Shown here: positions 1-64,000 of the stretch, one piece after another
Position numbering within the stretch: the stretch's first letter is position 1
Layout: each line of letters begins with the position of its first letter
Assembly: GCF_009834535.1 (NCBI RefSeq)
Contig: NC_045714.1
Location: forward strand, 14,632,001-14,696,000
Reading direction: 5' to 3'
Source: Camelus ferus
Lineage: Eukaryota
DNA: 64,000 bases
Notes under the pieces: model-generated
What the model was told of the DNA's origin: nothing
Database searches by the model: none
Seen by the model: only the letters and a program-made list of their open reading frames with translations
Made by a program: the position numbers and the translations under genes

Positions 1-709
1 TCGTCCTGGGACCCCTTCTGCGACCCAGCAGAACATGGGTGTGAGGCCCCGGCACTCCTTCCAGAATGTTCTAGCACAGCCGCTGCTTCACTGAAACGGA
101 CAATGGAAACTTAATGAAAATACAACAGAGGAAATTTTATTAATGCGGTTTTTATATCAGACCCAGGGTGGCCCCTCCTGTGATACAAAGTCATTACTGC
201 AGTTAAACTCATTCTGCTAGTTAGCACAGGCATTTATTCCTGCCAGTAAAAGACAGTATTGGGAGAGCGATGGAGCCGGTGTATCTGCACGTCTCCCTCC
301 TGAGCGTTCGGGCAGGGCACTGGGGGGCGGGGGCGGGGGACTCAGGGAAGATGCCTGGGGACCCTGTTGGGGTCCAAGGCAAGATGTCCTGCCGAAGCTG
401 AAAAGTGCAACCATGTCTGCCTCTTGTTTCTGAGAACGACCCAGGGACCAAATACGGGGCTGGGGGACAACAGAGGTGACCCAGAGGATGGTCAGCCAAG
501 ACCCCCAGGAAGAGGATAGCAGTTTGTCCCTGAGAGGAACTGAGGAAAGAGGGTCCTCATGTGGGACCCCTTGTTGAGACACTCACATCCAACTACAGGA
601 CCTGGAGACTCGACGCTTAACTCAAAGAAGTGAGCTCCTAAAGGCTGAATTCAGGCCCTGTGATTGTTTGTGGGAACATTTTCTTTCAGTCCCAAGTGAA
701 CTGTGCTAA

Positions 710-1190
710 TGTGGTGGTTTTAAAATACATCTCCACTTCTTTGACAATCCTCTCCTCAAGAGGAGGTTTCATCCCCTCTTCCTGAGTGTGGGCTGGACTT
801 AATGACGTGCTTTTCATGACAAAGCGTGGCAGAAGGGACAGTGGTGATTGCTAAGACGAGGTTATAAGTCATCGCGGTCCCGGGGACCACGCCGCACGCT
901 CGGGCAGCCCTGTGGGCGGTCCAAGGGGCGAGGAGCTGAGGGTTCCAACCAAGGGCCTTGTGAGCCAGCAACTTGGAAGGGGACCCTCCAGCCCCAGTCC
1001 AGCCTTCAGATGACCAGAGCCGCCACTGACACTTGGACTGCCCCTCATCAGACACCCTGAGTGAGAACCACCTGGCCAGGCCATGCTTGAATTCCTGGTT
1101 CTCACAAACTGTGCGAGAACAAATGTGTGTTGTGGTTTTAGGCTGTGAAGTTTGGGCTAATTTGTTATGCAGCAACAGATACCGAATGCA
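710..1190 (+). mobile_element. MaLR solo LTR (MLT1 family, MLT1E/F-like)
   Basis: Starts TGTGGTGG and ends ...GTTTGGGCTAATTTGTTATGCAGCAACAGATACCGAATGCA, resembling MLT1 termini; internal CCAGCCCCAGTCCAGCCTTCAGATGAC is typical of MLT1. Subfamily from memory. Confidence 0.75.
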
Positions 1191-1341
1191 CCCAGTGAGG
1201 ACCCAGGCTGATCTCCAGGTGAGAAGAAAATGTTAAGGTCGTGGTGGAGAGAATCCCCCGGCCCCCAGCCCTCAGTCTCTGCCCCGGGGCTTCTCCCCTT
1301 GCCCCATGTCCCCAGCCAGCTCTACTCACTGGATTTCTGGA

Positions 1342-1425
1342 TTTTTTTTTTTAACAGAGGTACTGGGAACCCAGGACCTCGTGCATGCTAAGCACACGCT
1401 CGACCACTGAGCTGTACCCTTCCCC
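1342..1425 (-). mobile_element. tRNA-derived SINE, camelid Vic-1-like
   Basis: Reverse complement reads GGGGAAGGGTACAGCTCAGTGGTCGAGCGTGTGCTTAGCATGCACGAGGTCCTGGGTTCCCAGTACCTCTGTT followed by an A-tail: tRNA-like A/B boxes plus poly(A). Confidence 0.8.
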
Positions 1426-1500
1426 TGTAATTCATAATCATTTTGGAACTAGGGCCCCGTATTTCCATTTTGCACTGGGACTGCACATTTGTAGTCCACC
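1426..1500 (+). mobile_element. MER45-like hAT DNA transposon fragment (3' part)
   Basis: AGGGCCCCGTATTTCCATTTTGCACTGGGACTGCACATTTGTAG resembles the MER45A 3' end (recalled consensus). Confidence 0.55.
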
Positions 1501-3300
1501 CACCTTGTCCCAGAAAACCCACTGAGTCTTCGGAGGAAGGGCTGTCTGGCGGAGTCTGCAGCCGTCTGAGTGAACCTGGTCAGTGCTTTGGGGAGGCTCA
1601 GGGCTAAGTGTACAGGAGCTGGGAAAGTGGCCAGAGCAGCAAGTGTCAGTCCAGGACTGCCCACTGAAATCTGGATTTCAGATCACCAACAAACACGTTT
1701 TCAGTATAAGTCCATGCCGGGCAGTTATCTGGGGCAAAATCTTACGTCTGCCGGTCTCATTTAATGAGTGATTTTGGATTAAAATGGGAGCCAACAACAG
1801 GGCCCTGGTCTGTCGTAAATCTCCACAAAATGAAAATTGCAAAGATTTACTTAGGGTCGTTACAGGAGGAAATTTAATCACTGCCCCATCTATAACGTCG
1901 TCCCCTCGCCGCGGACGGGTAACTGAGCTGCCACGCGGGGATTACGGATGCCTCCCGTTTATGAGGTCAGCTTCCCGCTGATGTCTGGGGCCTGGGCGCA
2001 CGGAGGTCGGGGTCACACGCGGCCGTGGTTCACCGTGCCGTCAGCGATTCACCCTGGCCACAGCCCTTACAGCTCACTTCGCTTACTGAAGACGTCTCCA
2101 GATTTTTCTCTGTCAAAAAAGTATGACAGGAGGCAAAAGCCGAGATGAGACGAGTAGAAAACCGTCTACCGTGTCCTGATTTTGCAGCGACAACGCCCCG
2201 TCCCGGCCCCAGTGCATCTCCCAGCGATGAACCGAATGCACCCACCACTCTGGGACCCTTCTCATTTGTAGAAGTGCCTCCTGTTTCCCTAGGCGCTCCA
2301 CGGTTTCCCTTGGCTGGTTCCCATCCCCTGGTTCCCAGGGAGGGGCTGGGCAGTCTCCAGGTTAACAGTAACTGACAGGCGGCTCAGCGGCAGCCCCGGG
2401 CGCTGCGCTTATGGGAAAGTGATATCACGCGGCACCTGCCCGCCAGGCCCTGCCGCGGCCCCGCCCCGACCACTGGCTGTCACCTTCATTTAATCAGTGC
2501 TTACAGGGCGCCCGCTGCACACCCGTGCTGTCCCGGGTGCCTCAGTGCCTCCTCGTCCAAACTCTCACAGCCCTTCCTGTCGGGGAAACCGCTGTGGACG
2601 GCGGGGGTGCGGTGCTGCGGCTTTAATTGAGAGGAATGTGTTTGTGGAAAGAGGAAGAAACGAGGGGGACAGTCACGGAGCAATCGGCATCCTCAGCGTT
2701 GTGGACTGCCCGGAATTGCAGCCAGGAGCCTTCTTTGGAAATCTCGACACCAATGGGCTATTCCCAGAAAGAGCAAGGTTGGACCACTCGTTTCATCCCC
2801 CGAAGCCACAGCGGTTCACGCAGGACCACTGGTGCAAAAATCAAGGTGCTTGAGCATTTAATCAGTGCTTAAAGGGCGCGACAACGTTCAGAGATTGTGT
2901 GCCCCCATGGTGGGCACAGGGGACAATGGTGACAGCAACACACAGTCTGTGGGGGCAGGCACAGTGCTGAGGTTCAGGGGACCTCACACAGCGCCCCCAA
3001 GTCTCCTGTGCTCCTGAGCTCACTACCCCGTCTCGCAGATGGCACGATTGAGGCAGAGCGGGAACCCTGGTGAGCTCACTAGGCTGATGAGAGACGCCAG
3101 GCCCCAGACCTCCACGCCCTGTGCACCCATTTAGAAGACATCCCCGAAAAGGCAAAACTACAGGCCGGAGAGCAGGCAGCAGCTCCAGGGTCAGGCGAGC
3201 ACCCGAGGGCTTCTTGCACGAAGGAGATTCCGCGTCCCCGACTGCCAGGGGCTCGCGCTGCAGGCGCTTACCAGCGTTCAAGGAACTGCGTGTGTGGGGG

Positions 3301-3316
3301 GTGTGTGTGTGTGTGT
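3301..3316 (+). repeat. (GT)8 microsatellite
   Basis: Direct read of the sequence. Confidence 0.9.
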
Positions 3317-3319
3317 TTT

Positions 3320-3510
3320 TCTGTGTAAATTACCCATCAATAAGCCTGACTTGAAAAAAGTCCAATTACAGGTGATAACAAAGTTCTGGAAGTAGAAGGT
3401 GGGGATGGTTGCAAGACACTGTGAATGTGTTTAACGCCCCTGAACTGTACAGTTAAAAACGGTTAAAATGGCAAATTTTATGTGAAGCATGTTTCCGCAC
3501 AGAGAAAACA
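3320..3510 (+). mobile_element. L1 (L1M-type) 3' UTR fragment
   Basis: AAAGTTCTGGAAGTAGAAGGTGGGGATGGTTGCAAGACACTGTGAATGTGTTTAACGCCCCTGAACTGTACAGTTAAAAACGGTTAAAATGGCAAATTTTATG matches the ancient mammalian L1 3' end. Confidence 0.8.
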
Positions 3511-6500
3511 AAGAGGAAGCAGTGGCTCTGGGAAGAATGAATGGACGGCCCCTCTGGTCGGCTGCCCCGCGGCTGCTCCACCTGCAGGCTTGTCAGGCGG
3601 CCCCAGGGGGCCTGGGATGCAGGGCAAAGTGCCACCGAGCTTGTGGTCCCGGACATGGAGCCGTGCAGCCGCTGACCTCGCCTGGCCCCGAGCATAGCTG
3701 GCGCTGATGAGGCACCGTCCCTAAGCCCATGCTGGGACCGCCGGCTCAGTCCTTGGGGCAGCTCGGTGCCCGCGGCTGCATCACCAGGGTCCCTGGGCGG
3801 AGGGGGACCGGGGGAGCCGGCTCTGCCATCCTGGCCCTGCTGGGGCCCCTGGCCTGGTTGTTCATTAGTAATTATTTTGGAAACATTGTTGGTTCACCTT
3901 CGCGGTGGGCGACAAGAAGGGGGAGCAGTTGGAAGCTGAGCAATTCCTTTTAAACGATGTGTTTAGCGGCTCCGCGGGCTGTAATGAGGCTGCTTAGTGA
4001 AGTCGGTATCCTTGAAAGTTCGTCTGTGTCCCTCGTCTGTCAGCACAGCCACTTCCCGACGCCGTGGTAATTAATCACACGGCCCCTGCAGCGGAGAGAG
4101 GCCGTCATGATAACGAACAGGTTCCGGGGATGCGCGGCCCCACCAAGTCGCTTTTTAAACCAGCCCTATTAAGCAGAAAATTAGAGCGAGGCCACCCTGA
4201 CAACACACTCATCAGGAGGTGCTGGTCCCTGCCCACTTCTCGTTCCTACGTCTTCAATTAGCAGCCGCTGGCTGTCCTCCCTCTGCGGCCAGCTCCTGCC
4301 ACTCCTGGGGCGACTCTCCCAGGGGGGCCCTCCCCTCTGCCTCTGGTAAATCAGGATGGGCTTCGGGCTGAGTGGGGAGGGGCCGGCGCTGGGGACAACC
4401 AGGCTGCGCGACCTAGGAAGTGCCTACAGCGCGGGGAGTGCCGCCCCGCCCCCCGTGGTGCCCTCTCTGCAGAGTCACTCCTGACTGTGGCCACACTCAG
4501 CAGTGCAGGCTCCCTGGAGCTCTCAGCGTGAGGACATCCTCTGAGACCGCATGAACACCACCCCTCTCGGGTTCTGCCCGCTGCCCGCGTAGAGCCATCT
4601 CACCCACCTTCCAGAACAGCCGCGCACAGCAAGGAGCCCCACCCCTACCTGCAGCAGGCCCGACATGGCCTCGGCAGGGGGTGAACCTGTTTACAGCGTG
4701 ACACGCATGTATAGGCACACACGTGCTCACACACGCTCACACGCATGTGAGTTCAGGTGACTCCGGCAGAGAGCGCGCTTGCCTGGCGTCCACCTGCCTC
4801 CAGGCTGTGCCGAAGGCGGCCGGTCAGCTGTCCTCCTGGATCGGCCTTCCCAGACCAGCCAGGCCTTCCCTGAGCCACGTGCAACCAGCACGGCACTAGG
4901 GGCAGTGACCAGGGTCTTGATACCCCAGATTTGTGATATTTTAAGGAACACGTGTGACGGTTAGGGGAAGAGGGCTGCAGGAGAGAGAGCGGCAGAGGTG
5001 CGGGGCGGGGCTGGGCTGGGGGCGTCGTCTGTCCCCCCCTCGGGACAGCGCTTTTCACCCCTCCGGCAGGTCCCTCAGGTAGAGGAGGCGCTGACACAAC
5101 GCTCTGGAGGAACCAGCTGGTTCTGAGCGTCACCAAGGACCCCACAGCCCGAGGAATGATTCCAGGGGAGAGGAGAGCAGTTACTTTCAAGTAGCAGCAG
5201 AAGGTAAAGGTTCTACATTTCTTTTGGGAACCCAGACTCCTGAATATAAAATAAACAACTTCCCATTTGCCTGTGATGTTTGAAAGGAAGGTACTGCCTT
5301 CCTAGAATCCTCAGCGCGTTGAGAGTCAGCGAGGACACTCGGCAGCCGGGCTGGTCAGTGACGGGCTAGGGGGAGGAAGGGTCGTGAGACCAGTCTCCTC
5401 CCTTTGCAGTCTGGGTGCCACGGGCCTACTGGCACCGGTGACTCACAGCCAGTGGAGTTTCTGCATCCCCGTTACTAGAACCCGTGGGTGGGTCCACTCC
5501 TGAGCGATGAGCTGGCCCTTCACCAGCTTGCGGTCAGTGGACGGTATCCAGGCTGCTCTGCACAAGCCATCCTGGGACCTGGCGTGACCTTGGCGGAGGG
5601 GACCTGGCTCCTGCCTGCAGGGTGACAACGTGGGTTGGGGTCACGTGAGCCCCTCTCTGGGCAACTGGTTCCCGTCAGACCCCCAGGCAGATGTGGGCTA
5701 GGACCCGCCCTCGCTCTTGGCCCCGGTGCCCACCGCTCGGTCTGTGCGCACAAGGTGCAGAGGTCGCTTGTCCCAGGGACCTGGTAATGCTGGTGCCGTC
5801 TGTGGTCAAACGCAGGGAAGTGCTGAGAGGGCCAGGACACAGCTCTGGGCTGCGAGCCAGCCGGGCCCCGAGTGACAAAGGCAACAAAAACGCATCCTGT
5901 CAGATGCTTCGTGGCCGTCAGAGAGCCTCGCGGGTCCTGCTTGTGTCTCAGGGTTTGAAGCCAGGTTCCCAGGCTGGCTGTGGCCTCATTAGGGCAGCAA
6001 GAGCCGCCCACGTGGAACTGGGGAGACTGGGCTCCCGTCAGGCCGAATCAGGGCCCCCAGGAGAGCAACTGACTGTGGGCTCATCGCTGTAGACAAAACG
6101 TGACTCAGAGGCGGAGCGAGGCCGGCAGGGCAGGCTGGGCTGTTTCCGACGCCCAGGCAGCTGCGCCCGAGAGTCCCCTGAGCCGGGGCCAGGCTCCCCT
6201 CCCGGGGCACCACCATGCATGCGAGCCGGCTGCACCAGGTGCGGCCAACGCCCCATGCCCGCGAGTGTCGTGGGGGACAGAGGCCACTGGCCAGGCCCAT
6301 GTGTGGCTCTGCACTGTGTCTGAGAGTTGTGCCCCCAGGAGACGCAGAGGAGGCCCTGGGGTCAGGGCAGGCCATAGCCACAGGTCTGCAAGGTGGGCCA
6401 CAGAGCAGGAATGCCAGTTTATTCAGAGACGCCTGCATCTTATGGGCCCAGCCCCTCCACGGTGACCTCTCAGATAATTCTGGCTGTCTTCCCACTCGGA

Positions 6501-7250
6501 CAGCCACACTTAAAAGCAGCTTTTAAGCTGTTATATGAATAATCATGCCTCGGGCACTTGAGATTGGGAAGAAAACAGCATACATCACTTTTCAAAACAG
6601 AGAAAATACTCGATCAAAGGTAACTTGGCTAAGTAGTTCAGCCTTTCTGCACTTATGGTAATGTGGGCTTGGCTCCTCTGGGGTTAAATTTGCAAATGTG
6701 TCCGAACTTCCTGATTTCATGGGCCAGACTGCAGATGGGGAGTTGGAACACGACGTCCAGAGTTATGAGCCCAAAGAGGTAATTGTTGGAGGAATAATTT
6801 AATACATTGTAAATCCCTCTATTTCCATCCCTTCAAATGGGATGCCAAAAGCGATTAAAGACTAAAAACATATCACAAGCAAATTCACATGATAAAATGG
6901 CTGTAATCACTCTCCACGGGATTAACCAGGGCTCAGGAGCCTCGGCCCTGAGGCTGCAGGAGGAGTCCTGCCTGGCGGCCGGGGGAGAGGCACGGCCAGC
7001 TGCGCCGGTCGGAGCGATGGTTCTGCATTTCCCGTTTTAGGAAAACGGTACCTCTCCTTTTTGAGGAGGTATCTCTTCTTTTAACGTTTCCAACCTGCAA
7101 GGAGACAGACAGGCGTGTTTGGCAAAGCCAGTGTCTGCAGCGGGACACTCACAGGTAAAACCAGGCTCCCCGAGCCTTCTGTGGCATCTGCATAAGTGAA
7201 AAAGAAATCCCATCTTTGGGGATGAAATAAACAGAACGAAACAGTGGAAG

Positions 7251-7269
7251 CCACGTGCCCGGCACGTGG
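7251..7269. promoter_or_regulatory. Perfect CACGTG-N5-CACGTG double E-box (ChoRE consensus geometry)
   Basis: CCACGTGCC-C-GGCACGTGG: a 19-bp inverted repeat with E-boxes at 7252-7257 and 7263-7268. Function unproven. Confidence 0.45.
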
Positions 7270-10200
7270 GCGGATGGCCTCTGCGTGGTCCGTGCTCCCG
7301 GTCCTTGAGGGCAGATCTGGGTCTGGGAAGGGCTCTGTCCTGGCGGCTTGGGTGCCACCACCTACTACTGAAAACAGGATGCTGTTTTAGGTGCATGAAT
7401 TTCCAAACAGGGAAAACGAAGACCTGTCGGCGTCAAGATTTCAGGCACCTTCAGAACCGAGAGCGCTGGGGCCGTGCCGGTCACGCAGGTCAGTGACGAA
7501 GATGGGGTGCAGGACCCAGGCTGAGCAACTTGCCTCTTCTGACCCTGGCCAGGGACCCCTATGGAGCCTGCCCGAGCCCCCACAAGCCGGGCTTCACAGG
7601 CTCCTAACCTGAGTTGGCAGGAGTCCTGGTCTGCAAGCTGTTGGGGCAGCAGCCAGTGTGGCCGAGCCCTTCATCTGTGGGGTCAACAGAGGAAGAGGCT
7701 CTGTTGGCTCAAGACAAACCCCTCGGCCGCAGTGGGGAGGACCCCACTGTCGCTATGCTGCCACGAGGCTGGCTCCCAGGTGTGGGTGTGGTTGGCCCGA
7801 GCCAGGCTGACGCACTGGGACCAGCGACTGGGGGGACACACAGCCTCCACTCCAGGTGGAGAACTCCCGGGGGCTCCTCTCGGCCCCCACTCTGCCCCGG
7901 CTAGACTTGGTGAGCCCGGACTGAGAGCATGACTAGGGCCACGTGCTTCCTGTCTTGTCTAGCCTGCAAATGTATCCCCTGAACCGGTGGAGGTTACCTG
8001 CCTGGCGTGAAAGCCCGTGGCGAACGCTCGGCTTCTCTATGACCTAGAGCAGTTTTCTCCACTGTGGCAGCCACGAGTCACACGTGGCCACCGGGCACTT
8101 GGCACAGGGCTGCTCTGAACTGAGACAGGCTCTGAGTGTAAGACACACTGATTCTGAAGATTTGGAAAAAAAGGGAATATAAACTATTTCCCTAATAGTT
8201 TTAAAAGATTGATCACATGCTGAAATGATAATAGGTAAGGCCACACTGGGATAAATTAGTTAACACTAAATTGATCTGCTTCTATTTCCTTTCCGTACGT
8301 GGCCATGAGAACATGTAAAAGTTCCACACATGGCCTGCACGCTGTCTGGGGGGCAGCCCCGGTTTCCAGGGCTCGTGTTAATATCTTGGTCCTGCGTGGA
8401 GCCCACGTGCTCTACCTCATCACAGCAGGTGCATCTTCCGTGCCTGAGAGGGATCTTGAAAAGGCTGTCCAGTCTGAGCAACAAGGAAAGCCCTTTCCTA
8501 TTTCATTCTTCTCCCAGTGCAGGAGAAAGGAGAGCTCTGGGTTAGGTGCGGGGTGATGGGTTTTTTCAAGTTGATCCCCAGCAATTCCTGCCACCCCTGT
8601 AGCAGAGCAACCTTTCAGGGAAGACACAAGGACCCCCATCAGAAGTTTCCAGAGAGTCTCCTGCTTGCAAACAGGCAGCGCCAACAGACATCTTTGGTTG
8701 GTTATACTGGGGGCACATGGGCCCCAGGGAATCAGACCTTTTGTGCTGGGAAAGTTCCTCCAATGTTCAGGTTGTCTGAGAATGAGGAGTTTGCGGCCCA
8801 AGCTTGGGAGAGGCCAAATGACTGATTCTGACAGACCGCATGGTATGATCAACGGCTGCTGTAGGGAAACACACCTAATTTCACTTTGAAAAACGACCCC
8901 AATCAACACCAGGGACCAGCACGCTGACATTTTGGAGAACAACTGATAAACAGCTTTGTAATTAAAAAAAAAAAAGTGCTTAAATTTAATTTAACTTTTA
9001 CTTAAATAAAGTTACCAGGGAGATTTATGAGTATTTAAAGTACTACTTTAAATGGAGCAGTAAACAATGTTTTAATTGTTGTTTTTCACCTACAAGGGGC
9101 AAAGAGATTTTTTCCTTCACCTTTTTCTTACTATTTTGTATATTTGATGAGTGGCTGTTTACAGATTAGTTACCTGCATCTTAGAAATTTTTTTAGACTC
9201 TGTGATTTAGAAGCATGTGGCCCAAGTTGACACTATTTGAAAATTGAAATTATCAGTTCAAGGCACAAATGAACATGATTTAAGTTGATAGTAAAACTTT
9301 ATCATATTATTTATAAAAATTAGCTGAAATCAAACACTTTATTCTGAATATAATTGACGTACTAACCATGCATGATTTTCACCAGTAAGAAACTGTTTCA
9401 GATTATGGCAAGTGATTTATAAAGCTGATCTGGTATCACTTTGAAATGACCCTAGAAGTTGGTGACACGGGTACACAGCTATCTAAAAGAGACCGAAACA
9501 TAGTTTCCAGCACTCACTTTTTGAATGTGCAAAACTGATAAACTAATCTGTTATGGGGAAAAAAGGACAAGAATTAAACATGGAAATTAGCAAAAACCAG
9601 TATTAAGCATATGTCTTTATGAGTGAGACTTAATCACACACTTCATTTTGCAAATACAAAAGGGGCTTTTGAAATGTATTAATTAAAGTTAACTGCTGCA
9701 GACAGGCCGCTTTGTAGGGCCGCAGGTCTTCTCCCTATTAGCATAGCATTAAGGACAGCCGAGGAAATTGGGTTAATAAAGCTGGATATTGTAGCAGAGC
9801 TGCACCGGCACAAACCGGCGTGGACAGCTCGGTCCCCAGGGCACTGGCTCGGCTATGCGCGGTGCCTGGACCCCGGGGTGATGGCAGAGTTCTGAGCTGC
9901 GCACTCACACAGACCCCATCATCACACCGACTTCAAAAGAGACCCCATCACCGTTGGTACCGGCCAGGGCACAGCCCCCACCAGCGTACTCACCGTGTCC
10001 TGGTCTCCTCTCCTGGAAAAGTTCGGGGTTGGTGGGGAGGGGGTTTGGCCGGTCAGCAGGGCTAGACAGGGCCCTCCCCTGCCACCCCAGGATCTCTCCT
10101 CTGCAGCCGCCTTCAAGCAGAGGACGCACCACTGTCTCCATCCAGCTCCGCCCAGGTCTCACTAGGGTGTAAAGGATCCGGTCTGGGCGGTGGGGGGTGG

Positions 10201-10942
10201 GGAGTTCAGGGGCTGTCTAGGGGACAAATTATGCAGACTTGGAGGCAGCCGGCTTTGGCGTCCGCTTACCTCTAGAGGTTAGCACCTCTAGGCGGGCAAG
10301 AACATAAACAGCAAACTCAGACTTGGGAAAGCCGAAAAGCTACTGGCCTGGGGTCTTCTCGGGTCCGCAGTACCAGCTCCTTTGCAAACGACCGTTGCCG
10401 GGTGGGTCGGGGCATCCCGCATCTCGGCTTCTGCGGTGCGGGGGTTGTGGGCCCGCAGAGGCGGAAGGTGCCGGGGGAGCGGCGCGATCTCGGGAACTCG
10501 CCCACCCAGAGCTCCAGTGTGAGGTCCACGACTCGCCAAGCCGGGCTACGCTGTCCCTGGGGTGGCTCGGGGTAGGAACACCCGCCCGGGGTCGCGCCAG
10601 TCCCCGCTCTCGCTGCGGCCCTGCTTTCCTTTTGGCGAGTGAGCGGCGGGGCCCGGACGAGCACCGGTGGTCACCCCCGCCCGGTTCCTAAGGCCGACGG
10701 CTGGGGGAGTCGGGAGGGTGCCCAGTGGGCATTGAGGGCTCCAGGATTCCAGCACGGATTCCGGCGCCCCGCTGTCCGGCCCAATCCCGCGCCCAAACGG
10801 GGTTTGAGCTTCCCGCGGGCCCAAACTGTTCAGTGGGCCGCTTTCTCCCGGTGGGCGGGGTCCGGTTGGGGCAGGGTGACACAGTCACTGGGGACAAGGC
10901 AAAATGGAGGACGCGTGCGGAGGAGGGGTCGGCCCAGGGCCC

Positions 10943-11677
10943 TTACGGCTTCTCGTTACAGTGTTTGCAAAGCGCCGAGGGCGTCCCGGAGAAGGCGGCG
11001 CACTTGTCGGGGCAGGGCAGCGCGGCGCCGGCAGAGAAGGGGTACACGGCGGCCTGGCTGAAGTGCGTCAAGGGCGCGGCGGCTACGGGCGCGGCCAGGC
11101 CTTGGCCCTGGTTGAGNNNNNNNNNNNNNNNNNNNNNNNNNNNNNNNNNNNNNNNNNNNNNNNNNNNNNNNNNNNNNNNNNNNNNNNNNNNNNNNNNNNN
11201 NNNNNNNNNNNNNNNNNNNNNNNNNNNNNNNNNNNNNNNNNNNNNNNNNNNNNNNNCCAGCGCGTCGTTCAGGTCGTGCATGCGTCGCCGCTCGCGCGCG
11301 TTGATGCTCAGGCGCAGCGAGCGCTGCTCCCGGGGCCGCCGCCGCCCGTCCGACGCGCCCCCGGGCCCGCGCCGCCGCCGCCGCTGCTGCTCGAAGGCGT
11401 CGTCCTCGTCGCCGCTCTGCTCGCCGCTGCTCTCGGTCGCCGCGGCCGGGGCTCGGGGCGCGGGCGCCGCTGGGAGGTCTCCGCCCTGGCCCGGCGCGCC
11501 GTAGCCACGGGCCGCCTCGGGCCCCCGGGCCGCCCCGTAGGCGAAGCCCGCCGCCGCCGCCGCCGCCGCCGCGTAGCCATGGCTCAGCGCCAGGTACGCG
11601 TCCCCCGACAGCGACTTGAGCTCTGCCATGGCCACGCCGCCGGGGCCTGAGAGCTCGCCAGGAGCGCAGGTGCTCAT
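10943..11677 (-). CDS. BHLHE23: Class E basic helix-loop-helix protein 23 (bHLHb4/Beta4), single exon, 244 aa (228 aa from second ATG at 11629)
   Basis: ORF contains MAELKSLSGDAYLALSHGY, basic region/helix 1 RSLRLSINARERRRMHDLNDAL (Olig/Beta3 class) and C-terminus CPDKCAAFSGTPSALCKHCNEKP, all matching BHLHE23 as recalled; stop TAA at 10943-10945; HAR1 nearby fits human synteny. Confidence 0.96.
   Translation of the reverse strand: MSTCAPGELSGPGGVAMAELKSLSGDAYLALSHGYAAAAAAAAGFAYGAARGPEAARGYGAPGQGGDLPAAPAPRAPAAATESSGEQSGDEDDAFEQQRRRRRGPGGASDGRRRPREQRSLRLSINARERRRMHDLNDALXXXXXXXXXXXXXXXXXXXXXXXXXXXXXXXXXXXXXXXXXXXXXXXLNQGQGLAAPVAAAPLTHFSQAAVYPFSAGAALPCPDKCAAFSGTPSALCKHCNEKP
11117..11256. other. 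Sequence gap (140 N) inside the BHLHE23 HLH domain
   Basis: Run of N; 1 known base plus 140 N equals 47 codons, so frame is preserved. Confidence 0.98.
11549..11572 (-). repeat. Pure (GCG)8 coding repeat, poly-alanine tract of BHLHE23
   Basis: Plus strand (CGC)8 between the Tyr and Gly codons. Confidence 0.93.
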
Positions 11678-11932
11678 TCGGCCGGGCCCGCGCCGCCCCG
11701 AGGTCCTCCGAGGTGCGGCTCCCGGCTCGCGCGTCCGTCCGGCAGTCTGTCGGTCCCCGAGCCTCCCCGCGCGGGGCCTCTCTGTCCCGCCTCGGCCCCG
11801 CCTCCTGCTCGTCTCCTCCTCCTCCCCTCTTCCTCCGCTCCCTTCTCTCCTCTTTCCTCTCCCCCGCCCACTCTCCCACCGCGCGCAGGGCTGCGCTGGG
11901 GAGGGCGCTACCTCCCGCTCGCGCCGCTCCTG

Positions 11933-11980
11933 TTTTAAGGTGCGGAGGCGTCCGCTGGGACTTCGCGGCCGTCCAATCAG
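11933..11980 (-). promoter_or_regulatory. Putative BHLHE23 core promoter: TATA-like TTAAAA plus CCAAT box
   Basis: Minus-strand CCTTAAAACA (TTAAAA at 11933-11938) and NF-Y-like CCAATCAG at 11973-11980, about 40 bp further upstream; implies a TSS near 11905. Confidence 0.5.
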
Positions 11981-13527
11981 AGAGGACCTGGTGACCTCCT
12001 CTCCCCGGAGCCCGGCATCACCAGGGCGCAGACCGACGGCCAGGGATGGGGGGCACCGCCGGAATGGAGGGAGCTGAAGGTCTGGCTGGAGACAGGGTGG
12101 AGGCAGAGGGACGTGAGAGAGCTTTTCCTGTTTCTCGGCGTCTCCGGCTGCTGCCTCCTGTTACCCCCGGGGGCCGCCACAACACGCTCTCGACCCTTTG
12201 GGGCACCCGCCTCAGCCCGTCTGGTCCTCGCCTTGGATACCCCTTGCAGGAGTCACCTCCAGCGTCGCGCGGGCAGGCGTCAGAGCAGGGAGCGCGCAGC
12301 AGCCCCGGGCGCTTTGACCGCCCAGAGGCCGGAGCAGGTGCGGAGAGCACGCCGGGGGCCTCCTCCCGGGTGAGGGCGCGCAGCTCTGCGGGGACGCCCT
12401 CGCGGAGCGGCTGCACGGCCGCACGGCCCGAGGTGCTCCGGGCGCCCTGCGGCCCCACTGGGCTGGGACTTGCCGGCAGCCGGCCCTTTCCTGGGCCGCC
12501 AGCCCCGGCCGCACCGTTTCCAGGGACAAGTGCGTCCTGAGGTTGCTTCCACGCTCCACAGAGTCATAGTCATTTGAAGCAGGGCTCGGGTTTCAAGGAC
12601 AAAACCCTCTCGTTTAGGCTAAAACTCTTGGTTCAATTAGTTGCTACTTCACGCAAAAAGCTTTCCCCACTGCTTGTCTTACCTTAGAGGGAGAATGTTC
12701 TCAGTTTCCTACTGGGGAAGGGGGGCGAGGGCTCCACCGTGGAGTTGGGGAGAATGGCCGCTCTGCTGGAGGAAGACAGTGGGGAGTTTGGGGCCTATGA
12801 GAGACCAGGGTGGGGGCGGATCTTGTGTCCTGGCCTGAGTCTCCATCAAGAAACCCCTCCAGGACTCTGTGGTGGTGCCCCCAGGGGGGCGTCAGACCAG
12901 GGAGGTGTGGCCTGAGCTTCTGCAGGGGTGGCAGCTGGGATGCACCGTGCGTGATTGTGGGGGTGAGTGGGGGGTGCTGCTCATTGGGCACAGCTGTCCT
13001 CAGGGTGAGGGGCTGGCCAACTGGGGTGGCCAGCCAGGAGAGTCCCCGTGGAGATTAGGGACGAGGATTAAGGCCAGACCTGTCTGAAGGTTGGGAGGGG
13101 TGGGGTGACCACGGAGTTTCTAACACAGGTTGAAAGGCCTTAGGAGGGCAGCCTTGCTCCTTTTCAAACCCTGGGTCCCTGTTTAGCACGATGGCTATGA
13201 GGTGGTTCAGGGCGTCACCTCACCGCCAGCGCTCTGCCACCTAACCTTCCTCCGTATTCCGAGTGTGGCGAGCGCACGCTGGCTTGCAGGGCTTTGGCCG
13301 GAGTTTCCAGAGCTGCTTCCTGCTCCCCGATCCAGCTCCATCTGATAGGAATCCTGTCAGCCTCAGGACCCACCTTCCAGCAGGGGATGAAGGACCCCAA
13401 ACTTTCTCCCAGGTGGGAAGCTGCTGGAGGCCCGTGAGCTGATGAGGGAGGGTGCTCCCCACTCCGCTGGGAGATGGGTGTCACCCTGGCCTCCAGCTGC
13501 ATACTGCCTGGGAACCTCTCATCAGGC

Positions 13528-13600
13528 CCTGCTGTGTGACCTTGGCAGAGTCGCTTAACCTCTCTGTACCCCAGGTTCCGCCAGGGAGAGGAATCACAGA
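13528..13600 (+). mobile_element. MIR SINE core fragment
   Basis: GCTGTGTGACCTTGGCAGAGTCGCTTAACCTCTCTGTACCCCAGGTTCC matches the MIR core. Confidence 0.75.
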
Positions 13601-14940
13601 GATGACCTGTGTGTTGTTGGGTGCTTGGGGAAAGTGAGTGGGTGCCAGGTGCTTTTGTGGAGTGAATGGATGAGAGCTGTGTGCACTCGGAAGGTTCTAG
13701 AAATCCCCCAGTGACGGGATCCTAGCTCTCGAGGGCTTCCAGGCTGGATGTGAGCTTCTGAGGCAGGAACAAGCATGTGGGTAATCAGTCATGGGAAACA
13801 TCAGGCCCCCCGTGCTCTGAGCCCTGCAGATTGGGGGGGTGGGGTGGCGGCTGATGCCTCCGCCCTGCTGTGTGCACCCGAGGGCCGGCCTCACCCACCA
13901 GCATGTCCTGGCTGGGATTGAAGATGGACTCAGGGACTAGAAGGGTCTGGGGGAGGCCCTTTCCAAGGAGCCCCTGGACAGCCCCTGGGCTGAGGTCAGA
14001 CACAGGCAGGGCGGCAGGGGCAGCCTGCTGAGGTCTGAAGGGTGAGTGGGTGTCAATTAGGCCAACAATGGGGGCGGGGGAGCACCCTGGGGGCAATAGG
14101 CACATAGGAGGGGCGTCAGGGGGCCAGGGCGGGGCCCAGGGACTCCTCTGGGGTGGCAGGAACAGTGTAGAGGTTGGTCTTTGGTGGTAGAGCAGAGGTG
14201 GTCACGGAGGGAGCTCAGGGAAGAGTTTTCTGCAGAGCAGTGCGCCCGCTGCGGTTAGGGGGGTTGGAGGTGTCCCTCCAGGCCTGGCAGAGCTGCCGGG
14301 GTGAAAGAGGACGTGGAGAGAGGCGGGCCAACTCCACAGTTACCCCAAGGCTAGCGTCACTGGTGGGGACAGGTAGCCCATCCTGCCTCTGGACTCAGCG
14401 CTGGCTCGGGGGAGGGCTGGGTAGAGGGGGAGGGTATGCTGTGGACAAACTGAGAGTGGAGGCATTTTAACCACCCAGGGCGTGTCTGGCAGGCACGCGT
14501 GAGGACACGGAAATGTTAGGTGGGGCCAGTGGAATATGCGGTAGTTGGAGCCACAGGCATGGAGGAGACTGGCTTTGAGAACAAGGGCTGTGGCGGGCGC
14601 CCGGCTGTGGCCGCAGGTCGGCATAGCCGGGAGATTACGTTAAAGCCAAGGTCCAGCCCCGCCCAGGGACCTGACACCCGCAGCCCGGGTCCCGGCTGCC
14701 CACTGGGATGTCTGTACTCCAGGCCAGAAGCCCAAGGTTCTGGATCAGTTTCTGAATGGCCAGGTAACCCAGAAACTTTAACTCAGAGAAGAGCTGGAGG
14801 CAGCGGTGGGCGTGGGGCCAGGGGGCGGGCCTTGGTCTGGGGTTGGAGGCCCTTAAGCGGCCTCCGTGGGGGGCCCACCTGGGCGGGCCTCAGCCACAAG
14901 TGCGGACAGCTCAGGGAGAGGAGTGGTTTTTGGTCAGATG

Positions 14941-14954
14941 CCGCCACCTGCTGG
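14941..14954 (-). promoter_or_regulatory. CTCF core motif
   Basis: Reverse complement CCAGCAGGTGGCGG fits CCASYAGRKGGCR. Confidence 0.45.
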
Positions 14955-16457
14955 CCGCATGGGAGATTGCGCTCCCCGGGGCCCCCTGCTGGTTAAGAAC
15001 GTTCTCAGGCGCCAGGTGGGGAGTGGAGAAACCTCCCATGCCCTGTCCTGGGGGTCCACCCGGTCCCCAGTGTACCAGGCCGCCAGGGCATCACCCAGAG
15101 TTCCAGCTGACGCAGCAGACTTGCCACCTCTGGGCCCCTTCAATCTCGGGGGTGTGATGATCAGATGACATGGCCCATGTGGATGTCACCGGCTGCCCCT
15201 GCTGCTAGGCTGTGGTGTTAGGGTCCGGGAAGGCGCCTGACGTGGAGCAGAGGGGACTCACCTGGGGAGCCCAGCTGGAAGGCTGGGTTGGGGATGGGGA
15301 GGACACAGCTCTGGGGTCCACGGAGCTCCCTGCTGTGTGGCCTTGGGGACAGCAGGGAAGCACCACTGGCAACGGGGGAAGCCCAGCCTCTCCCCTCTGG
15401 TGGGTGGAGGCTCCGGAGACCAGCACGTCACCCCCTGCACCTGCTACAGGGTCGAGACTGGATAAAGGGAAGATGCCCAGGCAGGGCCGCTGTGCCAGAC
15501 CTGGACGGAGACCAGCTGGCTTCTTCGGGGCCACGCCAGCCTTAGGGTGGAAGACCCCACTTTTCCAGGGTCAGAAGTGAGCACTGGGCCTCCCACCTGG
15601 TACTCGGGGATATTCCTGGTTCCTTACATCATTTCTGGCATCTCAGCAGTTCCCTTTCAAACATCAGTGACCAGCAGCGTCCTTTACATAAGAGGCAGGG
15701 CCAGTCCTGGGAGCTGGCTGACAGACGCCTATGGAATATTGATCCCAAACCTCTCTGTGCTTTTACTGATTTTGTTTTACAACAGCAAGCTTGCTTTTGG
15801 CTTGTGATTTCTGCAATATTTCCTAAGTGCAGAGGGTTAAATGAGGTCACAGCTCTTTGCTGTTTGGTGTGGATAACTCCTCCGGGGCGAGGTCCCTGAG
15901 GGGAGGCCGAGGGCAGCGTGCTGAGGCAGCCGGGATGGCTCCGGCCACGCCAGGCAGGGAAGAGGCTTGGCGATTCCTTTGGGGCCGCATCCTTCCTGGA
16001 TTTCGGGTGAGGCTCTGCCCCTGCCCCAGTGGTTTCCGTGGGTCTCTGGTGATGGGGGGCGGTCCCAAGGCCCCGCCTCTGGGGGCTGCTGGTCAGCTCA
16101 CTTTAGGTGGCGCGTGTCACCAGGTACTGCTTGCCGAGTTCCTCTGGGCAGCGCTTGGTAATTGCCCTCAAAGTCTTCTGGGTCATGTGGCAGAGCCTCC
16201 GGGTGGTGGCTCTGGGGTCCGACTGTGCACCGTCTCCCCGTCCTTTCACTCCCCTTGGGGAGGGTAAGGAAGACAGCCCCCAGTCCACTTACAAGATCCT
16301 GCTTTTGTTCAAGCTGTTGTTTGAAGCTCCACAAAACCACCACCTCCTACATTTGCACAGGACTCGACAGTTTACAAAGGCCTCCATTCCTCCTCCCCTC
16401 TCTCCCCCCACCCAGCTAGTGGGCACTGTGCCAGGCGATTCCAGGGTGGTGAGAAGT

Positions 16458-17000
16458 TTTATTTATTTATTTTTAAAAAACTAGCTTTGTTGAGATATAA
16501 TTCACTTACCACACAATTAGCCCACTTATAGCATACAATGCAGAGGTTTTTGGTGTATTCAGTGTCATGCATCCTTCCAGTCTATTTCAGGACACCATCG
16601 TCCCCCCAAAGCCCAGATGCACTAGCCATCACTGCCCCTCCTCCCTTGGTGATGCCCTTGGCAACCAGCAGTCTGCTTTCTGTCTCTCTGGGTTTGCTTG
16701 TTCTGGACGTTTCACATAAACGGACTCAAGACAGTCTTTTGTGGCCGGCTTCTCTCGCTGAGTGAGGGGTTCCAAGGTTCATCCACATTGTGGGAGAGGA
16801 GGCTTCAGTGAAAGATGAGCTACTGGTTTGTAGCCTCTGGATGGGGTACATATGGGACAGTCCCCTGGTACTGACCATCTCCCGAATGTTGCTTATGACC
16901 CCGTCGGTTTCACCAGCCGGCCCTTCGGGTCCCCGTGGAGGCGGTACCTGCTGGGAGTCCTGGCAGATTTCTTGGAGACAAACGTGGGGTGTATCAGCAT
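16458..17000 (-). mobile_element. L1 (L1MB-like) 3' end with A-rich tail
   Basis: TTTATTTATTTATTTTTAAAAAACTAGCTTTGTTGAGATATAATTCAC...TCCAAGGTTCATCCACATTGTGG is an antisense L1M 3' UTR; similarity from 16790 to 17000 is weaker. Confidence 0.75.
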
Positions 17001-17019
17001 GCATGTACCCCCCAAACTG

Positions 17020-18610
17020 AAATTCTGACAAACATTTAAAGAAGAATTAAGACCAATTCTTCTCAAAATCTCCCCAAAACTTGAAGAGGTGGGAACACTC
17101 CCAAACTCATTTCACAAGGCCAGCATTGCCCGCTACCGAAGGCCAGACAAGGACACCAAGCAGAAGACAGTTGCAGGCCAATATCCCTGGTGATAAAGGA
17201 GCAGAGTCCCCCAGGCCAGAAGGGGGAGCTGAACCGCCTCTACTGCAGGTAACATGATCTTATACACACAAAACCCTACAGACTCCACCAAAAACCTGTC
17301 AGAACTAAGAAAGAATTCAGGAAACACGCAGGAGACAAAATTAGCACACTAGCAACAAATCGTCAGAAAGAGAAATTAAGGAACCAATCTCACAATTGCA
17401 CCCAAAGAATAAAACCCCCAGAAATATATTAAACCAAGGAGGTGAAGGAACTGTGCACCAAAACCTGCTAGACACTGATGGAAGACATCAAAGAAGACAC
17501 CGAGAAGTGGAGACACTTCATGCTCCCAGACTGCAAGAATTACTGTGGTTAAAATGTCCCTGCTGCCCAAAGCCACCTATAGATGCAGCGCGGTCCCTAC
17601 CAAGATTCTGGTGGCACTTTTCACAGAAATAGGAAAAAATCCTAAAATTCATGTGGAACCGCAAAATACCCTGAATACCCAAAGCAATCCCGAGAGATAA
17701 GGACAAAGCTGGAGACATCACGTTTCCTGACTTGAAACTGCTGCAAAGCTCTGGTAACCGAACAGCGCGGTATCGGCGTAACAACAGACACCCAGATCAA
17801 TGCAACGGAGCAGAGTGTCCAGAAATAAGCCCATGCTCTTTGGGTCAATTAATTTATGACAAAGGAGACAAGCATATTCAGCGAGGAAGGGGCGGTCTCT
17901 TCAATGAATGGTGTTGGGAACACTGGACAGCCCAGTGCAAAAGGTTGACACGGGACCCCTGTCTTACACCACACACACAGCCCAACTCACGGTGAATCAA
18001 AGACGTGACCATGAGACCCAAAACCGGAGAACCCTAGAAGAAGAAACAAGCCGTCTGCTCCTTGTTGTGGGTCTTGGGGGTGAGCTTTCGATTTGACACT
18101 GAAAGCAAAGGCAACAAAAGCAAAAATAAGCAAATGGGACCACATCACACTGAAGAGCTTCTGTGCAGGACAGGAAGCCATCAACCAAGTGAGAAGGCAG
18201 CCCACTGAGTGGGAGGGCACATTGGTAAATCATGTGTCTGATAAGGGGTTACTAGTCAAGGTATATGAAGAACTCATACAGCTCAACAAACAAAACAAAA
18301 CCCAAAAAAGCAAAAACAAACAAACAAACAAACAAACAAAAACCACCAGAAAAGAAAAAAACAAAACCCAAACAAATCAATTAAAACTTGAGCAGAGGAC
18401 CTGAATAGGTGTTTTTCAAAATTAAAAACACAAACGGCCAGCAGGCACATGAAATGCGGCTCAGCACCACTGATAGTCAGGGAAAGGCAGATCACAAGCA
18501 CCGGAGACCCCGACACCTGTCCGAATGGCTGTTGCCAGGAAGACAAGGGACAGGAGTGTCAGTGAGGGGCGGGGAAGGGCAGCCCTGGGCACTTTCTTGT
18601 GAGAGCGCAG
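17020..18610 (+). mobile_element. Decayed L1 ORF2 fragment (RT to C-terminus) with internal deletion
   Basis: ACATTTAAAGAAGAATTAAGACCAATTCTTCTCAAA..., degraded FADD-codon region (CTACTGCAGGTAACATGATC), ...CAAAAGCAAAAATAAGCAAATGGGACCACATCACACTGAAGAGCTTCTG...; many stops and frameshifts; contains a (CAAA)n-like stretch at about 18285-18365. Confidence 0.9.
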
Positions 18611-18749
18611 CTACTGCTCGGACCTTCCTGGTCACCCCCTCAGCCCCTTCGGCTCCTTCTTTTCCTGATGATCTTGTCTCAGAGGAATCAGGATTGGGTC
18701 CTTCACCTGCTCTCTGCCTGCGCCTGCTCCCTTGGGGATCCCCTCCCGC

Positions 18750-19000
18750 ACCATTTCTGTGCCCGTGACTCCCGTGGTCCTGCCCAGACCCCAACTCCAG
18801 ACTCACGAGTCCAGCTGCCTGCTGGTCTGGTGGGTCACCTCAAACTCAGGCACAGTCGTGACCAGGCTCTGGTCTTCCCCCCAGACCTGCGCACCCGTCA
18901 CCTCCCCCACTTCTGCTGACGACAGTCCTGCCTGGTGAGGAGCCCGAGGCCGCCCCCACCCCCAGCCCTCTCCGGTCCCAGCCCCCAGGACCACGACCCC
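18750..19000 (+). mobile_element. L2 fragment
   Basis: GCCCAGACCCCAACTCCAGACTCACGAGTCCAGCTGCCTGCTGG...CACCTCAAACTC resembles L2 3' ORF sequence. Confidence 0.5.
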
Positions 19001-19733
19001 TGAAACCACAGTTGTTTCGAACAGCAAGTTTCTGGGGTTTGCCAGGGGCAGTCATGACCGAGACAGCGTCTCCTGCTTCTGTCCTTGCTCCCCTGCAGTT
19101 TACCCCCCACCCCACGTCAAACACATGCCGGACAGCGGCCCTTCTGTGGGCCCCTCGCTCGGGGGCAGGAGTGGCCGACGTGGCCCTCGTGACGCCGCCA
19201 GCAGGGGCCAGTGAGCTCCGCATGCTCCAGCCGGCCCCCCGCCGCTCCCCAGCACCCTCCAGCCTTGCGTGCCCTGTCCCCTTGCCTCGCCTCGGGGACA
19301 CCTGCAGGCGAAGCGTTTCCTGCCAGGCCCGCATCCCTCCTGTGTCTCTCCAGGCTGCTCCTCTCTGTTGGCTTCGGGTACTGGTCCACCCCACCCACCG
19401 TCCGTGCCCTCGGCCTCCACCATCTTTGCAGGCGACAGAGCAGGTCAGAGTGACCTCCCAGCCCCGCTGAGGTCGCCTGAGTTCCCTGCTGAGCACTGAA
19501 TAGGCATGGGTGTGAGTGGGGGGCTCTGTGTGGGCTGCAGGCCTGCACGGGGGAGGGGTTATAGCGAGCTCTGCCCTGGCTCCTCAGTGCTGCCAGTCAG
19601 GGGGCAGCTTGGGTGTCCAGGGCCTAAGGCAGAGAGCAGGACCCCCACCCCCGTGCCGCTCCCCCCAAGCAGGGGTGTCGTGGGGTGGGGAGGGGAGGGG
19701 AGGGTGGCCCCTTAGGGGCAGTTTGCCTTTTGG

Positions 19734-19747
19734 CCTCCAGGGGGCAG
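19734..19747 (+). promoter_or_regulatory. CTCF-like motif
   Basis: CCTCCAGGGGGCAG, one mismatch to the core. Confidence 0.3.
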
Positions 19748-20164
19748 CAAGCTCCTAGGTTTGTGTGGCCAGAGGAAGGTTTGGGGGCAGCAGGAGCCTG
19801 GTGTCTAAGTGTGTCCTTGGTTGCCCTTGGGCCAGACTACAGGGACACAGCCAGGAGGGTGACCAGTGCCGGGCCCTGCACGGTGGGCCAGAAAGAGGGG
19901 CGACGGGTGCCTCCTGGGCTTGGGGGTGGGTCTGCTGTCCTACCCCGGCCCCCAGGGTCCCCAGTCCTGCTCTGGATGCAGGAGCCTGTCCCCTGCCCTC
20001 CCCAGCTCTGGGTCAGGGGAGCTCCGGAGCGAGGGCTGCAGACACCAGCAGCTGGTCTGGGCCTGGGAAGGGCAGGGGCGTTCGTGCAATGCCAGCTGGG
20101 GGCCTGGCCTGGAGCCAGAAGGAAGGTGGCTCTGGCCTCAGGGAGGGTCTAGGCCCAGGAAGGA

Positions 20165-20345
20165 CAGTGATCAGGGCCCAGGTCCCAGAGCCAGGCTGCT
20201 GGCAGCCCACGCTGGACCCCTGACTCTCTCCTCACCTGTAAAATGGGTAAACCGAGGCCTGGCTGTGGCACCTACCTCTTGGGGGCTGTGCACTTAAGCG
20301 AGTCCAGGGACAGGCCTTTGCATGCTCTGACCAGGCACCACACAC
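20165..20345 (+). mobile_element. MIR SINE fragment
   Basis: CCAGAGCCAGGCTG...CTCCTCACCTGTAAAATGGG...CACCTACCTC matches MIR. Confidence 0.6.
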
Positions 20346-21184
20346 ACTCGGGTGGGTCAGCCCTGCTGGGATGACCACGAGCAGCGTGGACCCAGCCTGG
20401 CTCTTCCATGGGACCTCCTGAGTGGGAGACCCAGGGTTTCCGAGTCTGTGAAATGGGGAGCAAGGCCAAGAGGTTACCTGGGAGACCATGGGGGGTCAGT
20501 CTCCCACCCTGGGTGCCCCTCTCTTTGGTCCCTCAGCCCTGGACACACATCTGAGCCCCGATGCCGTGGCACACATCCAGATGCGGGGACCCGACACTGG
20601 GCCGGAGGTCAGGATGGTCCTCGCACCCGGACCTACAGTTGGGCGCCGTGCTGGCTTCCAAGAGCCCACCTCGAGACGCACGGTCCTGGTCCCTGGCGGT
20701 CTGAATTCCCTGTCCAGAGCTGCCCTGGTGAGTCGTGGCCGCAGGCTGCCAGCTGGCTGTGTGGTCGCCAGCGCCTGCTGCAGTGTTTGCATTAAACCCT
20801 GCGCTGACGCCTGGACGTGGCTTCTTGGCCTCCACTGGGCCATTGCGGGTCAGCTGTGCTGCGAGAGCGTCGGTCCAGCTCTGCCCCTGAGCCACACCGT
20901 CTGCTTCCCGCACCGAGGACTCTGGCTGGTGCCCCGACGTCCTTCGGGGGCTGGAGCGCTTCCCGATGGGGTGCAGGTCAGTGGGGGAGCACGGGTCTTA
21001 CCTTCTCAAGGGTCCTGAACCGTCGCCTTTCCATCTACGAGGGTCTTGAGGTATCTCCGTGTTTACCTACGTCTTGGCTTTTCTTGTCGGTGTTTCTTGG
21101 TTTTCAGAACACACCTCTTCCACAGACGCCGCCAGCTCCTCCTGCCTGTCCCATCTCTTGTTCCCCTTCCCTCTTTTCCTGTGC

Positions 21185-21540
21185 CTTTTTTTATATTTAA
21201 ATATTTTAAAATACACAAAAAAGAACATACTATATTCAGTCCAATATACCCAACACCCAGATTCACCAGTTACGAAGATTTCCCCACATTTTCTTTATTC
21301 ATCACTTTTTCTTCTCTGTTACTCTTTGCTGAAATGTTTTAGGAGTTCATTCCAGACATCATGTCATTGCACTCCTGTGCACGTCTTAAAAATAAGACCA
21401 CTTTTACAACTGCGATGCATCGTCCCACCTTACAAAATTGGCACTCATTCCCTTGACTTACCTAATACAGATTACCAAATATTTCTAAACAGAAGTTACA
21501 TCCATAGACTTGATCGTATTCCTATCTGGCAAAAACATGG
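21185..21540 (-). mobile_element. Ancient L1 (L1MC/L1ME-like) 3' region
   Basis: ATACCCAACACCCAGATTCACCAGTTACGAAGATTTCCCCACATTTTCTTT... AT-rich antisense L1 3' UTR. Confidence 0.6.
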
Positions 21541-21659
21541 TGTCAGCCTTGTCTGCTCGCTAGAACCACCAGGGAAAATGGAAACCCTGCTCCCCAAGCT
21601 TGGGACCCACCTCCAGGGGTCTGACGTAAACGGTCTGAGGTGTAGGCCAGGCATGCTTT

Positions 21660-21865
21660 TTATTTTTTTAATTTAATTTTTTAATTGAAGTAGAGCTGAT
21701 TTACAATGTTGTGTTAGTTTCAGGGGTACAGCAAGGTGATTCAGTTGTACATGTACTTTTTTTCAGATTCTTTTCAATTACAGGTTATTATAAGATATAT
21801 ATTATAAGATATATATTATAAGATATAGCTCCCTGGGCTCTGCAGTAGGCCCTTCCTTTATCATT
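21660..21865 (-). mobile_element. Artiodactyl-type L1 3' end
   Basis: TTTTTAATTGAAGTAGAGCTGATTTACAATGTTGTGTTAGTTTCAGGGGTACAGCAAGGTGATTCAG...CAGATTCTTTTCAATTACAGGTTATTATAAGATA is a typical antisense L1 tail. Confidence 0.8.
21786..21827 (+). repeat. 3 x 14-bp tandem repeat TATTATAAGATATA inside the L1 tail
   Basis: Three exact copies at 21786, 21800 and 21814. Confidence 0.9.
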
Positions 21866-21869
21866 TTGG

Positions 21870-23000
21870 ATTGAGTTTTCTAGCAACTCCGTTTTCACCT
21901 TCACTGTTGGTGTCTCAGACATTCCTCTGGGTTTTACATTTTTGGAGGTTGCTTCTTCACCACCGGCGGGTTTGGCACCCACCCCCCAAGTGCCCACGGC
22001 GTCCTTTAAACAGCCACGTTTGAGTCTCATCCCGTGACCACGTACGTTTCCCTCCCTCACCGGACTGCGTGTCATACCTTTTGTCACATCTACAGCTGCT
22101 GTAAACCCCACACTGCATCAGTAACATTTTTGCTCTCAACTGTGAATTATCTTTCAAGAATCAAAACTTATCATAACACTGGTTCACATTATGCGTGTAT
22201 TTTCCACATCTGCTTACTTTCCCCTTGTGCAGACCCAGATGGCACCGCCTTCCTTCTGCCTGAAAAGCCTCAGTGCGTCTTGTGCTGGCCCACGGGGAGG
22301 TCAGTCCCCTGCCTTTGCTTCTGTTGGCTGGTTTAGAGAAACTTCATCTGTGGGGATGTGTTTGCCGGGCGGAGAGGTTTCGCAGGGCAGATCTCCTTTT
22401 TCTGTCGGCACTTAAACACGTCAACTCACAGATATTTTTTAATCTTTTTTTGATATTGTATTTATTCATTTTTTTTAAACTTAAAAAAAGGTTTTAGTTT
22501 GTTTATTTGCTTGGGGGAGGCAATTTGGTTTATTTATTTATCTGTCTTAATGGAACTGCTGGGGACTGAACCCAGCACCTCGTGCCGGCTGAGCACACGC
22601 CCCACCCCTGAGCTGTGCCCGCCTGCCTTGCCAGCTCAGTCTTCCACCTGTGCGGTTTCACAAGAATTCTGCTCTAGTTCACAACTCTGTCCATCTTTAC
22701 GTCATTTGTCTGTTTTCTTCGATGGCTTAAGGTTTTTCCTTATTGTTGGTTTTCAGGTTTTACTAGGCTCGCGGGGGCAGTGGTTGTGTTGTGTCACCTC
22801 CACTTGGGGCTCCTGGAGCTCCTTCAGTCTCTGGATTTTCTACCGATTCAGAAAATCAACCATTGCCTTTTAAGGTCTCTTTTTCTGTCTTCTGCCACGT
22901 GCCACTGACATCCTGGTTTTTTTGTTCAGTTTTTTTTTTCCTGCTGTCTGGGCTTCCTTTTGGATATTTGGATTTCTAGGTCTTTAAATTCCCTTTTTTC
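21870..23000 (-). mobile_element. Old L1M 5'/ORF1-region fragments
   Basis: T-rich antisense L1-like text (TTCCTTCTGCCTGAAAAG..., TTTTCTGTCGGCACTTAAACACGTC..., TTTCTAGGTCTTTAAATT); interrupted by a SINE. Confidence 0.45.
22491..22624 (-). mobile_element. Diverged Vic-1-like camelid SINE
   Basis: TTGGGGGAGGCAATTTGGTTTATTTATTTAT...GGGGACTGAACCCAGCACCTCGTGCCGGCTGAGCACACGCCCCACCCCTGAGCTGTGCCC is homologous to the SINE at 1342-1425 with a longer tail. Confidence 0.7.
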
Positions 23001-24004
23001 CTTTGCAAAGGCTAACGCGCTGTTAATTCTGCCCACCGTGCTCCTGGCTGCGGACGCGGCGTTTTTCTCCCTGGAGCTGACTGCGGGCTGTTGGAGGCGC
23101 ACGCGCCTCCCCGCGTCCGCCCCCCACCCTCCCGCCCCGCACGCTGGGGGGCTGGGTCTGGGTGACAGCGTGTCAGTGCCGCCCCCTCGCATTCTGGGGC
23201 CATTTCTGTCGGTTTGTGTTCCTTCCGGCTTCGGGTTGTACGCTCCCCTCCCCGGGAGCCCTTCCCAACCGCAGCGTCCGGGGACCTGGAGACGCAGTGA
23301 GAGCAGAATGAATTCATCTGTGGCTGGTTCTCCTTCCCGCGCCTCCCACGTTATTGCACAAATGATTTTGTACTTGGTTGAGATTAAATATGAATACATA
23401 GAAAATGAAAAAAGGTGATATTCAGGCCCCTAAACACTTAAACGGCACAATTAAAAGCAAATAAACGGAATCTGTCGGAGCAAGTTTGTTGGCTGGAGTC
23501 TGGGGGTCCGCCGAGGGCTGCTGTCTTGCTGGGACTGGCCTGGTGGGCACTGCGAGCTGCCCGCCCTCTCCACCCACCACCCTCCTTTCCAGCCCCCCTG
23601 CTCCCTGGGGCCGGGGCTGGACAGGCCCTGCTTCTTGGTGCCCCCCCACCCCCCACCCCGGGGCGGGTGGGCTCGCACAGTCACTTCCTGTTCCCAGGGA
23701 GGGACGGTCTCCCCGGCCGACTGCCTTCGTCAGCACGGCTTGGACTTCGCTCTGCTCAGCGTCTGGACTCAGCGCGGTCCCTCTCGCCCCAGCCCAGCTG
23801 GCACTTGGGACTTTTCTGTCCCCTCCCTGGGCCCATCCCAGCGGAAGGGACGCCGTCAGCCCGAACTCGGCTTAGTCAGGAGCGGAGGGGCAGCAGGGAG
23901 GGAGCGAGGGCTGCGCGCCGGGGCGGCGGGAGCCTGCCAGCGCCCGGCGGCAGCAGAGCGCCCGCTGTCCCGGGTGCCGCCCCGCCGCAGACGCGCGGGA
24001 TGCC

Positions 24005-24078
24005 GCCGGGCCCCGCCCCCACCGCCGGGCCCGCCCCACCGCCGGGCCCCGCCCCCACCGCCGGGCCCCGCCCCCACC
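24005..24078 (+). repeat. GC-box minisatellite, 4 copies of GCCGGGCCCCGCCCCCACC (19/17/19/19 bp)
   Basis: Units at 24005, 24024 (17-bp variant), 24041 and 24060. Confidence 0.92.
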
Positions 24079-24119
24079 GGCGTCTGCCTCAGCGGCCCCA
24101 GAGGCCAGATCCGCTCACG

Positions 24120-24133
24120 GCGCCACCTGGTGG
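24120..24133 (-). promoter_or_regulatory. CTCF core motif (perfect)
   Basis: Reverse complement CCACCAGGTGGCGC. Confidence 0.55.
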
Positions 24134-24664
24134 GGATGGAAGACAGTTACAGCCGACCTGCCTCCAAGTTTTGGTATCAGGCAAACGTGAGCGACTTTTC
24201 AACACCGGACGGGAGCTCAGAATTATTCCACATTTTCTGGATAAGGTGAGCCTCTAGAATGATGTGAAAATTAGAGTGTGCAGCATAAAGACGTTAATTA
24301 GCAAAAAAAAATACTGCCACACGCACGCACACAGCATCTCCCGACGAGATAGAAATGGCTTTGGGTCTGTCCGAGGTGGGGTGGGGACCCCCGGGGATCA
24401 CGCCCCTGGGACTGGCGCTGTGGCTCTGGAGTCCCCAGGCTGCTGGAATGCTGGCCAGCGCCAGCCACGGTGTCGTCCTGGCGTCACTGGCGGCAGGGCC
24501 CCTGCCCCGTGGGAAGAAAACCCCCGCTGGGGGGCACAGTTCGGCTCATAACCGGGAGGCCTGCACCACAGTGGGGTGCGCACCCCTCCCCTTAACAGGG
24601 GTGGCTGGTGTGGCTGCACAGAGACAGACTGAGTTAATTCGATGTCATTGGATCAGGCATACGG

Positions 24665-24678
24665 TTAGCAGAGGGCGC
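24665..24678 (+). promoter_or_regulatory. CTCF-like motif
   Basis: TTAGCAGAGGGCGC(TG); two 5' mismatches, otherwise consensus. Confidence 0.3.
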
Positions 24679-27556
24679 TGGTGGCGGGGGGTGGGGGGGC
24701 AGGTGAGCCAGTGCCCCGAGGCTGGCGCGCACACCCACTCTCTGGGGCTCCGCTGGAGTCCCGTTTTCCTGTGTCCTCCTCTCCCAGCACCGTGTCCTCT
24801 GATGAGGAGGGAGTCAGGCACCTCCCCTCCTCTCTCCCTCCTGACACTCCGGAAAGTGCTGTGAGGCACAGCCACCATCCTTTCCCTGGACCAGGGTGTG
24901 GGGTGTTGGCATGGAGGTGTCAACGTGCAGCTTGTGACCCCCTGCCTCCCGCAGCCCCACCCCCAGGACCTCTGCTCTGGCCACCCCCCTCTCCCAAGGG
25001 CCTCTGATGCCCACCGGGTGCAGGAATCGGGGCAGCAGCTCGCCTAGTCTGGCGCCGGAGACGCAGGGCCGGCAGGCTGGCCAGGTGGAGCTGGCTCCAT
25101 GGAGCCTCGCCCTGGGGTGTGGGGTGTGGGGTGCGGCCCCCTGTGGCTGGGCCCTGCCCTAAGGGATCTGGCCCTGCCGCTGAGCTTCCTGAAAACGGGC
25201 CTAGCTCCCCTGCCTGCTCTGCGGGCTGCTCCGGGGTGGGGGTGGGGAGAGCTGGGATGCCCTCCTTTCAAAAATGACTTCTGCGTTTTTAAGAAGCTTG
25301 ACTCTCAGAATAAACGGGGGGAACCGGATCCCACAGAAGCAGCCGCCCTAGTCTGAGCATCTGAGCGGGAGGCGTGGGGGCTGCTTCTCTGTCCGTGATG
25401 GTTTCCATCCTCTCTGGTGAAGGTTCTGGACGCTTCCCACTCTCCGAGCCTTTCGCATTTTTTCTGCGGTTCAAGCTCACAGACCTGCCCGCACAGGTCA
25501 CCTCCCCATCCTGGCTGGATGGCAGGGCCGCTGGGCACATTTAGATTCCGCCCCCGCGCACCCCGCTGGACGTGGCGCCCGAGAGGCAGCGTCCAAGAGC
25601 TCGCTGTGCATGGGGCCGCCCCAGGCCGGGGACGCGGGCGGCCGGTGGGGCCTGTCCCTCTGCCAAGCTCCCCCTGGCCCAGGTTCCCCTGCAGCCACCG
25701 GCCGCATCGTCTGTGCACCCTGGTTGAGATACTGCCGATTTTCTCTGGTCCAGCAGGGAGCCAGTCAGAGGCTGTTTGAGCACAGAGGCAATGAGGGAAA
25801 TAAATATTTCATGGTCTGGACCAGTCAGTGCGGGAGGAGGTAAACAGCGGCATCGTGATTAAGTGCAGGCTTTCCCGCCATGGGGCCCCGTCCGCTTTCT
25901 GCTTCCTTGTTTTCCTCATCCTTTTAGGGCAAGATTGCAAACTGCCAAGCTGCAGCTGGGGGCAGAGTCGGTGAGCTTGCGAGGGCCTCTGGGGGGGGGG
26001 GGGGGCTGGGGGCTGTCCGTGGCGGGGGAGGGAGCTGGACCCGAGGCAAGGCCTGGGCTGGGTCGAGGCTGCAGCCTGGGACCCGGAGACCCTGCAGGGC
26101 CAACGCTTGGTCCTCTGCTTGGGGGCCGGCCCACAGGCCACGCCCTGAGCAGGTAAGCGGGCTCCCCGGCCTGGCCCAGCCTCCAGCCCCTTGCCGACTG
26201 CTCTGAGCGGAAGAACCTTCTAGGAGGTTCAGTCAGGACCACTGCTCCCTGGTAAGTTCTAAGGCCATGTACTGTCTGGCCAAGTCACTGGCATCTGCCC
26301 TGTCCCCCTTCTCCAGGGTCACAGCCCCAATGACCAGCAGGAATCCTATAGCCAGCAGCACCTTCCACTGTGACCAGTGCTGGGAAGACGCCGGAGGTGG
26401 GTGGGTGGAGCCTGAGCAGCTGGGGAGGCCGGGGGCTCCCACAGGAGGCACCGCTTAAACTGGACGTGAGAGGTCAGGAGGGCTGACGGGCTTTGGGAGC
26501 CAAGCTGAGCCTGGGCCCCTCCAGCTCCGTCCATGCTCACCTGGGCAGGTGATGCCTTGCTGAGCCTGGGCCACCCCAAGGGGTGGATCTGCAGAATGAA
26601 CCCCTGTACATGGGGGCTCGTGGTGGGCGCCCAGTGTGTGTGTGAGGTCTGTGCAGCATCACCGAGACTCCAGGACCAGGGACAGTAGTCAGATGTGAGG
26701 CCACCTGGCTCCCCTCTCAGTAAACTGCACGTGGAGCTCCCCACACAGGCTGCTCAGAGGTGCTGGGGGCCTCGGAGCCTGGACGGCCCAGGCAGTGGAG
26801 GGCAAGGGCTGTCGAGGGGCCTGGGTTTGCTTCTGGGCAGCTGGTTTGTGTGGAGCAGCATGGGGCGCCCTGAGCCACCCTCATGGAGTCCATCCCAGCC
26901 TTTGTGGGGGGGTCCTCTGCCCCTCTCAGGGAAGAGGTGGACCGGCTCTCTCCTGGAGAAGAGGGGAGGATGTGGCAGCCCCTCCTGGCCCCCCAGGTGG
27001 CTCTGAGGCTGTCCTTAAGGTGCAGGCGGGACACATGGTGTGGTCGGGTGGGGCTCCCCACGCCCAAGCCTGGGGCACTTTCCTCGTCCGTGGAGAGGGC
27101 CGGGAGCACTGAGCATCCGGCGCTGTGGGGAGGAGAGAGAAATCCCCGTTTCCACCGATGCTGCAGGTAGTGTGTCTCTGTGGGGGTCAGGCCTCCACAG
27201 CGCCCGGTCTCCCCTGCAGCCTCTCCTTCCACCCGCCACAGACAAGGGGTATACAATCAGGAAGCAATGCGGGGAGGGGCCTCAGCAGACCTGGCAGGAG
27301 TTTGGGGGAGCAGGGACCCCGGTCCCTTCCTGGGGACACGAGTTTATAAGATGATGTAGGTGAGGGGAGGCTAACCAGCAAAAAGGAAATGTTGATGGTG
27401 AGAAGATGCTGTGTGTGCATGCGTGTGTGTCACGTGGCTTCTCACCCCCAGGGGCTGCCTCTTCCTGCATTGCCGGCATCCTGGTCCTGACTCCCCTCCA
27501 GGGTGTGGGTGCCCTTCCCCAGGGTGGGGGGGTCACATCCGTCTTCGTGGGGGCTA

Positions 27557-27666
27557 AGGCCAGCCTCACGGGCTGTGACCTGGGCAGCGAGAGGCCCTGG
27601 TTCAACACTCTGCTGGAATCTTGAAATTCTTAGTAATTTTGTCTTTGAACTTGTGCTTCGTAAGTG
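27557..27666 (+). mobile_element. MER45-like hAT DNA transposon fragment
   Basis: GGCCAGCCTCACGGGCTGTGACCTGGGCAG...CTCTGCTGGAATCTTGAAATTCTTAGTAATTTTGTCTTTGAACTTGTGCTTCGTAAGTGA resembles the MER45 5' region. Confidence 0.6.
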
Positions 27667-30665
27667 ACGTCAGCCATCTGCGCTGCCCACAGTCTCAGAC
27701 TGCAGAGAACAGCTACTTAATCAGACGTCCAATCGGAAGGTGCCACGTGATTATTCATGACGTGTTTAATAATCCAGCACAGCCATTGCAGGCAGTGGCG
27801 TGGAAAGCGCGGACATGGTGTTTAGACTGAACGTTTGCATCTGGTCATTGGCAGGAAAAAAGCAAAAACAAATACGCCCCCCAACCTCTGTCTCTCGATG
27901 GGCAGGGAGCCGGCGGCAGTGGGGAGGCTGCGCCGGCGGTGCCTTGCAGCTGGGCCCGCCACTCACCCGGAGCCCAGGCGCCGAGCATCCTGCAGCTGGA
28001 GCCAGATGCGGCCTGTCTGGTCTTCACCGTCTTTGCTGCAAACCCCGCAGAGGGCTTGAAATTAGACGATGGATGTTCCTTCAGACCCAGAAAGCAGTGC
28101 GCAGTCGGGACCAAGGGCATTTCTGTGTGCAGATTCTGAAAACTCAAGGAGGCATAAACAAACTCAGAAATGCAATCCTCAGACAAGGACTGTGCAGCGT
28201 GGCTGGGGCAAAGCCCCAAATTTTATGCAAACATCTTTAACCACAGGCCAGCCCAGACGTGCCCTTTGCCAGGAGCCTGCTTGGCCGCGAGGTCGCTGGT
28301 GGGGGTGTGTGCTCATCAGGGGAGCCAGTGTCCTGGGCCCCCAGCCCTCAGGGCGGCGATGGCTCCTGTGGCCGCCCCCACCCCACAGCACCCTGTCCCC
28401 TGCCTGGCGCCCAGCTCTCCCAGCTCCTCTGAAGCTGGGGCCCGAGTTACACATCCAGGGAGATGCTGCCCTCTTCACTGGAGCCCGATTGACCCAGGCG
28501 CCTCCACTCACTGCAGCCCCAACCCTCACCTGCCCCTGACACCCTCAAGCGGCATTTGAGGGCTTCCATTGGGGATGGATTAAGCGACGGCCCATCTTTA
28601 CCATCTGAGCATTCCTGGGGAGGGTCTCCTCTGGCCTCCTGGGCTTTCCTCAGCCCCCTCCCCTTCTTCTTTTTGGAGAAAAGCTCACGAACGGGGACTT
28701 GCTGCCGGGAGACAGGAGGGCCAGCAGAGACTCGGCCACGAAGGGAAAGAGAGTGAGAGTAAGGTGGGGGTGCTGCCCCCCCACCGTCGTAGCCCTGGGA
28801 GGGCCGTCGGCCAGCGCCCCGTGTTCCTGGTCGTGGCCCCCCCGCCGTGGCTCCCCCAGGACGACCCTGACGAGGGGAAGGATGCGCAGTGCATCTGCCC
28901 CGTGGGAGGAGAGCGTCTCTTTCGTGAGCCAGCATCCGGAGCGGCCGCACAGGGGTTCCCAGCCCGGGCGTCATTCGGCCTTGGTCTGGGCCACTTTCCC
29001 CTTGCACTACCCATGTCCTCGTGGCATCTGTAGGTGGCGGGGAGTGGGGCACATCCTCACCTGCATTTACTGAATGACTCCCCAACTCCAAAGGCAGCAG
29101 GGTGGGCTGCAGAGCACGGCCAGGGGCTTGGGCAAGCCACAGCCTGCCGAGGCAGGCACCGGGGCTGCCGTGCCTGCTGGGGCAGGACATCGTGGACGTG
29201 GGGGCGCCATCCCCGGAGGTCCGGGTTACAGGTCACTCAGGATGCGTGTGAGAACCCGCGGTTCTCTAGCGTGCTGTCTGTACCGCTGACGGCACCCTGC
29301 GGGGCAGGCTGTAGGTCCTCGCCTCCCCCAGACGTGGGCTGCAAGGATGCACACATGTAACCAAGGAGCCCGTGAAACCTGCAGGTTCTCCCCCAAGCCG
29401 TGGGGGGGGGGGCACGGTCACCGCAGATCAGTGTTCCACATCTTCCCGATGCTGCAGAAGCCAGTGGAGAGTCGAGCCCAGAAGCAGAAGGAAGCAGTGT
29501 CGCACTCAGAGCTGGCACCCGGTCTCAGCAGGGGTTCACCTGGAGAGAAACGAGGCCACACTCCACGAATACTGCTTCCTTGGAAGTTCAGGTCCTAAAA
29601 ACGCCACATTAACCGAGAACCTGAACGCCTCTTCAAACAGCCAGAGCACGCAGCCCTGCTGTCGTTGGGCGCGTTTTCAGGAAGAGGGGGTGGGGGGGCC
29701 TGGGGGGCGGTGAGGCGGCCGCGGGTGTCCCCTGGTCCTGTGCCCAAGCTGCTCTGTAGTTTTGCTGCGCTCGGAACCTCCGTGGGGACAGAGCCCTCGG
29801 TTTGCCGTGGGGACAGCTCTGTAAGTGTGTGTCCATCTTAACAGCAGCAAGCCCACCACTCTCCTGGCAGTGATGCCCCAGAAGGAGCGGGGAGGCCTCG
29901 AAGCACAGCTCACACCAAGCCCTGCTTTTCCTGCCCCAAACACCCAGAGGCTGCTGGGCCTGATCCCTAGACAAGTGCCCTGGATGGTTGATCTGCTGGG
30001 GTGGGCGGAAGTGGGCCCGGCACAGCCCTGGGGCCACCTCCTGGCACCAGATCTTTGGTGCCACAGGCAGCTCTCCGAGGCAGTTTCCACAAAGATGAGG
30101 CCAACTGGGCGTGTCAGAGGGAGAGGGAAGTTCTTTGCCAGTCTATCATTTTACAGCTAATTATTTAATTACCCTAATTTAAAGTTTTACTGAATTTAGG
30201 ATCAAAACAAAAATCTTGATTGCCGAATCAGAAAGTAATAAAATAATTAACTTATGTAGGGATAACATATTAACTTGGTTGATTGCAAAGCATGATCCCA
30301 GAGGGAACCCATGCTTGGAATGTGTGGGCCGGTGACAGGGATCCCGGGGCACCCCACACACCAGGAGCAGGATTTAGGACGGGGCTTCTCCAAACTGAGT
30401 CGCAGCCTCAGGATGCTCACATGTGCGGGTGATACAAATCCTCCCTGACTTCGAAGCCCCCTTCTGTAGACACTGATCGGGGAGCTGCCCCGCGCGTGTT
30501 CCAACCTGCCCACATGGACGGCTCTCTCCTCCCAGCTCTGGGAGGGACACACAGGGGCCATCATCCAGGGCACCCTCAGCTGGCCCTTGCCTGTCCTGCC
30601 CACTCCTCTAGGACCAGAGCATCTTTGAGGCTACTCGCTCCCTGGGTGTGGTGTCACTGCCATCA

Positions 30666-30849
30666 NNNNNNNNNNNNNNNNNNNNNNNNNNNNNNNNNNN
30701 NNNNNNNNNNNNNNNNNNNNNNNNNNNNNNNNNNNNNNNNNNNNNNNNNNNNNNNNNNNNNNNNNNNNNNNNNNNNNNNNNNNNNNNNNNNNNNNNNNNN
30801 NNNNNNNNNNNNNNNNNNNNNNNNNNNNNNNNNNNNNNNNNNNNNNNNN
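30666..30849. other. Sequence gap (184 N)
   Basis: Run of N. Confidence 0.98.
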
Positions 30850-32214
30850 CACACAACACCATACTCTGAGAACTGTCATCTTGCTGCCCCTGTTTTATGT
30901 GGAGGGACCGTCGATGACCGTTTCTCACAACCACCCTGAGGTCCAGGCCTGAGGTCACCAGGCTCCAGCCCAGCCACCGGGCCCCAGAGTCTGTGCTTCT
31001 GACCAGGGCTGCCTCTTGGCAGGAGCGCCTCAGGGAGCGGTGGGGACACAGACGTGGAGGAGTGGGGTGGGAAAGAGGTTGGGAGGTGAGGAGGGGGCAG
31101 CACAGGAATGAGGAAATGCCTGGGGGGCCATGTGTGATGGGCCGGCTGATGGGAGGGTCACGGGGAGAGGGGAAACTTGAAAGAACAGCTGCAGGGCAGC
31201 GTCCTGGCGGGGAGGGCTGTGGACCCACTGTCCGGGTGTCCAGGCTGGAGACGGACACCTCGGTGAAGACACCACAGCTGGGAGGGGTTGCTCAATCCGT
31301 GGATTAGCGCGTGGTGCACACGTGTCTGTGCGCCTGTGAGGGCAGGAAGCCCGAGGTGTTTGGCCCGTGGTGGACTGGTGACCGTGGAGGAGGTGGGCCT
31401 GGGCCCTTCTCTCGTGCCCCCCAACAGGTGGGGCTCCCGGAGGCCGTGCCCCCAGACCTCGTCCGGGCCATGGGTGACGGGCACTGTCCCCTCCGGCAGG
31501 TGCCCTCCCTGCCCGCCTTGCTGAGTTGACGCCGTCTATGGCCTGATTCTGCTGTCAGGGACAGGAGCGCTCCCGTCTTGGACTAGGAGCTGGGACAGGG
31601 GAGGGCACTGGGGTCCTGCACTCAGCAGGGGCTCATGTGTCGTTGTCGGGACACTCGATCCAGCACTTGTCTATCGGGACTCTCACCTGAGCCCCTCCTT
31701 CTGTGGTGCTGACTCAAATGTTGTGAATTGCTTGGAATAACGAGGTCAGCTATAAGAGAAGAAGCAGGAGAGACGGTTTACTGAGAGAGCTGGGACCCAC
31801 ATCAGGGAAGAACATCTTTGGAACGCAGTCACCTGCAGAGAAGCCTGCCCGCTTGTCCCCTATGTCGTGGGCTTAACTGCAGGCTTTGGGAAGGTGGCAC
31901 CAGCCTCTTCCCACCACTGACTCACAGAACCCGGAGCCTCCGCGCTCCAGTCTGGTCCCCTGACCCCCCCCCCCCCCCACAGCCGGCCCTGCCCCTGTCA
32001 CAAGCACCTCCCATCAGAAGCTCTGACACCCTCCCAGATGGTCCCCCATTCCCTTGTCCCCTTGTCCCCTGCTTTGGCCGTCTTCCCCTGGAGATGGACT
32101 TGGGAATTGGGATGGGTCCCTCCCCTGCAGGAGGCCTTCGGTGGGTCCTCGTCTTCCTGAGCCCAGGAGGCCACGTTTTCCCCAGCAGCAACCTTATGCA
32201 TCCCTGCCCTGCGT

Positions 32215-32440
32215 CCCCTGCTCCTGCACCACCTCTACCTGGGTCTCCATGTCCAACAGCCACACACTCGCTCCCTCCAGGCCTCCAAGTGCCACCTTCT
32301 CAGGAGGCTACCCTTGGCCACCCATTTAAAGCTGCAGCCCCGCCCACGTGCTGGCACCCCGGGCGTCAGCAGCATCCTGGCCCTGTCCCACCTTCCCCTC
32401 TGCCGTGTCTCTAGTGTTTAGGGGCTCAGAAAGTGTTTGA
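32215..32440 (+). mobile_element. L2 3' fragment
   Basis: CTCCAAGTGCCACCTTCTCAGGAGGCTACCCTTGGCCACCCATTTAAAGCTGCA resembles the L2 3' UTR. Confidence 0.5.
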
Positions 32441-35107
32441 GACAGAGCGAGTTCACCAACAAGCAAATAAGCCAGCTGGGCCCCGCCCGCAGACGGGCCT
32501 CGGCCGGAGCACTGGGGGGCCCTGCCGAGAGGGGCCCTGGAGAGGGGGCCGGGGAGGGGGTGTGGCTGCCCAGAGTCCAGGGCACAGGGCAGAGCTGCTG
32601 GCAGAGCTTGGGCTTCTGGACCCCCGGCCCTCGGAGAGGCGCAGCCAACATCAGAGACACAGGGAGGTCCAGACCTACCCCTCCTCCTCCTCTGTTGGGC
32701 CCTGTTGGCCAAACCCACCCAGAAGCCAGAGCAGGGGCACCTGCGATGCCCCCAGAGGCTGGCACCCCCAGGGACCTCAAGGGCACTGGGTGCTGTTTTG
32801 GTCCCTCTTCTGGGCCCTGGACCTGTTTCTTTTCTTCCGCTCATGGGTGGCGGCTCTTCTCCGTGTTCTGGACCCTGAGAGGAGGGGGAGCCGGAGGTTC
32901 ACGAGGGTCTCTCCCGTAGGAGAGGCGGCTGACCCCTCGCCCCCGCGGGGACCCCGCTGGTGGCTGCCCTCAGGTCCTGAACTGCTTTATCACATCAGCA
33001 CTATTTTAAGTGCCTTTCGGATGCCAGGCCTAATTAATGAGAGGTTCTGAAAACAGGATTCTGAGGGGCGTCCCCTGACACAGCCGCAGGTCGGCTCAGA
33101 AAATAAGAATAGGGCGAAGGCCAGGTGGGACGGGGCCACAGCTGCAAAGAGACACTTACGTCCCTGAGCGCTGGGAAGTGAGGACGCTTGGTGCCAGACT
33201 GCCTCCTGGTTAGGTCTGCATCAACGCCTGGGGGCCTGGTGGGGCAGTGTCAGTTTAAAGAAGCCTCAGCCGTCAGAAGGAGAGAGGCCGGCCTTGTGAA
33301 CAGAGACAGGCTGCCTGGAGCCGCCGCGGCCCCGCCGGCCCCTCCGTGCGCGCCGCTCCCCTCTCCTCCCCGCCTCCCCTGGGCCATCTCCCCCGTCCCC
33401 CCCCCCCCCCCCGAGGGACAGCATCTGGGGGCAGGGCTGCCTCGTCACAGGAGGCTCCCTGGACCAGCTCACATTAATGACGTGCTGCTGGGCTGAGGAA
33501 ACTTGGTGTTTCATCTTTTCCAAATAAAGACTTTAACTGCCCCCAGATGGATGGCTCTGACAAGGTGTCTGGAAGGGGAAGAAAGCGAGAGCGCACTGGT
33601 TTGTGGTGTGTGGACGCCGTCTCTGCATCCCCGGGAGCCCTGCGGGTGGCCCCGGCCCTCCCGGCGTGGACGCCGCACCTGTGCCCGGACACGGCCGTGC
33701 TGGCCGTGGTCTTGCTGGGTGCAGGCCCAAGGGCAGCTCTCCTGTCCAGAGCTTAGTTCTTTCTGTGCTCCTAGGCGTCTGCGCCCCCCACCCACGGGCC
33801 TGGCACACAGCAGGCTTACGGTAGGAAGGCAGCCCTGAGGGGTGCGAGGCAAGGAGGCCGGGGTCTCAGAGAACCTGAGCTTTGAGCTGAGCCCCGACAG
33901 CCCTGCTCATGGAGGGGTGGAGGTGCTTCTGCTGCTCCCTCTGCCTGGAACGAGGTGGAGAAGCTTGGTGTGGGGACTTCTTTCTGGCCCAGTGCACCTG
34001 GAGCAGGGTAAGCAGGGAGAGGTCCGAGAGCATCTCGGGCAGTGTTTCCGAAGCAGACCCCAGACGGGGACATGGGGTCGTTGAGGTGAACTCAGGAAGG
34101 CCTGCTGGGAGGGAGTGTGAGGAGGGCTCTCGGCCGGATCCCAGTGTGCCTCTGGGACTTGAACTGCATCAGGGTGGTCCTGCTTTGAGGTAGGGGGCGG
34201 GGCTGTGCACCCCCATCTCAAGAAGCCAGTGCCACCTGAGCCCAGGGGCATAACTTCCATGAATGTCCAGGCTGGTGGCCCCGTCAGCCAGGGCACTGCC
34301 GCCAGGAATGGGTCTGGGAGACCTGCAGCGTCCCCCCACCTGGCGGTCCACGCTCCCCGAGGGCCTCCCCCACCCACTGAAGGCAGCTACAGGGAGCTCC
34401 AGGCCAAAAGAGGGTGCATGTGTCCCCAGCAGGTGTCTGATAGGAAGGACTCACTGCCCGGAAACGCCAGCCTTCAGGGGCACTCAGCTGGGCCCTGGAA
34501 GCGCCAGTCTCCTCCTGTCCCCAGCTGCAGATGGAGCCACACCCCGATCCCGCCTGCCTGAGGCCACGCCCACGCCCCTAGAACTCCGAGGGGCTGCAGT
34601 GCCCTCCCGCCACCCCACCTGGGCCTTGACTGTCCTTGCCCCTCCCACTGTCCTGTCCCCCTGCCGGATCTGCTGCCTTCAGGTCCCAGCGACACCCCGT
34701 CCCCTGGCCTGAGGCAGCACTTCAGGTCCTGCAAGGTGGTCTTGAAAATGCACTTGCAGAAAATCGTCATGTTTTGGATTCTCTAGAGACATGGCTCTTG
34801 AAAGGCATTCTAAGGTGGGTCGTTTTGAAGCTGGACCCCCTCCCCACCTGGCAAGAACGGAGGCACCCGAGACCCGGCAGGCGCTGGCGGCGGCGGCTGG
34901 ATTCCCCAGCATCACGAGCACCCTCGGCATCGCACGTGTTTATTCTGAGTTTTGGAAAAGTTAAGCTCAGATAGCAGGCCTATGTGTTCACAGGTCTTTG
35001 TGCCCCGGTCAGAGGCTAACAGAGGGATTCGCATCAGTCTACGCGTTTAGCCTAAAACCCCCGCCGCAGGCCCGGGCTGGGCTGCCCTGGAAGCAGACCT
35101 CGAAACA

Positions 35108-35532
35108 AGGCTGCTGCAACACGTGACTCCAAACTGGGCCGCTTAAAACACCGGAGGCGAACTCCCCCGCAGTTCTGGAGGCCAGGAGTCGGAGATCAAG
35201 GTGCCTCAGGGCTGGCTCCTCCTGGGCTCCCGAGAAAGTGTTCCAGGCCCCTCCCCCAGCTCCTGGTGTCGCTGGAGACCCTTGGGGTCCCTGGGCTTTA
35301 GAAACTCACCCCATCTCTGTCTCTGCCTTTAAGCGGCCCTTTTTCTGTGTCTGTTTCTGCTTCTCTTTGTCTTAGAAGGACACACGTCACTGGATTTAGA
35401 TTCAGAGCCAGGAAGATCTGTCTGGAGATCCTTACTTTAACTACACCTGCAAAGACCCTTATGACAAAGGAGGTCATGTTCTGAGGTTCTGGGTAGACGT
35501 ACTTTGGGGGGGCTGCTATCCAACCCATTACA
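35108..35532 (-). mobile_element. MaLR solo LTR (MLT1A/B/C-like)
   Basis: Reverse complement starts TGTAATGGGTTGGATAGCAGCCCCCC; internal CAGTTCTGGAGGCCAGGAGTCGGAGATCAAGGTG and ACACCTGCAAAGACCCTT are MLT1 hallmarks. Confidence 0.85.
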
Positions 35533-35829
35533 GGAGGACAACTTGTTTCTTTTGGAGTCAACCCCTAGGGTGCCAGGACCCAAGTAGACAGTGAGGATGG
35601 TGAACTCTGAACAGTGTGATCAGTGAGCAGGTCACTGCCACGGCCGCAGGACCGAAAGCAGAACATGGCCCGCAGCCATGGTCACTCTCCTGCCCTGTGA
35701 TGACGCTGGTGGATGGCACTTGTGTCCCGAGCATCCCTGCAGGCCCTCCCCTTCCCTCCCCGAGGGGACACACCTGCCTTTCCTTTCCAGGGACAGAGTG
35801 CCTCCTCCATCAGCCTGCGCTCCGCTGTC

Positions 35830-35909
35830 CTGCACTCAGGACCCCGCGGGTCTGCGCTCAGGACCCCGCTGGTCTGCACTCAGGACCCCACGGGTCTGCG
35901 CTCAGGACC
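35830..35909 (+). repeat. 22-bp minisatellite, about 3.6 copies of CTGCRCTCAGGACCCCRCKGGT
   Basis: Units at 35830, 35852, 35874 and a partial unit at 35896. Confidence 0.9.
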
Positions 35910-37178
35910 GTCCAGACAGGCGGCCTTCTCCCTCCAGCGCTGGGGCGCCTCCAGGCAGGTCTTCCCACGTCCAGCTGCGTTAGTGCACCACTTCCCGGAG
36001 ATGCGAAGGGGGATCTATTTTGTTTGTTAAAAGCTGATTATCATAGATAAATGTATCTAATTAGTCTCATTTGCTGACACCAAGCCTTTAATTGTAAGTT
36101 GAGTAATTAGACATATCTGCATATGCACATGGCACAGTGCTCCCCTATGTCAGTCTTGAACCCGATTCCTCCAGAGACAAATAGTTCTCTCCATTTCAGG
36201 AGAGAATGTGATATATTAATTTACATCGACAAATGACTTTATTGAGAGCCAGTGACTCTCTTGTTTGTTTGCATAAAGCGGTAACAGGAGAACCAGGAGC
36301 CATGACGCGGTGAGGGAGCATCTGGGGGACACTGATGCTCGGGGTGGGGGGGCCCAGGAAGCCTCCCAGGGGGTAGCCCCCCAGCAGGGGCTTCCTGGGC
36401 CCCCTCCCGACTCTGCCCCAAGCTCAGCTGCCCACTCCCGCTGGGTGACGGGGGTATGGGGGTTAGGGTGCTTGAGGGCTGCAGCCTGGCCCCATGCATG
36501 TGGTGGTGGGGTCCCTCCCCAAGGCTGTGAGCCGCACACTAATGGGGCTGCTGGCTGTGGGTCTGGGGCCCTGGCTTCAAACAGCTCTGTGGCCTGCCCT
36601 CCCCATCCAGGCTGGGCCAGCTGCCACCCTCCCCAAGGGGTGTGAGCACAGCAGACCCAGGAGGAGCTGGGGGCCCAGGGTCGGATGAGGACCTGGGGTA
36701 CCCCCTCTGTGTCAGGGCCCCCTGGCCCCCCTCTTTTGGCTGAGCCCACTGACTCCTCCATGACTGGATGGGGGAGCCCCAGGTGGCCACTCCCAGGTGA
36801 CCACCCCCAGTGCCCTCCAAGTCCATTTGAGGATGTAGCCTGCAGAGCATTCAGGGCACTGGCCTGTGGCAAGGAGGGAGCAGTCCTGCAGACAGCGTCC
36901 AAGCAGAGTCAAGCCTCCTCCCCTCCCCCTCGCCCCCTCCCCAGGCCTGGTGGCACATGGGCTTCGCAGGGGAGGCCGAGCGTGAGGAATTTGGCTCAGC
37001 GGAAGGAGGAATGCACATTCCCTGCCTTCCAGAAGGCCCTCGCCGCAGCCCCTCCACCCCACCCTCTGGTTGCCATGGTGACCAGCTCAGTAATGCTGAC
37101 TGGAGCTGACACTGTCCCAATTCGCCTGTGGTCCCCTCCCTCTCCTGCCCCCAGCCTGGGGCGCGGGGGCCTGCAGGG

Positions 37179-37192
37179 CCAGCAGAGGGCAG
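37179..37192 (+). promoter_or_regulatory. CTCF core motif (perfect)
   Basis: CCAGCAGAGGGCAG. Confidence 0.5.
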
Positions 37193-37458
37193 TGGTGGGC
37201 CGGCCACTCCGTGGCGGGGGTGGTGGAGGTATCTGGCTGGAAGTTAACCCTACCTTTTGAGGTCTCCATGTCTCCACCCAAATGCGGAGGCCAGCACCCT
37301 GTGGAAAGCAGCAGGCAGGTGACAGCCTCTCACAGCGTGTCTACCTGGTGTGTCCACAGGGTGTGTCCATCTCTATAGCCCGTGTGGTCCTTGGCCCGTC
37401 GGAGGATTTGCCTTCTGCCCAGCTGTAGGGATGGACGGGGTGTCCGGGCCACTCCCAG

Positions 37459-37479
37459 CCCAGCACCTGGGACAGCACT
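37459..37479 (+). promoter_or_regulatory. RE1/NRSE-like REST motif
   Basis: CCCAGCACC-TG-GGACAG-CACT versus TTCAGCACC-NN-GGACAG-CGCC; mismatch at the conserved T2. Confidence 0.4.
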
Positions 37480-38199
37480 GAGGGGAGCCTGGCGGGAGTG
37501 GCCCCACTGGGACTCCAGGGACTCGCTCACTCATTTGCACACGTGTGCATTCACTCACTCATTCAACTCGGAAGGACGCGGGCGGTGGGGAGGCACCTTT
37601 CCGCTCTGCTCACACCTCTGCCAGAAGCAGCGTCTGGCCTGCTGGTCTGGCGGGGGCTCGGGCCCTGCGGCGGGCCTCGGGTCCGCTGTTCCTTCAGGTG
37701 GGGGCCTAACCGCCTGTCTTTCCTCGTCTGAAGTTTTCCTCCGCCCTTGCAGTCAGTCTGACGTCTTAACTGCAAGGAAGACAAAATATTCCTTTCAATC
37801 CAAGGACTTCATCCGGTGGAGAAAGAAAAAAAGCACAGGGAGAATGGGGGAGGGGGACGTGGCGTCCAAAGCAGGGAGGAGGAGCCTGGCGGGGCGGAGC
37901 CCTCAGTCAGGCTGCAGCTGGATTTAGGGGGAAAGGCCTGTACAGCTTTGCTGAGACCTGGAAACCCAGCCGAGGTCAGGGCTGGGGGACGATGGGTTAA
38001 ATGCCCTCCTTCCCTGGAGGATGCAGTTCAGAGACCCCCTCCAGCCCTGCCCTGGGGATCTGGTGGCCAGAGGGAGGCCAACTTGGACACAGCTTCAGAG
38101 AGGGGGGCTCTGCCAGAGGAGAGAAGGGCCTGCGCCCCAAAGGAGATGCCTGCCGCCCAGCCACCACCTGCCCCGTGTGCTGCGTCATAAAGCGGGAGT

Positions 38200-38370
38200 G
38201 CTCTCGTGCATGCGTGTTTGTGTTGTGTGCTCTGTGTGCACACACGAGCGCATGTGATCTCTGTGCACGCACATGTGTGGTCTGCATGCGCGGGGGTGCG
38301 TGTCTGGGAGTGTGCGTTTGTGTACGTGCACCTGTCCTCCTGTCGTGCATGTACGCCTGAGTGTGCTCAG
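38200..38370. repeat. Low-complexity alternating purine-pyrimidine (TG/CA-rich) tract
   Basis: GTGCATGCGTGTTTGTGTTGTGTGCTCTGTGTGCACACACGAGCGCATGTG...; similar tracts at about 4720, 56800, 61290 and 61950. Confidence 0.7.
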
Positions 38371-39400
38371 CACACTGACCCTGGGTCCTGCAGGCGGGAC
38401 CCGCTCCAGCAACAAGGGTACCCTCAGAGGTGGACGGAGGAGGCTGCCTGTCCCTCGTTCCCTCCTCTTCCTGGTAAGGAGGCCACGCGAGGATCCCTTC
38501 AGCGCTACTCGGGTCAGCTGGACAGGAGGGAGGCCAGCAGCTGGCAGGGGAGGGCCGGTCGCCCACCTCAGGGAAGGGCCGCTCCTCGGGGGAGGGGCAA
38601 CTGTCTCCTCCGGGGATGAGCGTGGTCTCGGCCAGGGTGTTGGAAGCCCCGGCCCCAGCGGCAGGCAGGCGTGAGCACACACGTGCAGACAGACGGGGAG
38701 GGAACACGCCCCCAGCCTCACTGTCCCGGGTCCTTCTTTCTCCTGCTGGGGTCCTTGTGGTAAGCAGTGTTGGTGTCAGGGCGGCCACCCAGACCTGGTT
38801 CTCGGCGCCAGGTTTTAAGGGTGGATTAGTGGCCGGGCTGTGTGTGCCGGCTCCGCGGAACCTCTGAACACTCCTGACTCGATGGCAGCTGTGTCTTCAG
38901 CCACCCCTGGGGAGGCACCTGGCTTCTCATGTGGTCTCTGGCTCACTTGGGCTGGGTGGTTTGACCCCAGGCTGCTTCCACAGCGTCCTGTCACCCACCC
39001 AGCCAGGGGCCCACATCTGTCACAGTGCCCTGGGTTGGGGGTGCGCCTGGCTTCTGAACCCTGTTTGAGGGGGGGTCCTGGACCCAAGAGGGCTCAGTGG
39101 GTCACCTGAGGTCACAGTGTCCTGGGCAGGTGGCACAAAGTGGGGGCCCTGGGCGCGGGGTTGAAGCTTAGATGGAAAGCTGCTTCCTGGGGCTGGGGGA
39201 AATGATATCTGCATATCAGACAGCTGTGCTGACCGTGGCCCATTGACTGGCCTCCTCCTGCTCAGCTGACACTGGGTCTCCACCAAGCCGGTCCTCCGAG
39301 GAGAGTGAATTATTCTGGGGCCTCTTCTGCAGCTGAGCATCCGACCATGACCTCCATGGCCGTCGGCTGGCTTCCCTCCGTGGGCTTCCTGGGAACTTGC

Positions 39401-39910
39401 TCCATCGACAGGTGGCTGGATAAAGAAGCTGCGGTGTATGTATACAATGGAACACTACTCAGCCATAAAGAAGAATGAAATAACGCCATTTGTAGCAACA
39501 TGGACGGACCTGGAGATCGTCATTCTGAGTGAAGTCAGTCAGACAGAGCAAGAAAAATACCAGATGAGATCATTTATATGTGGAATCGAAAAAAATAAAA
39601 AGGACAAACGAGCTTATTTACAGAACAGAAACAGGCTCACAGACATAGAAGAACTTGCGGCGACCAGGCAGGGAATAGCGTGGGAAGGGGCGAACTGGGA
39701 GTCTGAGGTTTGCAGACACTTGCTCGTATGCATGAAACAGATAAGCAGCAGGTTCATACCTTGCAGCACGGGGAACTACAGTCAACGTCTCGTGGAAACT
39801 TACGGTGAAAAGGAATATGAAGACGGATGTACGTGTGCTCACGTGCGGCTGAAGCGTGTGCTGTGCGCCATAGACTGACACAGCATTGTGGACTGGCTGC
39901 TCTTCAGTAA
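39401..39910 (+). mobile_element. 5'-truncated L1 (ORF2 C-terminus plus 3' UTR), artiodactyl/camelid type
   Basis: Translates MEHYSAIKKNEITPFVATWTDLEIVILSEVSQ (L1 ORF2 terminal motif), followed by a typical 3' UTR ending ...CTCTTCAGTAA. Confidence 0.92.
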
Positions 39911-42900
39911 GACACACACGCGGGAGCTTGCTGGGAAGCTGTGCCCTTCCTGGCTGGCCCGAGGGGCTTCCTGCTGGACCTCCCTCTCCCTCCAGCAGCG
40001 GCAGGGTCTGCCCCTCTCCCCACAGGTAAGAGCAAAGGGGGCATTTCCTCCATCGTGACAAACATACCCTCCAGGCCAGTCTGGACCTGGACAGGGCTAG
40101 GCACTTGCACAGGGGTCAGTGCTGGGGTGGGGGGCCTCGGATCGCGAGGAAGACCCTGTGTTGTGGTGGAGGCATCAGCTTCAACCTAACGGGTCGGTGA
40201 ATCTGCCTCGGAGACGGGAATGTGGTGGCCAGCTCTTCAGAGCAGAGCGGATGGCTGGGAGGGCGAGGCTGGACGTCACCGCGGCCACGCTCAGGGTGCT
40301 GGGGCCAGGCAGGAGCTTCTGGAAGAAGCACAGAGCAGGGCTGATTTTAGGCGCTGCATGGCCCTGCCCCCGGGAGACCAGCACCTCTCGGGGATACTTG
40401 CCCTCCTCAGCTGTGAACCCACGGTGGCTTCCCGCGAGGATGGGCAGGATCCCGGGCAGGCCCCGCTTTCCTGACAAGGGTGCATCCTGTGCGGATTTCC
40501 TGCAGCCGAGGGAGGGGCTGAGCAGACACCACCCACCTGCTGTGCGTCTCGTTGAAGCCGAAGCCGATCACGCGTGCCCTCCACTCCCATTTTGGTTTCC
40601 CTAACAGTGATTCCGAGAACGGTTTTAAATTCTTCCTTTGGTGCAGGTTCCCTGAATGTGGGGCTGCCTCCTCATGGGGCCCAAGGCGTCTCGCCATCAG
40701 GGTCTGTCCAGAAACTGTTTCTGGATCATGCTTGGTTTTTAAAAATGGGGCCCGCGGCCTCTTATCTGCTCCAGTGTTTGCAGTGTCCACCCAGTGAAGC
40801 AGGGCCTCCCTTCCTGCGGTCACAGGGGAGCCACAGGCAACTTACAGGAATTAAAAGTCCTTCAGAGAGGATGCTTCGAGGGCATGCAGTGTCGCCATCT
40901 GGGTGGAAAACTGGCCTGCAACAAGGGTCTGCGGAGGAGGAAGGGCCCCCTGCAGGCTCCGGGCTCGGCAGGACCCCTGGGCTGGCGGGAGGACGCAGGC
41001 GGCTTTGCAGCCTGCCTCACATTCCCGTCCATCTCTAGTGGAGGTGAGGCCCCTTCCAGCTGTCTATGTCCACCCATGGCCACTGTGTTTGCTTCTGGTC
41101 AGGGAGCCGCCACCCAGCGTGTCCCGGCCCAACCCCTGGGAGGGACTGTGCTCCGGCCCTGGCTCCGGCCCCGTGGGTGCCGTGGGTGTCTCCGGGAGCT
41201 GTCTGATTGCCCTCCTTGTCCAGGTTCAGCTGAGGCTGGCATCGGCTCGAACGGAAGATGGGAAAAATGAGAATCTTTGTATCTTCTGCCAAGGCGTTAA
41301 TTCTTCCCCAGGCTGTCAGAACCGAAATAATTTTAGAAGCTATTGTTCATCACAAGCTCTATTTTTCATGGTTAAAAACAAGCCTTAAACAGTCATCAGA
41401 GGATGCTAAATGAGCACACCAGCCGGGAGGAGGGCCGGCAGAACGGACAGAAATAGAGACCTCGCGCTGGAGGGAGTGCAGCGCGTCCCCGCAGGGCAGG
41501 CTCCCACTCCCCCAGCAGCTGTTGCAGCCACGGCTGTGCACCCTTGGCGTTTGCTTTGGGCGCTGGCAGACAGTCGTGCCTGCAAACCCACTGGGCTGCT
41601 GGGCGGTGGGCTGGGTTGTCATCGGCCTGGCCGCCCGCAAGGTGGGACACGGGACCCCGCCTGATGGCTGGGATGCGTGCTCCGTTCCTCCGCATCCGAG
41701 GCCTTCTCTTTCTGGCTGGTTTTGTCCCGGGTGGACGTGCGCCCTGTGACTCTGGGTCTAGGCTGGGTGGTCCTCCCAGACCTCAGGGAGATCACAGGCT
41801 GCGGCCGGGATCAGATGTACCTGCCGGCTCCCCCATTCCTTGCCAGGAGAGCCAGCCGCTGATGGACACACAACGCCGGGCAGTGTTCTTTTCATCCCTG
41901 TGGTTGGTTTTTTGCCTCGAAAGTCCCTTGCTTCCCATCCTCGCTCAGTAGCACATTTCAGGAGAATCTCAAGAGATTAAAGCAGCTTTGCTCCCACGTG
42001 CTTATGCTGGGCTGGGAGAGGTCTCCCCGCAGGGGCCAAAGCACCGTAACATCACGAGGATGGGCTCCATTTGCCAGGCTGCTCCCCTGGGCGGCTGGCC
42101 CTGGGCGGCTCCTGGACACTGCCCGTCTCGGACTTCGGACCTCGCGGGTGCTGATGCCAGCGTCTGCACCGGGCAGGGTGACGGCCACCTCGCTGGCTGT
42201 CCGCCACTGGTGGGTGCTGTGCTTCTCTGGGAAAGGGGCTCCAGTCCAGACCCTTCTGAGGCCTGACATCCCCTCCCTGGGGCCGGAAGTCTCTCCCAGT
42301 CGCTAGGGGCTGGGTCAGAAGCAGCCCTCCAGGGGACCACACGTGATGTGGCACACAGGCCGTGGAACATTCTGGGGGGCCTGGGGGCTGCTCTCTTCTC
42401 CTAGGTGGGATGACACCTGCTTCGCATCAGGGTGGTTTTCAGCTAATGTTTTGCTCAGGTTGGATAATGCGAAATGCTCTTTTCAGTGTTGGAACAGAGG
42501 TGGAATCACGACACTTGCAAGCTCTCTGCTCGCCCAGGTCGTGTTCTGATTCTCCTCCTCACTCGCTGGCACCGCCCAGGCTGAGGTCTCTATTTTGGTG
42601 CAGATGGAACCTTCCTTCATCTCGATTTGGGGACACCGGGGCCCTGGATGTCCTTTAGTTGAGGGAAAGCTTTGACCTAATGGTGCTGTGACCTTGTGGG
42701 GATCACAAAATACAGTATTTAAGGTTTCCACAGTTTGCTTACAATGTTAATAAAGACGATTTGTTGTCCGGGAAGACCACGTGGAGCCAGAGTGCTGACA
42801 ACAGATCACTGGGTCAGAAGTGCATCCGTAGGGGCAGGGCCACCACGACGATGGAGGGCGGTCCCTCTTCGTGCTCGAGTGAGCAGGCTTGTTTCCGGGA

Positions 42901-44540
42901 GGGTTCGTGCACTGTCCCAGACCCTCACCTACCCCATCAGACAGGCCTTGAACAAGTAGGCTCTGCCATGAAGGAGACACTTCTCATGGGACCACGTGTC
43001 CAGCTCTGACCCCAGCCAGCACTAGCACTGCAGCCAAGACGGTCCCCTCTGCTCCGGTTCCATGAAACCAGGACTCCCAGCTGAAGCACACAAGTGAGGG
43101 AGTCTGGCCCTGCAGAACCTAGGAATTCCCACCAGGTACTGACGAGGACGTGTCAGGTGCCAAGAGACAGTGGGAGGGGGTGGCCAGAAACCCCCTCCCT
43201 GTAGAGCTTAAGAAGGGCTGCGGAGGGGGGGACGTGCAAGGGAATGACCACGGTGCCCGATGGTGATGAGGACTGGGGGGGCGTGGAGGGGATGAGGGTG
43301 GCAGCTCTGAGCAGGGGACCAGGAAGAGCTCCTGAGACAGTGACAGCAGGGCCCAGACTTGACGGAGGTGGGGGACCGTGGCCCTAGGGGACAGAGGGGA
43401 CCCTGGGTGTCCGACCACCCAAGTCAGACCATCACGAGCTCCTGGCCCCAGACTCCAGTCTAGAAAAATCCTGGGGCAGGTGCAGGGGGCGGCAGCACCA
43501 CTCACACTGACTCCCCAGTGCCCGGCGGCACTCCCTGACTTTCCCTAGCACCTGGTCTCTCCTTCAGTCACTCACGCACTCACTCATCCACTCATTCGGA
43601 CACTCACTTGTTCACTCCCTCCCTCCTTGAACAGCCTGACCTGCTGTTTGTTTGGGTGGGTGGGTGGGAGAGATGGGGGTGCAGGCTCCCTACTTCCCTG
43701 TGAAGCGTTGATCAGCTTCCTTGACCAGCTGGGAACCGGTTGCCAGAGGCACGGGTGAGGGGTTGGTGTGCTCAGAGCCGGGGGCAGAGGTGGGAACCCG
43801 GGTCTAGTGCTGACTCACCGTCTTGCCTCCTCCCCCCACCCCGAGTGGGTTCCTTTCTTCACCTGTCCCCTCCCCACAGCCCAGCCCCCACTCCATGCAG
43901 CAGTGAAGGCCCCAGACAAAGAGACACAACAAAGAAGTGTCCACAGCGAAAGCCTGGCCTTCCCTCCTCTCCAGCCCCTTGCCCCCAGCTCCCTCCCGAT
44001 GCCCAGGAGGGGAAAGGGCAGTGGCCAGGACCTGCAGTGGCCAGGCCAGGAGGCAGATGCCCAGCTCCAGAGATCTGGGCCCCACGCCCCACCCCACTGA
44101 AACCATCTGCCTTCCTGGAGCCCAGAGACACCTAGGCCTCCTGGGGCAGGTAGCATGGGAAGAAAGGCAAAACGGAACATTTCCCCAGAAATAGCAGGTC
44201 TGGGCGTAAGATGGCACTGGATCCTCAGCCCTTTCCTGCCCTAAAGGGTCTGCACACCCCTCCCCTCCTAGGGGTGTTCAGCATCTCTGGCCTTCACACC
44301 TACTGGCTAGGGGCCAGTCAAACTGCCTGGCCCAGAGAGGCTCTCGCGGCCCCGAGGGAGCTGAGCTGTCGTCACGCGTTAGGGGCAGGCGTCAGAGCCC
44401 CGTGGAGGACAGCCAACTCGCAGGAGGACAGGCGACGGGCCTGGCTGTTGGCAGGGCCATGGCAGCCGTCCGGCCCTACCTCGGCCTGGAGAGGGCCGGG
44501 CCCTGTGCCCACCAGTCCCCTGTGCGCCGAGCTGGTCTGG

Positions 44541-44561
44541 CCTGCCGTCCGCGGTGCTGGG
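44541..44561 (-). promoter_or_regulatory. RE1/NRSE-like REST motif (second of a tandem pair)
   Basis: Reverse complement CCCAGCACC-GC-GGACGG-CAGG. Confidence 0.4.
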
Positions 44562-44591
44562 ACCCAGCCAGGACTCAGCTCTGGGCCTGGC

Positions 44592-44612
44592 GGCACTCTC
44601 CAAGGTGCTGAA
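44592..44612 (-). promoter_or_regulatory. Canonical RE1/NRSE REST-binding motif
   Basis: Reverse complement TTCAGCACC-TT-GGAGAG-TGCC fully fits NT(T/C)AG(A/C)(A/G)CCNN(A/G)G(A/C)(C/G)AG. Confidence 0.75.
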
Positions 44613-47600
44613 GATACCACGTTCCGATCTCGGAGAGCTTGGAGCAGCCTTGACAAACACCAGCTGGACTGGGCCTTGCTTTAACACATCGTGAGTTAGG
44701 GTTCTGCCTGTGTGTCTTTGGGAACGTGTCTTTTTATTAACCTTGGTCAGACCTTGAGTCTTCCCGCCACATTCCTTGATCTGATCCCTCCTCCCCTCCC
44801 CCTTCCTTCCTCCTCTCTTCCCTCCCTCCTCCCCTCCCCCTCTCCCCACAGCAATTCCCCAAAGAGACAGAGAAGGACACACTTCCTCTTCTTGGTCCCT
44901 TTAGAAAGTAATTTGGAAATGTTCAAGTTTCTCCTAACCCTGAGGGTTGGGGCTCAGGCAGATCGGCAGAGTCTTCTCAAGGTCCCCTCAGTCCTGTCCC
45001 CTGCAGAACCCAAGTGCAGGGGAGGGTGGTGAGAACCAGAGCCCCTTCTCTGGGGAGGGGGCAGCATTCTGTCAAGAAAGCAGGGGCTGTCCTGTCACCT
45101 TTGCAGTGGCAGGTGGGGAAGCTAGTGGATAAGAGAGGGACGGTGTGGAGAGGCCCCAGTGGTGTTTTCTGAGGCGTGTGTGGTGGTGGGGGCACACAGC
45201 ATGGAAGCCTTTGGCTTCCCCTTGGGCCAGACCACCATAGATGAGCCCCCAGGGCCTGTGCTGACGCAGGCAACACTGATGCAGTACCAGACAAGCAGGA
45301 CGGAGCATTCTCTCTCGCAGAGTGCCGGGGGGGCTCCCCCACCGGCCCCTGCACGAGGGGTTAGGACTCAGGGCCCCACAGGGGCCGGAAACATCACCAG
45401 GGCAGACCCTGGGGATCTGGAATCTGGAACTGACACCCGCTGGCCTGCAGCCAAGAGGGCCCTGTAACAACATGGGCTGTTACTGAGTTTGGGGTGAAGC
45501 TCCTATTTTTCATAAAACAGTGCTGTTGACACATTTGGATCTTGGTGCCCTTACACTGAGAGACTGTGGCACACAGGTGCATGCAGCAGGTCCAGACCCT
45601 GGGCTGGGCCCCGGGGAGGACTCCTGGGAGGCTCCAGATTACCCCTATGTGGGCTGGTCAGCCGAGCTGCTGGGCAGCTGGCTCTGTGTCACCCCCCTCC
45701 ACCGCCCCTCCCCCCTTCTCCATCCCGTATCTCCCATCTTGGCTGCCGTTGAGCAAGAGAGCTCCTGCATCCATCCCTGCCTCCTTGCCCCAGCTCCCCT
45801 CCCTGCAAGCCCACCATCCTCATGTGCTGTCCCTGTCCAGCTCCAAGCCCTTCACAGCAGTACTGGGCTGGACAGATGCCTGGGCTGGGACATCACTGTA
45901 GGGAGAGGTAGACTGAGTCAGAGCCTGGCTGAGCCTGAGCAAAACCATGATTTGCCCCCAAGTTCCGTTTCCCTATGGAATGATCCCAGGAGAGTGCTGG
46001 CTCTGCCACGAGGGGGACCGGTGCAGGTGTGTCCGGGACAGGTGTGGGCACTGGACCTCAGAACGCAAGTCGTTTCCTTCTGCTGAGGCCCCGCCCACAC
46101 CAAGGCCCCACCCCCTCCCACCCTCACCTCTTCCTGGCCCCGCCCCTTCCTGTTCTGTAGGCCCACTGCACTCCCATCTCACCACCGTTGGTCAGCACAG
46201 ACCTGGCCCCTCCACGCTTGTGCCGGGTGTGTCCACTGTCCCGCCGGGACCATCACGCAGGCATCCCTGGGCTACACTCATCCTGGAGCATTTCATCCAA
46301 GCAGCAAAGGCTGGTGTGCCCGTCTCCAGGGAGGCCCGGGTTGGAGGCTGGTCCCGGACCTGTGGAGCAGGGTCCACAACATCCCTGATCCCTGACCCTG
46401 TGGGGGCCGACCTGTGCCCACCGACGCTCTCCCACCACCAGCCCTGCTGGTTGGACCTGATGCAGTCCGGGGTGGCTTGCTACAAGTGCTCTGCCCGAGC
46501 GGGTGGGTTGGGGGTCCCGGCTGCCCTTCCAGCCCGGGGGCCTCAGAGGGAGGAGGAAGGGGAAGCCCCAGAGGAGAGGGAGGGGCAGCCCTGGGGAGCA
46601 GGGCCCCCAAAGGGAGAGAGAAGGAGGCCAGTCAGCAGCAGAAGAGAAGCAAAGGCTGAGTTAGGAGACCTGGACCGGACCAGGAGTGAGCCAGTCTGGA
46701 GGAAGTGGGGCTGAGAGCCAGCGCAGGGCCCTGGGGCTGGGAGAGGGGCCACCGGTTTCCGAGAGGCCGGGGCAGGCAGGAAGCAGCCGTTTCACTCCGC
46801 TCTCCAGAGGCCAGGCCCAGCCCAGGATACTGCAGCCCGGGCGGTGCTGGGAGGGGCCCCGTGGAGCAGCACCTTCAGGGGCTCCACCAGGAGGGGCCTG
46901 GGCACCGGGGGGCTGCAAGACCCCAGGACACAGGCCCACCAGGCGTGAGGACAAGTGGAGGCGGGTGAGGGCCCTGCCACTGGCTCCCGTGCGCGCATGC
47001 ATGCTGGGGGCGGGGCGGTGCTCACACAGTGGCTGGAGGGGCCTGTGAGGTGGGGGGGGACTGGGGTTAAATGAGGTCAAAATGAGGTTGGTTTAGGGAA
47101 GTAGCATGGTTCCTGGTCACCCTGCTGCTCAGGGTTGGGGGGATTCGACAGATGGTGTTCGCCCTGTCCCCAGAAACGCAGCTGCTGGTCAGCAGAGAGG
47201 AGCGCGGACACCACAGCACCTGGGAAGGCAGGGAGGGGGCCCTGCCCAGGTGGGCTGAGACGGGGTGCAGACCCCGTGCTGGGCTGGGCCTGAGGATCAC
47301 CAGGCAGAGGGACAGCCTGCAGGAAGTGCCTGACCCCACGATCCTTTCCACAAACTTACAAACCAGCCAGGAATTAATTCAGGTGCTGCAATTTCTCCGA
47401 TAAACGTCAAAATATGTAAATATCGAGCCCTTTTCCTTCAGCCACTAAAACAAATGGAAAACACATTTATTAGCATAGAGATGAGTTTAATCAAATCAGC
47501 CCAAGTACAAATTAGCCACAGGGAATGTAATGAGCTGGGAATTAATTAGCAGCATAATGATAATACCGTTGCCTGCTGATTACCTCGGGCCACGCCGCTC

Positions 47601-49908
47601 TCCCGGAGGCTGACGTGGGGCTCCCGGCAGCTGATCTTTTCCTTTGCAAGAGGCTCTGAGCAGTGACCATCAGACAGTTCGTCAGCCCCCGGGAGCCGGG
47701 AGGAGCGGCTATGCGGGCGGGCATGCGGGCGTCTCCGGGGCAGGGGGCAAGCCCACAAAATCTGGGGGAGCCCGGCTTGCTCTCCCTAGCTGCTTAGGGA
47801 GCCACTTCTGCTGGGGGTCCAGGGATGGGGAGCTGAGACCCTTGGACAGCATGGGGCATTGTGGCTTCAGGGAGGCTCAGGAAGGGCCCCTCCCAACCAG
47901 GGCCAGCTCCAACGCAGCTCTCCTGGAAAGGGCTGAGAGGGCCTGGCCCTGGGGTGGCTCGGCCTGGGGGCTGCCCTGCCCTGGGGAACCTCCCAGGGGA
48001 GAGGCCCCTGCCGCCCAGTCCCAGCTGAGTCTGGGACTTGGTGGTATACTGTCCCCATCTGAACTAGGGGTGTCTTAGGGTCCCAAATAACTCCACATGC
48101 AATTCAAGTTTTGGGGGGAGGCTCAGGCCTCTGGCTTCCTGCACGGGAGGGAGGCCCCCAAACCAGCCACATCATTTCCAGGTTAGAGAGTGGACATCTC
48201 GGGGTTTGCGGAGTTGTGGCTGGTATTTGAGGTCACCTAGCTCAAACCGAAATAAAAGCACTGTGTTTCATATTTGCACCACTGGCAAAAGCATTGTGGG
48301 CGGTTTGAAGTCAGAGCTCATCCTGCCTGGGCCGATCATGGGCCAATCCTTTTTCCAAGGGTTTCACCTGGGGGATGATGGAGAGGACTGATTGATCAGA
48401 GAAAGCACTGAATGTCAATTAGCGGGCTGACCACTAAAGTCCACGCCTGCAAGTGTCCAGCGCCAGGTCAGGGACAGCCCACTTGGCGTAGCCCGGAGAC
48501 ACCCGTTCCGTATTCACGCCCCGAACAATGGCCACATCACATTTTCTCAATTTACAAGCCCGAACAACATGTTTCTAACATCACCTCTGCCCGCAGCCAG
48601 GCCGCTGGACGCCGAATGTGCTGTGTCACCTGCTTGGGCCTCGACGTCCACAATCGGCAGGGCTGCAGGGGAGGCTGCCACGCGCCGGGTCAGTCCCTGG
48701 CCTGGTGCCTCCCCGGGCCTGTTGGTAACGCAGCAGACATGGCTCAGACCCGCCAGCAGCAACCTGTCCCGTCACGTGTGCACACTGTCCCGAGTGGCTG
48801 CCGAGGCCGCCCAGGTTCATGTCCTCTTCCCACGGCTCTCTCACCCCAGGCGCAGGGGGTGTTTGGGAAAGTTGCCCTCTAGTCAGTGCATCCCAGAGGG
48901 TAGAATCCTGCCCTTCTAGCCACAAAGTAGACACAGCCACTGCCTCCAGGGAGCTCATGTAGCAGGGAAGACAGACACATAGACGCAAACTCCTGAGCGG
49001 CGCCAGCAGCTCGAGGAGCAGTGAGGCCAGGTGAGGACCAGGCAGAGGGCAGGGGGCCCCCTAGCTGGGGAGAGGGAGGCCCGGGCCAGGCGGCATCTGA
49101 GCGGAGACCTAAGGGTGGAGAAGGAAAAGTCACGAGAGATTTGGGGGAAGAAACTGTCCCTGGAAGGTAGCTGCACATGCCAAGGTCCTGAGGCAGGGCT
49201 GAGAGGAGACGCAGAGAGGAGAGGGGCCGGGCGACGTGGGGCCCGAGCCACAGAGCCCTGTGGAGTTTGCTCCAAATTGACAGGACCCTGCTGGAGGCCT
49301 CTGGGCAGAGCAGGGGTAAAAAGGCCCATTTGTCCACTTTCCGGAGAGTAGACCAAAGGCTGGAAGCCCGATGGGAGCTTGGCAGCAGGTGAGCAGCGAG
49401 GCTGGCCTGGACCACACAGTGGAGGTGGAGCTGAGGCCTGGCAGGGTGCTCCTCGGCTTTGGAAGGATTTGCTGATCCTTGAGGTTTGAGGGGAAATGGA
49501 GGGCCGGCTTTGACTGTGGGGTTTTGGATGCTGTACAGTGTCCAGGTGCGGCTCCAAGAACCCGCATCCTGCCCTGGGCGATCTGCAGGGGAGGTTTGAG
49601 GAAGGAGCCTGAGGCCGTCCAGGGTTAGCAGGTCAGGGAAGTGGGGAGAAGGGGGCCGGGGAGGGTCACAGAGAGCAGGGGCCTCGGGGCTGCTGGCAGC
49701 TCTCAGCTAAGTCTCTCTCCCAGGGTTGCCCCTCTCCAGGGTCAGCCTGAATCTGATGACTTTTCAGCCTGGGGGCTGGGACAACCCCAAAGACTGTCAG
49801 GTTCCAGAGATCCCCGTGGGGTGACAGAGGCCTCTGTGGGGACTGCACTGCCCCCCGACTTCTTGCTTGCTCCGTCCTGCCCCCCACAGGCTGGTGCTAA
49901 GAGGCCCC

Positions 49909-50325
49909 TGTACTGGCCTGGACAGTGACCCCCCCAGACCGGTGTCCCTCCTCGAACATCGGAGTGTACCCTTCAGGGGAGTATGGCTGTTGCAGAGGTA
50001 AGTAGTTAAGATGAGGTCACACTGGAGTGGGGTGGACCCTTCATCCAATGACCAGTGTCCTCGTGGGAAGAGGAGAGAGACAGGCACACAGAGAGGAGGA
50101 GCCGTGGGATGACAGAGGCCCAGATGCGGTGACACACCTACAAGCCCAGGACCCCAGGACGGCGGGCCCCACCCGACAGACCCTCCCGCAGAACCTCCAG
50201 AGGAACCGACCCTGTGGCCCCTGATCTCAGCGTTTGGCCCCCAGAACTGGTTGAGGATCAAGTGCCCCTTGTCTAAGCCCCAGGCCGTGGTGCCAGGAGA
50301 CTGAGGCCGACCCCAGGCAGCCTCT
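49909..50325 (+). mobile_element. MaLR solo LTR (MLT1A/B-like)
   Basis: TGTACTGGCCTGGACAGTG...TTGCAGAGGTAAGTAGTTAAGATGAGGTCACACTGGAGTGGGGTGGACCCTTCATCCAATGACCAGTGTCCTC is classic MLT1. Confidence 0.85.
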
Positions 50326-53300
50326 GGCAGCAAAGCTCCGTCTCAGCACCCAGGCTGGGCCAACCTCAGAGCAAAGGCGGACAGTCAGCCCCGAGGCTGA
50401 CAGAAGAGGAGCCCGGAGAGACAGATGGCAGGTGGCAGCCAGAGCGAGCATGAGGTGGCAGGGTGGGGATACTGTGTCCTCCTGGGTGACGAAAGGAGAG
50501 GGTTGCCGCCCCCCAAGCGGGGGACCTGGGCTCAGAGCACCGCGCTCCTGGGTGCGGCTGCAGGAAGGCCGAGGGTGGGGTGCAGATGTGGTCCCGGGAG
50601 CAGGTGCAGCCCCTTCACCCCAACTCTGGGGCAGGCACCCCACAAGGGAGAGACGGGAAGTGTCACGTGAACTTGACCTTCAGGCTCCCAGTGCTTTACC
50701 CGGACCCCCTCCTCTGCTTGGTCCAGGAGTACATGGGGACAGACTGGACGGAGGCCACGAGGAACGGAAGGGCAGCGTCAAGGCACGTCTGCGCCTGCCC
50801 TTACCCCCAGGTGTCCATGTGCAAGGCTGCTCGAGCGGCCACTGTGGCTAAAACCTGGATTCTGGGTGAGACCCTTGGTGAAGGGCAGGCAGCTCCACCA
50901 TATTCCGGCTCAGGTCCCCGTCCCCAGGGCCACTCTCCCACTGGAGTGTCCACAGGCTGGATTCTGGGGCCTCTGAGGGGGCAGAGGATCTGGGGCCTGT
51001 GCTAAAGCTGTGGCAGGTGCCCCCTCCCCCCACCCCAGCAGCGTGTCCCCTGCTCCCCTGTTCTCAGCTGGCAAAGCCCCTTGAGGCTGTCAGCAAAGGG
51101 GCCAGGCCGGGGTCTGGGTTCCTGTGTGGTGTGTGGCCCTGCCGCCACGCCATGGACACTGAAACAGCCCCACCACCCGTGCCCGCCTCGGGTGGCACCT
51201 AGTCTCCTGTCCCCGCGGCCTCTGACGACTCCGCTTCCGCACCGCGACACCACGGTCGCCGGCTGCCCTGCGCCCCCAGCTGAGGGGCCCGTCATCTGGA
51301 GACGCCTGTTTCTTCCGAGCCAGGGCTTTAGGGCTCTGAGGACTAGACGCTGTCGCCCGGCCTTCCCTGCAGCAGGCTCTGTCTGGGCTGTATGGAAGCT
51401 TCGCTAATAAACCCTTCAAAGCACATGCTAATGGTGCCTGTTGCATTCTTTCATTGTCGTTCGTATCATTAAGGACGGGCTTCCCCTTGGAATCTCAGGG
51501 CCTCCTAGGCTCCGTCAGCCTTGAGTGTGTCCCTGTGTCCCTGCGTCCCTGTGTGTACCTGTGCAGCTCCATGTCTCTCTGTCCCCCGTGAGCGCCTGTA
51601 TTTCTGCCTCAGGTAGATGTGTGTGTTCCAGCTGCACAGAACCACACCTGCCTTCTCAGAACAGGAAGAGACGCCCTGGCCTGTGGGCGCCCAAGGCGGG
51701 ATTGCAGAGGTCTCTGAGCTTGGCGCCAGTGGAAACACAGGAGGGAAATGACCCCTGGCGGTCCAGCCTGTGATCTGCATTGAGTCTGCTACAGGCGGGT
51801 CACTACTCTTGGCCGGGGAGCTCGGGGTGGGGTGTGGTGTCCGTCATCGCCTGCTGCTTGGAAGGAGGCGGGTGGGGGCGTGTCGTGGGGGGACGGGCCT
51901 TCAGGAGAGGCCGCTCCCTCCCTCCAGGAGGCTCGCTGGTTGGGGGCAGCCCCGCCTCGCACCCCCCACCTAGGGCACAGGCCACCTTTGTTCACAGCTG
52001 CAGGTCCCTGCGGGGTGATTTCTTCCCAGCTCTGCTCCCGGTTAGACCAGATCCGTCTGGGCCAGGCTCAGGGAGCCGCAGGCTGCCCCCATCTGCTGAG
52101 TCTCCCCCACAGGGGAGGAGCCCTGGGGGTCAGGCAGCCCCTCCGAGGGAGACAGGGAGATGGGCAGACGCACCACGTGGGGGTCTCAGGCCATGTTCCC
52201 GGCTTGTGGGGCTCACCCAGAGAGTGCGTGTCTGCGTGTATTTATTCTCATTTATAGGGAATCCAGGGGAGGGGCAGAGGTGGGATGCAGACAGCGGGCA
52301 GCTGAAAGGGGAGGGGTTGAAGTTCAAACTGAAAGCAGGGTGAGCCCTGAAAGGTGGAGAATGGTAATCAGTGAGGGAACCACGGGGAGGGGGGGTGCAA
52401 TGGTGGGGATGGAGCGAGGTGGGGGATGGAGGGGTGTCCAGGATGGCTGTGGATTCAGTCTCTCAGGCACAACTCAGCACCACCTCCGATTGATGATGGG
52501 TCAGAAGGGGTGACGTAGCTGAGACTTTGGGGCACAGGGGTATGGCAGGGAACAGACCCTGCTCAGGGAGGGTCCCGGGCTGCTGCAGCCCACTCACTCC
52601 TTACCAGAAAGCGGCTGCACTGGCCTTCAGGTAGGCAGAAACAGGTGCCAAGGGCCAGGCACGTTCCAGTAGATGAATGTTCAGTATCCAGACTTGTGTC
52701 CGCACGAGATGTGATTCTGGGCGTGCACACATCTTTCAAAGAGGGTGCCTGCCTGTTCTAAAACTCACACACGGTGAGTGTGGGGTCTTCCCCGTGGACA
52801 CCCGTTTGGGCAAGCTGCTGCCTTCACCAATGCCTTCTCTCCCCAGCAGGCGGGTGGGGCAGCACCCACTTCTCCCTGTTCCCATCGGCTGCACGTGGAG
52901 GAGGAGGACCCAGACAGGGAGCTGTCTATTTCTGGGGTGGAGCCATCACCCAGGGGAGCTGTGCCCCCCACACCTGAGGTGCATGGCCCGGTGCCTCTGC
53001 AGTGCCCACACTTGCTCAGGGCCGGGGGGGAGGCACAGGTGCTCAAGTTGAAAAAAGCCCGCCTGTTGCATGTTCCCTTTGCAAAGTCCCCGTGCCTGGG
53101 GCCTCAGCCCTGGAGTAAGAAATGGTTTGCAAAAGTGCACCTGGGCCCTCCAGGGCTGACCCGGCCAGAGCCTCCTGGCCTGGGCAGAGGCAAGCAGAGA
53201 ACCTTGGAAGGCGGGCCTCCTCCCAGGGAAGCACACCCTGCAGCCCCCGAGGCCGCCGCGCAGCACTCGACACCCCCCACCCAGCAGGTCTGTGCTGACT

Positions 53301-56300
53301 GTGTTAACCTCACCTGCACCTGAGAACAGAGGAGGTTGGGAACCCCCAGAAGGTGCCCCGTCCAGTCTCAGCTTCCTCACCTACACGCAGGGTGGTCCCT
53401 GCCCCTCCCTCACAAGCCCCAGTGAGAAGGAAAACCCAGCCTGGGGAAAGCTCCAAGCAGGGACACCGTGGTTCCTGCTACCGCAACGGTGTTCCCGGGA
53501 TCCTGGGCTCCAGGTGTGAGTCTAACAGGTGGGAGGCTGTTGCCTGGTGGGGCCGAGGACACTGTCGGGCCACGCTGGGCTGGGCGGGTGATGTCAGCAG
53601 GGCACCCGGGGAGCAGCTCGTCAGGGACGGGGACCCGGGCACTAGCCGGCCTGTAAACACCAGCACGCTCTGTGCAGGTAATTGACTAGTAACTGTCGTG
53701 TAACTGCAGGGTAATCACATGGTTATTTTTGCTTTGCAAATTAAGTGTTACTATGAGAGTGAACAATTATGCAGGGTAATTATACAGCGGTTCACACGCA
53801 AGGCCGGGAGCAATCATCAGATGATCCACAGGATGTGAAGCTGTGGCACAGACACGGAGTCGTCACCACGTAACTGTACACTGGAGGGAGGCTCGGCTGC
53901 GCCCACGGGGTACCTCCCGCTGCGCCCGGTCCCCACCTCCCACGCACAGCCAGGCCCCACGAGCAACACCGTTTACCTGAGATGTCCCCAGACCTCGGAC
54001 CCATGGACTCGGCTTGACATGACCAGTTTTCCAGGAAAGTTGTTCTCTTCCTAATTCCATGGGGTTTCGGCAGAGCCACCGCCGGCCGAGGAGACGGCGC
54101 AGAAAGGCAGGAACGGGACAAGGAGCCGGCCTCTCGCCGTTTGCCTGGTGCCCCTCCGCAACTGGGCCCCCAAGAGACCCCAGGCAGGTGCAGCGACGAC
54201 CCTGACTCAGGGCCCCCAGCTCTCTCCTGTGTCCTCAGCAACCAGGCTGCTCACCAATTAAACTCGGAGCAGGGAGAGGTGGGCTGCCAACTTGGGGTCA
54301 CTCAGCACCGCAGCAACTAAAAGGCATGTTTCAGAGTCACACCCTGTAATTCAGTCACAATGAAAAGGGCAGGGAGAAAAGGTCAATATTGTTCTTAATT
54401 AGACTAACTGCTTCCTTTCTGCCGGGGACACGTGCGAGCGGCAGTTTAGCAGGGGGAGGAAAAGGCTGGGAGAGGCAGCCCTGGGCAGGTGACAGAGCGG
54501 GAGGGAGCTCTGGAAACACACGTGCAGAGGGTCCAATCTGGCCCACCTGGGGCGACTGAGCCGCTTGGAGGGGCGCAGACCTCTAGTCAGCCAGGTGAGC
54601 CTGGGCAGGGACATCGCCGGTGCTGGTGCGGTGCAGGGTGGGGGGCCTCCGGGATGCGAGGGCTGGGGGCTGGAGGAGATGAGGGGCGGGAGAGCCACCC
54701 CTCCCGGTACCCCCTCCAGGGAGGAGCAGGGCAGAGCTGGGGGAGGGATGCCCGCTTCTGGCCCCTCCCCCTCCCCCACGGAGGCCCCTCCCCCTCCCCA
54801 CGGACACACCTGGCCCTTTACTGGGTGGGCTGGGTTGGCTCCCTTCTCTGAGCGACCCATTCAAGGCGGCTTCCTCAGGCTTGGGACTGCCATTTGTTCC
54901 CTCCTGAGAGACTGGGATCCTGTCTCATCTTTCTGTGACCAGCCTGGATGGATGGGGGAGTTGCTAAAGCTGGACTTTGGCTGCAGTGGGTGTTGGGGTG
55001 AGGCCAAGGACCCCCACATAGGGAGGGCATCAGAGGAAGGAGGGAGGGGTCAGAGAGGGCTGGCAGGGGTGGGGGCTGTCCACAGTGTCTCAGCCAGGGA
55101 GCAGCTCCCCTCCTCTCCTGACCCAGGGACCACCCTCAGGGGTCCACGCACACCCTCTCCCAGAGCCAAACTCTGAGGGTCACTGGACCCGGCCCAGCCC
55201 CCCACGGCCCCCCAGTGAAGAGTAGGGTCCCTTGGCCTTAGAGACTCTCCATGGACAGGGCGGGGGCTCCTCCCACACCCACCAGCAGAGGAGGCCCCCA
55301 CCTGCCTCCCCCAGGGGGGCCGTGGCACTCAGACTCTGAAAGCGTATTTGTTAAATGCAGCATATAGCTCATGATTAGATTTTAATTTCAATACACTTTG
55401 TTAAAAATAGATCGCTCTCACCAAGAGTGGGGCTGAAGGAAGGCTTTAAACGGCTCATCTTTGGAATATTAATAGCATGGAAAGTGTTATTAGAATAATT
55501 TTTCATCATGAATAATAAATTAATAGAATAATTTGGTGGTGCCATGTGACCCCCGGGTAAGGGTGGGCTTTGTGTCGGCGGAGTGGGGAGGCGGGTTTGG
55601 GGTGTGGATGGAGGATGGAGCTGCCGGGGCTGAGGAGGCGCCAGACATTAACCGGGCGAGGTGTCTGCAGGGATGGGGGACTCCCAGACGCATCTGGGTG
55701 GAGGACAGGGGCTTGGGACCAGTCCTGCAGAATTTCTGAGCTGAAAGGTCCTGGATTACAGATCAGCTTAGCCAGTTCCTTACTCCAACAAAAAAAGCTG
55801 GAAAAAGTCCACAGTCTGAGAGCCCCAATAAAGCCCCATCCTGTTGGGGAGAGCGTGTGCACTTTTTACTCTTTTGGCCCCCCTACAACTTTCTCTAATG
55901 CTTTTTTTCTCCTTGGCAAACATCAGGCATTTTCAAGTCATCAAAAACCTGGAAAAATTGTTTGATGGAGCACAGGGGGCTAATTAAAGAGTAAGGGGAT
56001 GTCTTTGGGGCCCCAAGGGTCTCCTCGGCCCTCTGTGATGCTCAGACCCCCGAGGTCACACCCGCTTCCTCACCTGCCTGTGGTGGGAACTGCCCACAGG
56101 AACCCCACAGTGTCAGGTCGCAGGTACAAGCATGCAGGGTTGTCCTGCTGGCCAGAGTCAAGGACAGAGACTCTTGCTGGCTCTGCTCGGGTGAGGTGTC
56201 CCCTCCTGGCCAGTCAGCTGTGGCCGAGGCAGATGGAGATGTGGGGCTGACCTTGCAGATGGAGGTGTGGTGTGGGATTGACCTTGAAGGTGGAGGTACC

Positions 56301-57081
56301 ACCTGCACCTGGAGTGTCCAGACAGATACTTGTCTGTCTTCTAGCTGCTGTGAGTGAGAGCGAGGCTAGCAGGACCCTCGGGAGGGTTTTGGGGAGGATG
56401 CCTTATTGGGGGCTTCCTGGAAAGGCTGGCCTGAGGACAGGGACTACTGGTCCTGCCCTGGGAGTAGCTATGCCCTGAGCACCAGGTTGTGGCTTCCTCG
56501 GGGCCATCCTGGGAGTCACAAGGGGAGCTCAGGCCTGTAGATCTGAGAGGCAGGACCTCGGGTGGGCAGGGCAAGCTTGGCCGTTGGGGGAGGGGCCAGG
56601 ATACCAGGGCGCCACACCTGCTGAATAAGCCGAAGGTGGGGCATGGCTCCCGTGGGCCGTGTGGGTGGAAGGCAGAGTTGTAACCCCTGGCCCACTGTTT
56701 CCATGGATGCCCCTCCAAGCACTGTCCCCAGACTGGCCAACCAAGGCATCTCAGGCTGGACGTTTGACAATTTCTTTGGCACAGTCTCAGGTGTACACGC
56801 CCCAGTGTGAGTGTGTGAGTGTGCATGTATGTGAACTAGAGTGCGCATGTGCGTGCTCGTGAACACACACGTGTGTCCTGCTGACAGCCGCTGTCCCTCA
56901 GACCACTCGGCCCCCCTCAGTCTGGGGCTCCGACCATGCATCTCTGTGGGAGCCCCGCCTCCACCGCATCCGGGAGCCACAGTCACCCACGAGGACACGC
57001 ACGCGCCGCCCGGGGCTGCTATCCTCTCTGTCCTTTCTCCGGTGTCTTCCCAGCAGCTGACAATTAACGTTCGAAGGAACA

Positions 57082-57199
57082 TGAAACAGAGGAGAAATTA
57101 CAGCAATTCATCAACCGAAATGATAGGGATAGACATGTGTCGGCAGTGGAAACAGTTTCTAACAAAATTAAAGTATTTAGAGACTTTCCTCAAATTTCA
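57082..57199 (+). ncRNA. HAR1A: HAR1 (Human Accelerated Region 1) orthologous 118-bp element, core of the HAR1A/HAR1B lncRNA locus
   Basis: TGAAACAGAGGAGAAATTACAGCAATTCATCAACC...AAAGTATTTAGAGACTTTCCTCAAATTTCA is exactly 118 bp and aligns without gaps at 105/118 to the chimp HAR1 sequence as recalled; orientation relative to BHLHE23 matches human. Transcription in this species is not shown. Confidence 0.95.
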
Positions 57200-57203
57200 A
57201 GTT

Positions 57204-57211
57204 ATGCAAAT
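57204..57211 (+). promoter_or_regulatory. Perfect octamer (POU) motif next to HAR1
   Basis: ATGCAAAT begins 5 bp after the end of HAR1. Confidence 0.45.
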
Positions 57212-58564
57212 CCCATCTTCCGTGTGGCTGCTCTGCTGCGGCTCTACCTGCAGGATTACCCAGAAGCGCCACACGCGCTGTCGTGACTGGGTCCCTCCCG
57301 CCCCGCCGCCACTCCCCCTCTGTCCAGCTCGAGAAGGTCACAGAGGCCTGGCCCGGGAACCAGGCAGGCCCGTGCTCAAGGAGGACCCTGGGCCTCGGAG
57401 ACCCGCAGAGCTGCACAAACTGTCCGGACGGAAGCAGGCATTCATCCTGGTCACTGTCCCTGCTACGTGTTCTTCAATGGCACAGTGACCATCGGCCAGA
57501 AGGGACATGACTGGGACACGTGGCCACCCCCTGGCACTGTGGCCAGGGCAAGTCTAGGGCGGCTGCGAGCAGAGCCCAGACGGGTCCAGATTCTAGCTAT
57601 GAGCCAGGGACCCCAGAGCTGGGCTTCTCTGGCTCAATGTACCCCAAAGTCCCCTGGAGCCCGCGTTGAAGTGCAGATTCCAATGCAGAAGTTCCAGTTC
57701 TGCATTTCTAGCTGGCTCCCAGGTGACGTGGCAGGAATGCCGAGAGGTGGTCGGGGACTGGGAGCCTCAGGGCCTGGGGCCCACACAAACCAGGTGTGCT
57801 GTGCACAGCCCAGGCTGCTGCCCACTTGGAGGCGGACGCTGGGATGACCCTGGCCCCCAGGCCTGTGTCGGGTCTCGCATGCCTGGGAGCCAGGCCTGCG
57901 GTTGGCTTCTGGACGTTAGCTCTGGGAGGCAGGCGTGGCCCCAGAGCTCTATTCCCATGCCATGGGCACTGCCACTTAATTTCAATGTAATTGATGTCGA
58001 ATTGGGCACCCAGCCCCCTGTGGAATGCCTGATGAATTCACTGTGATCAACGGTTTTCCAAGCTCAGGACGGTGGCCAATCAGAGCCGCCACTCCTGACA
58101 AGGTTAAGCAGGCCAGGGACACCGGCAGAACAAGATGAGGGCAGGGAGGGGCGCCTTGGCCCACACCAGCCCCAGCTTCTTGGCGGCCCCCAACCCACAG
58201 ACCATGTAATGAAGCTGTGTGCTGCAGGGCAGGGAGTTGGGGAGCCAGTTCCTAGCAAGTAGAAAGATAACGGGAGGAGGTGGAGGAGGGGGTTTGGTGG
58301 GCAGGGCTGGGGGCCTGGTGCAGAGGAGGGCAGAGATGGCTCTGTCCCCGCTCCTGCTCCGGATTCCAGGGCTCTGAGCACCTTGCTGCTTGCTGAGACC
58401 CCAAACCCTCCACAATAGAGATTCCCAGCCCCGGGGCCCGGGGCAGGGGCCCGCGGAGAGCAGCGGCCCAGGCCACATACTCGGCCAGCTCGCCTGGGCA
58501 GACACCCTTGGCCTTAGACAACACAGCGGCTGTGGATGGTGGACCAGTGACTGGGTCACCAGTC

Positions 58565-59168
58565 CTTCAAAGATGCTGGGTCCACGGCCACATCTTGGTA
58601 CAGCACATCTCTGCAGGATGGGTCGCTGCACGCTTAGCGCGAGCTCTGCCACTGAGCCGCACCCTCCTCTCTCCTGACGAGCGACCAGGAGGATGCTGAG
58701 AGGCAAGGTTTGCCGGCACCCAGCGTTCACAGAGATCTATGACCGAGTGTCAAGGACAGCCTGAGGGTGCTCCTTGTAGGGTGGAGATGACGATGAACAT
58801 TACAGTTTAGATTTTTAAATAATGCTTGTTAGTTTCAGGTCTATACAATACACGGGCCATGATACACATAACTGGGACCTCCCAAAGTACCTAAGCAGGT
58901 TTTCTTAGTGGGTTTCGGGTCCCCTTCCATCTTGTTTCCCTCTCCGAGAGAGGGTGCATGGGCAAACCTTCCCTCTGCTGCTGCCAGATTACCACAGATT
59001 TCAGATTAGTGGGAACTAGATTACTGAGATTTCCCTCTAAAAAGGCGACCCCGGGAACTGAAGGGGCCAATGCGTGCTCTGTAGGTATGTCCCCACAGAG
59101 GATGCATCGACGCGTCCTGCAGAGATGCACCGTACTGAGATGCTGCTGTGGCTCCAGCATTTCTGAAG
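58565..59168. repeat. Inverted repeat with ~70-bp arms (58565-58634 and 59099-59168)
   Basis: Ungapped hand alignment gives 53/70 identity between arm 1 and the reverse complement of arm 2. Confidence 0.85.
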
Positions 59169-62044
59169 CATTTTTGAGGGCTTGGGACTGGCTGCAGACC
59201 CCAGGTAGGGGAGGCGGGTTCGGACATTTCTGTGCTAAGGGCAGTCCGGGCCACCATGGCAGCCCAGGCCGAAGTCCTCCAAAGGCCCCCTGCAGCCCCC
59301 AGGCCAGGAGCTCGGGGAACGTGCTCCCGCCAGCTGGTGACTCCTGGACTCATGTCTTTGCTATAAACTCGCGGCCTGACTGGGACGTCGCTCCCGGGCA
59401 GGGCCTTGTTGGGCCAGGGTCTCAGGCAGCAGCCTCTCCCCAGGACAGGCCTGCAGAGGCCCTCTGCCCTTCACCATATATAAGAACAGACTCACAGTCA
59501 CAGCTGAAGAGAGACCACAGAAGCCTCAGACATGGAAGTGCTTTATCGACTTCAGAGCAGTGAGCTGAAGAGCGATGCTGCAGCCCAGGTTTTCAACCCG
59601 TGGGGCCCAAGATCCTGGGAGGAACTGCTTTGGACTCAAGACGCTCTTGGGGAACCAGGTTGGAGTTTGGGACCCCCAAGGCCTGTCCTCGGTCTCTTGA
59701 TCTCTTGTTCTGTTCCTGGCCCTCTGCCAACATGCATGGAGGGAACCCAGCCCTGATCGCCCTGACCAAGCGGAGCCAGGCCTGCACACAGCGGAAGTCG
59801 GGGGATGCCTCGGGTGCCTCCACCTCGGCACCTCGACGGCTCCTGTCTCTGCCCCTACTGGGGACACCCGCTCCCTCCTCTCCCGTGAAGCTCTGTCCTG
59901 CTCTGCGCTGCAGCAGCAACGGCCTTGCTGGTGGGGGGTCCAGGCAGGTTTGGGGGATGGAGGTGCAGAGTAAGGAGGGGACTGGGATGAGGGTGGACAT
60001 GGGGACAGCAAGCCAGGCCCAGGGCAGCCTGGAGGCCAGGTGGAACTCCGCAAAGGAGAGGACAGACGAGGAAGGGGTCCCCAGAGCAGAGAATATGCAA
60101 AGGTGAGACAGCAGGGGGTGAGCCAGAGAACCGGTGAGCTGGGGCTGCAGGAGGGCTGGTGGGCTTTTGTGGCCCTGAGTAACAGCTGTTCCACATCTAG
60201 AGATGACTAACCCTGCCGGGGGCACTCCGCTCGGGCTCAGCAGGTCCTGAGCACCCAGGAGGTGGCCTGGAGACCCATTCCCCAGGCGGCGGGACTGAGG
60301 CTGCTGTCCCAGAATTCAACCCCCCTGCTCCGACCCCAGCACCTCCTGCTCTGCTCTTCCCCTTGGGGCTTTGCTGGTCAGGAGGAGGCCTGGCCTCTCT
60401 GAGGTGGCCCTTCCCCAGGTGAGCCAGGCTCAAGATGGAGCTGAGAGCCCCCAGGCCAGGTGCCCTCCAAGTCCTGGTAGTTCCAGGGAGGCCAGAATCA
60501 GGCAGAGCATCAGGGCTTGAGATGCCCCTGCCAGACCACTCCGTGCAGACCTCAGACCGGCTGGGAACGTACAGGTTTCCATCAGAAACGGGGATTGGAC
60601 AGGGGTGGGGGTCTCACAAACTCTCAGAGTAATTGTCCCAAGTCTCTGCTCCCCTCTGCGTGCAAACAGGCCGTGCCCATCTTTTTTTTGTCCTGTTTTC
60701 CCCAAAATGCCCCTGACCTCAGCATGCTCATCACCCTTGTTTCAAATATCCTTTAATAAGTAATTACCTGTGAACTTAAAGCTGCTCTAAAAAATAGTCT
60801 TTTTAAAAAAACGATTGATAGATGTGGATTTAGGAGTGTCCATGTCATTAACAAGCTGGCAGGTTTGAGGTGAGTTTCCACATCTCTTTCTAGTAGAATT
60901 TTTCTTTCTTTTTGTTGCAGTTAAAGCAAGGTGTCATGATCACCTTTGAGATATTTTTGTTTAGGGTGGCCAGGACTTTCACACTGGAATAATGACACTT
61001 TGGAACATGAAATTGCTTCTGAACAAAAGTCAAACTAATGAGGCATGGAGTGTGCCTTTAGGAGTCAGAACAGGAAGAAAATTCAGCAGGCAGCACGAAG
61101 CCTCCCCGCTCACTTGCAGCCAGAAGCCGTCGTCACAAGAGCATCTTCGGGGGAATGAAATGGGGCTGGGGCTCCGGGCACTTGTAGCTGCTCCTGGCAG
61201 GAAGCGAGGCATGTTGCCCCTCAGACTTGATGCCTGGGACCTGCCTGATGGTTCGGGTCCCCCAGAAACAGATGTAAATGTGCATATGCACAGACACACA
61301 GACACACATGCACACAGAGACACACGTGCACACACACATTTGTGTGGAGGGCGATCTTAGGAAATCCAGTCAGGGTGTGGGGACACAGGGAGGGGTGCAG
61401 CGGCAATCGGGGAGCCAGCACAGAACACTCTCCTCAGAGGTATCCCCCGAGGGTGGGAGAGCCGCATTGCTCACACCCCGACTCCTCCTGTTGGCTGCCG
61501 TGAGGCTGCTCCTGGCCCTCCCTGGCTCTGGAGAGGGGCCTCAAGCAGAGAGACACAGGGAAGGCAGGTGTGCATCAGCTGGAGTGCATGTGGGGGCGGC
61601 CAGGGGAGGCGGGTGGAGCCAACTGCGCCTGCTCCACTTAGATTTAAACCAGTTGTGACATTTCACAGCATTTGTAGTTTTCAGAGCACTTTTATGTATA
61701 TCAAAGCAGCCACTAAGAGAGCAAATGGGGCCTCATTTGTCCTTCAGTAAATGTGAGCTGAGCTCCCAGAAGGTGTGGGGTTGGTGGCCACTGACAGAGC
61801 CTGGGTTGAGGAGCAAATGATCGGTTATGGTTTTTACATTATCATGAATTCTCCAAGCAAGACTCCCCAAGCAGATATCCCCAACAGCTGAGAGTGGAGC
61901 GTTCAGCCATAATGCTAGGTGGACAAAGCCTCCTCCCCTACACAGGTACACAGGCACAGTGCTCACACACACAGACACACACCACACGCATGCACACGCA
62001 AGGTATGTATATAAATGCACACACACATGCAGATGCACAGAGGA

Positions 62045-62265
62045 GGCAGCTGTGTGGTTAGATGGCTTAGGGATAGACAAAACTGGTCTGGTCCCAAACC
62101 TGCTCAAAGACACTCGGACGTCCCCAGGTCTCAGTTTCCTCATCTGTGAAATGGGGGTGGTGGTTCTTACCCAGCCTACGTCTCAAGAAGATGATGAAAA
62201 GTCAAATGAGATAACAGATGGGAAGATCAGTTTGAGGGTGAAAGCTCTTTCTAGGCATAAGGACA
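62045..62265 (+). mobile_element. MIR SINE
   Basis: GTCTCAGTTTCCTCATCTGTGAAATGGGGGTGG...GTCAAATGAGATAACAGATG matches MIR. Confidence 0.8.
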
Positions 62266-62789
62266 AGTTACCATAAAAGGTTGCTAATATTGTCCCCTGA
62301 CCTGTGAGCCAAGGGGAGTTGAGGGTGAAGCAGACCTCAACGCAGGAAGGGGCAGTCAGTCGTGAAGTGACCCCCTGCTTGGGAACACGTGTGCCCAAGG
62401 CACCCTCTCCAGGACAAGGTAAGACCTCGACCCCCACCCCAGGCCAAGTCCTGGTCTCCATGGAGGTGCTGGAGGCTTAGACGCAGAGCTCAAGGGCAGC
62501 TGGCTGGGGCCCAGTCAGGCTGAAAGCCACGGAAGAGGTAGGAGGACACAGGGGTCCCATTCTCCCTATGTCCCCACCCGCCCTCTTCTCTCCTAACATC
62601 TTAAGTCAGTGCTAGAAAAAGGGTGCTAAAACCGAGTGCTCTCTTGCAGGAAGGTCGCATCTGCCACCCCCGGCTCAGTGCCTCCTGCTCAGGGAAACTT
62701 CTCGGCACCCACTCCAGACCAGCCGTCCACCCTGCCCTCATCATTCAGCACATATCCTCTTCGTGGCTCTTACAACAGGTGTAGTCACA

Positions 62790-62915
62790 CGTCCATTCAC
62801 ACAATAATCTGTCTGTCCCACTGGACTGTGGGCTCCACGAGGGTGGGAGCCAAACCTGGGTTTTTCCTGCTTGAATCCCCCAAGTAGCCCAGAGCCAGGA
62901 GCAGAGCACAATAGC
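62790..62915 (+). mobile_element. L2 3' end fragment
   Basis: TGTCTGTCCCACTGGACTGTGGGCTCCACGAGGGTGGGA...CCTGCTTGAATCCCCAAG resembles the L2 tail; another tail-like piece at about 63615-63668. Confidence 0.55.
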
Positions 62916-63189
62916 ACCCTGACCTTCAGCCTTTTAGTGACTTGCCTCCCATTTCATTAAGTGCAATGAAATGCCGCTGCACACATATTCCCATGGGAAA
63001 AAATAATTTGCAAAAAATTTTGGAGTTCTTTGCAATGAAATCTACTGTCCACATGAGCACACCTGTGAGGATGGCTGTGCAGGTCATAGCCAGAGAGCTG
63101 AGTAACTGCAGGGTTAAGTCCCCAAGAGACCAAGGTCAGAGATGGCCAAGGGTCTGGTGGGTGGAGTGTGGGGCTTCCGAGTGGCACCA

Positions 63190-63210
63190 TTCAGTACCTC
63201 GGACAGCGCC
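63190..63210 (+). promoter_or_regulatory. Near-canonical RE1/NRSE REST-binding motif
   Basis: TTCAGTACC-TC-GGACAGCGCC; perfect right half, one mismatch in the left half. Confidence 0.7.
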
Positions 63211-64000
63211 CACCATCGCCGCCCCGGGGCCAGGTTTGCTCTGTTTTCTTGGGGCCTCAGGATTACGGATGATTGCACAAAGCCATGATGGACGTACCCT
63301 TTCTGGGGCCAAAGCGTCTGCTTTACTCCTCAAAGCCTCCCCTGGCTCAGAACAGGATGGGGTTCAGGCACTGGCTCACCACCTGCTCCTTTGCTGTGTG
63401 ATTTCATCGTACCCCTGGTCTCAGCTCCCACCAGCCTGGAAGGAGGGGCATCACGTCCCAGCTGAGGCCTCGCTGAGGGTCCTCGGATGTGACCTGCTCT
63501 GTGTTATTGGTTTACCTTCCAGCATCTTCTCTACTCCTTGGTCGGAAACCTCTGCTTCTGCCTGTTTCTACAGCCAAGATGCTGCCTGTTGACTGACTCC
63601 TGTCCCTCCAAACAGGTGTGGTGCTGGCACATGGTAGGACCTGATACATAATTATTGATTGAATGAAAAGAGCGCGACTTCCTGATTTCCTTCCTGGAAC
63701 CTCGATTGTGCAGATGCCAATAGAATTCAATTTAAATGTGAAAAGAGAGTAAACAAACCTGTAAGTTGCCGGCTCTCCATGGAGTCAGCTCCTCGTCGTC
63801 GCTGAGTGCAGGCGTCCCTAGAAGGAAATGGCTTGTTTTTCCCGGTTCCCCTCACACAGGATGGAGCAAAGAGCTGGGTGAGCAGACTGGACAACTCGAG
63901 ACGTGTTTGCCTGTGGCTTGTGGGCGGCGTTCCCAGCCTTTTATGAATGGCTCATGATAGCGGTAATTCTCAAGTGGAGAAATGGCATCCTAGCCAAGGG

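Follow-up and report, generated by a model that had tools for sequence, protein, structure and literature searches.

The window analysed in this work, a stretch of 64,000 nt of Camelus ferus DNA, contains at 57082-57199 on the forward strand the 118-mer HAR1, the shared first-exon core of the lncRNA genes HAR1A and HAR1B. The Rfam family RF00635 matched this interval (57082-57199, +) with 127.5 bits (gathering score 40, E=8.4e-16) over model positions 1-118 and with no indels, and this was the only HAR1 match in the window. This brain RNA element, known for its rapid change in humans, is the textbook case of a sequence that had stood still for over 300 million years before changing in the human lineage alone; human HAR1 (HAR1A/HAR1B) is reportedly the subject of Pollard et al. 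2006. Compared with the Rfam consensus, the camel copy deviates at the positions listed in an earlier reading of this DNA, which was made without database searches and is referred to below as the sequence-only reading. The element is AT-rich (35% GC) and lies between flanks of about 60% GC. An open frame of 215 codons runs through HAR1 (56841-57488, +), but it is spurious and does not represent a gene; the frame starting from the ATG at 57081 stays open across the whole element.

In an alignment of 13 taxa the conserved block extends beyond the 118-mer on both sides, upstream over 57040-57081 (+) and downstream over 57200-57235 (+), which gives a block of 196 bp (57040-57235). A CTGACAATTAA core just upstream of HAR1 (57057-57067) and an octamer-like ATGCAAAT just downstream of it (57204-57211) are invariant in 13/13 taxa, including the window. 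The conserved block may be both an RNA and an element bound by transcription factors. Another AT-rich conserved non-coding element was found by flank BLAST and alignment 1.6 kb upstream of HAR1 (55337-55542, no strand assigned); it can be aligned to birds, and was used as an internal control. Inside it there is a 21-nt tandem duplication in both birds aligned. This element may be an enhancer or a part of HAR1B. Elsewhere in the window a tRNA-like match (1355-1421, - strand) reached 33.2 bits, slightly more than the gathering score, and probably represents a SINE's tRNA-derived head and not a tRNA gene; a BLAST search of the window for a second copy of 1251-1500 found none.

Comparison loci and orthology

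HAR1 and its flanks were collected from 13 other animals by way of spurious ORFs and one metagenome contig. When the 48-residue translation of the HAR1 frame was used as query against representatives, and the translation of a relative against 90% clusters, the protein searches gave 16 spurious 'proteins', which are HAR1 translations from other animals and whose contigs are the loci L001-L014. The window's own 215-aa frame, used as a protein query, identified no homologous proteins. L015 was obtained by searching metagenomes with a degenerate HAR1 DNA pattern, which yielded one contig (JGI metagenome), from a bird. Full-length HAR1 was present in every comparison locus (120-144.4 bits, Rfam); among all loci, the camelids are represented by the window only. 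Protein collections contain spurious 'proteins' of 67-263 aa (P0001-P0020), which are translations of HAR1 together with its GC-rich flanks from birds, dolphin and other mammals; where site 72 is C, HAR1 sits within an open reading frame.

Two of the loci could be assigned to a species: L001 is from the Atlantic white-sided dolphin (run ERR13362599; PMC13157609) and L006 from the northern goshawk (run ERR7254635; PMC9020535). The flanks of L004 and L015 are 79-85% identical to those of the goshawk over more than 4 kb, therefore both are birds. On tree shape only, we infer that L002 would be a ruminant-like and L003 a pig-like relative.

The flanks of the camel HAR1 are collinear with those of five mammal loci over 0.6-2.5 kb (flank BLAST). 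Identity was 77% over 1.4 kb with the dolphin and 70% over 2.5 kb with L003, and the flanks of L012, L007 and L005 are also collinear with the window. Collinearity of the flanks across mammals shows that the HAR1 of the window is the orthologous locus and not a retrocopy; by Rfam match and flank homology, the sequence is the HAR1 orthologue of a camel. In Logan contigs, all sampled words of 57070-57215 were present in at least 18 DNA runs of two organisms, and the HAR1 locus overall was present in runs of three organisms from several studies. Since the same stretch was found in runs of three organisms, the changes described below are old and fixed and not assembly errors. Assembly errors, named in the sequence-only reading as a possible refutation, are contradicted by the contigs, in which the same stretch recurs across many independent runs from different samples and studies. 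Taking into account this agreement between three organisms, the kilobase-scale collinearity with the HAR1 loci of other mammals and the single HAR1 match within the window, the possibility that the sequence is an artefact of assembly or sequencing, or a paralogous or retro-copied HAR1 instead of the orthologue, is negligible.

Contigs derived from RNA contained 0.92 (run X18) and 0.75 (run X15) of the words of 57070-57215, and only 0.15-0.27 of a 1.5-kb stretch in the same runs. The words in these RNA-derived contigs suggest that the camel HAR1 is still transcribed.

Substitutions and rate on the camel branch

The 118-mer is identical in the goshawk, in the birds L004 and L015 and in the mammal L007, and this agreement across birds and a mammal defines the ancestral sequence of amniotes. 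Two further mammals are only one (L005) or two (L009) changes away from it. The numbers of differences in the other loci are 12 in L014 (including a 1-nt deletion), eight each in the dolphin and L012, seven in L003, six in L013, and five each in L002 and L008.

The window differs from the ancestral 118-mer at 12 sites: T6C, G7A, T28C, T35C, T41G, T47G, G48A, C55T, A56G, A61G, T81A and T103C (window positions 57087, 57088, 57109, 57116, 57122, 57128, 57129, 57136, 57137, 57142, 57162 and 57184, +). Eight of these changes are AT->GC, three are GC->AT and one is neutral (W->W). The sequence-only reading had counted 13 substitutions (nine AT->GC, three GC->AT and one neutral). Twelve of them were reproduced with the derived ancestral 118-mer as reference, but T72C has to be removed from the list, C72 being ancestral, so the number of AT->GC changes falls to eight and the other counts are unchanged. 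Site 72 (window position 57153) is C in all three birds and in most of the mammals sampled, the one locus with T being L008, where this T precedes G73. In chimp HAR1 we take site 72 to be T. With C72 ancestral, this T would be derived, and counts made relative to chimp inflate those of other lineages by one.

T28C is common to the dolphin, L002 and L003. A change shared with the relatives in the dolphin clade must be older than the camel lineage, which leaves 11 private changes (7 W->S, 3 S->W and 1 neutral). A61G was also found in L014, whose flanks are unrelated to those of the window, therefore it must be a parallel change. Parsimony identified four further private changes in the upstream extension (57041 A>G, 57052 T>A, 57068 T>C and 57076 A>G, in 57040-57081) and two in the downstream extension (57201 A>G and 57217 T>C, in 57200-57235). 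Over the whole 196-bp block, 13/18 changes are AT->GC.

To relate these numbers to a neutral expectation, an ML tree was built from 1,533 flank columns of 9 taxa; the neutral lengths are thus those of about 1.5 kb of flank and not of a genome-wide model. The tree obtained, (dolphin, L002, (L003, (other mammals, window))), fits with camelids branching first among cetartiodactyls, and the neutral terminal branch of the window has a length of 0.149. In the phyloP-like test, with the tree fixed and under HKY, a model with a common scale on every branch was compared with one in which a single terminal branch had its own scale. For the 118-mer the scale of the window branch was 0.69 as compared to 0.13 for the rest (LRT 16.0, p=6e-5; p=6e-4 after Bonferroni correction over 9 branches), and for the 196-bp block (57040-57235) it was 0.96 (LRT 34, p=5e-9). 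The conserved rho was 0.13-0.19, and the window was significantly higher both for the 118-mer and for the block. In contrast, the scale of the window could not be distinguished from the neutral value of 1 (p=0.22 for the 118-mer and p=0.84 for the block), and since the roughly 1.5 kb of flank is alignable and therefore slower, these ratios of HAR1 to neutral are overestimates, biased upward and not downward. All other sampled lineages were significantly below neutral, the dolphin being second with a scale of 0.45 (acceleration p=0.05). The 11 private changes observed compare with 2.3 expected if the element were conserved (P=3e-5) and 16.3 if it were neutral (P=0.11). Equal-time Tajima tests, for which the goshawk served as outgroup, showed faster change in the window than in L007, L005 and L009 (p=0.0005-0.008), but no significant excess over the dolphin (10 vs 6), L003, L012 or L014.

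These values show that the camel HAR1 branch is faster than the conserved rate predicts and is not above neutral. The camel HAR1 is a lineage-specific accelerated region in the phyloP ACC sense, and not a human-type HAR that evolves faster than neutral. The proposal of an independent acceleration thus stands when measured against the conserved rate (LRT 16.0 and 34) but not when measured against the neutral one (scale 0.69-0.96). The camel lineage does not form a singular case, because L014 has 12 changes, the dolphin and L012 have eight each, and the Tajima tests against the nearest relatives were not significant.

Two of the other lineages are described here in some detail. HAR1 of L014 (L014:516-632, run SRR28250425; 120 bits) is as much changed as that of the camel, with its 12 differences including the 1-nt deletion. 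Seven of its changes are W->S, and one compensatory pair was found at 79/98 (T79C with A98G). The flanks of this locus have 68% GC and cannot be aligned to those of the window; the element is still constrained, with a scale of 0.13 on its long neutral branch. The dolphin HAR1 (L001:261-378), eight changes away from the amniote ancestor, has the borderline p value given above (scale 0.45, p=0.05). The constraint on HAR1 may be weakened more widely in cetartiodactyls.

The upstream element at 55337-55542 allowed the locality of the effect to be judged. Its private changes were 4/172 sites in the window, 19/187 in L003 and 11/179 in L007. The camel copy of this element has remained tightly conserved, so that only the HAR1 block is sped up; comparison with the neighbouring conserved element, which had been proposed along with the acceleration claim, thus confirmed a local effect. 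A regional or genome-wide speed-up was rejected, the upstream element being slower in the window than in L003.

Base composition, RNA structure and indels

Among the private changes in the flanks on the window branch, W->S changes occurred at 0.153 per W site and S->W changes at 0.106 per S site. These rates imply an equilibrium GC of 0.59, which is equal to the observed GC of the flanks. Combined with the composition of HAR1, the flank rates predict that 77% of the W<->S changes should be W->S, whereas 70% (7:3) was observed (p=0.82). For the block the private changes were 12:3 (W->S:S->W) as compared to an expected share of 0.74 (p=0.42). Relative to the flank spectrum there is no W->S excess, either in HAR1 or in the block, and the special GC bias claimed by the sequence-only reading is not supported: the AT->GC bias is what any unconstrained AT-rich stretch at this place would show. 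Convergence on the human changes, claimed in the same reading, proved to be at chance level. Three of the 12 window sites overlap human-changed sites (18 sites), with a hypergeometric P of 0.27, or 0.31 if only W sites are considered.

The Rfam model RF00635 contains no base pairs. The predicted minimum free energy (MFE) of the window 118-mer is -19.5 kcal/mol vs -20.5 kcal/mol for the ancestral sequence, with z around -1 for both, and on these values a stabilisation of the RNA as in human was rejected. In the RNAalifold consensus, T103C converts the G74-U103 pair to G-C, and T47G and G48A disrupt two weakly supported pairs. The swaps UG->CA (6-7) and CA->UG (55-56) are mutually complementary. 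A possible 3-bp helix between 5-7 and 55-57 (window 57086-57088 and 57136-57138) would thereby stay paired with two pairs changed on both sides, an outcome reached in 5/500 shuffles; this helix was chosen post hoc and appears in neither the MFE nor the consensus fold. The route through CpG intermediates that had been suggested for the TG->CA (6-7) and CA->TG (55-56) swaps is plausible. The paired swaps in the putative helix 5-7/55-57 could represent either true covariation or the same CpG-mediated path (TG->CG->CA) taken on both strands. No window-private indel was found in the 196-bp block vs 2.1 expected from the flanks (P=0.125), which gives slight reason to suspect that the block is still partly constrained.

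Explanations for the camel changes and comparison with known systems

Taking these results together, we lean, with modest confidence, towards the explanation that the camel lineage relaxed its constraint on the HAR1 block, which has been drifting toward the regional GC level. According to this explanation, purifying selection on the block (~57040-57235) would have been largely relaxed on the lineage leading to the camel, and substitutions would since have built up in it about as fast as in neutral DNA nearby. The substitution regime of the GC-rich region would favour G/C, probably through regional GC-biased gene conversion (gBGC). Under such a regime an AT-rich element freed from constraint would drift mainly AT->GC, and the decay of some of the newly made CpGs would produce the TG->CA and CA->TG swaps. 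On the window branch, and on this branch only, rate and spectrum are equal to those of the neighbouring neutral DNA. We infer that relaxed constraint and not a short burst was the cause, and that gBGC underlies the GC bias of the region. Points against relaxed constraint are the absence of indels in the block (a weak hint), the intact CTGACAATTAA and ATGCAAAT cores and the probable transcription, and the T103C pair and the helix-preserving swaps could, if the predicted pairs exist, reflect persisting structural selection. Within the long terminal branch, a burst followed by renewed constraint would give the same totals.

Such a burst might have been a local gBGC episode, in which a transient recombination hotspot over HAR1 fixed AT->GC changes against purifying selection while the element remained functional; the same mechanism has been invoked for human HAR1. 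The prevalence of AT->GC changes (8/12 in HAR1 and 13/18 across the block) in a GC-rich region agrees with this explanation, as does the fact that two of the three GC->AT changes adjoin an AT->GC change and could be decayed new CpGs. The untouched neighbouring conserved element is what a short tract would leave behind, and lack of block indels and probable transcription fit with an element still in use. However, the W->S share of 70% is not above the 77% predicted from the flanks, the total rate is not above neutral, and a hotspot of the human kind should give nearly pure W->S changes far above neutral (18/18 in human, PMC6839894). As the data require nothing beyond the regional regime, we regard a local episode as possible but rather unlikely. 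Positive selection, which in a second adaptive acceleration would have remodelled either the RNA of camel HAR1 or a regulatory element that overlaps it, agrees with the restriction of the branch-specific acceleration to the HAR1 element, with the possible double compensatory change (pairs 6-56 and 7-55; 5/500 shuffles) and with the strengthening of a predicted pair by T103C. It is highly improbable in view of a rate that does not exceed neutral, a predicted stability that did not change (-19.5 vs -20.5 kcal/mol), the two predicted pairs broken by T47G and G48A and the lack of site-level convergence with human; moreover, the 3-bp helix is post hoc, occurs in neither fold, and TG->CG->CA on two strands explains it equally well.

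It could also be argued that HAR1 is less conserved in Cetartiodactyla and in other mammals than the literature implies, and that the camel represents the tail of an ordinary distribution. The eight changes of the dolphin (branch scale 0.45, p=0.05), the seven of L003, five of L002, eight of L012 and six of L013 speak for ordinary divergence, as do the 12 changes of L014 including the deletion, whose Rfam score (120 bits) is below that of the window (127.5), and the non-significant Tajima tests of the window vs dolphin, L003, L012 and L014. When scaled by its own neutral branch, however, only the window reaches neutrality (L014 0.13, all others below 1), and for the window p=6e-4 is retained after Bonferroni correction over 9 branches, so that we find ordinary divergence distinctly unlikely. 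A composite of the above, in which camelid HAR1 went through a second short and rapid episode (gBGC or adaptation), the RNA stayed functional and the swaps at 6-7/55-56 are truly compensatory, appears unlikely as well, if less so. If this composite were true, camelids would have repeated, as a natural replicate, what happened to HAR1 in humans. The sequence-only reading had offered the lineage as such a replicate, but on the present evidence, with the rate not above neutral, it is not a second acceleration of the human kind.

A literature search for HAR1 in camels or cetartiodactyls found no relevant report among the papers covered. The results presented here show that HAR1 has not stayed frozen in all non-human lineages: in one camel lineage it evolved at an approximately neutral rate, and the dolphin and at least two other mammal lineages have 8-12 changes. 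If constraint has truly been lost, camels would amount to a natural knock-down of this conserved sequence, and would provide a baseline for the neutral decay of an AT-rich HAR1 in a GC-rich region. No special force is needed to give such decay its AT->GC bias, and this bears on the question how much of the human pattern needs selection.

The camel HAR1 can be compared with several known systems. Like the tracts described by the phastBias model of gBGC (PMC3744432), it has AT->GC-skewed changes clustered within a short interval of GC-rich DNA; unlike those tracts, its W->S share does not exceed what is expected for the region, and its rate is not above neutral. It resembles the lineage-specific accelerated regions of the phyloP ACC type in non-human mammals and birds (PMC12521581 and studies cited there) in being deeply conserved elsewhere and in showing a rise in rate on one branch by LRT. 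The camel test was made with a 9-taxon tree and neutral lengths from 1.5 kb of flank instead of a genome-wide model, and the element concerned is HAR1 itself. Human HAR1 has 18 changes, all of them AT->GC, where 0.27 would be expected since the split from chimp, which is far above neutral (PMC6839894), and it is debated whether these changes are due to gBGC or to selection (PMC5767953, PMC6839894). The camel and the human cases concern the same orthologous 118-nt element in a GC-rich region, and in both many substitutions, mostly AT->GC, accumulated in one lineage after very long conservation. In contrast to human HAR1, the camel element has 11 private changes for an entire deep terminal branch, its rate is 0.7-1.0 times neutral, its 7:3:1 spectrum matches that of the flanks, and there is no gain in predicted RNA stability.

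Forward-genomics screens make use of conserved non-coding elements (CNEs) whose constraint has been lost in a single lineage ('diverged' or relaxed CNEs). The camel HAR1 differs from such elements in that it has so far acquired no indels and is probably still transcribed; we know of no trait loss associated with it. It is like them in its approximately neutral rate on one branch, in a substitution spectrum equal to that of its surroundings, and in lying among neighbours that stayed conserved.
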